Shown here piece after piece: positions 1 to 64,000 of a DNA stretch of 64,000 nucleotides (position 1 is the first letter of the stretch; each line of letters starts with the position of its first letter). The notes beneath the pieces are model-generated. The model ran no database searches and was not told where the DNA came from. It saw only the letters and a program-made list of their open reading frames with translations. The translations under genes were made by a program, and so were the position numbers. Source of the DNA: Haliotis cracherodii (Eukaryota); NCBI RefSeq assembly GCF_022045235.1, contig NW_027266343.1, forward strand, positions 51,336,001-51,400,000. Reading direction: 5' to 3'.

Positions 1-2707
1 ATAAGAGGAGGGATTTTATGCTTGATATATCTCCCACAAAATGTCACTTACCCGAGTTCATGTTTCAGGGGAATGTATCATTTGGGCTGCCACGAAAGGG
101 TTTGATGGCCATTTGAAGTACCATAATATCTGGAATTGGCTGTCTGTATTTCAATTTGCATTTTAAAAACAAGCAGCGAAGCAAATAAGCAGGAGTATCA
201 ATTTTGGTCAAAGCGTTCATTAACGGGATCAAGGGGTAGACAGTGTGCACTGTATTGAAATTCAAATGTGTGTGCTGTCCTTGAAAATGAGCGAAAGTTG
301 TATTCAGAATACAATCTACATGTTGTTATGGTGCCCTGTATAAATAATATCTGAGCTGCTGCAATGAAACAGCGAAAGCCATGGTGATGTAGAGCATCAA
401 AACAAATGTTGCAAGATTCTTACTGCTTTGGTTAGAAGGGAATGCATACAGTTGGAATTTCCATGACAGTAACATATCTTTACAGTTTATTAATAACACA
501 AACAAAACGATTGAATTCAAAAGTAACTATTAAATACGCTTGTCCGGGTGTAGCTTATCAAACTACAAATTATTTGTAATTTCCATCAAACATGTACTTC
601 TTGAATTGATGATGCAATTTAACATTTTGCATACTGTTTATGTAATTAATAGGAGAAGTATCTATATAGATATTTAGTTGTGTGTTTACTAACGACCTTC
701 CCTGTAGGCGCTATTTGTAGAATACATATTGATTAAATCAGACCGCGAAGTTTAAGATTCCGAACTGGATTGGTAGGATTGAAGATTACAATAAACAAAC
801 AAATAGCTAATATATCCCTTTTGTTGGATTACAACGCAAAAGTGACAATCATTTATCAATACAAAGGAGATTGCATTTGGTAACTGTAGAGAGTTATGTT
901 TAGCTGAATAAATGGTCCAACTTTAAAGCTTGTCATAAGTCTTTATAACAACAACCAGACTGTAAAAACAAGTCGTTTGATCATGTCTATCTTTGAAAAC
1001 ACCTTTGTGTTATACTTTAAGAGCATTTTCTTCTGAAAACACACGTCTTTACTTTTAGATGTACGGTTTTTCTGGGAAACCCTTATACACTTACACATTG
1101 TCAAACTGATTTGCGCGTGTTTTATTCTTGGTATGAGTTTTGGTTTAAACACGCCTTAAAAGAACACAGTCATCACTGTCACTACTGCTTCATCATGTCA
1201 AGGGTATACTTAAAGGGTAGAGGCGATTTATATACTTTCTTCTTTCTTCTAATGTTTAGAACCAAAGACTCACCCGAAGATTAAAACATGTTAAAGTGAG
1301 TTATTTGCAACAGTGATGAAGTATATATGCAAATGTATGAATGGCTGAGACATTGTCAAAAGACAACATTCTCCCAATATGGCACACGATGGAACTGACG
1401 GAGGAGCTCATGAAACACCCAACAAATATATACAAATATAAACTATTCATTAACACCTGGTGACATCAATCTTGTACAATCTTGCCTTTTACAACCAATG
1501 AAATCTGTTTCAGCAGATAATGGAGCCTGATTATTCTCTGGCGTTGACGATTTATGTAGTTCAAGGGTCATCATTGAATGATTATTATATCAATATTCAG
1601 GCGTTATCTATAGAAATTGAGATAACAAATTGAGTGATGCTCGTATTATTACAAATGCCTTGATAATGAAGTGTACAATTATCAAGATGATATGTTGAAA
1701 ATAAGAGAATTCTCTCAAGAAACGCAGTTGCAAATAAAAGCTACATAACCCTTTTCAGAATCATTCGAAACCTCTGCTCGAAGGAAAGACCATTGTACGA
1801 TTTGGACTTTAATGATCACACGCATCTGCGTATGAAAGACTAGCAGATAGTGATGATACCTGGCGGTTGCCAAAAAGTAAGCGTATCCTGCCCCAACGGT
1901 TCCTCCGTCACAAACACATACAAAGACAAGTCAACAAAGACGAGAAAACAAGCTGTTGTTCATATGTCAATCATGTTTTCAGAAGACATTGGTGTACTTT
2001 AAGCTTTTAACAGATATTACACGCATAAAAAGGTGTGGTGAGTATTCATAGTGACAGTCCCTTTGTGAGAAGAAACCAATATATGTACCTATCAGTTAGG
2101 GAATAAAGCTGTTGTAGTTTATTGTTATTGTACAGTAAGATAAATAAAATTCGGAGAGAATAATGTAGTATCTTGGGACTTCTGCAGTATATTCAGCAGA
2201 AGCTATTTTCTTGTGAGCAGGCTGCTGTATTACACGGAAACGGTTAGCATAGTTGACCCCGTGTGGTACAGTGCTACTGCTGTACTGTGGTGAGGCTGTA
2301 CTAGTGTGTTGCGTCAGTTTTCTGGTCTCTTGTTATGTCGTATCACACAGATGCATTATAATGTATGATGTATGTTGCTCCCTCATCATACATATACTGG
2401 ATACACACTTGTCAGACCGTTATCGAATATTTACTTGATATAGGTTAAACGTTGAGTATCGAGGACTGTTCGAATGCATTTAGACGATGCCAGAGAGAGT
2501 GTGTCTGTTTGCCACCTTTATATACGTTGTCTTGTACTTCTTTAATCGATGTTCATGTATACCAGCTCGCATGTGTACCCGTAGGGTGATAACCTCGGGC
2601 CCTTTGATGCGAAAAGAATGCTTATTTTACACCATTAAACTGAGGTGCGTTACTTACCTGGAAGTGGCCAGCCCAAGGTAAATCAATCACGTATAATTCA
2701 CAAATGG

Positions 2708-2743
2708 TATATATAAAGGATGGGGGAAACTGTTCCATCATCT
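2708..2743 (+). promoter_or_regulatory. Core promoter of the Gly-rich gene (TATA box + Inr-like TSS ~2740); present in all 15 units
   Basis: TATATATAAAGG at 2708-2719 and TCATCT at 2738-2743, about 28-30 nt downstream. A GTAAGT donor follows about 50 nt later. Confidence 0.8.
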
Positions 2744-2791
2744 CTTATTTTCACCTGCCGTTCAGACACAGATACGAGTCAAGACCAAACT
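2740..2791 (+). other. Non-coding exon 1 (5' UTR), copy 1; equivalent in all units
   Basis: Lies between the Inr-like site and the donor ACT|GTAAGT (intron starts 2792) and contains no ATG. The TSS is inferred. Confidence 0.7.
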
Positions 2792-3073
2792 GTAAGTACT
2801 ATTTTAAGGTTTGCTTTTGATATATATGTATACTTTTAATGTTTGATTCATCTGCTGCGCATCTGGCTGTTTTCAATCTTTATGTTGAGCCAATTCATAA
2901 AAGTACAAATATGTAACATAAAACGTTCTTGTAAATTGGGAAATATATGAATGCAGGTGAAAGTAAAACTGATAACATAATTCACAATGAGTGGTGTGAA
3001 CTGAATTTACCAGATGAGTAACGATAACATGCTATTTCCCTTTCTTGTCAACGATTTTCACGTTACTCAATAG
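2792..3073 (+). other. Intron 1 (282 nt, in 5' UTR), copy 1
   Basis: GTAAGT donor, AT-rich body, pyrimidine tracts and acceptor CAATAG|ATACTCAAAATG, 9 nt before the start codon. Confidence 0.75.
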
Positions 3074-3082
3074 ATACTCAAA

Positions 3083-3673
3083 ATGATGAAGATAGTCGCC
3101 GCTCTTGTTGCCTGCCTGGCTGTTACCGCCTTTGCCGAGCCTACCGGTCTGTATGGTGGAATTGGCGGGTTGAAAGGAGGACTGGGCGGAATTGGCTACG
3201 GAATGGGTGGATTGTACGGAGGCCTTGGAGGTCTGTACGGGGGCTATGGAGGTCTGTACGGAGGCATGGGAGGTCTATACGGAGGCGTGGGAGGTCTATA
3301 CGGAGGCATGGGAGGTCTATACGGAGGCATGGGAGGTCTGTACGGAGGACTTGGAGGCTATGGTGGTCTCTACGGCGGAATTGGAGGATACGGAATGGGA
3401 TTGGGAAAAGGTATTTCACAAAATATGATATCATTTGTTTATCGTATCCCACTTTCAGTCTCGTTTGCAAAATTATATAACTTACCTATGTGGTATTATT
3501 ATTTACGCGACAAAGCTGATGACATTTACAAAACATCTTTAAAATTATTCTCTGCTTTCTCTAATATTTGGTTTAGCTTATCATGCAGCTAGTTTCAAGA
3601 CTTCGTTGTGACTTATCCATATATCCCAACTTTATTCTACTATGTTTTTGTTTCAGGTATCGGCTATTATTGA
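3083..3673 (+). CDS. Secreted Gly/Tyr/Leu-rich GGLYGGX-repeat structural protein, copy 1; join(3083..3410,3657..3673), 114 aa
   Basis: AAAATG start context and signal peptide MMKIVAALVACLAVTAFA|EP, followed by (GGLYGGX)7. Phase-1 intron AAG|GTATTT...TTTCAG|GT; the last exon gives GIGYY-stop, which continues the Gly/Tyr composition. Confidence 0.92.
3206..3352 (+). repeat. Coding 21-nt minisatellite GGAGGTCTRTACGGAGGCNNN x7 (GGLYGGX; X=L,Y,M,V,M,M,L)
   Basis: Read directly from exon 2. Six repeats in copies 8 and 9. Confidence 0.97.
3411..3656 (+). other. Intron 2 (246 nt, phase 1), copy 1
   Basis: GTATTT donor and T-rich tract ending TTTCAG, with a sharp GC drop. 1-bp insertions occur here in copies 5, 12, 13 and 14, whereas the coding exons never show frameshifting indels. 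Confidence 0.88.
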
Positions 3674-3738
3674 TTTTTTATCACCTGCAGTGTGATGTTG
3701 GCTATCTATGTATATTCGCAAACCAATGGAATTGGTTC

Positions 3739-3744
3739 AATAAA
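3739..3744 (+). promoter_or_regulatory. Polyadenylation signal AATAAA, copy 1; in all units
   Basis: AATAAA 65 nt after the spliced stop codon, followed by T/GT-rich sequence (TTTGTTTG). Confidence 0.8.
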
Positions 3745-6700
3745 ATCTTGTCATATTTATTTACGCCTTGAAATTTGTTTGAGAATCTGAAAACTGAATT
3801 GAATGTTCACAATGGAAGAGTGATCTATGTTTCTCCATATTGTAAACTCTGGACATAGTACGTGTTGTAGACCAATATCCAAGCACTTAAATGATATTGC
3901 GTTTTACTTCAAGCTAAGATATCAACTACTGAAATGTGTATTAAGTTCCTGAGGAAACCGGACATGATGATAAGAGGAGGGATTTTATGCTTGATATATC
4001 TCCCACAAAATGTCACTTACCCGAGTTCATGTTTCAGGGGAATGTATCATTTGGGCTGCCACGAAAGGGTTTGATGGCCATTTGAAGTACCATAATATCT
4101 GCAATTGGCTGGCTGTATTTCAATTTGCATTTTAAAAACAAGCAGCGAAACAAATAAGCAGGTGTATCAATTTTGGTCAAAGCGTTCATTAACGGGATCA
4201 AGGGGTAGACAGTGTTCACTGTATTGAAATGCAAATGTGTGTGCTGTCCTTGAAAATGAGCGAAAGTTGTATTCAGAATACAATCTACATGTTGTTATGG
4301 TGCTTTGTATAAATAATATCTGAGCTGCTGCAATGAAACAGCGAAAGCCATGGTGATGTAGAGCATCAAAACAAATGTTGCAAGATTCTTACTGCTTTGG
4401 TTAGAAGGGAAATTCAATGCATACAGTTGGAATTTCCATGACAGTAACATATCTTTACAGTTTATTAATAACACAAACAAAACGATTGAATTCAAAAGTA
4501 ACTATTAAATACGCTTGTCCGGGTGTAGCTTATCAAACTACAAATTATTTGTAATTTCCATCAAACATGTACTTCTTGGTTTGATGATGCAATTTAACAT
4601 TTTGCATACTGTTTATGTAATTAATAGGAGAAGTATCTATATAGATATTTAGTTGTGTGTTTACTAACGACCTTCCCTGTAGGCGCTATTTGTAGAATAC
4701 ATATTGATTAAATCAGACCGCGAATTTTAAAATTCCGAACTGGATTGGTAGGATTGAAGATTACAATAAACAAACAAATAGCTAATATACCCCTTTTGTT
4801 GGATTACAACGCAAAAGTGACAATCATTTATCAATACAAAGGAGATTGCATTTGGTAACTGTAGAGAGTTAAGTTTAGCTGAATAAATGGTCCAACTTTA
4901 AAGCTTGTCATAAATCTTTATAACAACAACCAGACTGTAAAAACAAGTCGTTTGATCATGTCTATCTTTGAAAACACCTTTGTGTTATACTTTAAGAGCA
5001 TTTTCTTCTGAAAACACACGTCTTTACTTTTAGATGTACGGTTTTTCTGGGAAACCCTTATACACTTACACATTGTCAAACTGATTTGGGCGTGTTTTAT
5101 TCTTGGTATGAGTTTTGGTTTAAACATGCCTTAAAAGAACACAGTCATCACTATCACTACTGCTTCATCATGTCAAGAGCATACTTAAAGGGTAGAGGCG
5201 ATTTATATACTTTCTTCTTTCTTCTAATGTTTAGAACCAAAGACTCACCCGAAGATTAAAACATGTTAAAGTGAGTTATTTGCAACAGTGATTAAGTATA
5301 TATGCAAATGTATGAATGGCTGAGACATTGTCAAAAGACAACATTCTCCCAATATGGCACACGATGGAACTGACGGAGGAGCTCATGAAACACCCAACAA
5401 ATATATACAAATATAAACTATTCATTAACACCTGGTGACATCATTGATATTCAGTATATGTTTTAGTACAATCTTGCCTTTTACAACCAATGAAATCTGT
5501 TTCAGCAGATAATGGAGCCTGATTATTCTCTGGCGTTGACGATTTATGTAGTTAAAGGGTCATCATTGAATGATTATTATATCAATATTCAGGCGTTATC
5601 TATAGAAATTGTGATAACAAATTGAGTGATGCTCGTATTATTACAAATGCCTTGATAATGAAGTGTACAATTATCAAGATGATATGTTGAAAATAAGAGA
5701 ATTCTCTCAAGAAACGCAGTTGCAAATAAAAGCTACATAACCCTTTTCAGAATCATTCGAAACCTCTGCTCGAAGGAAAGACCATTGTACGATTTGGACT
5801 TTAATGATCACACGCATCTGCGTATGAAAGACTAGCAGATAGTGATGATACCTGGCGGTTGCCAAAAAGTAAGCGTATCCTGCCCCAACGGTTCCTCCGT
5901 CACAAACACATACAAAGACAAGTCAACAAAGACGAGAAAACAAGCTGTTGTTCATATGTCAATCATGTTTTCAGAAGACATTGGTGTACTTTAAGCTTTT
6001 AACAGATATTACACGCATAAAAAGGTGTGGTGAGTATTCATAGTGACAGTCCCTTTGTGAGAAGAAACCAATATATGTACCTATCAGTTAGGAAATAAAG
6101 CTGTTGTAGTTTATTGTTATTGTACAGTAAGATAAATAAAATTCGGAGAGAATAATGTAGTATCTGGGGACTTCTGCAGTATATTCAGCAGAAGCTATTT
6201 TCTTGTGAGCAGGCTGCTGTATTACACGGAAACGGTTAGCATAGTTGACCCCGTGTGGGACAGTGCTACTGCTGTACTGTGGTGGGGCTGTACTAGTGTG
6301 TTGCGTCAGTTTTCTGGTCTCTTGTTATGTTGTATCACACAGATGCATTATAATGTATGATGTATGTTGCTCCCTCATCATACATATACTGGATACACAC
6401 TTGTCAGACCGTTATCGAATATTTACTTGATATAGGTTAAACGTTGAGTATCGAGGACTGTTCGAAAGCATTTAGACGATGCCAGAGAGAGTGTGTCTGT
6501 TTGCCACCTTTATATACGTTGTCTTGTACTTCCTTAATCGATGTTCATGTATACCAGCTCGCATGTGCACCCGTAGGGTGATAACCTCGGGCCCTTTGAT
6601 GCGAAATGAATGCTTATTTTACACCATTAAACTGAGGTGCGTTACTTACCTGGAAGTGGCCAGCCCAAGGTAAATCAATCACGTATAATTCACAAATGGT

Positions 6701-7074
6701 ATATATAAAGGATGGGGGAAACTGTTCCATCATCTCTTATTTTCACCTGCCGTTCAGACACAGATACGAGTCAAGACCAAACTGTAAGTACTATTTTAAG
6801 GTTTGCTTTTGATATATATGTATACTTTTAATGTTTGATTCATCTGCTGCGCATCTGGCTGTTTTCAATCTTTATGTTAAGCCAATTCATAAAAGTACAA
6901 ATATGTAACATAAAACGTTCTTGTAAATTGGGAAATATATGAATGCAGGTGAAAGTAAAACTGATAACATAATTCACAATGAGTGGTGTGAACTGAATTT
7001 ACCAGATGAGTAACGATAACATGCTATTTCCCTTTCTTAACAAAGATTTTCACGTTACTCAATAGATACTCAAA

Positions 7075-7665
7075 ATGATGAAGATAGTCGCCGCTCTTGT
7101 TGCCTGCCTGGCTGTTACCGCCTTTGCCGAGCCTACCGGTCTGTATGGTGGAATTGGCGGGTTGAAAGGAGGACTGGGCGGAATTGGCTACGGAATGGGT
7201 GGATTGTACGGAGGCCTTGGAGGTCTGTACGGGGGCTATGGAGGTCTGTACGGAGGCATGGGAGGTCTATACGGAGGCGTGGGAGGTCTATACGGAGGCA
7301 TGGGAGGTCTATACGGAGGCATGGGAGGTCTGTACGGAGGACTTGGAGGCTATGGTGGTCTCTACGGCGGAATTGGAGGATACGGAATGGGATTGGGAAA
7401 AGGTATTTCACAAAATATGATATCATTTGTTTATCGTATCCCACTGTCAGTCTCGTTTGCAAAATTATATAACTTACCTATGTGGTATTATTATTTACGC
7501 GACAAAGCTGATGACATTTACAAAACATCTTTAAAATTATTCTCTGCTTTCTCTAATATTTGGTTTAGCTTATCATGCAGCTAGTTTCAAGACTTCGTTG
7601 TGACTTATCCATATATCCCAACTTTATTCTACTATTTTTTTGTTTCAGGTATCGGCTATTATTGA
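7075..7665 (+). CDS. GGLYGGX-repeat secreted protein, copy 2; join(7075..7402,7649..7665), 114 aa
   Basis: Same protein as copy 1; splice sites intact. Confidence 0.92.
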
Positions 7666-10600
7666 TTTTTTATCACCTGCAGTGTGATGTTGGCTATCTA
7701 TGTATATTCGCAAACCAATGGAATTGGTTCAATAAAATCTTGTCATATTTATTTACGCCTTGAAATTTGTTTGAGAACCTGAAAACTGAATTGAATGTTC
7801 ACAATGGAAGAGGGATCTATGTTTCTCCATATTGTAAACTCTGGACATAGTACGTGTTGTAGACCAATATCCAAGCACTTAAATGATATTGCGTTTTACT
7901 TCAAGCTAAGATATCAACTACTGAAATGTGTATTAAGTTCCTGAGGAAACCGGACATGATGATAAGAGGAGGGATTTTATGCTTGATATATCTCCCACAA
8001 AATGTCACTTACCCGAGTTCATGTTTCAGGGGAATGTATCATTTGGGCTGCCACGAAAGGGTTTGATGGCCATTTGAAGTACCATAATATCTGGAATTGG
8101 CTGGCTGTATTTCAATTTGCATTTTAAAAACAAGCAGCGAAACAAATAAGCAGGAGTATCAATTTTGGTCAAAGCGTTCATTAACGGGATCAAGGGGTAG
8201 ACAGTGTGCACTGTATTGAAATGCAAATGTGTGTGCTGGCCTTGAAAATGAGCGAAAGTTGTAGAAAGAATACAATCTACATGTTGTTATGGTGCTCTGT
8301 ATAAATGATATCTGAGCTGCTGCAATGAAACAGCGAAAGCCATGGTGATGTAGAGCATCAAAACAAATGTTGCAAGATTCTTACTGCTTTGGTTAGAAGG
8401 GAATGCATACAGTTGGAATTTCCATGACAGTAACATATCTTTACAGTTTATTAATAACACAAACAAAACGATTGAATTCAAAAGTAACTATTAAATACGC
8501 TTGTCCGGGTGTAGCTTATCAAACTACAAATTATTTGTAATTTCCATCAAACATGTACTTCTTGGTTTGATGATGCAATTTAACATTTTGCATACTGTTT
8601 ATGTAATTAATAGGAGAAGTATCTATATAGATATTTAGTTGTGTGTTTACTAACGACCTTCCCTGTAGGCGCTATTTGTAGAATACATATTGATTAAATC
8701 AGACCGCGAATTTTAAGATTCCGAACTGGATTGGTAGGATTGAAGATTACAATAAACAAACAAATAGCTAATATATCCCTTTTGTTGGATTACAACGCAA
8801 AAGTGACAATCATTTATCAATACAAAGGAGATAGCATTTGGTAACTGTAGAGAGTTATGTTTAGCTGAATAAATGGTCCAACTTTAAAGCTTGTCATAAG
8901 TCTTTATAACAACAACCAGACTGTAAAAACAAGTCGTTTGATCATGTCTATCTTTGAAAACACCTTTGTGTTATACTTTAAGAGCATTTTCTTCTGAAAA
9001 CACACGTCTTTACTTTTAGATGTACGGTTTTTCTGGGAAACCCTTATACACTTACACATTGTCAAACTGATTTGGGCGTGTTTTATTCTTGGTATGAGTT
9101 TTGGTTTAAACATGCCTTAAAAGAACACTGTCATCACTGTCACTACTGCTTCATCATGTCAAGAGCATACTTAAAGGGTAGAGGCGATTTATATACTTTC
9201 TTCTTTCTTCTAATGTTTAGAACCAAAGACTCACCCGAAGATTAAAACATGTTAAAGTGAGTTATTTGCAACAGTGATTAAGTATATATGCAAATGTATG
9301 AATGGCTGAGACATTGTCAAAAGACAACATTCTCCCAATATGGCACACGATGGAACTGACGGAGGAGCTCATGAAACACCCAACAAATATATACAAATAT
9401 AAACTATTCATTAACACCTGGTGACATCATTGATATTCAGTATATGTTTTAGTACAATCTTGCCTTTTACAACCAATGAAATCTGTTTCAGCAGATAATG
9501 GAGCCTGATTATTCTCCGGCGTTGACGATTTATGTACTTAAAGGATCATCATTGAATGATTATTATATCAATATTCAGGCGTTATCTATAGAAATTGAGA
9601 TAACAAATTTAGTGATGCTCGTATTATTACAAATGCCTTGATAATGAAGTGTACAATTATCAAGATGATATGTTGAAAATAAGAGAATTCTCTCAAGAAA
9701 CGCAGTTGCAAATAAAAGCCACATAACCCTTTTCAGAATCATTCGAAACCTCTGCTCGAAGCAAAGACCATTGTACGATTTCGACTTTAATGATCACACG
9801 CATCTGCGTATGAAAGACTAGCAGATAGTGATGATACCTGGCGGTTGCCAAAAAGTAAGCGTATCCTGCCCCAACGGTTCCTCCGTCACAAACACATACA
9901 AAGACAAGTCAACAAAGACGAGAAAACAAGCTGTTGTTCATATGTCAATCATGTTTTCAGAAGACATTGGTGTACTTTAGGCTTTTAACAGATATTACAC
10001 GCATAAAAAGGTGTGGTGAGTATTCATAGTGACAGTCCCTTTGTGAGAAGAAACCAATATATGTACCTATCAGTCAGGAAATAAAGCTGTTGTAGTTTAT
10101 TGTTATTGTACAGTAAGATAAATAAAATTCGGAGAGAATAATGTAGTATCTGGGGACTTCTGCAGTATATTCAGCAGAAGCTATTTTCTTGTGAGCAGGC
10201 TGCTGTATTACACGGAAACGGTTAGCATAGTTGACCCCGTGTGGTACAGTGCTACTGCTGTACTGTGGTGGGGCTGTACTAGTGTGTTGCGTCAGTTTTC
10301 TGGTCTCTTGTTATGTCGTATCACACAGATGCATTATAATGTATGATGTATGTTGCTCCCTCATCATACATATACTGGATACACACTTGTCAGACCGTTA
10401 TCGAATATTTACTTGATATAGGTTAAACGTTGAGTATCTAGGACTGTTCGAATGCATTGAGACGATGCCAGAGAGAGTGTGTCTGTTTGCCACCTTTATA
10501 TACGTTGTCTTGTACTTCCTTAATCGATGTTCATGTATACCAGCTCGCATGTGTACCCGTAGGGTGATAACCTCGGGCCCTTTGATGCGAAATGAATGCT

Positions 10601-11060
10601 TATTTTACACCATTAAATTGAGGTGCGTTACTTACCTGGAAGTGGCCAGCCCAAGGTAAATCAATCACGTATAATTCACAAATGGTATATATAAAGGATG
10701 GGGGAAACTGTTCCATCATCTCTTATTTTCACCTGCCGTTCAGACACAGATACGAGTCAAGACCAAACTGTAAGTACTATTTTAAGGTTTGCTTTTGATA
10801 TATATGTATACTTTTAATGTTTGATTCATCTGCTGCCCATCTGGCTGTTTTCAATCTTTATGTTGAGCCAATTCATAAAAGTACAAATATGTAACATAAA
10901 ACGTTCTTGTAAATTGGGAAATATATGAATGCAGGTGAAAGTAAAACTGATAACATAATTCACAATGAGTGGTGTGAACTGAATTTACCAGATGAGTAAC
11001 GATAACATGCTATTTCCCTTTCTTAACAAAGATTTTCACGTTACTCAATAGATACTCAAA

Positions 11061-11651
11061 ATGATGAAGATAGTCGCCGCTCTTGTTGCCTGCCTGGCTG
11101 TTACCGCCTTTGCCGAGCCTACCGGTCTGTATGGTGGAATTGGCGGGTTGAAAGGAGGACTGGGCGGAATTGGCTACGGAATGGGTGGATTGTACGGAGG
11201 CCTTGGAGGTCTGTACGGAGGCTATGGAGGTCTGTACGGAGGCATGGGAGGTCTATACGGAGGCGTGGGAGGTCTATACGGAGGCATGGGAGGTCTATAC
11301 GGAGGCATGGGAGGTCTGTACGGAGGACTTGGAGGCTATGGTGGTCTCTACGGCGGAATTGGAGGATACGGAATGGGATTGGGAAAAGGTATTTCACAAA
11401 ATATGATATCATTTGTTTATCGTATCCCACTGTCAGTCTCGTTTGCAAAATTATATAACTTACCTATGTGGTATTATTATTTACGCAACAAAGCTGATGA
11501 CATTTACAAAACATCTTTAAAATTATTCTCTGCTTTCTCTAATATTTGGTTTAGCTTATCATGCAGCTAGTTTCAAGACTTCGTTGTGACTTATCCATAT
11601 ATCCCAACTTTATTCTACTATTTTTTTGTTTCAGGTATCGGCTATTATTGA
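11061..11651 (+). CDS. GGLYGGX-repeat secreted protein, copy 3; join(11061..11388,11635..11651), 114 aa
   Basis: Same protein; splice sites intact. Confidence 0.92.
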
Positions 11652-14600
11652 TTTTTTATCACCTGCAGTGTGATGTTGGCTATCTATGTATATTCGCAAA
11701 CCAATGGAATTGGTTCAATAAAATCTTGTCATATTTATTTACGCCTTGAAATTTGTTTGAGAATCTGAAAACTGAATTGAATGTTCACAATGGAAGAGTG
11801 ATCTATGTTTCTCCATATTGTAAACTCTGGACATAGTACGTGTTGTAGACCAATATCCAAGCACTTAAATGATATTGCGTTTTACTTCAAGCTAAGATAT
11901 CAACTACTGAAATGTGTATTAAGTTCCTGAGGAAACCGGACATGATGATAAGAGGAGGGATTTTATGCTTGATATATCTCCCACAAAATGTCACTTACCC
12001 GAGTTCATGTTTCAGGGGAATGTATCATTTGGGCTGCCACGAAAGGGTTTGATGGCCATTTGAAGTACCATAATATCTGGAATTGGCTGGCTGTATTTCA
12101 ATTTGCATTTTAAAAACAAGCAGCGAAACAAATAAGCAGGAGTATCAATTTTGGTCAAAGCGTTCATTAACGGGATCAAGGGGTAGACAGTGTGCACTGT
12201 ATTGAAATGCAAATGTGTGTGCTGGCCTTGAAAATGAGCGAAAGTTGTAGAAAGAATACAATCTACATGTTGTTATGGTGCTCTGTATAAATGATATCTG
12301 AGCTGCTGCAATGAAACAGCGAAAGCCATGGTGATGTAGAGCATCAAAACAAATGTTGCAAGATTCTTACTGCTTTGGTTAGAAGGGAATGCATACAGTT
12401 GGAATTTCCATGACAGTAACATATCTTTACAGTTTATTAATAACACAAACAAAACGATTGAATTCAAAAGTAACTATTAAATACGCTTGTCCGGGTGTAG
12501 CTTATCAAACTACAAATTATTTGTAATTTCCATCAAACATGTACTTCTTGGTTTGATGATGCAATTTAACATTTTGCATACTGTTTATGTAATTAATAGG
12601 AGAAGTATCTATATAGATATTTAGTTGTGTGTTTACTAACGACCTTCCCTGTAGGCGCTATTTGTAGAATACATATTGATTAAATCAGACCGCGAATTTT
12701 AAGATTCCGAACTGGATTGGTAGGATTGAAGATTACAATAAACAAACAAATAGCTAATATATCCCTTTTGTTGGATTACAACGCAAAAGTGACAATCATT
12801 TATCAATACAAAGGAGATAGCATTTGGTAACTGTAGAGAGTTATGTTTAGCTGAATAAATGGTCCAACTTTAAAGCTTGTCATAAGTCTTTATAACAACA
12901 ACCAGACTGTAAAAACAAGTCGTTTGATCATGTCTATCTTTGAAAACACCTTTGTGTTATACTTTAAGAGCATTTTCTTCTGAAAACACACGTCTTTACT
13001 TTTAGATGTACGGTTTTTCTGGGAAACCCTTATACACTTACACATTGTCAAACTGATTTGGGCGTGTTTTATTCTTGGTATGAGTTTTGGTTTAAACACG
13101 CCTTAAAAGAACACAGTCATCACTGTCACTACTGCTTCATCATGTCAAGGGCATACTTAAAGGGTAGAGGCGATTTATATACTTTCTTCTTTCTTCTAAT
13201 GTTTAGAACCAAAGACTCACCCGAAGATTAAAACATGTTAAAGTGAGTTATTTGCAACAGTGATTAAGTATATATGCAAATGTATGAATGGCTGAGACAT
13301 TGTCAAAAGACAACATTCTCCCAAAATGGCACACGATGGAACTGACGGAGGAGCTCATGAAACACCCAACAAATATATACAAATATAAACTATTCATTAA
13401 CACCTGGTGACATCATTGATATTCAGTATATGTTTTAGTACAATCTTGCCTTTTACAACCAATGAAATCTGTTTCAGCAGATAATGGAGCCTGATTATTC
13501 TCCGGCGTTGACGATTTATGTACTTAAAGGATCATCATTGAATGATTATTATATCAATATTCAGGCGTTATCTATAGAAATTGAGATAACAAATTTAGTG
13601 ATGCTCGTATTATTACAAATGCCTTGATAATGAAGTGTACAATTATCAAGATGATATGTTGAAAATAAGAGAATTCTCTCAAGAAACGCAGTTGCAAATA
13701 AAAGCTACATAACCCTTTTCAGAATCATTCGAAACCTCTGCTCGAAGCAAAGACCATTGTACGATTTCGACTTTAATGATCACACGCATCTGCGTATGAA
13801 TGACTACCAGATAGTGATGATACCTGGCGGTTGCCAAAAAGTAAGCGTATCCTGCCCCAACGGTTCCTCCGTCACAAACACATACAAAGACAAGTCAACA
13901 AAGACGAGAAAACAAGCTGTTGTTCATATGTCAATCATGTTTTCAGAAGACATTGGTGTACTTTAGGCTTTTAACAGATATTACACGCATAAAAAGGTGT
14001 GGTGAGTATTCATAGTGACAGTCCCTTTGTGAGAAGAAACCGATATATGTACCTATCAGTCAGGAAATAAAGCTGTTGTAGTTTATTGTTATTGTACAGT
14101 AAGATAAATAAAATTCGGAGAGAATAATGTAGTATCTGGGGACTTCTGCAGTATATTCAGCAGAAGCTATTTTCTTGTGAGCAGGCTGCTGTATTACACG
14201 GAAACGGTTAGCATAGTTGACCCCGTGTGGTACAGTGCTACTGCTGTACTGTGGTGGGGCTGTACTAGTGTGTTGCGTCAGTTTTCTGGTCTCTTGTTAT
14301 GTCGTATCACACAGATGCATTATAATGTCTGATGTATGTTGCTCCCTCATCATACATATACTGGATACACACTTGTCAGACCGTTATCGAATATTTACTT
14401 GATATAGGTTAAACGTTGAGTATCGAGGACTGTTCGAATGCATTTAGACGATACCAGAGAGAGTGTGTCTGTTTGCCACCTTTATATACGTTGTCTTGTA
14501 CTTCCTTAATCGATGTTCATGTATACCAGCTCGCATGTGCACCCGTAGGGTGATAACCTCGGGCCCTTTGATGCGAAATGAATGCTTATTTTACACCATT

Positions 14601-15046
14601 AAACTGAGGTGCGTTACTTACCTGGAAGTGGCCAGCCCAAGGTAAATCAATCACGTATAATTCACAAATGGTATATATAAAGGATGGGGGAAACTGTTCC
14701 ATCATCTCTTATTTTCACCTGCCGTTCAGACACAGATACGAGTCAAGACCAAACTGTAAGTACTATTTTAAGGTTTGCTTTTGATATATATGTATACTTT
14801 TAATGTTTGATTCATCTGCTGCCCATCTGGCTGTTTTCAATCTTTATGTTGAGCCAATTCATAAAAGTACAAATATGTAACATAAAACGTTCTTGTAAAT
14901 TGGGAAATATATGAATGCAGGTGAAAGTAAAACTGATAACATAATTCACAATGAGTGGTGTGAACTGAATTTACCAGATGAGTAACGATAACATGCTATT
15001 TCCCTTTCTTAACAAAGATTTTCACGTTACTCAATAGATACTCAAA

Positions 15047-15637
15047 ATGATGAAGATAGTCGCCGCTCTTGTTGCCTGCCTGGCTGTTACCGCCTTTGCC
15101 GAGCCTACCGGTCTGTATGGTGGAATTGGCGGGTTGAAAGGAGGACTGGGCGGAATTGGCTACGGAATGGGTGGATTGTACGGAGGCCTTGGAGGTCTGT
15201 ACGGAGGCTATGGAGGTCTGTACGGAGGCATGGGAGGTCTATACGGAGGCGTGGGAGGTCTATACGGAGGCATGGGAGGTCTATACGGAGGCATGGGAGG
15301 TCTGTACGGAGGACTTGGAGGCTATGGTGGTCTCTACGGCGGAATTGGAGGATACGGAATGGGATTGGGAAAAGGTATTTCACAAAATATGATATCATTT
15401 GTTTATCGTATCCCACTTTCAGTCTCGTTTGCAAAATTATATAACTTACCTATGTGGTATTATTATTTACGCGACAAAGCTGATGACATTTACAAAATAT
15501 CTTTAAAATTATTCTCTGCTTTCTCTAATATTTGGTTTAGCTTATCATGCAGCTAGTTTCAAGACTTCGTTGTGACTTATCCATATATCCCAACTTTATT
15601 CTACTATGTTTTTGTTTCAGGTATCGGCTATTATTGA
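15047..15637 (+). CDS. GGLYGGX-repeat secreted protein, copy 4; join(15047..15374,15621..15637), 114 aa
   Basis: Same protein; splice sites intact. Confidence 0.92.
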
Positions 15638-18600
15638 TTTTTTATCACCTGCAGTGTGATGCTGGCTATCTATGTATATTCGCAAACCAATGGAATTGGT
15701 TCAATAAAATCTTGTCATATTTATTTACGCCTTGAAATTTGTTTGAGAACCTGAAAACTGAATTGAATGTTCACAATGGAAGAGGGATCTATGTTTCTCC
15801 ATATTGTAAACTCTGGACATAGTACGTGTTGTAGACCAATATCCAAGCACTTAAATGATATTGCGTTTTACTTCAAGCTAAGATATCAACTACTGAAATG
15901 TGTATTAAGTTCCTGAGGAAACCGGACATGATGATAAGAGGAGGGATTTTATGCTTGATATATCTCCCACAAAATGTCACTTACCCGAGTTCATGTTTCA
16001 GGGGAATGTATCATTTGGGCTGCCACGAAAGGGTTTGATGGCCATTTGAAGTACCATAATATCTGGAATTGGCTGGCTGTATTTCAATTTGCATTTTAAA
16101 AACAAGCAGCGAAACAAATAAGCAGGAGTATCAATTTTGGTCAAAGCGTTCATTAACGGGATCAAGGGGTAGACAGTGTGCACTGTATTGAAATGCAAAT
16201 GTGTGTGCTGGCCTTGAAAATGAGCGAAAGTTGTAGAAAGAATACAATCTACATGTTGTTATGGTGCTCTGTATAAATAATATCTGAGCTGCTGCAATGA
16301 AACAGCGAAAGCCATGGTGATGTAGAGCATCAAAACAAATGTTGCAAGATTCTTACTGCTTTGGTTAGAAGGGAATGCATACAGTTGGAATTTCCATGAC
16401 AGTAACATATCTTTACAGTTTATTAATAACACAAACAAAACGATTGAATTCAAAAGTAACTATTAAATACGCTTGTCCGGGTGTAGCTTATCAAACTACA
16501 AATTATTTGTAATTTCCATCAAACATGTACTTCTTGATTTGATGATGCAATTTAACATTTTGCATACTGCTTATGTAATTAATAGGAGAAGTATCTATAT
16601 AGATATTTAGTTGTGTGTTTACTAACGACCTTCCCTGTAGGCGCTATTTGTAGAATACATATTGATTAAATCAGACCGCGAATTTTAAGATTCCGAACTG
16701 GATTGGTAGGATTGAAGATTACAATAAACAAACAAATAGCTAATATATCCCTTTTGTTGGATTACAACGCAAAAGTGACAATCATTTATCAATACAAAGG
16801 AGATAGCATTTGGTAACTGTAGAGAGTTATGTTTAGCTGAATAAATGGTCCAACTTTAAAGCTTGTCATAAGTCTTTATAACAACAACCAGACTGTAAAA
16901 ACAAGTCGTTTGATCATGTCTATGTTTGAAAACACCTTTGTGTTATACTTTAAGAGCATTTTCTTCTGAAAACACACGTCTTTACTTTTAGATGTACGGT
17001 TTTTCTGGGAAACCCTTATACACTTACACATTGTCAAACTGATTTGGGCGTGTTTTATTCTTGGTATGAGTTTTGGTTTAAACACGCCTTAAAAGAACAC
17101 AGTCATCACTGTCACTACTGCTTCATCATGTCAAGGGCATACTTAAAGGGTAGAGGCGATTTATATACTTTCTTCTTTCTTCTAATGTTTAGAACCAAAG
17201 ACTCACCCGAAGATTAAAACATGTTAAAGTGAGTTATTTGCAACAGTGATTAAGTATATATGCAAATGTATGAATGGCTGAGACATTGTCAAAAGACAAC
17301 ATTCTCCCAATATGGCACACGATGGAACTGACGGAGCAGCCCATGAAACACCCAACAAATATATACAAATATAAACTATTCATTAACACCTGGTGACATC
17401 ATTGATATTCAGTATATGTTTTAGTACAATCTTGCCTTTTACAACCAATGAAATCTGTTTCAGCAGATAATGGAGCCTGATTATTCTCTGGCGTTGACGA
17501 TTTATGTAGTTAAAGGGTCATCATTGAATGATTATTATATCAATATTCAGGCGTTATCTATAGAAATTGAGATAACAAATTTAGTGATGCTCGTATTATT
17601 ACAAATGCCTTGATAATGAAGTGTACAATTATCAAGATGATATGTTGAAAATAAGAGAATTCTCTCAAGAAACGCAGTTGCAAATAAAAGCCACATAACC
17701 CTTTTCAGAATCATTCGAAACCTCTGCTCGAAGCAAAGACCATTGTACGATTTCGACTTTAATGATCACACGCATCTGCGTATGAAAGACTAGCAGATAG
17801 TGATGATACCTGGCGGTTGCCAAAAAGTAAGCGTATCCTGCCCCAACGGTTCCTCCGTCACAAACACATACAAAGACAAGTCAACAAAGACGAGAAAACA
17901 AGCTGTTGTTCATATGTCAATCATGTTTTCAGAAGACATTGGTGTACTTTAGGCTTTTAACAGATATTACACGCATAAAAAGGTGTGGTGAGTATTCATA
18001 GTGACAGTCCCTTTGTGAGAAGAAACCAATATATGTACCTATCAGTCAGGAAATAAAGCTGTTGTAGTTTATTGTAATGGTACAGTAAGATAAACAAAAT
18101 TCGGAGAGAATAATGTAGTATCTGGGGACTTCTGCAGTATATTCAGCAGAAGCTATTTTCTTGTGAGCAGGCTGCTGTATTACACGGAAACGGTTAGCAT
18201 AGTTGACCCCGTGTGGTACAGTGCTACTGCTGTACTGTGGTGGGGCTGTACTAGTGTGTTGCGTCAGTTTTCTGGTCTCTTGTTATGTCGTATCACACAG
18301 ATGCATTATAATGTCTGATGTATGTTGCTCCCTCATCATACATATACTGGATACACACTTGTCAGACCGTTATCGAATATTTACTTGATATAGGTTAAAC
18401 GTTGAGTATCGAGGACTGTTCGAATGCATTTAGACGATACCAGAGAGAGTGTGTCTGTTTGCCACCTTTATATACGTTGTCTTGTACTTCCTTAATCGAT
18501 GTTCATGTATACCAGCTCGCATGTGTACCCGTAGGGTGATAACCTCGGGCCCTTTGATGCGAAATGAATGCTTATTTTACACCATTAAACTGAGGTGCGT

Positions 18601-19032
18601 TACTTACCTGGAAGTGGCCAGCCCAAGGTAAATCAATCACGTATAATTCACAAATTGTATATATAAAGGATGGGGGAAACTGTTCCATCATCTCTTATTT
18701 TCACCTGCCGTTCAGACACAGATACGAGTCAAGACCAAACTGTAAGTACTATTTTAAGGTTTGCTTTTGATATATATGTATACTTTTAATGTTTGATTCA
18801 TCTGCTGCCCATCTGGCTGTTTTCAATCTTTATGTTGAGCCAATTCATAAAAGTACAAATATGTAACATAAAACGTTCTTGTAAATTGGGAAATATATGA
18901 ATGCAGGTGAAAGTAAAACTGATAACATAATTCACAATGAGTGGTGTGAACTGAATTTACCAGATGAGTAACGATAACATGCTATTTCCCTTTCTTAACA
19001 ACGATTTTCACGTTACTCAATAGATACTCAAA

Positions 19033-19624
19033 ATGATGAAGATAGTCGCCGCTCTTGTTGCCTGCCTGGCTGTTACCGCCTTTGCCGAGCCTACCGGTCT
19101 GTATGGTGGAATTGGCGGGTTGAAAGGAGGACTGGGCGGAATTGGCTACGGAATGGGTGGATTGTACGGAGGCCTTGGAGGTCTGTACGGAGGCTATGGA
19201 GGTCTGTACGGAGGCATGGGAGGTCTATACGGAGGCGTGGGAGGTCTATACGGAGGCATGGGAGGTCTATACGGAGGCATGGGAGGTCTGTACGGAGGAC
19301 TTGGAGGCTATGGTGGTCTCTACGGCGGAATTGGAGGATACGGAATGGGATTGGGAAAAGGTATTTCACAAAATATGATATCATTTGTTTATCGTATCCC
19401 ACTTTCAGTCTCGTTTGCAAAATTATATAACTTACCTATGTGGTATTATTATTTACGCGACAAAGCTGATGACATTTACAAAATATCTTTAAAAATTATT
19501 CTCTGCTTTCTCTAATATTTGATTTAGCTTATCATGCAGCTAGTTTCAAGACTTCGTTGTGACTTATCCATATATCCCAACTTTATTCTACTATTTTTTT
19601 GTTTCAGGTATCGGCTATTATTGA
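19033..19624 (+). CDS. GGLYGGX-repeat secreted protein, copy 5; join(19033..19360,19608..19624), 114 aa
   Basis: Same protein; the +1 A insertion is confined to intron 2. Confidence 0.92.
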
Positions 19625-22600
19625 TTTTTTATCACCTGCAGTGTGATGTTGGCTATCTATGTATATTCGCAAACCAATGGAATTGGTTCAATAAAATCTT
19701 GTCATATTTATTTACGCCTTGAAATTTGTTTGAGAACCTGAAAACTGAATTGAATGTTCACAATGGAAGAGGGATCTATGTTTCTCCATATTGTAAACTC
19801 TGGACATAGTACGTGTTGTAGACCAATATCCAAGCACTTAAATGATATTGCGTTTTACTTCAAGCTAAGATATCAACTACTGAAATGTGTATTAAGTTCC
19901 TGAGGAAACCGGACATGATGATAAGAGGAGGGATTTTATGCTTGATATATCTCCCACAAAATGTCACTTACCCGAGTTCATGTTTCAGGGGAATGTATCA
20001 TTTGGGCTGCCACGAAAGGGTTTGATGGCCATTTGAAGTACCATAATATCTGGAATTGGCTGGCTGTATTTCAATTTGCATTTTAAAAACAAGCAGCGAA
20101 ACAAATAAGCAGGAGTATCAATTTTGGTCAAAGCGTTCATTAACGGGATCAAGGGGTAGACAGTGTGCACTGTATTGAAATGCAAATGTGTGTGCTGGCC
20201 TTGAAAATGAGCGAAAGTTGTAGAAAGAATACAATCTACATGTTGTTATGGTGCTCTGTATAAATAATATCTGAGCTGCTGCAATGAAACAGCGAAAGCC
20301 ATGGTGATGTAGAGCATCAAAACAAATGTTGCAAGATTCTTACTGCTTTGGTTAGAAGGGAATGCATACAGTTGGAATTTCCATGACAGTAACATATCTT
20401 TACAGTTTATTAATAACACAAACAAAACGATTGAATTCAAAAGTAACTATTAAATACGCTTGTCCGGGTGTAGCTTATCAAACTACAAATTATTTGTAAT
20501 TTCCATCAAACATGTACTTCTTGATTTGATGATGCAATTTAACATTTTGCATACTGCTTATGTAATTAATAGGAGAAGTATCTATATAGATATTTAGTTG
20601 TGTGTTTACTAACGACCTTCCCTGTAGGCGCTATTTGTAGAATACATATTGATTAAATCAGACCGCGAATTTTAAGATTCCGAACTGGATTGGTAGGATT
20701 GAAGATTACAATAAACAAACAAATAGCTAATATATCCCTTTTGTTGGATTACAACGCAAAAGTGACAATCATTTATCAATACAAAGGAGATTGCATTTGG
20801 TAACTGTAGAGAGTTATGTTTAGCTGAATAAATGGTCCAACTTTAAAGCTTGTCATAAGTCTTTATAACAACAACCAGACTGTAAAAACAAGTCGTTTGA
20901 TCATGTCTATCTTTGAAAACACCTTTGTGTTATACTTTAAGAGCATTTTCTTCTGAAAACACACGTCTTTACTTTTAGATGTACGGTTTTTCTGGGAAAC
21001 CCTTATACACTTACACATTGTCAAACTGATTTGCGCGTGTTTTATTCTTGGTATGAGTTTTGGTTTAAACACGCCTTAAAAGAACACAGTCATCACTGTC
21101 ACTACTGCTTCATCATGTCAAGGGCATACTTAAAGGGTAGAGGCGATTTATATACTTTCTTCTTTCTTCTAATGTTTAGAACCAAAGACTCACCCGAAGA
21201 TTAAAACATGTTAAAGTGAGTTATTTGCAACAGTGATTAAGTATATATGCAAATGTATGAATGGCTGAGACATTGTCAAAAGACAACATTCTCCCAATAT
21301 GGCACACGATGGAACTGACGGAGGAGCTCATGAAACACCCAACAAATATATACAAATATAAACTATTCATTAACACCTGGTGACATCATTGATATTCAGT
21401 ATATGTTTTAGTACAATCTTGCCTTTTACAACCAATGAAATCTGTTTCAGCAGATAATGGAGCCTGATTATTCTCCGGCGTTGACGATTTATGTAGTTAA
21501 AGGGTCATCATTGAATGATTATTATATCAATATTCAGGCGTTATCTATAGAAATTGAGATAACAAATTTAGTGATGCTCGTATTATTACAAATGCCTTGA
21601 TAATGAAGTGTACAATTATCAAGATGATATGTTGAAAATAAGAGAATTCTCTCAAGAAACGCAGTTGCAAATAAAAGCCACATAACCCTTTTCAGAATCA
21701 TTCGAAACCTCTGCTCGAAGCAAAGACCATTGTACGATTTCGACTTTAATGATCACACGCATCTGCGCATGAAAGACTACCAGATAGTGATGATACCTGG
21801 CGGTTGCCAAAAAGTAAGCGTATCCTGCCCCAACGGTTCCTCCGTCACAAACACATACAAAGACAAGTCAACAAAGACGAGAAAACAAGCTGTTGTTCAT
21901 ATGTCAATCATGTTTTCAGAAGACATTGGTGTACTTTAGGCTTTTAACAGATATTACACGCATAAAAAGGTGTGGTGAGTATTCATAGTGACAGTCCCTT
22001 TGTGAGAAGAAACCAATATATGTACCTATCAGTCAGGAAATAAAGCTGTTGTAGTTTATTGTTATTGTACAGTAAGATAAATAAAATTCGGAGAGAATAA
22101 TGTAGTATCTGGGGACTTCTGCAGTATATTCAGCAGAAGCTATTTTCTTGTGAGCAGGCTGCTGTATTACACGGAAACGGTTAGCATAGTTGACCCCGTG
22201 TGGTACAGTGCTACTGCTGTACTGTGGTGGGGCTGTACTAGTGTGTTGCGTCAGTTTTCTGGTCTCTTGTTATGTCGTATCACACAGATGCATTATAATG
22301 TATGATGTATGTTGCTCCCTCATCATACATATACTGGATACACACTTGTCAGACCGTTATCGAATATTTACTTGATATAGGTTAAACGTTGAGTATCGAG
22401 GACTGTTCGAATGCATTGAGACGATGCCAGAGAGAGTGTGTCTGTTTGCCACCTTTATATACGTTGTCTTGTACTTCCTTAATCGATGTTCATGTATACC
22501 AGCTCGCATGTGTACCCGTAGGGTGATAACCTCGGGGCCCTTTGATGCGAAATGAATGCTTATTTTACACCATTAAACTGAGGTGCGTTACTTACCTGGA

Positions 22601-23020
22601 AGTGGCCAGCCCAAGGTAAATCAATCACGTATAATTCACAAATGGTATATATAAAGGATGGGGGAAACTGTTCCATCATCTCTTATTTTCACCTGCCGTT
22701 CAGACACAGATACGAGTCAAGACCAAACTGTAAGTACTATTTTAAGGTTTGCTTTTGATATATATGTATACTTTTAATGTTTGATTCATCTGCTGCCCAT
22801 CTGGCTGTTTTCAATCTTTATGTTGAGCCAATTCATAAAAGTACAAATATGTAACATAAAACGTTCTTGTAAATTGGGAAATATATGAATGCAGGTGAAA
22901 GTAAAACTGATAACATAATTCACAATGAGTGGTGTGAACTGAATTTACCAGATGAGTAACGATAACATGCTATTTCCCTTTCTTAACAAAGATTTTCACG
23001 TTACTCAATAGATACTCAAA

Positions 23021-23611
23021 ATGATGAAGATAGTCGCCGCTCTTGTTGCCTGCCTGGCTGTTACCGCCTTTGCCGAGCCTACCGGTCTGTATGGTGGAAT
23101 TGGCGGGTTGAAAGGAGGACTGGGCGGAATTGGCTACGGAATGGGTGGATTGTACGGAGGCCTTGGAGGTCTGTACGGAGGCTATGGAGGTCTGTACGGA
23201 GGCATGGGAGGTCTATACGGAGGCGTGGGAGGTCTATACGGAGGCATGGGAGGTCTATACGGAGGCATGGGAGGTCTGTACGGAGGACTTGGAGGCTATG
23301 GTGGTCTCTACGGCGGAATTGGAGGATACGGAATGGGATTGGGAAAAGGTATTTCACAAAATATGATATCATTTGTTTATCGTATCCCACTTTTAGTCTC
23401 GTTTGCAAAATTATATAACTTACCTATGTGGTATTATTATTTACGCGACAAAGCTGATGACATTTACAAAATATCTTTAAAATTATTCTCTGCTTTCTCT
23501 AATATTTGGTTTAGCTTATCATGCAGCTAGTTTCAAGACTTCGTTGTGACTTATCCATATATCCCAACTTTATTTTACTATTTTTTTGTTTCAGGTATCG
23601 GCTATTATTGA
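23021..23611 (+). CDS. GGLYGGX-repeat secreted protein, copy 6; join(23021..23348,23595..23611), 114 aa
   Basis: Same protein; splice sites intact. Confidence 0.92.
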
Positions 23612-26600
23612 TTTTTTATCACCTGCAGTGTGATGTTGGCTATCTATGTATATTCGCAAACCAATGGAATTGGTTCAATAAAATCTTGTCATATTTATTT
23701 ACGCCTTGAAATTTGTTTGAGAACCTGAAAACTGAATTGAATGTTCACAATGGAAGAGGGATCTATGTTTCTCCATATTGTAAACTCTGGACATAGTACG
23801 TGTTGTAGACCAATATCCAAGCACTTAAATGATATTGCGTTTTACTTCAAGCTAAGATATCAACTACTGAAATGTGTATTAAGTTCCTGAGGAAACCGGA
23901 CATGATGATAAGAGGAGGGATTTTATGCTTGATATATCTCCCACAAAATGTCACTTACCCGAGTTCATGTTTCAGGGGAATGTATCATTTGGGCTGCCAC
24001 GAAAGGGTTTGATGGCCATTTGAAGTACCATAATATCTGGAATTGGCTGGCTGTATTTCAATTTGCATTTTAAAAACAAGCAGCGAAACAAATAAGCAGG
24101 AGTATCAATTTTGGTCAAAGCGTTCATTAACGGGATCAAGGGGTAGACAGTGTGCACTGTATTGAAATGCAAATGTGTGTGCTGGCCTTGAAAATGAGCG
24201 AAAGTTGTAGAAAGAATACAATCTACATGTTGTTATGGTGCTCTGTATAAATAATATCTGAGCTGCTGCAATGAAACAGCGAAAGCCATGGTGATGTAGA
24301 GCATCAAAACAAATGTTGCAAGATTCTTACTGCTTTGGTTAGAAGGGAATGCATACAGTTGGAATTTCCATGACAGTAACATATCTTTACAGTTTATTAA
24401 TAACACAAACAAAACGATTGAATTCAAAAGTAACTATTAAATACGCTTGTCCGGGTGTAGCTTATCAAACTACAAATTATTTGTAATTTCCATCAAACAT
24501 GTACTTCTTGATTTGATGATGCAATTTAACATTTTGCATACTGCTTATGTAATTAATAGGAGAAGTATCTATATAGATATTTAGTTGTGTGTTTACTAAC
24601 GACCTTCCCTGTAGGCGCTATTTGTAGAATACATATTGATTAAATCAGACCGCGAATTTTAAGATTCCGAACTGGATTGGTAGGATTGAAGATTACAATA
24701 AACAAACAAATAGCTAATATATCCCTTTTGTTGGATTACAACGCAAAAGTGACAATCATTTATCAATACAAAGGAGATTGCATTTGGTAACTGTAGAGAG
24801 TTATGTTTAGCTGAATAAATGGTCCAACTTTAAAGCTTGTCATAAGTCTTTATAACAACAACCAGACTGTAAAAACAAGTCGTTTGATCATGTCTATCTT
24901 TGAAAACACCTTTGTGTTATACTTTAAGAGCATTTTCTTCTGAAAACACACGTCTTTACTTTTAGATGTACGGTTTTTCTGGGAAACCCTTATACACTTA
25001 CACATTGTCAAACTGATTTGCGCGTGTTTTATTCTTGGTATGAGTTTTGGTTTAAACACGCCTTAAAAGAACACAGTCATCACTGTCACTACTGCTTCAT
25101 CATGTCAAGGGCATACTTAAAGGGTAGAGGCGATTTATATACTTTCTTCTTTCTTCTAATGTTTAGAACCAAAGACTCACCCGAAGATTAAAACATGTTA
25201 AAGTGAGTTATTTGCAAGAGTGATTAAGTATATATGCAAATGTATGAATGGCTGAGACATTGTCAAAAGACAACATTCTCCCAATATGGCACACGATGGA
25301 ACTGACGGAGGAGCTCATGAAACACCCAACAAATATATACAAATATAAACTATTCATTAACACCTGGTGACATCATTGATATTCAGTATATGTTTTAGTA
25401 CAATCTTGCCTTTTACAACCAATGAAATCTGTTTCAGCAGATAATGGAGCCTGATTATTCTCCGGCGTTGACGATTTATGTAGTTAAAGGGTCATCATTG
25501 AATGATTATTATATCAATATTCAGGCGTTATCTATAGAAATTGAGATAACAAATTTAGTGATGCTCGTATTATTACAAATGCCTTGATAATGAAGTGTAC
25601 AATTATCAAGATGATATGTTGAAAATAAGAGAATTCTCTCAAGAAACGCAGTTGCAAATAAAAGCCACATAACCCTTTTCAGAATCATTCGAAACCTCTG
25701 CTCGAAGCAAAGACCATTGTACGATTTCGACTTTAATGATCACACGCATCTGCGCATGAAAGACTACCAGATAGTGATGATACCTGGCGGTTGCCAAAAA
25801 GTAAGCGTATCCTGCCCCAACGGTTCCTCCGTCACAAACACATACAAAGACAAGTCAACAAAGACGAGAAAACAAGCTGTTGTTCATATGTCAATCATGT
25901 TTTCAGAAGACATTGGTGTACTTTAGGCTTTTAACAGATATTACACGCATAAAAAGGTGTGGTGAGTATTCATAGTGACAGTCCCTTTGTGAGAAGAAAC
26001 CAATATATGTACCTATCAGTCAGGAAATAAAGCTGTTGTAGTTTATTGTTATTGTACAGTAAGATAAATAAAATTCGGAGAGAATAATGTAGTATCTGGG
26101 GACTTCTGCAGTATATTCAGCAGAAGCTATTTTCTTGTGAGCAGGCTGCTGTATTACACGGAAACGGTTAGCATAGTTGACCCCGTGTGGTACAGCGCTA
26201 CTGCTGTACTGTGGTGGGGCTGTACTAGTGTGTTGCGTCAGTTTTCTGGTCTCTTGTTATGTCGTATCACACAGATGCATTATAATGTATGATGTATGTT
26301 GCTCCCTCATCATACATATACTGGATACACACTTGTCAGACCGTTATCGAATATTTACTTGATATAGGTTAAACGTTGAGTATCGAGGACTGTTCGAATG
26401 CATTGAGACGATGCCAGAGAGAGTGTGTCTGTTTGCCACCTTTATATACGTTGTCTTGTACTTCCTTAATCGATGTTCATGTATACCAGCTCGCATGTGT
26501 ACCCGTAGGGTGATAACCTCGGGCCCTTTGATGCGAAATGAATGCTTATTTTACACCATTAAACTGAGGTGCGTTACTTACCTGGAAGTGGCCAGCCCAA

Positions 26601-27006
26601 GGTAAATCAATCACGTATAATTCACAAATGGTATATATAAAGGATGGGGGAAACTGTTCCATCATCTCTTATTTTCACCTGCCGTTCAGACACAGATACG
26701 AGTCAAGACCAAACTGTAAGTACTATTTTAAGGTTTGCTTTTGATATATATGTATACTTTTAATGTTTGATTCATCTGCTGCCCATCTGGCTGTTTTCAA
26801 TCTTTATGTTGAGCCAATTCATAAAAGTACAAATATGTAACATAAAACGTTCTTGTAAATTGGGAAATATATGAATGCAGGTGAAAGTAAAACTGATAAC
26901 ATAATTCACAATGAGTGGTGTGAACTGAATTTACCAGATGAGTAACGATAACATGCTATTTCCCTTTCTTAACAAAGATTTTCACGTTACTCAATAGATA
27001 CTCAAA

Positions 27007-27597
27007 ATGATGAAGATAGTCGCCGCTCTTGTTGCCTGCCTGGCTGTTACCGCCTTTGCCGAGCCTACCGGTCTGTATGGTGGAATTGGCGGGTTGAAAG
27101 GAGGACTGGGCGGAATTGGCTACGGAATGGGTGGATTGTACGGAGGCCTTGGAGGTCTGTACGGAGGCTATGGAGGTCTGTACGGAGGCATGGGAGGTCT
27201 ATACGGAGGCGTGGGAGGTCTATACGGAGGCATGGGAGGTCTATACGGAGGCATGGGAGGTCTGTACGGAGGACTTGGAGGCTATGGTGGTCTCTACGGC
27301 GGAATTGGAGGATACGGAATGGGATTGGGAAAAGGTATTTCACAAAATATGATATCATTTGTTTATCGTATCCCACTTTCAGTCTCGTTTGCAAAATTAT
27401 ATAACTTACCTATGTGGTATTATTATTTACGCGACAAAGCTGATGACATTTACAAAATATCTTTAAAATTATTCTCTGCTTTCTCTAATATTTGGTTTAG
27501 CTTATCATGCAGCTAGTTTCAAGACTTCGTTGTGACTTATCCATATATCCCAACTTTATTTTACTATTTTTTTGTTTCAGGTATCGGCTATTATTGA
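27007..27597 (+). CDS. GGLYGGX-repeat secreted protein, copy 7; join(27007..27334,27581..27597), 114 aa
   Basis: Same protein; splice sites intact. Confidence 0.92.
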
Positions 27598-30500
27598 TTT
27601 TTTATCACCTGCAGTGTGATGTTGGCTATCTATGTATATTCGCAAACCAATGGAATTGGTTCAATAAAATCTTGTCATATTTATTTACGCCTTGAAATTT
27701 GTTTGAGAACCTGAAAACTGAATTGAATGTTCACAATGGAAGAGGGATCTATGTTTCTCCATATTGTAAACTCTGGACATAGTACGTGTTGTAGACCAAT
27801 ATCCAAGCACTTAAATGATATTGCGTTTTACTTCAAGCTAAGATATCAACTACTGAAATGTGTATTAAGTTCCTGAGGAAACCGGACATGATGATAAGAG
27901 GAGGGATTTTATGCTTGATATATCTCCCACAAAATGTCACTTACCCGAGTTCATGTTTCAGGGGAATGTATCATTTGGGCTGCCACGAAAGGGTTTGATG
28001 GCCATTTGAAGTACCATAATATCTGGAATTGGCTGGCTGTATTTCAATTTGCATTTTAAAAACAAGCAGCGAAACAAATAAGCAGGAGTATCAATTTTGG
28101 TCAAAGCGTTCATTAACGGGATCAAGGGGTAGACAGTGTGCACTGTATTGAAATGCAAATGTGTGTGCTGGCCTTGAAAATGAGCGAAAGTTGTAGAAAG
28201 AATACAATCTACATGTTGTTATGGTGCTCTGTATAAATAATATCTGAGCTGCTGCAATGAAACAGCGAAAGCCATGGTGATGTAGAGCATCAAAACAAAT
28301 GTTGCAAGATTCTTACTGCTTTGGTTAGAAGGGAATGCATACAGTTGGAATTTCCATGACAGTAACATATCTTTACAGTTTATTGATAACACAAACAAAA
28401 CGATTGAATTCAAAAGTAACTATTAAATACGCTTGTCCGGGTGTAGCTTATCAAACTACAAATTATTTGTAATTTCCATCAAACATGTACTTCTTGGTTT
28501 GATGATGCAATTTAACATTTTGCATACTGCTTATGTAATTAATAGGAGAAGTATCTATATAGATATTTAGTTGTGTGTTTACTAACGACCTTCCCTGTAG
28601 GCGCTATTTGTAGAATACATATTGATTAAATCAGACCGCGAATTTTAAGATTCCGAACTGGATTGGTAGGATTGAAGATTACAATAAACAAACAAATAGC
28701 TAATATATCCCTTTTGTTGGATTACAACGCAAAAGTGACAATCATTTATCAATACAAAGGAGATTGCATTTGGTAACTGTAGAGAGTTATGTTTAGCTGA
28801 ATAAATGGTCCAACTTTAAAGCTTGTCATAAGTCTTTATAACAACAACCAGACTGTAAAAACAAGTCGTTTGATCATGTCTATCTTTGAAAACACCTTTG
28901 TGTTATACTTTAAGAGCATTTTCTTCTGAAAACACACGTCTTTACTTTTAGATGTACGGTTTTTCTGGGAAACCCTTATACACTTACACATTGTCAAACT
29001 GATTTGCGCGTGTTTTATTCTTGGTATGAGTTTTGGTTTAAACACGCCTTAAAAGAACACAGTCATCACTGTCACTACTGCTTCATCATGTCAAGGGCAT
29101 ACTTAAAGGGTAGAGGCGATTTATATACTTTCTTCTTTCTTCTAATGTTTAGAACCAAAGACTCACCCGAAGATTAAAACATGTTAAAGTGAGTTATTTG
29201 CAAGAGTGATTAAGTATATATGCAAATGTATGAATGGCTGAGACATTGTCAAAAGACAACATTCTCCCAATATGGCACACGATGGAACTGACGGAGGAGC
29301 TCATGAAACACCCAACAAATATATACAAATATAAACTATTCATTAACACCTGGTGACATCATTGATATTCAGTATATGTTTTAGTACAATCTTGCCTTTT
29401 ACAACCAATGAAATCTGTTTCAGCAGATAATGGAGCCTGATTATTCTCCGGCGTTGACGATTTATGTAGTTAAAGGGTCATCATTGAATGATTATTATAT
29501 CAATATTCAGGCGTTATCTATAGAAATTGAGATAACAAATTTAGTGATGCTCGTATTATTACAAATGCCTTGATAATGAAGTGTACAATTATCAAGATGA
29601 TATGTTGAAAATAAGAGAATTCTCTCAAGAAACGCAGTTGCAAATAAAAGCCACATAACCCTTTTCAGAATCATTCGAAACCTCTGCTCGAAGCAAAGAC
29701 CATTGTACGATTTCGACTTTAATGATCACACGCATCTGCGCATGAAAGACTACCAGATAGTGATGATACCTGGCGGTTGCCAAAAAGTAAGCGTATCCTG
29801 CCCCAACGGTTCCTCCGTCACAAACACATACAAAGACAAGTCAACAAAGACGAGAAAACAAGCTGTTGTTCATATGTCAATCATGTTTTCAGAAGACATT
29901 GGTGTACTTTAGGCTTTTAACAGATATTACACGCATAAAAAGGTGTGGTGAGTATTCATAGTGACAGTCCCTTTGTGAGAAGAAACCAATATATGTACCT
30001 ATCAGTCAGGAAATAAAGCTGTTGTAGTTTATTGTTATTGTACAGTAAGATAAATAAAATTCGGAGAGAATAATGTAGTATCTGGGGACTTCTGCAGTAT
30101 ATTCAGCAGAAGCTATTTTCTTGTGAGCAGGCTGCTGTATTACACGGAAACGGTTAGCATAGTTGACCCCGTGTGGTACAGCGCTACTGCTGTACTGTGG
30201 TGGGGCTGTACTAGTGTGTTGCGTCAGTTTTCTGGTCTCTTGTTATGTCGTATCACACAGATGCATTATAATGTATGATGTATGTTGCTCCCTCATCATA
30301 CATATACTGGATACACACTTGTCAGACCGTTATCGAATATTTACTTGATATAGGTTAAACGTTGAGTATCGAGGACTGTTCGAATGCATTGAGACGATGC
30401 CAGAGAGAGTGTGTCTGTTTGCCACCTTTATATACGTTGTCTTGTACTTCCTTAATCGATGTTCATGTATACCAGCTCGCATGTGTACCCGTAGGGTGAT

Positions 30501-30992
30501 AACCTCGGGCCCTTTGATGCGAAATGAATGCTTATTTTACACCATTAAACTGAGGTGCGTTACTTACCTGGAAGTGGCCAGCCCAAGGTAAATCAATCAC
30601 GTATAATTCACAAATGGTATATATAAAGGATGGGGGAAACTGTTCCATCATCTCTTATTTTCACCTGCCGTTCAGACACAGATACGAGTCAAGACCAAAC
30701 TGTAAGTACTATTTTAAGGTTTGCTTTTGATATATATGTATACTTTTAATGTTTGATTCATCTGCTGCCCATCTGGCTGTTTTCAATCTTTATGTTGAGC
30801 CAATTCATAAAAGTACAAATATGTAACATAAAACGTTCTTGTAAATTGGGAAATATATGAATGCAGGTGAAAGTAAAACTGATAACATAATTCACAATGA
30901 GTGGTGTGAACTGAATTTACCAGATGAGTAACGATAACATGCTATTTCCCTTTCTTAACAAAGATTTTCACGTTACTCAATAGATACTCAAA

Positions 30993-31562
30993 ATGATGAA
31001 GATAGTCTCCGCTCTTGTTGCCTGCCTGGCTGTTACCGCCTTTGCCGAGCCTACCGGTCTGTATGGTGGAATTGGCGGGTTGAAAGGAGGACTGGGCGGA
31101 ATTGGCTACGGAATGGGTGGATTGTACGGAGGCTATGGAGGTCTGTACGGAGGCTATGGAGGTCTATACGGAGGCGTGGGAGGTCTATACGGAGGCATGG
31201 GAGGTCTATACGGAGGCATGGGAGGTCTGTACGGAGGACTTGGAGGCTATGGTGGTCTCTACGGCGGAATTGGAGGATACGGAATGGGATTGGGAAAAGG
31301 TATTTCACAAAATATGATATCATTTGTTTATCGTATCCCACTTTCAGTCTCGTTTGCAAAATTATATAACTTACCTATGTGGTATTATTATTTACGCGAC
31401 AAAGCTGATGACATTTACAAAATATCTTTAAAATTATTCTCTGCTTTCTCTAATATTTGGTTTAGCTTATCATGCAGCTAGTTTCAAGACTTCGTTGTGA
31501 CTTATCCATATATCCCAACTTTATTCTACTATTTTTTTGTTTCAGGTATCGGCTATTATTGA
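30993..31562 (+). CDS. GGLYGGX-repeat secreted protein, copy 8 (short variant); join(30993..31299,31546..31562), 107 aa
   Basis: In-frame 21-nt loss; X=Y,Y,V,M,M,L; A6S in the signal peptide. Confidence 0.92.
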
Positions 31563-34500
31563 TTTTTTATCACCTGCAGTGTGATGTTGGCTATCTATGT
31601 ATATTCGCAAACCAATGGAATTGGTTCAATAAAATCTTGTCATATTTATTTACGCCTTGAAATTTGTTTGAGAACCTGAAAACTGAATTGAATGTTCACA
31701 ATGGAAGAGGGATCTATGTTTCTCCATATTGTAAACTCTGGACATAGTACGTGTTGTAGACCAATATCCAAGCACTTAAATGATATTGCGTTTTACTTCA
31801 AGCTAAGATATCAACTACTGAAATGTGTATTAAGTTCCTGAGGAAACCGGACATGATGATAAGAGGAGGGATTTTATGCTTGATATATCTCCCACAAAAT
31901 GTCACTTACCCGAGTTCATGTTTCAGGGGAATGTATCATTTGGGCTGCCACGAAAGGGTTTGATGGCCATTTGAAGTACCATAATATCTGGAATTGGCTG
32001 GCTGTATTTCAATTTGCATTTTAAAAACAAGCAGCGAAACAAATAAGCAGGAGTATCAATTTTGGTCAAAGCGTTCATTAACGGGATCAAGGGGTAGACA
32101 GTGTGCACTGTATTGAAATGCAAATGTGTGTGCTGGCCTTGAAAATGAGCGAAAGTTGTAGAAAGAATACAATCTACATGTTGTTATGGTGCTCTGTATA
32201 AATAATATCTGAGCTGCTGCAATGAAACAGCGAAAGCCATGGTGATGTAGAGCATCAAAACAAATGTTGCAAGATTCTTACTGCTTTGGTTAGAAGGGAA
32301 TGCATACAGTTGGAATTTCCATGACAGTAACATATCTTTACAGTTTATTGATAACACAAACAAAACGATTGAATTCAAAAGTAACTATTAAATACGCTTG
32401 TCCGGGTGTAGCTTATCAAACTACAAATTATTTGTAATTTCCATCAAACATGTACTTCTTGGTTTGATGATGCAATTTAACATTTTGCATACTGCTTATG
32501 TAATTAATAGGAGAAGTATCTATATAGATATTTAGTTGTGTGTTTACTAACGACCTTCCCTGTAGGCGCTATTTGTAGAATACATATTGATTAAATCAGA
32601 CCGCGAATTTTAAGATTCCGAACTGGATTGGTAGGATTGAAGATTACAATAAACAAACAAATAGCTAATATATCCCTTTTGTTGGATTACAACGCAAAAG
32701 TGACAATCATTTATCAATACAAAGGAGATAGCATTTGGTAACTGTAGAGAGTTATGTTTAGCTGAATAAATGGTCCAACTTTAAAGCTTGTCATAAGTCT
32801 TTATAACAACAACCAGACTGTAAAAACAAGTCGTTTGATCATGTCTATCTTTGAAAACACCTTTGTGTTATACTTTAAGAGCATTTTCTTCTGAAAACAC
32901 ACGTCTTTACTTTTAGATGTACGGTTTTTCTGGGAAACCCTTATACACTTACACATTGTCAAACTGATTTGGGCGTGTTTTATTCTTGGTATGAGTTTTG
33001 GTTTAAACACGCCTTAAAAGAACACAGTCATCACTGTCACTACTGCTTCATCATGTCAAGGGCATACTTAAAGGGTAGAGGCGATTTATATACTTTCTTC
33101 TTTCTTCTAATGTTTAGAACCAAAGACTCACCCGAAGATTAAAACATGTTAAAGTGAGTTATTTGCAAGAGTGATTAAGTATATATGCAAATGTATGAAT
33201 GGCTGAGACATTGTCAAAAGACAACATTCTCCCAATATGGCACACGATGGAACTGACGGAGGAGCTCATGAAACACCCAACAAATATATACAAATATAAA
33301 CTATTCATTAACACCTGGTGACATCATTGATATTCAGTATATGTTTTAGTACAATCTTGCCTTTTACAACCAATGAAATCTGTTTCAGCAGATAATGGAG
33401 CCTGATTTTTCTCTGGCCTTGACGATTTATGTAGTTAAAGGGTCATCATTGAATGATTATTATATCAATATTCAGGCGTTATTTATAGAAATTGAGATAA
33501 CAAATTTAGTGATGCTCGTATTATTACAAATGCCTTGATAATGAAGTGTACAATTATCAAGATGATATGTTGAAAATAAGAGAATTCTCTCAAGAAACGC
33601 AGTTGCAAATAAAAGCCACATAACCCTTTTCAGAATCATTCGAAACCTCTGCTCGAAGCAAAGACCATTGTACGATTTCGACTTTAATGATCACACGCAT
33701 CTGCGTATGAAAGACTACCAGATAGTGATGATACCTGGCGGTTGCCAAAAAGTAAGCGTATCCTGCCCCAACGGTTCCTCCGTCACAAACACATACAAAG
33801 ACAAGTCAACAAAGACGAGAAAACAAGCTGTTGTTCATATGTCAATCATGTTTTCAGAAGACATTGGTGTACTTTAGGCTTTTAACAGATATTACACGCA
33901 TAAAAAGGTGTGGTGAGTATTCATAGTGACAGTCCCTTTGTGAAAAGAAACCAATATATGTACCTATCAGTCAGGAAATAAAGCTGTTGTAGTTTATTGT
34001 TATTGTACAGTAAGATAAATAAAATTCGGAGAGAATAATGTAGTATCTGGGGACTTCTGCAGTATATTCAGCAGAAGCTATTTTCTTGTGAGCAGGCTGC
34101 TGTATTACACGGAAACGGTTAGCATAGATGACCCCGTGTGGTACAGTGCTACTGCTGTACTGTGGTGGGGCTGTACTAGTGTGTTGCGTCAGTTTTCTGG
34201 TCTCTTGTTATGTCGTATCACACAGATGCATTATAATGTCTGATGTATGTTGCTCCCTCATCATACATCTACTGGATACACACTTGTCAGACCGTTATCG
34301 AATATTTACTTGATATAGGTTAAACGTTGAGTATCGAGGACTGTTCGAATGCATTGAGACGATGCCAGAGAGAGTGTGTCTGTTTGCCACCTTTATATAC
34401 GTTGTCTTGTACTTCCTTAATCGATGTTCATGTATACCAGCTCGCATGTGTACCCGTAGGGTGATAACCTCGGGCCCTTTGATGCGAAATGAATGCTTAT

Positions 34501-34957
34501 TTTACACCATTAAACTGAGGTGCGTTACTTACCTGGAAGTGGCCAGCCCAAGGTAAATCAATCACGTATAATTCACAAATGGTATATATAAAGGATGGGG
34601 GAAACTGTTCCATCATCTCTTATTTTCACCTGCCGTTCAGACACAGATACGAGTCAAGACCAAACTGTAAGTACTATTTTAAGGTTTGCTTTTGATATAT
34701 ATGTATACTTTTAATGTTTGATTCATCTGCTGCCCATCTGGCTGTTTTCAATCTTTATGTTGAGCCAATTCATAAAAGTACAAATATGTAACATAAAACG
34801 TTCTTGTAAATTGGGAAATATATGAATGCAGGTGAAAGTAAAACTGATAACATAATTCACAATGAGTGGTGTGAACTGAATTTACCAGATGAGTAACGAT
34901 AACATGCTATTTCCCTTTCTTAACAAAGATTTTCACGTTACTCAATAGATACTCAAA

Positions 34958-35527
34958 ATGATGAAGATAGTCGCCGCTCTTGTTGCCTGCCTGGCTGTTA
35001 CCGCCTTTGCCGAGCCTACCGGTCTGTATGGTGGAATTGGCGGGTTGAAAGGAGGACTGGGCGGAATTGGCTACGGAATGGGTGGATTGTACGGAGGCCT
35101 TGGAGGTCTGTACGGAGGCTATGGAGGTCTATACGGAGGCGTGGGAGGTCTATACGGAGGCATGGGAGGTCTATACGGAGGCATGGGAGGTCTGTACGGA
35201 GGACTTGGAGGCTATGGTGGTCTCTACGGCGGAATTGGAGGATACGGAATGGGATTGGGAAAAGGTATTTCACAAAATATGATATCATTTGTTTATCGTA
35301 TCCCACTTTCAGTCTCGTTTGCAAAATTATATAACTTACCTATGTGGTATTATTATTTACGCGACAAAGCTGATGACATTTACAAAACATCTTTAAAATT
35401 ATTCTCTGCTTTCTCTAATATTTGGTTTAGCTTATCATGCAGCTAGTTTCAAGACTTCGTTGTGACTTATCCATATATCCCAACTTTATTCTACTATTTT
35501 TTTGTTTCAGGTATCGGCTATTATTGA
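34958..35527 (+). CDS. GGLYGGX-repeat secreted protein, copy 9 (short variant); join(34958..35264,35511..35527), 107 aa
   Basis: In-frame 21-nt loss; X=L,Y,V,M,M,L. Confidence 0.92.
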
Positions 35528-38500
35528 TTTTTTATCACCTGCAGTGTGATGTTGGCTATCTATGTATATTCGCAAACCAATGGAATTGGTTCAATAAAAT
35601 CTTGTCATATTTATTTACGCCTTGAAATTTGTTTGAGAACCTGAAAACTGAATTGAATGTTCACAATGGAAGAGGGATCTATGTTTCTCCATATTGTAAA
35701 CTCTGGACATAGTACGTGTTGTAGACCAATATCCAAGCACTTAAATGATATTGCGTTTTACTTCAAGCTAAGATATCAACTACTGAAATGTGTATTAAGT
35801 TCCTGAGGAAACCGGACATGATGATAAGAGGAGGGATTTTATGCTTGATATATCTCCCACAAAATGTCACTTACCCGAGTTCATGTTTCAGGGGAATGTA
35901 TCATTTGGGCTGCCACGAAAGGGTTTGATGGCCATTTGAAGTACCATAATATCTGGAATTGGCTGGCTGTATTTCAATTTGCATTTTAAAAACAAGCAGC
36001 GAAACAAATAAGCAGGAGTATCAATTTTGGTCAAAGCGTTCATTAACGGGATCAAGGGGTAGACAGTGTGCACTGTATTGAAATGCAAATGTGTGTGCTG
36101 GCCTTGAAAATGAGCGAAAGTTGTAGAAAGAATACAATCTACATGTTGTTATGGTGCTTTGTATAAATAATATCTGAGCTGCTGCAATGAAACAGCGAAA
36201 GCCATGGTGATGTAGAGCATCAAAACAAATGTTGCAAGATTCTTACTGCTTTGGTTAGAAGGGAATGCATACAGTTGGAATTTCCATGACAGTAACATAT
36301 CTTTACAGTTTATTAATAACACAAACAAAACGATTGAATTCAAAAGTAACTATTAAATACGCTTGTCCGGGTGTAGCTTATCAAACTACAAATTATTTGT
36401 AATTTCCATCAAACATGTACTTCTTGATTTGATGATGCAATTTAACATTTTGCATACTGCTTATGTAATTAATAGGAGAAGTATCTATATAGATATTTAG
36501 TTGTGTGTTTACTAACGACCTTCCCTGTAGGCGCTATTTGTAGAATACATATTGATTAAATCAGACCGCGAATTTTAAGATTCCGAACTGGATTGGTAGG
36601 ATTGAAGATTACAATAAACAAACAAATAGCTAATATATCCCTTTTGTTGGATTACAACGCAAAAGTGACAATCATTTATCAATACAAAGGAGATAGCATT
36701 TGGTAACTGTAGAGAGTTATGTTTAGCTGAATAAATGGTCCAACTTTAAAGCTTGTCATAAGTCTTTATAACAACAACCAGACTGTAAAAACAAGTCGTT
36801 TGATCATGTCTATCTTTGAAAACACCTTTGTGTTATACTTTAAGAGCATTTTCTTCTGAAAACACACGTCTTTACTTTTAGATGTACGTTTTTCTGGGAA
36901 ACCCTTATACACTTACACATTGTCAAACTGATTTGGGCGTGTTTTATTCTTGGTATGAGTTTTGGTTTAAACACGCCTTAAAAGAACACAGTCATCACTG
37001 TCACTACTGCTTCATCATGTCAAGGGCATACTTAAAGGGTAGAGGCGATTGATATACTTTCTTCTTTCTTCTAATGTTTAGAACCAAAGACTCACCCGAA
37101 GATTAAAACATGTTAAAGTGAGTTATTTGCAACAGTGATTAAGTATATATGCAAATGTATGAATGGCTGAGACATTGTCAAAAGACAACATTCTCCCAAT
37201 ATGGCACACGATGGAACTGACGGAGGAGCTCATGAAACACCCAACAAATATATACAAATATAAACTATTCATTAACACCTGGTGACATCATTGATATTCA
37301 GTATATGTTTTAGTACAATCTTGCCTTTTACAACCAATGAAATCTGTTTCAGCAGATAATGGAGCCTGATTATTCTCCGGCGTTGACGATTTATGTACTT
37401 AAAGGATCATCATTGAATGATTATTATATCAATATTCAGGCGTTATTTATAGAAATTGAGATAACAAATTTAGTGATGCTCGTATTATTACAAATGCCTT
37501 GATAATGAAGTGTACAATTATCAAGATGATATGTTGAAAATAAGAGAATTCTCTCAAGAAACGCAGTTGCAAATAAAAGCCACATAACCCTTTTCAGAAT
37601 CATTCGAAACCTCTGCTCGAAGCAAAGACCATTGTACGATTTCGACTTTAATGATCACACGCATCTGCGTATGAAAGACTACCAGATAGTGATGATACCT
37701 GGCGGTTGCCAAAAAGTAAGCGTATCCTGCCCCAACGGTTCCTCCGTCACAAACACATACAAAGACAAGTCAACAAAGACGAGAAAACAAGCTGTTGTTC
37801 ATATGTCAATCATGTTTTCAGAAGACATTGGTGTACTTTAGGCTTTTAACAGATATTACACGCATAAAAAGGTGTGGTGAGTATTCATAGTGACAGTCCC
37901 TTTGTGAGAAGAAACCAATATATGTACCTATCAGTCAGGAAATAAAGCTGTTGTAGTTTATTGTTATTGTACAGTAAGATAAATAAAATTCGGAGAGAAT
38001 AATGTAGTATCTGGGGACTTCTGCAGTATATTCAGCAGAAGCTATTTTCTTGTGAGCAGGCTGCTGTATTACACGGAAACGGTTAGCATAGTTGACCCCG
38101 TGTGGTACAGTGCTACTGCTGTACTGTGGTGGGGCTGTACTAGTGTGTTGCGTCAGTTTTCTGGTCTCTTGTTATGTCGTATCACACAGATGCATTATAA
38201 TGTATGATGTATGTTGCTCCCTCATCATACATATACTGGATACACACTTGTCAGACCGTTATCGAATATTTACTTGATATAGGTTAAACGTTGAGTATCG
38301 AGGACTGTTCGAATGCATTGAGACGATGCCAGAGAGAGTGTGTCTGTTTGCCACCTTTATATACGTTGTCTTGTACTTCCTTAATCGATGTTCATGTATA
38401 CCAGCTCGTATGTGTACCCGTAGGGTGATAACCTCGGGCCCTTTGATGCGAAATGAATGCTTATTTTACACCATTAAACTGAGGTGCGTTACTTACCTGG

Positions 38501-38921
38501 AAGTGGCCAGCCCAAGGTAAATCAATCACGTATAATTCACAAATGGTATATATAAAGGATGGGGGAAACTGTTCCATCATTTCTTATTTCCACCTGCCGT
38601 TCAGACACAGATACGAGTCAAGACCAAACTGTAAGTACTATTTTAAGGTTTGCTTTTGATATATATGTATACTTTTAATGTTTGATTCATCTGCTGCCCA
38701 TCTGGCTGTTTTCAATCTTTATGTTGAGCCAATTCATAAAAGTACAAATATGTAACATAAAACGTTCTTGTAGATTGGGAAATATATGAATGCAGGTGAA
38801 AGTAAAACTGATAACATAATTCACAATGAGTGGTGTGAACTGAATTTACCAGATGAGTAACGATAACATGCTATTTCCCTTTCTTGACAACGATTTTCAC
38901 GTTACTCAATAGATACTCAAA

Positions 38922-39512
38922 ATGATGAAGATAGTCGCCGCTCTTGTTGCCTGCCTGGCTGTTACCGCCTTTGCCGAGCCTACCGGTCTGTATGGTGGAA
39001 TTGGCGGGTTGAAAGGAGGACTGGGCGGAATTGGCTACGGAATGGGTGGATTGTACGGAGGCCTTGGAGGTCTGTACGGAGGCCTTGGAGGTCTGTACGG
39101 AGGCATGGGAGGTCTATACGGAGGCGTGGGAGGTCTATACGGAGGCATGGGAGGTCTATACGGAGGCATGGGAGGTCTGTACGGAGGACTTGGAGGCTAT
39201 GGTGGTCTCTACGGCGGAATTGGAGGATACGGAATGGGATTGGGAAAAGGTATTTCACAAAATATGATATCATTTGTTTATCGTATCCCACTTTCAGTCT
39301 CGTTTGCAAAATTATATAACTTACCTATGGGGTGTTTTTATTTACGCGACAAAGCTGATGACATTTACAAAACATCTTTAAAATTATTCTCTGCTTTCTC
39401 TAATATTTGGTTTAGCTTATCATGCAGCTAGTTTCAAGACTTCGTTGTGACTTATCCATATATCCCAACTTTATTCTACTATTTTTATGTTTCAGGTATC
39501 GGCTATTATTGA
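38922..39512 (+). CDS. GGLYGGX-repeat secreted protein, copy 10; join(38922..39249,39496..39512), 114 aa
   Basis: X=L,L,M,V,M,M,L (TAT replaced by CTT in repeat 2). Confidence 0.92.
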
Positions 39513-42500
39513 GTTATTATCACCTGCAGTGTGATGTTGGCTATCTATGTATATTCGCAAACCAATGGAATTGGTTCAATAAAATCTTGTCATATTTATT
39601 TACGCCTTGAAATTTGTTTGAGAACCTGAAAACTGAATTGAATGTTCACAATGGAAGAGGGATCTATGTTTCTCCATATTGTAAACTCTGGACATAGTAC
39701 GTGTTGTAGACCAATATCCAAGCACTTAAATGATATTGCGTTTTACTTCAAGTTAAGATATCAACTACTGAAATGTGTATTAAGTTCCTGAGGAAACCGG
39801 ACATGATGATAAGAGGAGGGATTTTATGCTTGATATATCTCCCACAAAATGTCACTTACCCGAGTTCATGTTTCAGGGGAATGTATCATTTGGGCTGCCA
39901 CGAAAGGGTTTGATGGCCATTTGAAGTACCATAATATCTGGAATTGGCTGGCTGTATTTCAATTTGCATTTTAAAAACAAGCAGCGAAACAAATAAGCAG
40001 GAGTATCAATTTTGGTCAAAGCGTTCATTAACGGGATCAAGGGGTAGACAGTGTGCACTGTATTGAAATGCAAATGTGTGTGCTGGCCTTGAAAATGAGC
40101 GAAAGTTGTAGAAAGAATACAATCTACATGTTGTTATGGTGCTTTGTATAAATAATATCTGAGCTGCTGCAATGAAACAGCGAAAGCCATGGTAATGTAG
40201 AGCATCAAAACAAATGTTGCAAGATTCTTACTGCTTTGGTTAGAAGGGAATGCATACAGTTGGAATTTCCATGACAGTAACATATCTTTACAGTTTATCA
40301 ATAACACAAACAAAACGATTGAATTCAAAAGTAACTATTAAATACGCTTGTCCGGGTGTAGCTTATCAAACTACAAATTATTTGTAATTTCCGTCAAACA
40401 TGTACTTCTTGATTTGATGATGCAATTTAACATTTTGCATACTGCTTATGTAATTAATAGGAGAAGTATCTATATAGATATTTAGTTGTGTGTTTACTAA
40501 CGACCTTCCCTGTAGGCGCTATTTGTAGAATACATATTGATTAAATCAGACCGCGAATTTTAAGATTCCGAACTGGATTGGTAGGATTGAAGATTACAAT
40601 AAACAAACAAATAGCTAATATATCCCTTTTGTTGGATTACAACGCAAAAGTGACAATCATTTATCAATACAAAGGAGATAGCATTTGGTAACTGTAGAGA
40701 GTTATGTTTAGCTGAATAAATGGTCCAACTTTAAAGCTTGTCATAAGTCTTTATAACAACAACCAGACTGTAAAAACAAGTCGTTTGATCATGTCTATCT
40801 TTGAAAACACCTTTGTGTTATACTTTAAGAGCATTTTCTTCTGAAAACACACGTCTTTACTTTTAGATGTACGGTTTTTCTGGGAAACCCTTATACACTT
40901 ACACATTGTCAAACTGATTTGCGCGTGTTTTATTCTTGGTATGAGTTTTGGTTTAAACACGCCTTAAAAGAACACAGTCATCACTGTCACTACTGCTTCA
41001 TCATGTCAAGGGCATACTTAAAGGGTAGAGGCGATTTATATACTTTCTTCTTTCTTCTAATGTTTAGAACCAAAGACTCACCCGAAGATTAAAACATGTT
41101 AAAGTGAGTTATTTGCAACAGTGATTAAGTATATATGCAAATGTATGAATGGCTGAGACATTGTCAAAAGACAACATTCTCCCAATATGGCACACGATGG
41201 AACTGACGGAGGAGCTCATGAAACACCCAACAAATATATACAAATATAAACTATTCATTAACACCTGGTGACATCATTGATATTCAGTATATGTTTTAGT
41301 ACAATCTTGCCTTTTACAACCAATGAAATCTGTTTCAGCAGATAATGGAGCCTGATTATTCTCTGGCGTTGACGATTTATGTAGTTAAAGGGTCATCATT
41401 GAATGATTATTATATCAATATTCAGGCGTTATCTATAGAAATTGAGATAACAAATTTAGTGATGCTCGTATTATTACAAATGCCTTGATAATGAAGTGTA
41501 CAATTATCAAGATGATATGTTGAAAATAAGAGAATTCTCTCAAGAAACGCAGTTGCAAATAAAAGCCACATAACCCTTTTCAGAATCATTCGAAACCTCT
41601 GCTCGAAGCAAAGATCATTGTACGATTTCGACTTTAATGATCACACGCATGTGCGTATGAAAGACTACCAGTTAGTGATGATACCTGGCGGTTGCCAAAA
41701 AGTAAACGTATCCTGCCCCAACGGTTCCTCCGTCACAAACACATACAAAGACAAGTCAACAAAGACGAGAAAACAAGCTGTTGTTCATATGTCAATCATG
41801 TTTTCAGAAGACATTGGTGTACTTTAGGCTTTTTAACAGATATTACACGCATAAAAAGGTGTGGTGAGTATTGATAGTGACAGTCCTTTTGTGAGAAGAA
41901 ACCAATATATGTACCTATCAGTCAGGAAATAAAGCTGTTGTAGTTTATTGTTATTGTACAGTAAGATAAATAAAATTCGGAGAGAATAATGTAGTATCTG
42001 GGGACTTCTGCAGTATATTCAGCAGAAGCTATTTTCTTGTGAGCAGGCTGCTGTATTACACGGAATCGGTTAGCATAGTTGACCCCGTGTGGTACAGTGC
42101 TACTGCTGTACTGTGGTGGGGCTGTACTAGTGTGTTGCGTCAGTTTTCTGGTCTCCTGTTATGTCGTATCACACAGATGCATTATAATGTATGATGTATG
42201 TTGCTCCCTCATCATACATATACTGGATACACACTTGTCAGACCGTTATCGAATATTTACTTGATATAGGTTAAACGTTGAGTATCGAGGACTGTTCGAA
42301 TGCATTTAGACGATGCCAGAGAGAGTGTGTCTGTTTGCCACCTTTATATACGTTGTCTTGTACTTCCTTAATCGATGTTCATGTATACCAGCTCGCATGT
42401 GTACCCGTAGGGTGATAACCTCGGGCCCTTTGATGCGAAATGAATGCTTATTTTACACCATTTAACTGAGGTGCGTTACTTACCTGGAAGTGGCCAGCCC

Positions 42501-42908
42501 AAGGTAAATCAATCACGTATAATTCACAAATGGTATATATAAAGGATGGGGGAAACTGTTCCATCATCTCTTATTTTCACCTGCCGTTCAGACACAGATA
42601 CGAGTCAAGACCAAACTGTAAGTACTATTTTAAGGTTTGCTTTTGATATATATGTATACTTTTAATGTTTGATTCATCTGCTGCCCATCAGGCTGTTTTC
42701 AATCTTTATGTTGAGCCAATTCATAAAAGTACAAATATGTAACATAAAACGTTCTTGTAGATTGGGAAATATATGAATGCAGGTGAAAGTAAAACTGATA
42801 ACATAATTTACAATGAGTGGTGTGAACTGAATTTACCAGATGAGTACGGATAACATGCTATTTCCCTTTCTTGACAACGATTTTCACGTTACTCAATAGA
42901 TACTCAAA

Positions 42909-43499
42909 ATGATGAAGATAGTCGCCGCTCTTGTTGCCTGCCTGGCTGTTACCGCCTTTGCCGAGCCTACCGGTCTGTATGGTGGAATTGGCGGGTTGAA
43001 AGGAGGACTGGGCGGAATTGGCTACGGAATGGGTGGATTGTACGGAGGCCTTGGAGGTCTGTACGGAGGCTATGGAGGTCTGTACGGAGGCATGGGAGGT
43101 CTATACGGAGGCGTGGGAGGTCTATACGGAGGCATGGGAGGTCTATACGGAGGCATGGGAGGTCTGTACGGAGGACTTGGAGGCTATGGTGGTCTCTACG
43201 GCGGAATTGGAGGATACGGAATGGGATTGGGAAAAGGTATTTCACAAAATATGATATCATTTGTTTATCGTATCCCACTTTCAGTCTCGTTTGCAAAATT
43301 ATATAACTTACCTATGTGGTATTATTATTTACGCGACAAAGCTGATGCCATTTACAAAACATCTTTAAAATTATTCTCTGCTTTCTCTAATATTTGGTTT
43401 AGCTTATCATGCAGCTAGTTTCAAGACTTCGTTGTGACTTATCCATATATCCCAACTTTATTCTACTATTTTTTTGTTTCAGGTATCGGCTATTATTGA
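42909..43499 (+). CDS. GGLYGGX-repeat secreted protein, copy 11; join(42909..43236,43483..43499), 114 aa
   Basis: Same protein as copy 1; splice sites intact. Confidence 0.92.
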
Positions 43500-46400
43500 G
43501 TTATTATCACCTGCAGTGTGATGCTGGCTATCTATGTATATTCGCAAACCAATGGAATTGGTTCAATAAAATCTTGTCATATTTATTTACGCCTTGAAAT
43601 TTGTTTGAGAACCTGAAAACTGAATTGAATGTTCACAAAGGAAGAGTGATCTATGTTTCTCCATATTGTAAACTCTGGACATAGTACGTGTTGTAGACCA
43701 ATATCCAAGCACTTAAATGATATTGCGTTTTACTTCAAGCTAAGATATCAACTACTGAAATGTGTATTAAGTTCCTGAGGAAACCGGACATGATGATAAG
43801 AGGAGGGATTTTATGCTTGATATATCTCCCACAAAATGTCACTTACCCGAGTTCATATTTCAGGGGAATGTATCATTTGGGCTGCCACGAAAGGGTTTGA
43901 TGGCCATTTGAAGTACCATAATATCTGGAATTGGCTGGCTGTATTTCAATTTGCATTTTAAAAACAAGCAGCGAAACAAATAAGCAGGAGTATCAATTTT
44001 GGTCAAAGCGTTCATTAACGGGATCAAGGGGTAGACAGTGTGCACTGTATTGAAATGCAAATGTGTGTGCTGGCCTTGAAAATGAGCGAAAGTTGTAGAA
44101 AGAATACAATCTACATGTTGTTATGGTGCTTTGTATAAATAATATCTGAGCTGCTGCAATGAAACAGCGAAAGCCATGGTGATGTAGAGCATCAAAACAA
44201 ATGTTGCAAGATTCTTACTGCTTTGGTTAGAAGGGAATGCATACAGTTGGAATTTCCATGACAGTAACATATCTTTACAGTTTATTAATAACACAAACAA
44301 AACGATTGAATTCAAAAGTAACTATTAAATACGCTTGTCCGGGTGTAGCTTATCAAACTACAAATTATTTGTAATTTCCGTCAAACATGTACTTCTTGGT
44401 TTGATGATGCAATTTAACATTTTGCATACTGCTTATGTAATTAATAGGAGAAGTATCTATATAGATATTTAGTTGTGTGTTTACTAACGACCTTCCCTGT
44501 AGGCGCTATTTGTAGAATACATATTGATTAAATCAGACCGCGAATTTTAAGATTCCGAACTGGATTGGTAGGATTGAAGATTACAATAAACAAACGAATA
44601 GCTAATATATCCCTTTTGTTTGATTACAACGCAAAAGTGACAATCATTTATCAATACAAAGGAGATAGCATTTGGTAACTGTAGAGAGTTATGTTTAGCT
44701 GAATAAATGGTCCAACTTTAAAGCTTGTCATAAGTCTTTATAACAACAACCAGACTGTAAAAACAAGTCGTTTGATCATGTCTATCTTTGAAAACACCTT
44801 TGTGTTATACTTTAAGAGCATTTTCTTCTGAAAACACACGTCTTTACTTTTAGATGTACGGTTTTTCTGGGAAACCCTTATACACTTACACATTGTCAAA
44901 CTGATTTGCGCGTGTTTTATTCTTGGTATGAGTTTTGGTTTAAACACGCCTTAAAAGAACACAGTCATCACTATCACTACTGCTTCATCATGTCAAGGGC
45001 ATACTTAAAGGGTAGAGGCGATTTATATACTTTCTTCTTTCTTCTAATGTTTAGAACCAAAGACTCACCCGAAGATTAAAACATGTTAAAGTGAGTTATT
45101 TGCAAGAGTGATTAAGTATATATGCAAATGTATGAATGGCTGAGACATTGTCAAAAGACAACATTCTCCCAATATGGCACACGATGGAACTGACGGAGGA
45201 GCTCATGAAACACCCAACAAATATATACAAATATAAACTATTCATTAACACCTGGTGACATCATTGATATTCAGTATATGTTTTAGTACAATCTTGCCTT
45301 TTACAACCAATGAAATCTGTTTCAGCAGATAATGGAGCCTGATTATTCTCCGGCGTTGACGATTTATGTAGTTAAAGGGTCATCATTGAATGATTATTAT
45401 ATCAATATTCAGGCGTTATCTATAGAAATTGAGATAACAAATTTAGTGATGCTCGTATTATTACAAATGCCTTGATAATGAAGTGTACAATTATCAAGAT
45501 GATATGTTGAAAATAAGAGAGTTCTCTCAAGAAACGCAGTTGCAAATAAAAGCCACATAACCCTTTTCAGAATCATTCGAAACCTCTGCTCGAAGCAAAG
45601 ACCATTGTACGATTTCGACTTTAATGATCACACGCATGTGCGTATGAAAGACTACCAGATAGTGATGATACCTGGCGGTTGCCAAAAAGTAAGCGTATCC
45701 TGCCCCAACGGTTCCTCCGTCACAAACACATACAAAGACAAGTCAACAAAGACGAGAAAACAAGCTGTTGTTCATATGTCAATCATGTTTTCAGAAGACA
45801 TTGGTGTACTCTAGGCTTTTAACAGATAATACACGCATAAAAAGGTGTGGTGAGTATTCATAGTGACAGTCCCTTTGTGAGAAGAAACCAATATATGTAC
45901 CTATCAGTCAGGAAATAAAGCTGTTGTAGTTTATTGTTATTGTACAGTAAGATAAATAAAATTCGGAGAGAATAATGTAGTATCTGGGGACTTCTTCAGT
46001 ATATTCAGCAGAAGCTATTTTCTTGTGAGCAGGCTTCTGTATTACACGAAAACGGTTAGCATAGTTGACCCCGTGTGGTACAGTGCTACTGCTGTACTGT
46101 GGTGGGGCTGTACTAGTGTGTTGCGTCAGTTTTCTGGTCTCTTGTTATGTCGTATCACACAGATGCATTATAATGTATGATGTATGTTGCTCCCTCATCA
46201 TACATATACTGGATACACACTTGTCAGACCGTTATCGAATATTTACTTGATATAGGTTAAACGTTGAGTATCGAGGACTGTTCGAATGCATTTAGACGAT
46301 GCCAGAGAGAGTGTGTCTGTTTGCCACCTTTATATACGTTGTCTTGTACTTCCTTAATCGATGTTCATGTATACCAGCTCGCATGTGTACCCGTAGGGTG

Positions 46401-46894
46401 ATAACCTCGGGCCCTTTGATGCGAAATGAATGCTTATTTTACACCATTAAACTGAGGTGCGTTACTTACCTGGAAGTGGCCAGCCCAAGGTAAATCAATC
46501 ACGTATAATTCACAAATGGTATATATAAAGGATGGGGGAAACTGTTCCATCATTTCTTATTTTCACCTGCCGTTCAGACACAGATACGAGTCAAGACCAA
46601 ACTGTAAGTACTATTTTAAGGTTTGCTTTTGATATATATGTATACTTTTAATGTTTGATTCATCTGCTGCCCATCAGGCTGTTTTCAATCTTTATGTTGA
46701 GCCAATTCATAAAAGTACAAATATGTAACATAAAACGTTCTTGTAGATTGGGAAATATATGAATGCAGGTGAAAGTAAAACTGATAACATAATTCACAAT
46801 GAGTGGTGTGAACTGAATTTACCAGATGAGTAACGATAACATGCTATTTCCCTTTCTTGACAACGATTTTCACGTTACTCAATAGATACTCAAA

Positions 46895-47486
46895 ATGATG
46901 AAGATAGTCGCCGCTCTTGTTGCCTGCCTGGCTGTTACCGCCTTTGCCGAGCCTACCGGTCTGTATGGTGGAATTGGCGGGTTGAAAGGAGGACTGGGCG
47001 GAATTGGCTACGGAATGGGTGGATTGTACGGAGGCCTTGGAGGTCTGTACGGAGGCTATGGAGGTCTGTACGGAGGCATGGGAGGTCTATACGGAGGCGT
47101 GGGAGGTCTATACGGAGGCATGGGAGGTCTATACGGAGGCATGGGAGGTCTGTACGGAGGACTTGGAGGCTATGGTGGTCTCTACGGCGGAATTGGAGGA
47201 TACGGAATGGGATTGGGAAAAGGTATTTCACAAAATATGATATCATTTGTTTATCGTATCCCACTTTCAGTCTCGTTTGCAAAATTATATAACTTACCTA
47301 TGGTGGTATTATTATTTACGCGACAAAGCTGATGCCATTTACAAAACATCTTTAAAATTATTCTCTGCTTTCTCTAATATTTGGTTTAGCTTATCATGCA
47401 GCTAGTTTCAAGACTTCGTTGTGACTTATCCATATATCCCAACTTTATTCTACTATTTTTTTGTTTCAGGTATCGGCTATTATTGA
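46895..47486 (+). CDS. GGLYGGX-repeat secreted protein, copy 12; join(46895..47222,47470..47486), 114 aa
   Basis: Same protein; the +1 G insertion is confined to intron 2. Confidence 0.92.
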
Positions 47487-50400
47487 TTTTTTATCACCTG
47501 CAGTGTGATGTTGGCTATCTATGTATATTCGCAAACCAATGGAATTGGTTCAATAAAATCTTGTCATATTTATTTACGCCTTGAAATTTGTTTGAGAACC
47601 TGAAAACTGAATTGAATGTTCACAATGGAAGAATGATCTATGTTTCTCCATATTGTAAACTCTGGACATAGTACGTGTTGTAGACCAATATCCAAGCACT
47701 TAAATGATATTGCGTTTTACTTCAAGTTAAGATATCAACTACTGAAATGTGTATTAAGTTCCTGAGGAAACCGGACATGATGATAAGAGGAGGGATTTTA
47801 TGCTTGATATATCTCCCACAAAATGTCACTTACCCGAGTTCATGTTTCAGGGGAATGTATCATTTGGGCTGCCACGAAAGGGTTTGATGGCCATTTGAAG
47901 TACCATAATATCTGGAATTGGCTGGCTGTATTTCAATTTGCATTTTAAAAACAAGCAGCGAAACAAATAAGCAGGAGTATCAATTTTGGTCAAAGCGTTC
48001 ATTAACGGGATCAAGGGGTAGACAGTGTGCACTGTATTGAAATGCAAATGTGTGTGCTGGCCTTGAAAATGAGCGAAAGTTGTAGAAAGAATACAATCTA
48101 CATGTTGTTATGGTGCTTTGTATAAATAATATCTGAGCTGCTGCAATGAAACAGCGAAAGCCATGGTGATGTAGAGCATCAAAACAAATGTTGCAAGATT
48201 CTTACTGCTTTGGTTAGAAGGGAATGCATACAGTTGGAATTTCCATGACAGTAACATATCTTTACAGTTTATTAATAACACAAACAAAACTATTGAATTC
48301 AAAAGTAACTATTAAATACGCTTGTCCGGGTGTAGCTTATCAAACTACAAATTATTTGTAATTTCCATCAAACATGTACTTCTTGGTTTGATGATGCAAT
48401 TTAACATTTTGCATACTGCTTATGTAATTAATAGGAGAAGTATCTATATAGATATTTAGTTGTGTGTTTACTAACGACCTTCCCTGTAGGCGCTATTTGT
48501 AGAATACATATTGATTAAATCAGACCGCGAATTTTAAGATTCCGAACTGGATTGGTAGGATTGAAGATTACAATAAACAAACGAATAGCTAATATATCCC
48601 TTTTGTTTGATTACAACGCAAAAGTGACAATCATTTATCAATACAAAGGAGATAGCATTTGGTAACTGTAGAGAGTTATGTTTAGCTGAATAAATGGTCC
48701 AACTTTAAAGCTTGTCATAAGTCTTTATAACAACAACCAGACTGTAAAAACAAGTCGTTTGATCATGTCTATCTTTGAAAACACCTTTGTGTTATACTTT
48801 AAGAGCATTTTCTTCTGAAAACACACGTCTTTACTTTTAGATGTACGTTTTTTCTGGGAAACCCTTATACACTTACACATTGTCAAACTGATTTGGGCGT
48901 GTTTTATTCTTGGTATGAGTTTTGGTTTAAACACGCCTTAAAAGAACACAGTCATCACTATCACTACTGCTTCATCATGTCAAGGGCATACTTAAAGGGT
49001 AGAGGCGATTTATATACTTTCTTCTTTCTTCTAATGTTTAGAACCAAAGACTCACCCGAAGATTAAAACATGTTAAAGTGAGTTATTTGCAACAGTGATT
49101 AAGTATATATGCAAATGTATGAATGGCTGAGACATTGTCAAAAGACAACATTCTCCCAAAATGGCACACGATGGAACTGACGGAGGAGCTCATGAAACAC
49201 CCAACAAATATATACAAATATAAACTATTCATTAACACCTGGTGACATCATTGATATTCAGTATATGTTTTAGTACAATCTTGCCTTTTACAACCAATGA
49301 AATCTGTTTCAGCAGATAATGGAGCCTGATTATTCTCCGGCGTTGACGATTTATGTAGTTAAAGGGTCATCATTGAATGATTATTATATCAATATTCAGG
49401 CGTTATCTATAGAAATTGAGATAACAAATTTAGTGATGCTCGTATTATTACAAATGCCTTGATAATGAAGTGTACAATTATCAAGATGATATGTTGAAAA
49501 TAAGAGAGTTCTCTCAAGAAACGCAGTTGCAAATAAAAGCCACATAACCCTTTTCAGAATCATTCGAAACCTCTGCTCGAAGCAAAGACCATTGTACGAT
49601 TTCGACTTTAATGATCACACGCATGTGCGTATGAAAGACTACCAGATAGTGATGATACCTGGCGGTTGCCAAAAAGTAAGCGTATCCTGCCCCAACGGTT
49701 CCTCCGTCACAAACACATACAAAGACAAGTCAACAAAGACGAGAAAACAAGCTGTTGTTCATATGTCAATCATGTTTTCAGAAGACATTGGTGTACTCTA
49801 GGCTTTTAACAGATAATACACGCATAAAAAGGTGTGGTGAGTATTCATAGTGACAGTCCCTTTGTGAGAAGAAACCAATATATGTACCTATCAGTCAGGA
49901 AATAAAGCTGTTGTAGTTTATTGTTATTGTACAGTAAGATAAATAAAATTCGGAGAGAATAATGTAGTATCTGGGGACTTCTGCAGTATATTCAGCAGAA
50001 GCTATTTTCTTGTGAGCAGGCTTCTGTATTACACGAAAACGGTTAGCATAGTTGACCCCGTGTGGTACAGTGCTACTGCTGTACTGTGGTGGGGCTGTAC
50101 TAGTGTGTTGCGTCAGTTTTCTGGTCTCTTGTTATGTCGTATCACACAGATGCATTATAATGTATGATGTATGTTGCTCCCTCATCATACATATACTGGA
50201 TACACACTTGTCAGACCGTTATCGAATATTTACTTGATATAGGTTAAACGTTGAGTATCGAGGACTGTTCGAATGCATTTAGACGATGCCAGAGAGAGTG
50301 TGTCTGTTTGCCACCTTTATATACGTTGTCTTGTACTTCCTTAATCGATGTTCATGTATACCAGCTCGCATGTGTACCCGTAGGGTGATAACCTCGGGCC

Positions 50401-50881
50401 CTTTGATGCGAAATGAATGCTTATTTTACACCATTAAACTGAGGTGCGTTACTTACCTGGAAGTGGCCAGCCCAAGGTAAATCAATCACGTATAATTCAC
50501 AAATGGTATATATAAAGGATGGGGGAAACTGTTCCATCATCTCTTATTTTCACCTGCCGTTCAGACACAGATACGAGTCAAGACCAAACTGTAAGTACTA
50601 TTTTAAGGTTTGCTTTTGATATATATGTATACTTTTAATGTTTGATTCATCTGCTGCCCATCTGGCTGTTTTCAATCTTTATGTTGAGCCAATTCATAAA
50701 AGTACAAATATGTAACATAAAACGTTCTTGTAGATTGGGAAATATATGAATGCAGGTGAAAGTAAAACTGATAACATAATTCACAATGAGTGGTGTGAAC
50801 TGAATTTACCAGATGAGTAACGATAACATGCTATTTCCCTTTCTTGACAACGATTTTCACGTTACTCAATAGATACTCAAA

Positions 50882-51473
50882 ATGATGAAGATAGTCGCCG
50901 CTCTTGTTGCCTGCCTGGCTGTTACCGCCTTTGCCGAGCCTACCGGTCTGTATGGTGGAATTGGCGGGTTGAAAGGAGGACTGGGCGGAATTGGCTACGG
51001 AATGGGTGGATTGTACGGAGGCCTTGGAGGTCTGTACGGAGGCTATGGAGGTCTGTACGGAGGCATGGGAGGTCTATACGGAGGCGTGGGAGGTCTATAC
51101 GGAGGCATGGGAGGTCTATACGGAGGCATGGGAGGTCTGTACGGAGGACTTGGAGGCTATGGTGGTCTCTACGGCGGAATTGGAGGATACGGAATGGGAT
51201 TGGGAAAAGGTATTTCACAAAATATGATATCATTTGTTTATCGTATCCCACTTTCAGTCTCGTTTGCAAAATTATATAACTTACCTATGGTGGTATTATT
51301 ATTTACGCGACAAAGCTGATGACATTTACAAAACATCTTTAAAATTATTCTCTGCTTTCTCTAATATTTGGTTTAGCTTATCATGCAGCTAGTTTCAAGA
51401 CTTCGTTGTGACTTATCCATATATCCCAACTTTATTCTACTATTTTTTTGTTTCAGGTATCGGCTATTATTGA
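50882..51473 (+). CDS. GGLYGGX-repeat secreted protein, copy 13; join(50882..51209,51457..51473), 114 aa
   Basis: Same protein; +1 G in intron 2. Confidence 0.92.
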
Positions 51474-54400
51474 TTTTTTATCACCTGCAGTGTGATGTTG
51501 GCTATCTATGTATATTCGCAAACCAATGGAATTGGTTCAATAAAATCTTGTCATATTTATTTACGCCTTGAAATTTGTTTGAGAACCTGAAAACTGAATT
51601 GAATGTTCACAATGGAAGAATGATCTATGTTTCTCCATATTGTAAACTCTGGACATAGTACGTGTTGTAGACCAATATCCAAGCACTTAAATGATATTGC
51701 GTTTTACTTCAAGTTAAGATATCAACTACTGAAATGTGTATTAAGTTCCTGAGGAAACCGGACATGATGATAAGAGGAGGGATTTTATGCTTGATATATC
51801 TCCCACAAAATGTCACTTACCCGAGTTCATGTTTCAGGGGAATGTATCATTTGGGCTGCCACGAAAGGGTTTGATGGCCATTTGAAGTACCATAATATCT
51901 GGAATTGGCTGGCTGTATTTCAATTTGCATTTTAAAAACAAGCAGCGAAACAAATAAGCAGGAGTATCAATTTTGGTCAAAGCGTTCATTAACGGGATCA
52001 AGGGGTAGACAGTGTGCACTGTATTGAAATGCAAATGTGTGTGCTGGCCTTGAAAATGAGCGAAAGTTGTAGAAAGAATACAATCTACATGTTGTTATGG
52101 TGCTTTGTATAAATAATATCTGAGCTGCTGCAATGAAACAGCGAAAGCCATGGTGATGTAGAGCATCAAAACAAATGTTGCAAGATTCTTACTGCTTTGG
52201 TTAGAAGGGAATGCATACAGTTGGAATTTCCATGACAGTAACATATCTTTACAGTTTATTAATAACACAAACAAAACTATTGAATTCAAAAGTAACTATT
52301 AAATACGCTTGTCCGGGTGTAGCTTATCAAACTACAAATTATTTGTAATTTCCATCAAACATGTACTTCTTGGTTTGATGATGCAATTTAACATTTTGCA
52401 TACTGCTTATGTAATTAATAGGAGAAGTATCTATATAGATATTTAGTTGTGTGTTTACTAACGACCTTCCCTGTAGGCGCTATTTGTAGAATACATATTG
52501 ATTAAATCAGACCGCGAATTTTAAGATTCCGAACTGGATTGGTAGGATTGAAGATTACAATAAACAAACGAATAGCTAATATATCCCTTTTGTTTGATTA
52601 CAACGCAAAAGTGACAATCATTTATCAATACAAAGGAGATAGCATTTGGTAACTGTAGAGAGTTATGTTTAGCTGAATAAATGGTCCAACTTTAAAGCTT
52701 GTCATAAGTCTTTATAACAACAACCAGACTGTAAAAACAAGTCGTTTGATCATGTCTATCTTTGAAAACACCTTTGTGTTATACTTTAAGAGCATTTTCT
52801 TCTGAAAACACACGTCTTTACTTTTAGATGTACGTTTTTTCTGGGAAACCCTTATACACTTACACATTGTCAAACTGATTTGGGCGTGTTTTATTCTTGG
52901 TATGAGTTTTGGTTTAAACACGCCTTAAAAGAACACAGTCATCACTATCACTACTGCTTCATCATGTCAAGGGCATACTTAAAGGGTAGAGGCGATTTAT
53001 ATACTTTCTTCTTTCTTCTAATGTTTAGAACCAAAGACTCACCCGAAGATTAAAACATGTTAAAGTGAGTTATTTGCAACAGTGATTAAGTATATATGCA
53101 AATGTATGAATGGCTGAGACATTGTCAAAAGACAACATTCTCCCAAAATGGCACACGATGGAACTGACGGAGGAGCTCATGAAACACCCAACAAATATAT
53201 ACAAATATAAACTATTCATTAACACCTGGTGACATCATTGATATTCAGTATATGTTTTAGTACAATCTTGCCTTTTACAACCAATGAAATCTGTTTCAGC
53301 AGATAATGGAGCCTGATTATTCTCCGGCGTTGACGATTTATGTAGTTAAAGGGTCATCATTGAATGATTATTATATCAATATTCAGGCGTTATCTATAGA
53401 AATTGAGATAACAAATTTAGTGATGCTCGTATTATTACAAATGCCTTGATAATGAAGTGTACAACTATCAAGATGATATGTTGAAAATAAGAGAGTTCTC
53501 TCAAGAAACGCAGTTGCAAATAAAAGCCACATAACCCTTTTCAGAATCATTCGAAACCTCTGCTCGAAGCAAAGACCATTGTACGATTTCGACTTTAATG
53601 ATCACACGCATGTGCGTATGAAAGACTACCAGATAGTGATGATACCTGGCGGTTGCCAAAAAGTAAGCGTATCCTGCCCCAACGGTTCCTCCGTCACAAA
53701 CACATACAAAGACAAGTCAACAAAGACGAGAAAACAAGCTGTTGTTCATATGTCAATCATGTTTTCAGAAGACATTGGTGTACTCTAGGCTTTTAACAGA
53801 TAATACACGCATAAAAAGGTGTGGTGAGTATTCATAGTGACAGTCCCTTTGTGAGAAGAAACCAATATATGTACCTATCAGTCAGGAAATAAAGCTGTTG
53901 TAGTTTATTGTTATTGTACAGTAAGATAAATAAAATTCGGAGAGAATAATGTAGTATCTGGGGACTTCTGCAGTATATTCAGCAGAAGCTATTTTCTTGT
54001 GAGCAGGCTTCTGTATTACACGAAAACGGTTAGCATAGTTGACCCCGTGTGGTACAGTGCTACTGCTGTACTGTGGTGGGGCTGTACTAGTGTGTTGCGT
54101 CAGTTTTCTGGTCTCTTGTTATGTCGTATCACACAGATGCATTATAATGTATGATGTATGTTGCTCCCTCATCATACATATACTGGATACACACTTGTCA
54201 GACCGTTATCGAATATTTACTTGATATAGGTTAAACGTTGAGTATCGAGGACTGTTCGAATGCATTTAGACGATGCCAGAGAGAGTGTGTCTGTTTGCCA
54301 CCTTTATATACGTTGTCTTGTACTTCCTTAATCGATGTTCATGTATACCAGCTCGCATGTGTACCCGTAGGGTGATAACCTCGGGCCCTTTGATGCGAAA

Positions 54401-54868
54401 TGAATGCTTATTTTACACCATTAAACTGAGGTGCGTTACTTACCTGGAAGTGGCCAGCCCAAGGTAAATCAATCACGTATAATTCACAAATGGTATATAT
54501 AAAGGATGGGGGAAACTGTTCCATCATCTCTTATTTTCACCTGCCGTTCAGACACAGATACGAGTCAAGACCAAACTGTAAGTACTATTTTAAGGTTTGC
54601 TTTTGATATATATGTATACTTTTAATGTTTGATTCATCTGCTGCCCATCTGGCTGTTTTCAATCTTTATGTTGAGCCAATTCATAAAAGTACAAATATGT
54701 AACATAAAACGTTCTTGTAGATTGGGAAATATATGAATGCAGGTGAAAGTAAAACTGATAACATAATTCACAATGAGTGGTGTGAACTGAATTTACCAGA
54801 TGAGTAACGATAACATGCTATTTCCCTTTCTTGACAACGATTTTCACGTTACTCAATAGATACTCAAA

Positions 54869-55460
54869 ATGATGAAGATAGTCGCCGCTCTTGTTGCCTG
54901 CCTGGCTGTTACCGCCTTTGCCGAGCCTACCGGTCTGTATGGTGGAATTGGCGGGTTGAAAGGAGGACTGGGCGGAATTGGCTACGGAATGGGTGGATTG
55001 TACGGAGGCCTTGGAGGTCTGTACGGAGGCTATGGAGGTCTGTACGGAGGCATGGGAGGTCTATACGGAGGCGTGGGAGGTCTATACGGAGGCATGGGAG
55101 GTCTATACGGAGGCATGGGAGGTCTGTACGGAGGACTTGGAGGCTATGGTGGTCTCTACGGCGGAATTGGAGGATACGGAATGGGATTGGGAAAAGGTAT
55201 TTCACAAAATATGATATCATTTGTTTATCGTATCCCACTTTCAGTCTCGTTTGCAAAATTATATAACTTACCTATGGTGGTATTATTATTTACGCGACAA
55301 AGCTGATGACATTTACAAAACATCTTTAAAATTATTCTCTGCTTTCTCTAATATTTGGTTTAGCTTATCATGCAGCTAGTTTCAAGACTTCGTTGTGACT
55401 TATCCATATATCCCAACTTTATTCTACTATTTTTTTGTTTCAGGTATCGGCTATTATTGA
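54869..55460 (+). CDS. GGLYGGX-repeat secreted protein, copy 14; join(54869..55196,55444..55460), 114 aa
   Basis: Same protein; +1 G in intron 2. Confidence 0.92.
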
Positions 55461-58400
55461 TTTTTTATCACCTGCAGTGTGATGTTGGCTATCTATGTAT
55501 ATTCGCAAACCAATGGAATTGGTTCAATAAAATCTTGTCATATTTATTTACGCCTTGAAATTTGTTTGAGAACCTGAAAACTGAATTGAATGTTCACAAT
55601 GGAAGAATGATCTATGTTTCTCCATATTGTAAACTCTGGACATAGTACGTGTTGTAGACCAATATCCAAGCACTTAAATGATATTGCGTTTTACTTCAAG
55701 TTAAGATATCAACTACTGAAATGTGTATTAAGTTCCTGAGGAAACCGGACATGATGATAAGAGGAGGGATTTTATGCTTGATATATCTCCCACAAAATGT
55801 CACTTACCCGAGTTCATGTTTCAGGGGAATGTATCATTTGGGCTGCCACGAAAGGGTTTGATGGCCATTTGAAGTACCATAATATCTGGAATTGGCTGGC
55901 TGTATTTCAATTTGCATTTTAAAAACAAGCAGCGAAACAAATAAGCAGGAGTATCAATTTTGGTCAAAGCGTTCATTAACGGGATCAAGGGGTAGACAGT
56001 GTGCACTGTATTGAAATGCAAATGTGTGTGCTGGCCTTGAAAATGAGCGAAAGTTGTAGAAAGAATACAATCTACATGTTGTTATGGTGCTTTGTATAAA
56101 TAATATCTGAGCTGCTGCAATGAAACAGCGAAAGCCATGGTGATGTAGAGCATCAAAACAAATGTTGCAAGATTCTTACTGCTTTGGTTAGAAGGGAATG
56201 CATACAGTTGGAATTTCCATGACAGTAACATATCTTTACAGTTTATTAATAACACAAACAAAACTATTGAATTCAAAAGTAACTATTAAATACGCTTGTC
56301 CGGGTGTAGCTTATCAAACTACAAATTATTTGTAATTTCCATCAAACATGTACTTCTTGGTTTGATGATGCAATTTAACATTTTGCATACTGCTTATGTA
56401 ATTAATAGGAGAAGTATCTATATAGATATTTAGTTGTGTGTTTACTAACGACCTTCCCTGTAGGCGCTATTTGTAGAATACATATTGATTAAATCAGACC
56501 GCGAATTTTAAGATTCCGAACTGGATTGGTAGGATTGAAGATTACAATAAACAAACGAATAGCTAATATATCCCTTTTGTTTGATTACAACGCAAAAGTG
56601 ACAATCATTTATCAATACAAAGGAGATAGCATTTGGTAACTGTAGAGAGTTATGTTTAGCTGAATAAATGGTCCAACTTTAAAGCTTGTCATAAGTCTTT
56701 ATAACAACAACCAGACTGTAAAAACAAGTCGTTTGATCATGTCTATCTTTGAAAACACCTTTGTGTTATACTTTAAGAGCATTTTCTTCTGAAAACACAC
56801 GTCTTTACTTTTAGATGTACGTTTTTTCTGGGAAACCCTTATACACTTACACATTGTCAAACTGATTTGGGCGTGTTTTATTCTTGGTATGAGTTTTGGT
56901 TTAAACACGCCTTAAAAGAACACAGTCATCACTATCACTACTGCTTCATCATGTCAAGGGCATACTTAAAGGGTAGAGGCGATTTATATACTTTCTTCTT
57001 TCTTCTAATGTTTAGAACCAAAGACTCACCCGAAGATTAAAACATGTTAAAGTGAGTTATTTGCAACAGTGATTAAGTATATATGCAAATGTATGAATGG
57101 CTGAGACATTGTCAAAAGACAACATTCTCCCAAAATGGCACACGATGGAACTGACGGAGGAGCTCATGAAACACCCAACAAATATATACAAATATAAACT
57201 ATTCATTAACACCTGGTGACATCATTGATATTCAGTATATGTTTTAGTACAATCTTGCCTTTTACAACCAATGAAATCTGTTTCAGCAGATAATGGAGCC
57301 TGATTTTTCTCTGGCCTTGACGATTTATGTAGTTAAAGGGTCATCATTGAATGATTATTATATCAATATTCAGGCGTTATCTATAGAAATTGAGATAACA
57401 AATTTAGTGATGCTCGTATTATTACAAATGCCTTGATAATGAAGTGTACAATTATCAAGATGATATGTTGAAAATAAGAGAGTTCTCTCAAGAAACGCAG
57501 TTGCAAATAAAAGCCACATAACCCTTTTCAGAATCATTCGAAACCTCTGCTCGAAGCAAAGACCATTGTACGATTTCGACTTTAATGATCACACGCATGT
57601 GCGTATGAAAGACTACCAGATAGTGATGATACCTGGCGGTTGCCAAAAAGTAAGCGTATCCTGCCCCAACGGTTCCTCCGTCACAAACACATACAGAGAC
57701 AAGTCAACAAAGACGAGAAAACAAGCTGTTGTTCATATGTCAATCATGTTTTCAGAAGACATTGGTGTACTTTAGGCTTTTAACAGATAGTACACGCATA
57801 AAAAGGTGTGGTGAGTATTCATAGTGACAGTCCCTTTGTGAGAAGAAACCAATATATGTACCTGTCAGTCAGGAAATAAAGCTGTTGTAGTTTATTGTTA
57901 TTGTACAGTAAGATAAATAAAATTCGGAGAGAATAATGTAGTATCTGGGGACTTCTGCAGTATATTCAGCAGAAGCTATTTTCTTGTGAGCAGGCTGCTG
58001 TATTACACGAAAACGGTTAGCATAGTTGACCCCGTGTGGTACAGTGCTACTGCTGTACTGTGGTGGGGCTGTACTAGTGTGTTGCGTCAGTTTTCTGGTC
58101 TCTTGTTATGTCGTATCACACAGATGCATTATAATGTATGATGTATGTTGCTCCCTCATCATATATTTACTGGATACACCCTTGTCAGACCGTTATCGAA
58201 TATTTACTTGATATAGGTTAAACGTTGAGTATCGAGGACTGTTTGAAATGCAGTTAGACGATGCCAGAGAGAGTGTGTCTGTTTGCCACCTTTATATACG
58301 TTGTCTTGTACTTCCTTAATCGATGTTCATGTATACCAGCTCGCATGTGTACCCGTAGGGTGATATACTCGGGCCCTTTGATGCGAAATGAATGCTTACT

Positions 58401-58856
58401 TTACACCATTAAACTGAGGTGCGTTACTTACCTGGAAGTGGCCAGCCCAAGGTAAATCAATCACGTATAATTCACAAATGGTATATATAAAGGATGGGGG
58501 AAACTGTTCCATCATCTCTTATTTTTACCTGCCGTTGAGACAGATACGAGTCAAGACCAAACTGTAAGTACTATTTAAAGGTTTGCTTGTGATATATATA
58601 TGTATACTTTTAATGTTTGATTCATCTGCTGAGCATCTGGCTGTTTTCAATCTTTATGTTGAGCCAATTCATAAAAGTACGAATATGTAACATAAAACGT
58701 TCTTGTAGATTGGGAAATATATGAATGCAGGTGAAAGTAAAACTGATAACATAATTCACAATGAGTGGTGTGAACTGAATTTACCAGATGAGTAACGATA
58801 ACATGCTATTTCCCTTTCTTGACAACGATTTTCACGTTACTCAATAGATACTCAAA

Positions 58857-59447
58857 ATGATGAAGATAGTCGCCGCTCTTGTTGCCTGCCTGGCTGTTAC
58901 CGCCTTTGCCGAGCCTACCGGTCTGTATGGTGGAATTGGCGGGTTGAAAGGAGGACTGGGCGGAATTGGCTACGGAATGGGTGGATTGTACGGAGGCCTT
59001 GGAGGTCTGTACGGAGGCTATGGAGGTCTGTACGGAGGCATGGGAGGTCTATACGGAGGCGTGGGAGGTCTATACGGAGGCATGGGAGGTCTATACGGAG
59101 GCATGGGAGGTCTGTACGGAGGACTTGGAGGCTATGCTGGTCTCTACGGCGGAATTGGAGGATACGGAATGGGATTGGGAAAAGGTATTTCACAAAATAT
59201 GATATCATTTGTTTATCGTATCCCACTTTCAGTCTCATTTGCAAAATTATATAATTTACCTATGTGGTATTATTATTTACGCGACAAAGCTGATGACATT
59301 TACAAAATATCTTTAAAATTATTCTCTGCTTTCTCTAATATTTGGTTTAGCTTATCATGCAGCTAGTTTCAAGATTTCGTTGTGACTTATCAATATATCC
59401 CAACTTTATTCTACTATTTTTTTGTTTCAGGTATCGGCTATTATTGA
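58857..59447 (+). CDS. GGLYGGX-repeat secreted protein, copy 15 (terminal); join(58857..59184,59431..59447), 114 aa
   Basis: One substitution, G94A (GGYAGLY); TATA, splice sites and AATAAA intact. Confidence 0.92.
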
Positions 59448-60020
59448 GTTATTATCACCTGCAGTGTGATGCTGGCTATCTATGTATATTCGCAAACCAA
59501 TGGAATTGGTTCAATAAAATCTTGTCATATTTATTTACGCCTTGAAATTTGTTTGAGAACCTGAAAACTGAATTGAATGTTCACAATGGAAGAGTGATCT
59601 ATGTTTCTCCATATTGTAAACTCTGGACATTGTACGTGTTGTAGACCAGTATCCAAGCACTTAAATGATATTGCGTTTTACTTCAAGTTAAGATATCAAC
59701 TACTGAAATGTGTATTAAGTTCCTGAGGAAACCGGACATGATGATAAGAGGAGGGATTTTATGCTTGATATATCTCCCACAAAATGTCACTTACCCGAGT
59801 TCATGTTTCAGGGGAATGTATCATTTGGGCTGCCACGAAAGGGTTTGATGGCCATTTGAAGTACTATAATATCTGGAATTGGCTGGCTGTATTTCAATTT
59901 GCATTTACAGAAGGAGGTAGAGATACACATGTATTCATATACATGCATGCAGTTTATTCACTGGTGGCGTAATTAATAATAAATGGTCGCGGAGCGGTAT
60001 TCTGTATTAATAATAAAGGG

Positions 60021-63000
60021 TTACTCGAATCTATTAGTCGACAGTATATAATTTTGAACGCTGTTGAAGATGAGGTTATTGTGACTTGCAGATAGGGATA
60101 CATCACCGTAGAGAATATTTTGTATTGTACATGTAGTACCAGCTTTTATAATGTTAGCGAACATGATATTTCTGGGAATAGTGTAATTAGGACATTCAAG
60201 AAAAAAGTGTATGTTGTTTTCACATGGGTTTCCACAAGAGCAGGACAAAGTATCAGATAAATTTACTTTAAAGAGGTCTGCATTTAGGGAACTACAAGAA
60301 TGCCTTAGGCGTGTATGTAAAATATTAGCTCTACGGTTGCCGATTGAGAAGTATGGAGGTGGAGCTGTAATGGTTGTTTTAATCATATGTTTAAAATTTG
60401 ATAATGATGTTGCACTTCTGTATTCAGGGGGTAACTCATTCCATAATTTGATTGAAGAAGGTATAACTGATTGTTGGTATGTAACTGTTCGTGCTTGCGT
60501 CAAATTCAGATTATTCTGATTTCGTAACTCATATCTACTAAAAGTTGATACTTTGGGTAGTAACATGTCATGTAAATACGATGGGCATAGATTATTAACA
60601 ATACTGTAGATTGTACAAAGTTTTTTATTTGACCTTCTATAAGATAGTGATTCCCATCCTGTCTCAAAATATAAACTCGATCTTGAGGAGAATTTAGGGA
60701 GACCTGTTACTATGCGAGCGGCTTCGAGTTGAATCATTTCAAGTTTTTCGGAATTTTCATGACTGCAGTTGTCCCATACCTCTGAAGTATATTCTAATAT
60801 AGGCCTTATGAAAACAAGATAGACTTTGGACAGGGTTTGTCTATCAAGTAAATATTTAACGGTTCTTTACGAACAAATCATTTTGGAAGCTGAGCGGCAA
60901 ATTTTATCAACGTGAGTTGTCCACTTCATATCATGGGAGAGAGTAACGCCCATATGTTTGTGCGAGATAGATGCGCTAAGTGCGGTATTGTTATAAATAA
61001 TATCTGCAGTGCGGTTTTTACAATGAGTGAACAGAATAAATGTTGTTTTGTCCGGGTTAAACTTAACTAGCCATCTATTGGCCCAGGTATTGAGAAGCTC
61101 TAGATCACTGTTTAATCTGTGTTCTATCATTTGTAAGTGAAGAGATGATGTACCAATGGAAGTATCGTCTGCAAAAAGGCGAGAGGAATTCACTAGATTA
61201 TCAGCGAGATCGTTTATGTAGACCAGAAACAAAAAGGGACCTAATACCGAGCCCTGGGGGACACCGGCTCTGGTGAATTTCAAAGATGAAAAGCTGCCAT
61301 TTACAAAAACCTTTTGTCTCCTCTGACTAATATAGTCTTCTAACCATAGTAATAGCTTGCCCGTTACACCGTATTTTTGTAATTTATGAAGTTATCCTTT
61401 ATGCCAAACTCTGTCAAATGCTTTCGATATATCCCAAAATACCATACAATAGTATTCGTGCTTGTCAACAGATGAGACAATATCATTATAAATTTCTATT
61501 AATTGTGACGTAGTAGAATGTCCTGGTACAAAGCCGGATTGATATTTGTACAGGAGACTATTCATATTGAAATAGTTGTATAAGCGTTTAAAAACTAATA
61601 TCTCCTGTAGTTTTCCAAGAATAGATAATAAGCTAATTGGTCTGTAGTTTGAGGGTAATGCTTTGTCACCTTTCTTGTATAATGGCATGACGTCAGCAAG
61701 TTTCCAGTTTTCTGGAAAGATTGCTTCTTTTAAAGATCGATTTAAAATTATACATAATGGGATGGCAATACTGTCAGCCAAGGGTTTTAAGAGTCTAGGG
61801 TTTATATTATCTGGTCCGCTTGATTTATTGCAAGGTAGAGACTTTATGAGATCGCTTATTTCTAATTCAGTAACTGTGATATCCGAGAGAGAGGTTTCAC
61901 AACGTTGACTGAAATCTGGAAGCGGTTGATTTCCGTCATCAACATCACAAATAGAAACAAAATAGTTATTGAGTACATCAGCCTTTTCGACATCGGTAAA
62001 TGCTGTGGGTTTATTAAGGTCGGTACACAGAGGGGGGATACATGCTGGTGAATTAGCATTTTTGATGATGAATCTCAATAATTTCCAGTAGTTGGTACTG
62101 TTTGAGTTCAGATGTGTTTCCAACAAGCCGTTAATGTTGCTATAGTATTTTTCTTTGGCTATCTTTTTCATATTATTAAATTTGTTTCTTTGCTTTTTGT
62201 AGTTGGCAAGATCGCTTAGTTTACCAGTTCGTAATGCCTTTTTTCGATAGCGGTCTCTGGAGCGACGCTCCCTTCTGAGGTCATTATCGAACCATGGTTT
62301 GTCCGTTGGGCGAATAGTTACACACTTAGAGGGTATATAGTCGTGCATGTAGTTTTTCAGTTGGGAGTGGAATTTGTCACACATTTCATTAACGTCCAGA
62401 CATTCTTTAAAAAACTCGTTCCAATTTTTATTCTTAATTTGTATATTCATTTTTGCAAAGTTAGCTTGTTTGTAGAGCCATACGTTTCTTCTATATGACT
62501 TTTTTATATTAAGATATACATTAATAGATACGAAAACACCCCTGTGATCCGATACATCGGATCTAAAATCTAGTACACCGGATAAGGAACAATTACAATC
62601 ATTACTTACTAAAATAGGGTCAATAAGTTTAGCGAATGTGTTGTAATTCGTGTTGCTTCATTTATAATACTGCGTATAAGTTCTTGCGTGTTTTTATGTC
62701 ACGTAAATGGTGGATATTCGTATTGAAAAGATCTTCATTTAGGTCACCAACAAGGACGATATCACGGGAAACATCAAGTGCAGTTTCTATCATGTGCTCA
62801 AGAACAGTCCAATATGCGGTAGGGGTGTTGGGTGCGCGATAGGTGACACAAAGCAGAAAACTGTGCTGTGGTGAATAAACTTGAAACCCCATAGATTCAG
62901 AATTAATTACTTCCAAGTCTGTTCTATGCTTGACACTAAGTGAATTAGAAAAATATACAATTATACCACCTCCGAAAAAATCCCTGTCCCTCCTTTGAGG

Positions 63001-63403
63001 TTCATGGAAGAAATCAAGGAGCAGGTCGGCTGACTGAACGTTGGCGTCCAGGTGAGATTCAGTGAAGCATAACACATCGAAAACGCAGATATCATCGTAG
63101 ATTTTAGTCAATTTATGCCGGATACTTCTAATATTCAAGTGGAATATGCCTATATCATTGGTTGTGTTATTTTCTTTTGGGCCGGGATTTGGATGAATAT
63201 CACCAGCAAATGAACAATAGAAGGAGGGAGATTAATTTCATATTTACGCACAGGCCATACGTCATGACAAAACAAAGGTGCAGTATGTACATCGTGGAAT
63301 GCATTTTGAAATGGATATATACTACTTTGGTAAAAGCGTGACGCCTGAGGTAAGTTGGCATACATTTATTATAAAATAATCCAATCGTCGCCCTGTACGA
63401 CAT
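60021..63403 (-). pseudogene. LINE ORF2 (2A-like leader + APE endonuclease + reverse transcriptase), disrupted
   Basis: ORF pieces 61392-62450, 60867-61283 and 60021-60737 share one frame, separated by in-frame TAA at 61392-61394 and 60867-60869. Frameshifts occur near 63209, 62667 and 62634. Confidence 0.93.
63178..63240 (-). other. 2A/StopGo-like peptide coding sequence (KLISLLLLFI-AGDIHPNPG|P) immediately upstream of the APE domain
   Basis: The minus strand at 63207-63178 reads GCT GGT GAT ATT CAT CCA AAT CCC GGC CCA, in frame with HLNIRS. The Leu-rich run joins it if one T in ATTTGCT is removed. Confidence 0.8.
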
Positions 63404-63936
63404 GATGTCAATCAGTGCCTAATTTGGAGAGAATAATGAACCAGGTGAGGGCGACGATGAACGTATTCTCAAAGTGTTTGATAATTAGTTTGGTGAATAT
63501 GACTAATCGTATGTTAAGCGCGCCGAAGAGGCATATTGAATGTATAAGTTCTTCTTGATTGTACAAAATGTTCAAAAGTGTTGAACTGTAGTCTCTTTGT
63601 GGACAAAGGACAAACACATGAAGTATGTACAAGTAACATAGAAAAGATCCAGGAAAAAGCTGGGTCTTGTTCAAAATGAATAGAGGAAATATGATACAAA
63701 AGCGTACAGTGTGAAACATAATGATGGCGACAAGTAGGGTGTGTTCCCTCAAATTGATTTTGTTGGCTTTGGTGGAACTGTGCAAGTACAGCAATAGCTG
63801 TGACCAAGATGCATCTGATTAATGACATCTGCAGAAAGAGGTAGGTAGCTCTGAAATGATATGATGGTCACTTTCAGAATATAGATGACATTGGCATGAT
63901 ACCTAAACAGGTACAGGCCTAGAGGTCACAATGCAT

Positions 63937-63999
63937 TTATGAGTTTATCAAATCGTCAATGTCTGCAAGACAGTTGATCCAAAAACGCTTTCCGCTTTG
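63937..63999 (-). other. Possible C-terminus of LINE ORF1 (..QSGKRFWINCLADIDDLINS*), cut by window edge
   Basis: Open frame running in from the edge, about 530 nt upstream of ORF2, loosely like the basic-then-acidic tails of LINE ORF1 proteins. Only 20 codons are visible. Confidence 0.25.
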
Positions 64000-64000
64000 T

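What the first reader, a model, noticed from the sequence alone, without database searches (positions are those of the whole stretch)
3083..3673. Mature protein is an almost pure Gly-Tyr-Leu-Met polymer: candidate new biomaterial or coacervate protein
Seen: after AFA|EP the 96-aa chain has 52 G, 15 Y, 14 L, 5 M, 4 I, 2 K and one each of V, E, P and T, with no Cys, His, Asp or Arg. Known: GGY/GGLY modules occur in squid suckerins, GYGGL in silkmoth chorion, GGLGY in lamprin, Gly/Tyr tracts in pearl-oyster shematrins and Gly/Met tracts in scallop abductin. This protein lacks the Ala/His beta-sheet blocks of suckerins, the basic RKKKY tail of shematrins and any chitin-binding domain. Inference: a self-assembling or phase-separating protein cross-linked through Tyr (DOPA/dityrosine). 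A Gly-rich antimicrobial role, as in spider ctenidins, is an alternative.
Basis: partly seen in the sequence, partly recalled or inferred. Interest (0 to 1): 0.7.

Follow-up and report, generated by a model that had tools for sequence, protein, structure and literature searches.

The report
Mass-copied abalone glycine-tyrosine protein gene
This is a real, spliced abalone gene for a small protein made mostly of glycine, tyrosine and leucine, present in about 60 near-identical copies; the protein is predicted to be secreted and floppy, and likely gets cross-linked into a tough organic layer such as the outer skin of the young shell, though its tissue is untested.

Summary
Observation confirmed: the spliced frame (3083-3410 + 3657-3673) gives 114 aa, and the 96-aa mature chain has exactly the stated composition. 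The gene is one unit of a ~3,987-bp tandem array (15 copies in the window, 29 in the array, 30 more in a second array, about 63 in all). It belongs to a family of at least 102 Gly/Tyr genes. Homologues are abalone-only; H. asinina has its own homogenised arrays. Public contigs join both introns. The first 150 coding bases do not differ between arrays whose introns differ by ~6%, so the protein is under constraint. The model is disordered and near-neutral at seawater pH. Best reading (0.55): a likely periostracum or young-shell scleroprotein precursor, cross-linked through tyrosine and amplified for dosage. It resembles abalone Has-tsfgr1 and the snail Cepaea Gly-rich-3. Tissue, coacervation and cross-linking are untested; an antimicrobial role is unlikely. 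The scan noted these arrays before on neighbouring DNA (e1-9197086, e1-9540137). Known kind of protein with unusual gene organisation.

The parts
2708..2717 (+). TATA box (TATATATAAA)
   Evidence: Sequence; matched within 1 mismatch in 59 of 59 spliced copies
2740..2791 (+). Non-coding exon 1 (start approximate, inferred from the TATA box; no ATG)
   Evidence: Contig joint 2791>3074 GT..AG in runs X1 and X2, sides 25 and 18 nt
2792..3073 (+). Intron 1, 282 nt, GT..AG
3074..3410 (+). Exon 2: 9-nt leader, ATG at 3083, predicted signal peptide (3083-3136), N-terminal segment and GGLYGGX heptad repeats (21-nt period, 3213-3348)
3411..3656 (+). Intron 2, 246 nt, phase 1, GT..AG
   Evidence: Contig joint 3408>3655 (cut +2) in X1 (side 33), X2 (26) and X10 (50)
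3657..3673 (+). Coding part of exon 3: tail (G)IGYY and TGA stop
   Evidence: same tail in H. asinina P0001
3739..3744 (+). Polyadenylation signal AATAAA
1..59906 (+). Head-to-tail array of ~3,987-bp units, one gene per unit; 15 ATGs at 3083, 7075, 11061, 15047, 19033, 23021, 27007, 30993, 34958, 38922, 42909, 46895, 50882, 54869, 58857; 15 of 15 frames intact (107 or 114 aa). It continues ~67 kb upstream (29 copies in all).
60650..63300 (-). LINE-like reverse-transcriptase element just past the array end (bounds approximate; not part of the gene)
   Evidence: PF00078 at 61395-62657, E 1.6e-12

Best explanation
This is a spliced abalone gene, present in about 60 near-identical copies, whose small Gly/Tyr/Leu protein is predicted to be secreted and disordered and is likely a bulk precursor that gets cross-linked through tyrosine into a tough organic layer, most likely the periostracum or organic sheet of the larval/juvenile shell. 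Shown: gene anatomy, splicing in public contigs, copy number, constraint on the coding sequence, and arrays in a second abalone species. Predicted: signal cleavage at AFA|EP, no stable fold, net charge about 0 at pH 8.1. Inferred, in order: (1) unequal crossing-over builds and homogenises the arrays, and selection keeps them for transcript dosage during a short secretory burst; (2) the chain self-associates through evenly spaced Tyr/Leu/Met on Gly spacers; (3) a separately secreted peroxidase (or tyrosinase) joins Gly-flanked tyrosines into an insoluble film; (4) the cells are those of the shell field or mantle edge.
For: Anatomy and composition. Both introns are joined in public contigs. 59 of 60 copies examined at three loci keep an open spliced frame, and repeat-number changes stay in frame. 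The first 150 coding nt show 0 majority differences between the two arrays against ~6% in both introns (about 9 expected, P about 1e-4). Divergence rises with distance along the arrays, and the arrays form separate clades. H. asinina has its own homogeneous copies: 10 listed accessions on one contig, and one gene model that fuses 16 signal peptides. The model has pLDDT <50 over residues 18-109. 13 of 15 Tyr are followed by Gly. Analogues with known expression: Has-tsfgr1 (114 aa, 17-aa signal, G/L/Y repeats, 5-residue Tyr-ending tail) is in the trochophore shell field and juvenile mantle edge and off in larger animals (PMC2034539). Cepaea Gly-rich-3 (98 aa; G 51%, Y 19%, L 10%) is in the periostracal groove with a peroxidase (PMC7894901). 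Lymnaea Gly/Tyr proteins are proposed peroxidase substrates (PMC6007483). Paralogues on C18 carry the tsfgr1 motif GGYGLGL and a 17-aa signal, and run X1 holds spliced contigs of both genes.
Against: No tissue or stage is known: the runs are coded, and their RNA status is a guess apart from the splice joints. They hold at most 0.43 of the words, so they are relatives or paralogues rather than this copy. Has-tsfgr1's sequence was not seen (figure not held), so kinship rests on its description; the window protein lacks GGYGLGL and GYKGY. Waite's DOPA consensus peptides are matched no better than in shuffles. No family motif was found in the adult H. laevigata shell-proteome supplements, although those shells were bleached or sand-blasted, which would likely strip periostracum. 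Constancy of the 5' coding part could come from gene conversion as well as selection; the 3' coding end differs by 6% between arrays. An unchecked note (e1-8580391) reports a similar near-identical array of Nodal genes in this genome, so amplification need not reflect a special dosage need here.
Confidence: 0.55

Rival explanations
1. Same chemistry, different structure: a scleroprotein of another secreted part (larval operculum, jaw plates, radular membrane, epidermal cuticle or an embryo envelope).
For: All sequence evidence for secretion, disorder, Tyr patterning and amplification fits equally well. The family has several distinct subfamilies that could serve different tissues. The nearest Atlas clusters for P0001 are arthropod cuticle-like proteins, though all score 0.80 or less, i.e. 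leads only.
Against: The gastropod analogues with known expression in the papers read are in shell-forming tissue. No Pfam chitin-binding domain and no His, unlike squid beak proteins.
Confidence: 0.25
2. A non-covalent, suckerin-like or coacervate material held by Tyr stacking and hydrogen bonds, without enzymatic cross-links.
For: The heptad closely resembles the suckerin amorphous module YGYGGLYGGLYGGLGYG quoted in PMC11931252. Aromatics are evenly spaced and the charge is near neutral.
Against: No Ala/His-rich crystalline block, which that review names as the other module of suckerin designs. The model shows no strands, although a low-confidence model says little. An 8.8-kDa chain with no obvious pH switch.
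Confidence: 0.08
3. A glycine-rich antimicrobial peptide like spider ctenidins/acanthoscurrins, amplified for defence.
For: The mass (8.8 kDa) is in the ctenidin range (8.8-9.6 kDa, PMC6784228). Automatic names 'ctenidin-1-like' and 'neuropeptide-like protein 31' appear on homologues. Tandem expansion is common for immune genes (general knowledge).
Against: Net charge +0.8 at pH 7 and +0.07 at pH 8.1. The chain ends in YY with no terminal Gly for amidation, whereas those peptides are cationic and amidated. Copies are homogenised rather than diversified.
Confidence: 0.07
4. The gene is functional but the copy number is neutral drift in a recombination-prone region (or partly an assembly artefact).
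For: Some adjacent copies are identical over 1.5 kb. Several units of the C1 77.5-Mb array look frameshifted. Other tandem arrays are noted in this genome (e1-8580391, unchecked).
Against: Copies differ in a graded way and carry unique mobile-element insertions. The two arrays have no shared flanks beyond ~280-nt repeats. 59 of 60 frames are open. Arrays recur in H. asinina.
Confidence: 0.05

Closest known systems
Uncharacterised Haliotis RefSeq models: H. asinina XP_067657837-842 and 846-849 ('glycine-rich protein-like'), XP_067657820; H. rubra XP_046565582 ('ctenidin-1-like'); H. cracherodii XP_071095135/146/156 ('shematrin-like', 'spidroin-1-like')
   Same: Near-identical signal peptide and EPTGLYG start in H. 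asinina, same GLGKGIGYY tail, tandem copies.
   Different: Names are automatic and no function is known. The repeats diverge between species (H. asinina has His, Pro, Phe and a less regular repeat). Several models wrongly fuse many array units into one long protein.
[quoted passage not shown]
   Same: 114 aa, signal peptide, over 52% Gly with Leu and Tyr, 7-residue motif, 5-residue tail ending in Tyr, same genus.
   Different: Motif GGYGLGL and tail GYKGY versus GGLYGGX and GIGYY. The H. asinina counterpart of the window gene is P0001, so tsfgr1 is at most a paralogue. No arrays were reported in the passages read.
Cepaea Gly-rich-2/-3 and Lymnaea sfc-6/-7/-8 (PMC7894901, PMC6007483)
   Same: Small secreted proteins, over 50% Gly and 13-19% Tyr (Cepaea); expressed at the mantle edge near a peroxidase; proposed dityrosine substrates.
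   Different: No detectable homology (not among hits). The Lymnaea proteins match Waite's peptides within one mismatch; this one does not.
Pearl-oyster shematrins
   Same: Secreted Gly-rich repeats, terminal Tyr, tandem genes (five on two scaffolds, PMC4759782).
   Different: Bivalve lineage. The report is of five genes, not ~60 near-identical ones.
Squid suckerins
   Same: The GGLY repeat is almost the same as the amorphous module.
   Different: No Ala/His crystalline module; no homology detected; likely convergent.

Membership tests
Has-tsfgr1-like abalone Gly/Leu/Tyr proteins | Signal peptide plus a mature chain over 52% Gly with Leu and Tyr repeats | tested here: met
   54% G, 16% Y, 15% L; hydrophobic N-terminus
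Has-tsfgr1-like abalone Gly/Leu/Tyr proteins | GGYGLGL repeat motif and GYKGY tail (tsfgr1 itself) | tested here: not met
   Best matches have 1 and 2 mismatches; GGYGLGL is exact only in the C18 paralogues. So not the tsfgr1 orthologue.
Has-tsfgr1-like abalone Gly/Leu/Tyr proteins | Sequence homology to Has-tsfgr1 (signal peptide, gene structure) | tested here: inconclusive
   tsfgr1 sequence not obtained (figure not held; not found). The window gene and the GGYGLGL-bearing C18 genes share the signal motif and a phase-1 last intron.
Has-tsfgr1-like abalone Gly/Leu/Tyr proteins | [quoted passage not shown] | not testable with these tools
   Runs are coded with no tissue record
Shematrins | C-terminal RKKKY-type basic tail | tested here: not met
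Shematrins | Secreted Gly-rich repeats ending in Tyr | tested here: met
   description
Suckerins | GGLY-type amorphous module | tested here: met
   8 GGLYGG; module quoted
Suckerins | Ala/His-rich beta-sheet module bounded by Pro | tested here: not met
   No Ala or His, one Pro in the mature chain
Gly-rich antimicrobial peptides (ctenidin/acanthoscurrin) | Cationic and C-terminally amidated | tested here: not met
   Charge +0.07 at pH 8.1; ends in YY with no amidation Gly
Gly-rich antimicrobial peptides (ctenidin/acanthoscurrin) | Antimicrobial activity, haemocyte origin | not testable with these tools
   Needs assay
Quinone-tanned/dityrosine scleroprotein precursors (periostracum type) | Tyr flanked by Gly | tested here: met
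   13 of 15 Tyr are followed by Gly, 4 are GYG; criterion
Quinone-tanned/dityrosine scleroprotein precursors (periostracum type) | Waite DOPA consensus peptides within one mismatch | tested here: not met
   2-3 mismatches, reached by 64-99% of shuffles
Quinone-tanned/dityrosine scleroprotein precursors (periostracum type) | DOPA or dityrosine in the native material | not testable with these tools
   Needs biochemistry

The most novel reading that the evidence does not exclude
Abalones build the first organic shell (larval pellicle/periostracum) from a 100-plus-gene family of minimal Gly/Tyr heptad proteins kept in histone- or rDNA-like homogenised arrays to meet a secretory burst of a few hours. 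The protein is a natural 'amorphous-module-only' counterpart of suckerin that phase-separates in seawater and is then locked by dityrosine. This would give the main structural protein of a gastropod periostracum in pure, expressible form.
Probability: 0.2. Interest if true: 0.7.

Novelty: new variant of a known kind. Interest (0 to 1): 0.42.

Why it matters
The periostracum and larval organic shell are insoluble, and similar Gly-rich candidates in Lymnaea were picked computationally rather than detected by proteomics. A short, nearly pure, massively amplified candidate gives a direct handle: one probe, one tryptic peptide, one recombinant protein. The arrays are a clean case of concerted evolution of a structural gene in two abalone species, and public annotation garbles them into fused 'spidroin' or 'PE-PGRS' models. 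If the role is larval, it bears on hatchery survival and acidification studies. As a material it would test what the suckerin amorphous module does on its own.

Tried and rejected
Pfam: 0 families for the window protein, P0001 and P0002. Rfam on window 1-8000: 0 matches. ESM Atlas with P0001: best score 0.80, lead only. Structure prediction gave pLDDT 45 with no fold, so no fold search was run. No complex prediction was run. Homologue searches: 3, 6 and 6 hits and 7 hits in 1.84 billion representatives. The only credible ones are Haliotis (P0017 is unnamed but carries the family signal peptide); the others (claw keratin, crayfish, Rubrivivax, metagenome proteins) look like composition matches. 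Low complexity limits sensitivity, so restriction to abalones is not proven. No RNA holder is listed on record. Contig depth over exon 2 was about 5e5-1e6 in X1 and X2 against tens between genes, and about 4-40 in X3 and X10. The C18 paralogue's exon showed 2e4-2e5 in X1, X2 and X4 and 7 in X3. The tool warns that contig depth cannot rank genes, so this is only a hint of strong, sample-restricted, shared expression. Waite DOPA peptides were rejected. A search for shared upstream 9-mers among 7 subfamily representatives gave only TATA-like words. Haplotype duplication of the two arrays was rejected: flanks share only ~280-nt repeats. Literature: 'tsfgr1'+'Haliotis' gave 1 paper; 'GGLYGG' gave 14 papers, 13 listed, none on abalone by title; Haliotis+genome+tandem+glycine-rich+expanded gene family gave 0; searches listed no paper on these arrays by title or abstract start. 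Subscription papers are not searched. PMC4944945 (Has-GRBP, CL10contig2) describes different repeats; PMC1676022 and PMC3517415 have no 'glycine' in the main text.

Full report
Observation. ATG 3083 to 3410, a 246-nt phase-1 GT..AG intron, and 3657-3673 give 114 aa; the 96-aa chain after AFA|EP has G52 Y15 L14 M5 I4 K2 E1 P1 T1 V1. The core is a 21-nt repeat of 6.5 copies coding GGLYGGX. GGLYGG occurs 8 times against a maximum of 3 in 2,000 shuffles, and Tyr spacing is more even than in 99.3% of 10,000 shuffles. The gene has a TATA box at 2708, a non-coding first exon ending at 2791, and AATAAA at 3739. Public contigs join 2791>3074 (X1, X2; short sides of 25 and 18 nt) and the second intron (X1, X2, X10; sides 33, 26, 50), so it is spliced in related animals. 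The runs are coded and hold at most 0.43 of the words, so they show relatives or paralogues and give no tissue.

Surroundings. Composition repeats every 4 kb: the window is a head-to-tail array with 15 of 15 open frames, 11 of them coding the same protein. The array holds 29 copies on contig C80; a second array on C2 holds 30 (unit mostly about 4.2 kb); one copy stands alone at C80:48.73 Mb. Of these 60, 59 keep an open spliced frame and one is cut by a 371-nt insertion with a target-site duplication. An exact 32-base search finds 60 places, three of them outside those loci, giving about 63 close copies. A protein search shows further clusters on C80, C1, C3 and C18. In the regions fetched, 102 places have the family signal peptide followed by a Gly-rich start; this is a lower bound, and their frames were not all checked. 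Ten of 13 representatives gave a predicted phase-1 last intron and a short tail ending in Tyr.

Evolution. Over the 1.5 kb upstream, copies differ by 2.0% within the C80 array, 1.1% within C2 and 7.8% between them; difference grows with distance along each array, and each array forms its own clade. This is the pattern expected from unequal crossing-over. Introns differ by about 6% between arrays, while the first 150 coding bases show no majority difference (about 9 expected). The last 53 coding bases differ by 6%, so constraint is clear only at the 5' end, and gene conversion may contribute. Length variants (107-149 aa) all stay in frame. Unique insertions, graded divergence and unrelated flanks argue against an assembly artefact.

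Relatives. Credible hits are Haliotis proteins with automatic names. The H. asinina counterpart shares the start and the GLGKGIGYY end but has a different middle. It is listed under 10 accessions on one contig, and another model there fuses 16 near-identical signal-peptide units. So two abalone species each carry homogenised arrays with their own repeat sequence.

Protein. 8.8 kDa, pI 8.2, charge +0.07 at pH 8.1, no membrane-spanning stretch in the mature chain. AlphaFold gives a helix only for the signal peptide and pLDDT below 50 for residues 18-109. There is no Pfam match. Thirteen of 15 Tyr are followed by Gly.

What is known. PMC2034539 (outline, passages and section 5 read; figure not held) describes Has-tsfgr1: 114 aa, 17-aa signal, Gly/Leu/Tyr repeats of GGYGLGL, tail GYKGY, expressed at the edge of the trochophore shell field and the juvenile mantle edge and lost in larger animals; the protoconch appears between 9 and 11 h. 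The window protein lacks those motifs, but C18 paralogues carry GGYGLGL and a 17-aa signal, and run X1 holds spliced contigs of both genes. PMC7894901 (passages; 12 of 14 supplements searched) places Cepaea Gly-rich-3 (G 51%, Y 19%, L 10%) in the periostracal groove with a peroxidase. PMC6007483 (passages and section 27) proposes dityrosine cross-linking of such proteins. PMC11931252 (passages) quotes a suckerin amorphous module close to this heptad, paired with an Ala/His block that is absent here. PMC6784228 (passages) describes Gly-rich antimicrobial peptides as cationic and amidated. PMC4759782 (passages) reports five tandem shematrin genes and raises dosage as a reason. PMC6003135 (passages; supplements searched): six family motifs in all 27 held files and a seventh in 24 of 27 gave only unrelated hits. 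The shells were bleached or sand-blasted adults, file 3 is not held, long cells are cut and wrapped lines can hide motifs, so this speaks only weakly against a role inside adult mineral layers. PMC4944945, PMC1676022 and PMC3517415 were seen as passages and add nothing on this gene.

Mechanism. Shown: a spliced, constrained, highly multiplied gene. Predicted: a secreted, disordered, near-neutral chain. Inferred: bulk secretion, self-association through evenly spaced Tyr/Leu/Met, and oxidative joining of tyrosines into an insoluble layer at the shell edge (0.55). Against: tissue unknown, Waite's DOPA peptides not matched, and kinship to tsfgr1 not aligned. Rivals are another secreted structure (0.25), a non-covalent suckerin-like material (0.08), an antimicrobial peptide (0.07) and neutral copy number (0.05).

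Verdict. The protein is of a known kind, the small secreted Gly/Tyr proteins of mollusc shell-forming tissue, but is not a shematrin, suckerin or ctenidin by the features tested, nor tsfgr1 itself. What stands out is the scale and homogeneity of the gene arrays in two species. I found no paper on them (open-access library only). The scan had already noted the adjoining part of this array and a like array elsewhere in this genome; those notes agree but are not independent support. Interest 0.42.

Noticed in passing
G000:C80 about 51,301,900-51,311,500 (L018-L019): A ~9.5-kb insertion interrupts one array unit; it has a 1,487-aa open frame with RT, RNase H and integrase domains (LTR-retroelement-like). 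Observed only.
   Followed up: partly
G000:C80:51,318,735 (L020): 371-nt insertion with a target-site duplication of about 15 nt inside exon 2 of one copy, SINE-like by its size and start; the only broken copy of 60 examined.
   Followed up: partly
L052-L055 (G000:C80:56.198-56.232 Mb): A paralogous cluster in mostly divergently oriented pairs about 1.3 kb apart, the pair itself repeated every ~6.8 kb; closest to H. rubra 'ctenidin-1-like'.
   Followed up: partly
L059-L065 and L072-L078 (G000:C1:76.40-76.46 and 77.47-77.54 Mb): Two more arrays (units about 4.2 and 3.6 kb) with a 9-residue GGLYGGYGM repeat; several units of the second look frameshifted (real decay or assembly error). Public models fuse up to 7 such units into 'spidroin-1-like' proteins.
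   Followed up: partly
L081, L082, L083, L084 (G000:C18:9.20-9.24 Mb): Four paralogues with a 17-aa signal and GGYGLGL: best candidates for the Has-tsfgr1 orthologue; the last intron of one is joined in X1 and X4.
   Followed up: partly
G000:C80:51,288,843 and 51,292,945: Two 149-aa copies have Tyr-to-Cys changes in two heptads, the only Cys-bearing mature chains among 59.
   Followed up: no
window 2806-3073: A second GT..AG joint (2806>3072, cut +2) in X1 suggests an alternative exon-1 donor or a paralogue's longer first exon.
   Followed up: no
L024:3964-5640 (-): IgGFc-binding domain frame (PF17517, E 7.8e-20) about 30 kb past the array end.
   Followed up: no
window 61395-62657 (-) and G000:C80:51.40-51.41 Mb: LINE-like elements break the last array unit; pieces of the unit continue beyond them.
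   Followed up: partly
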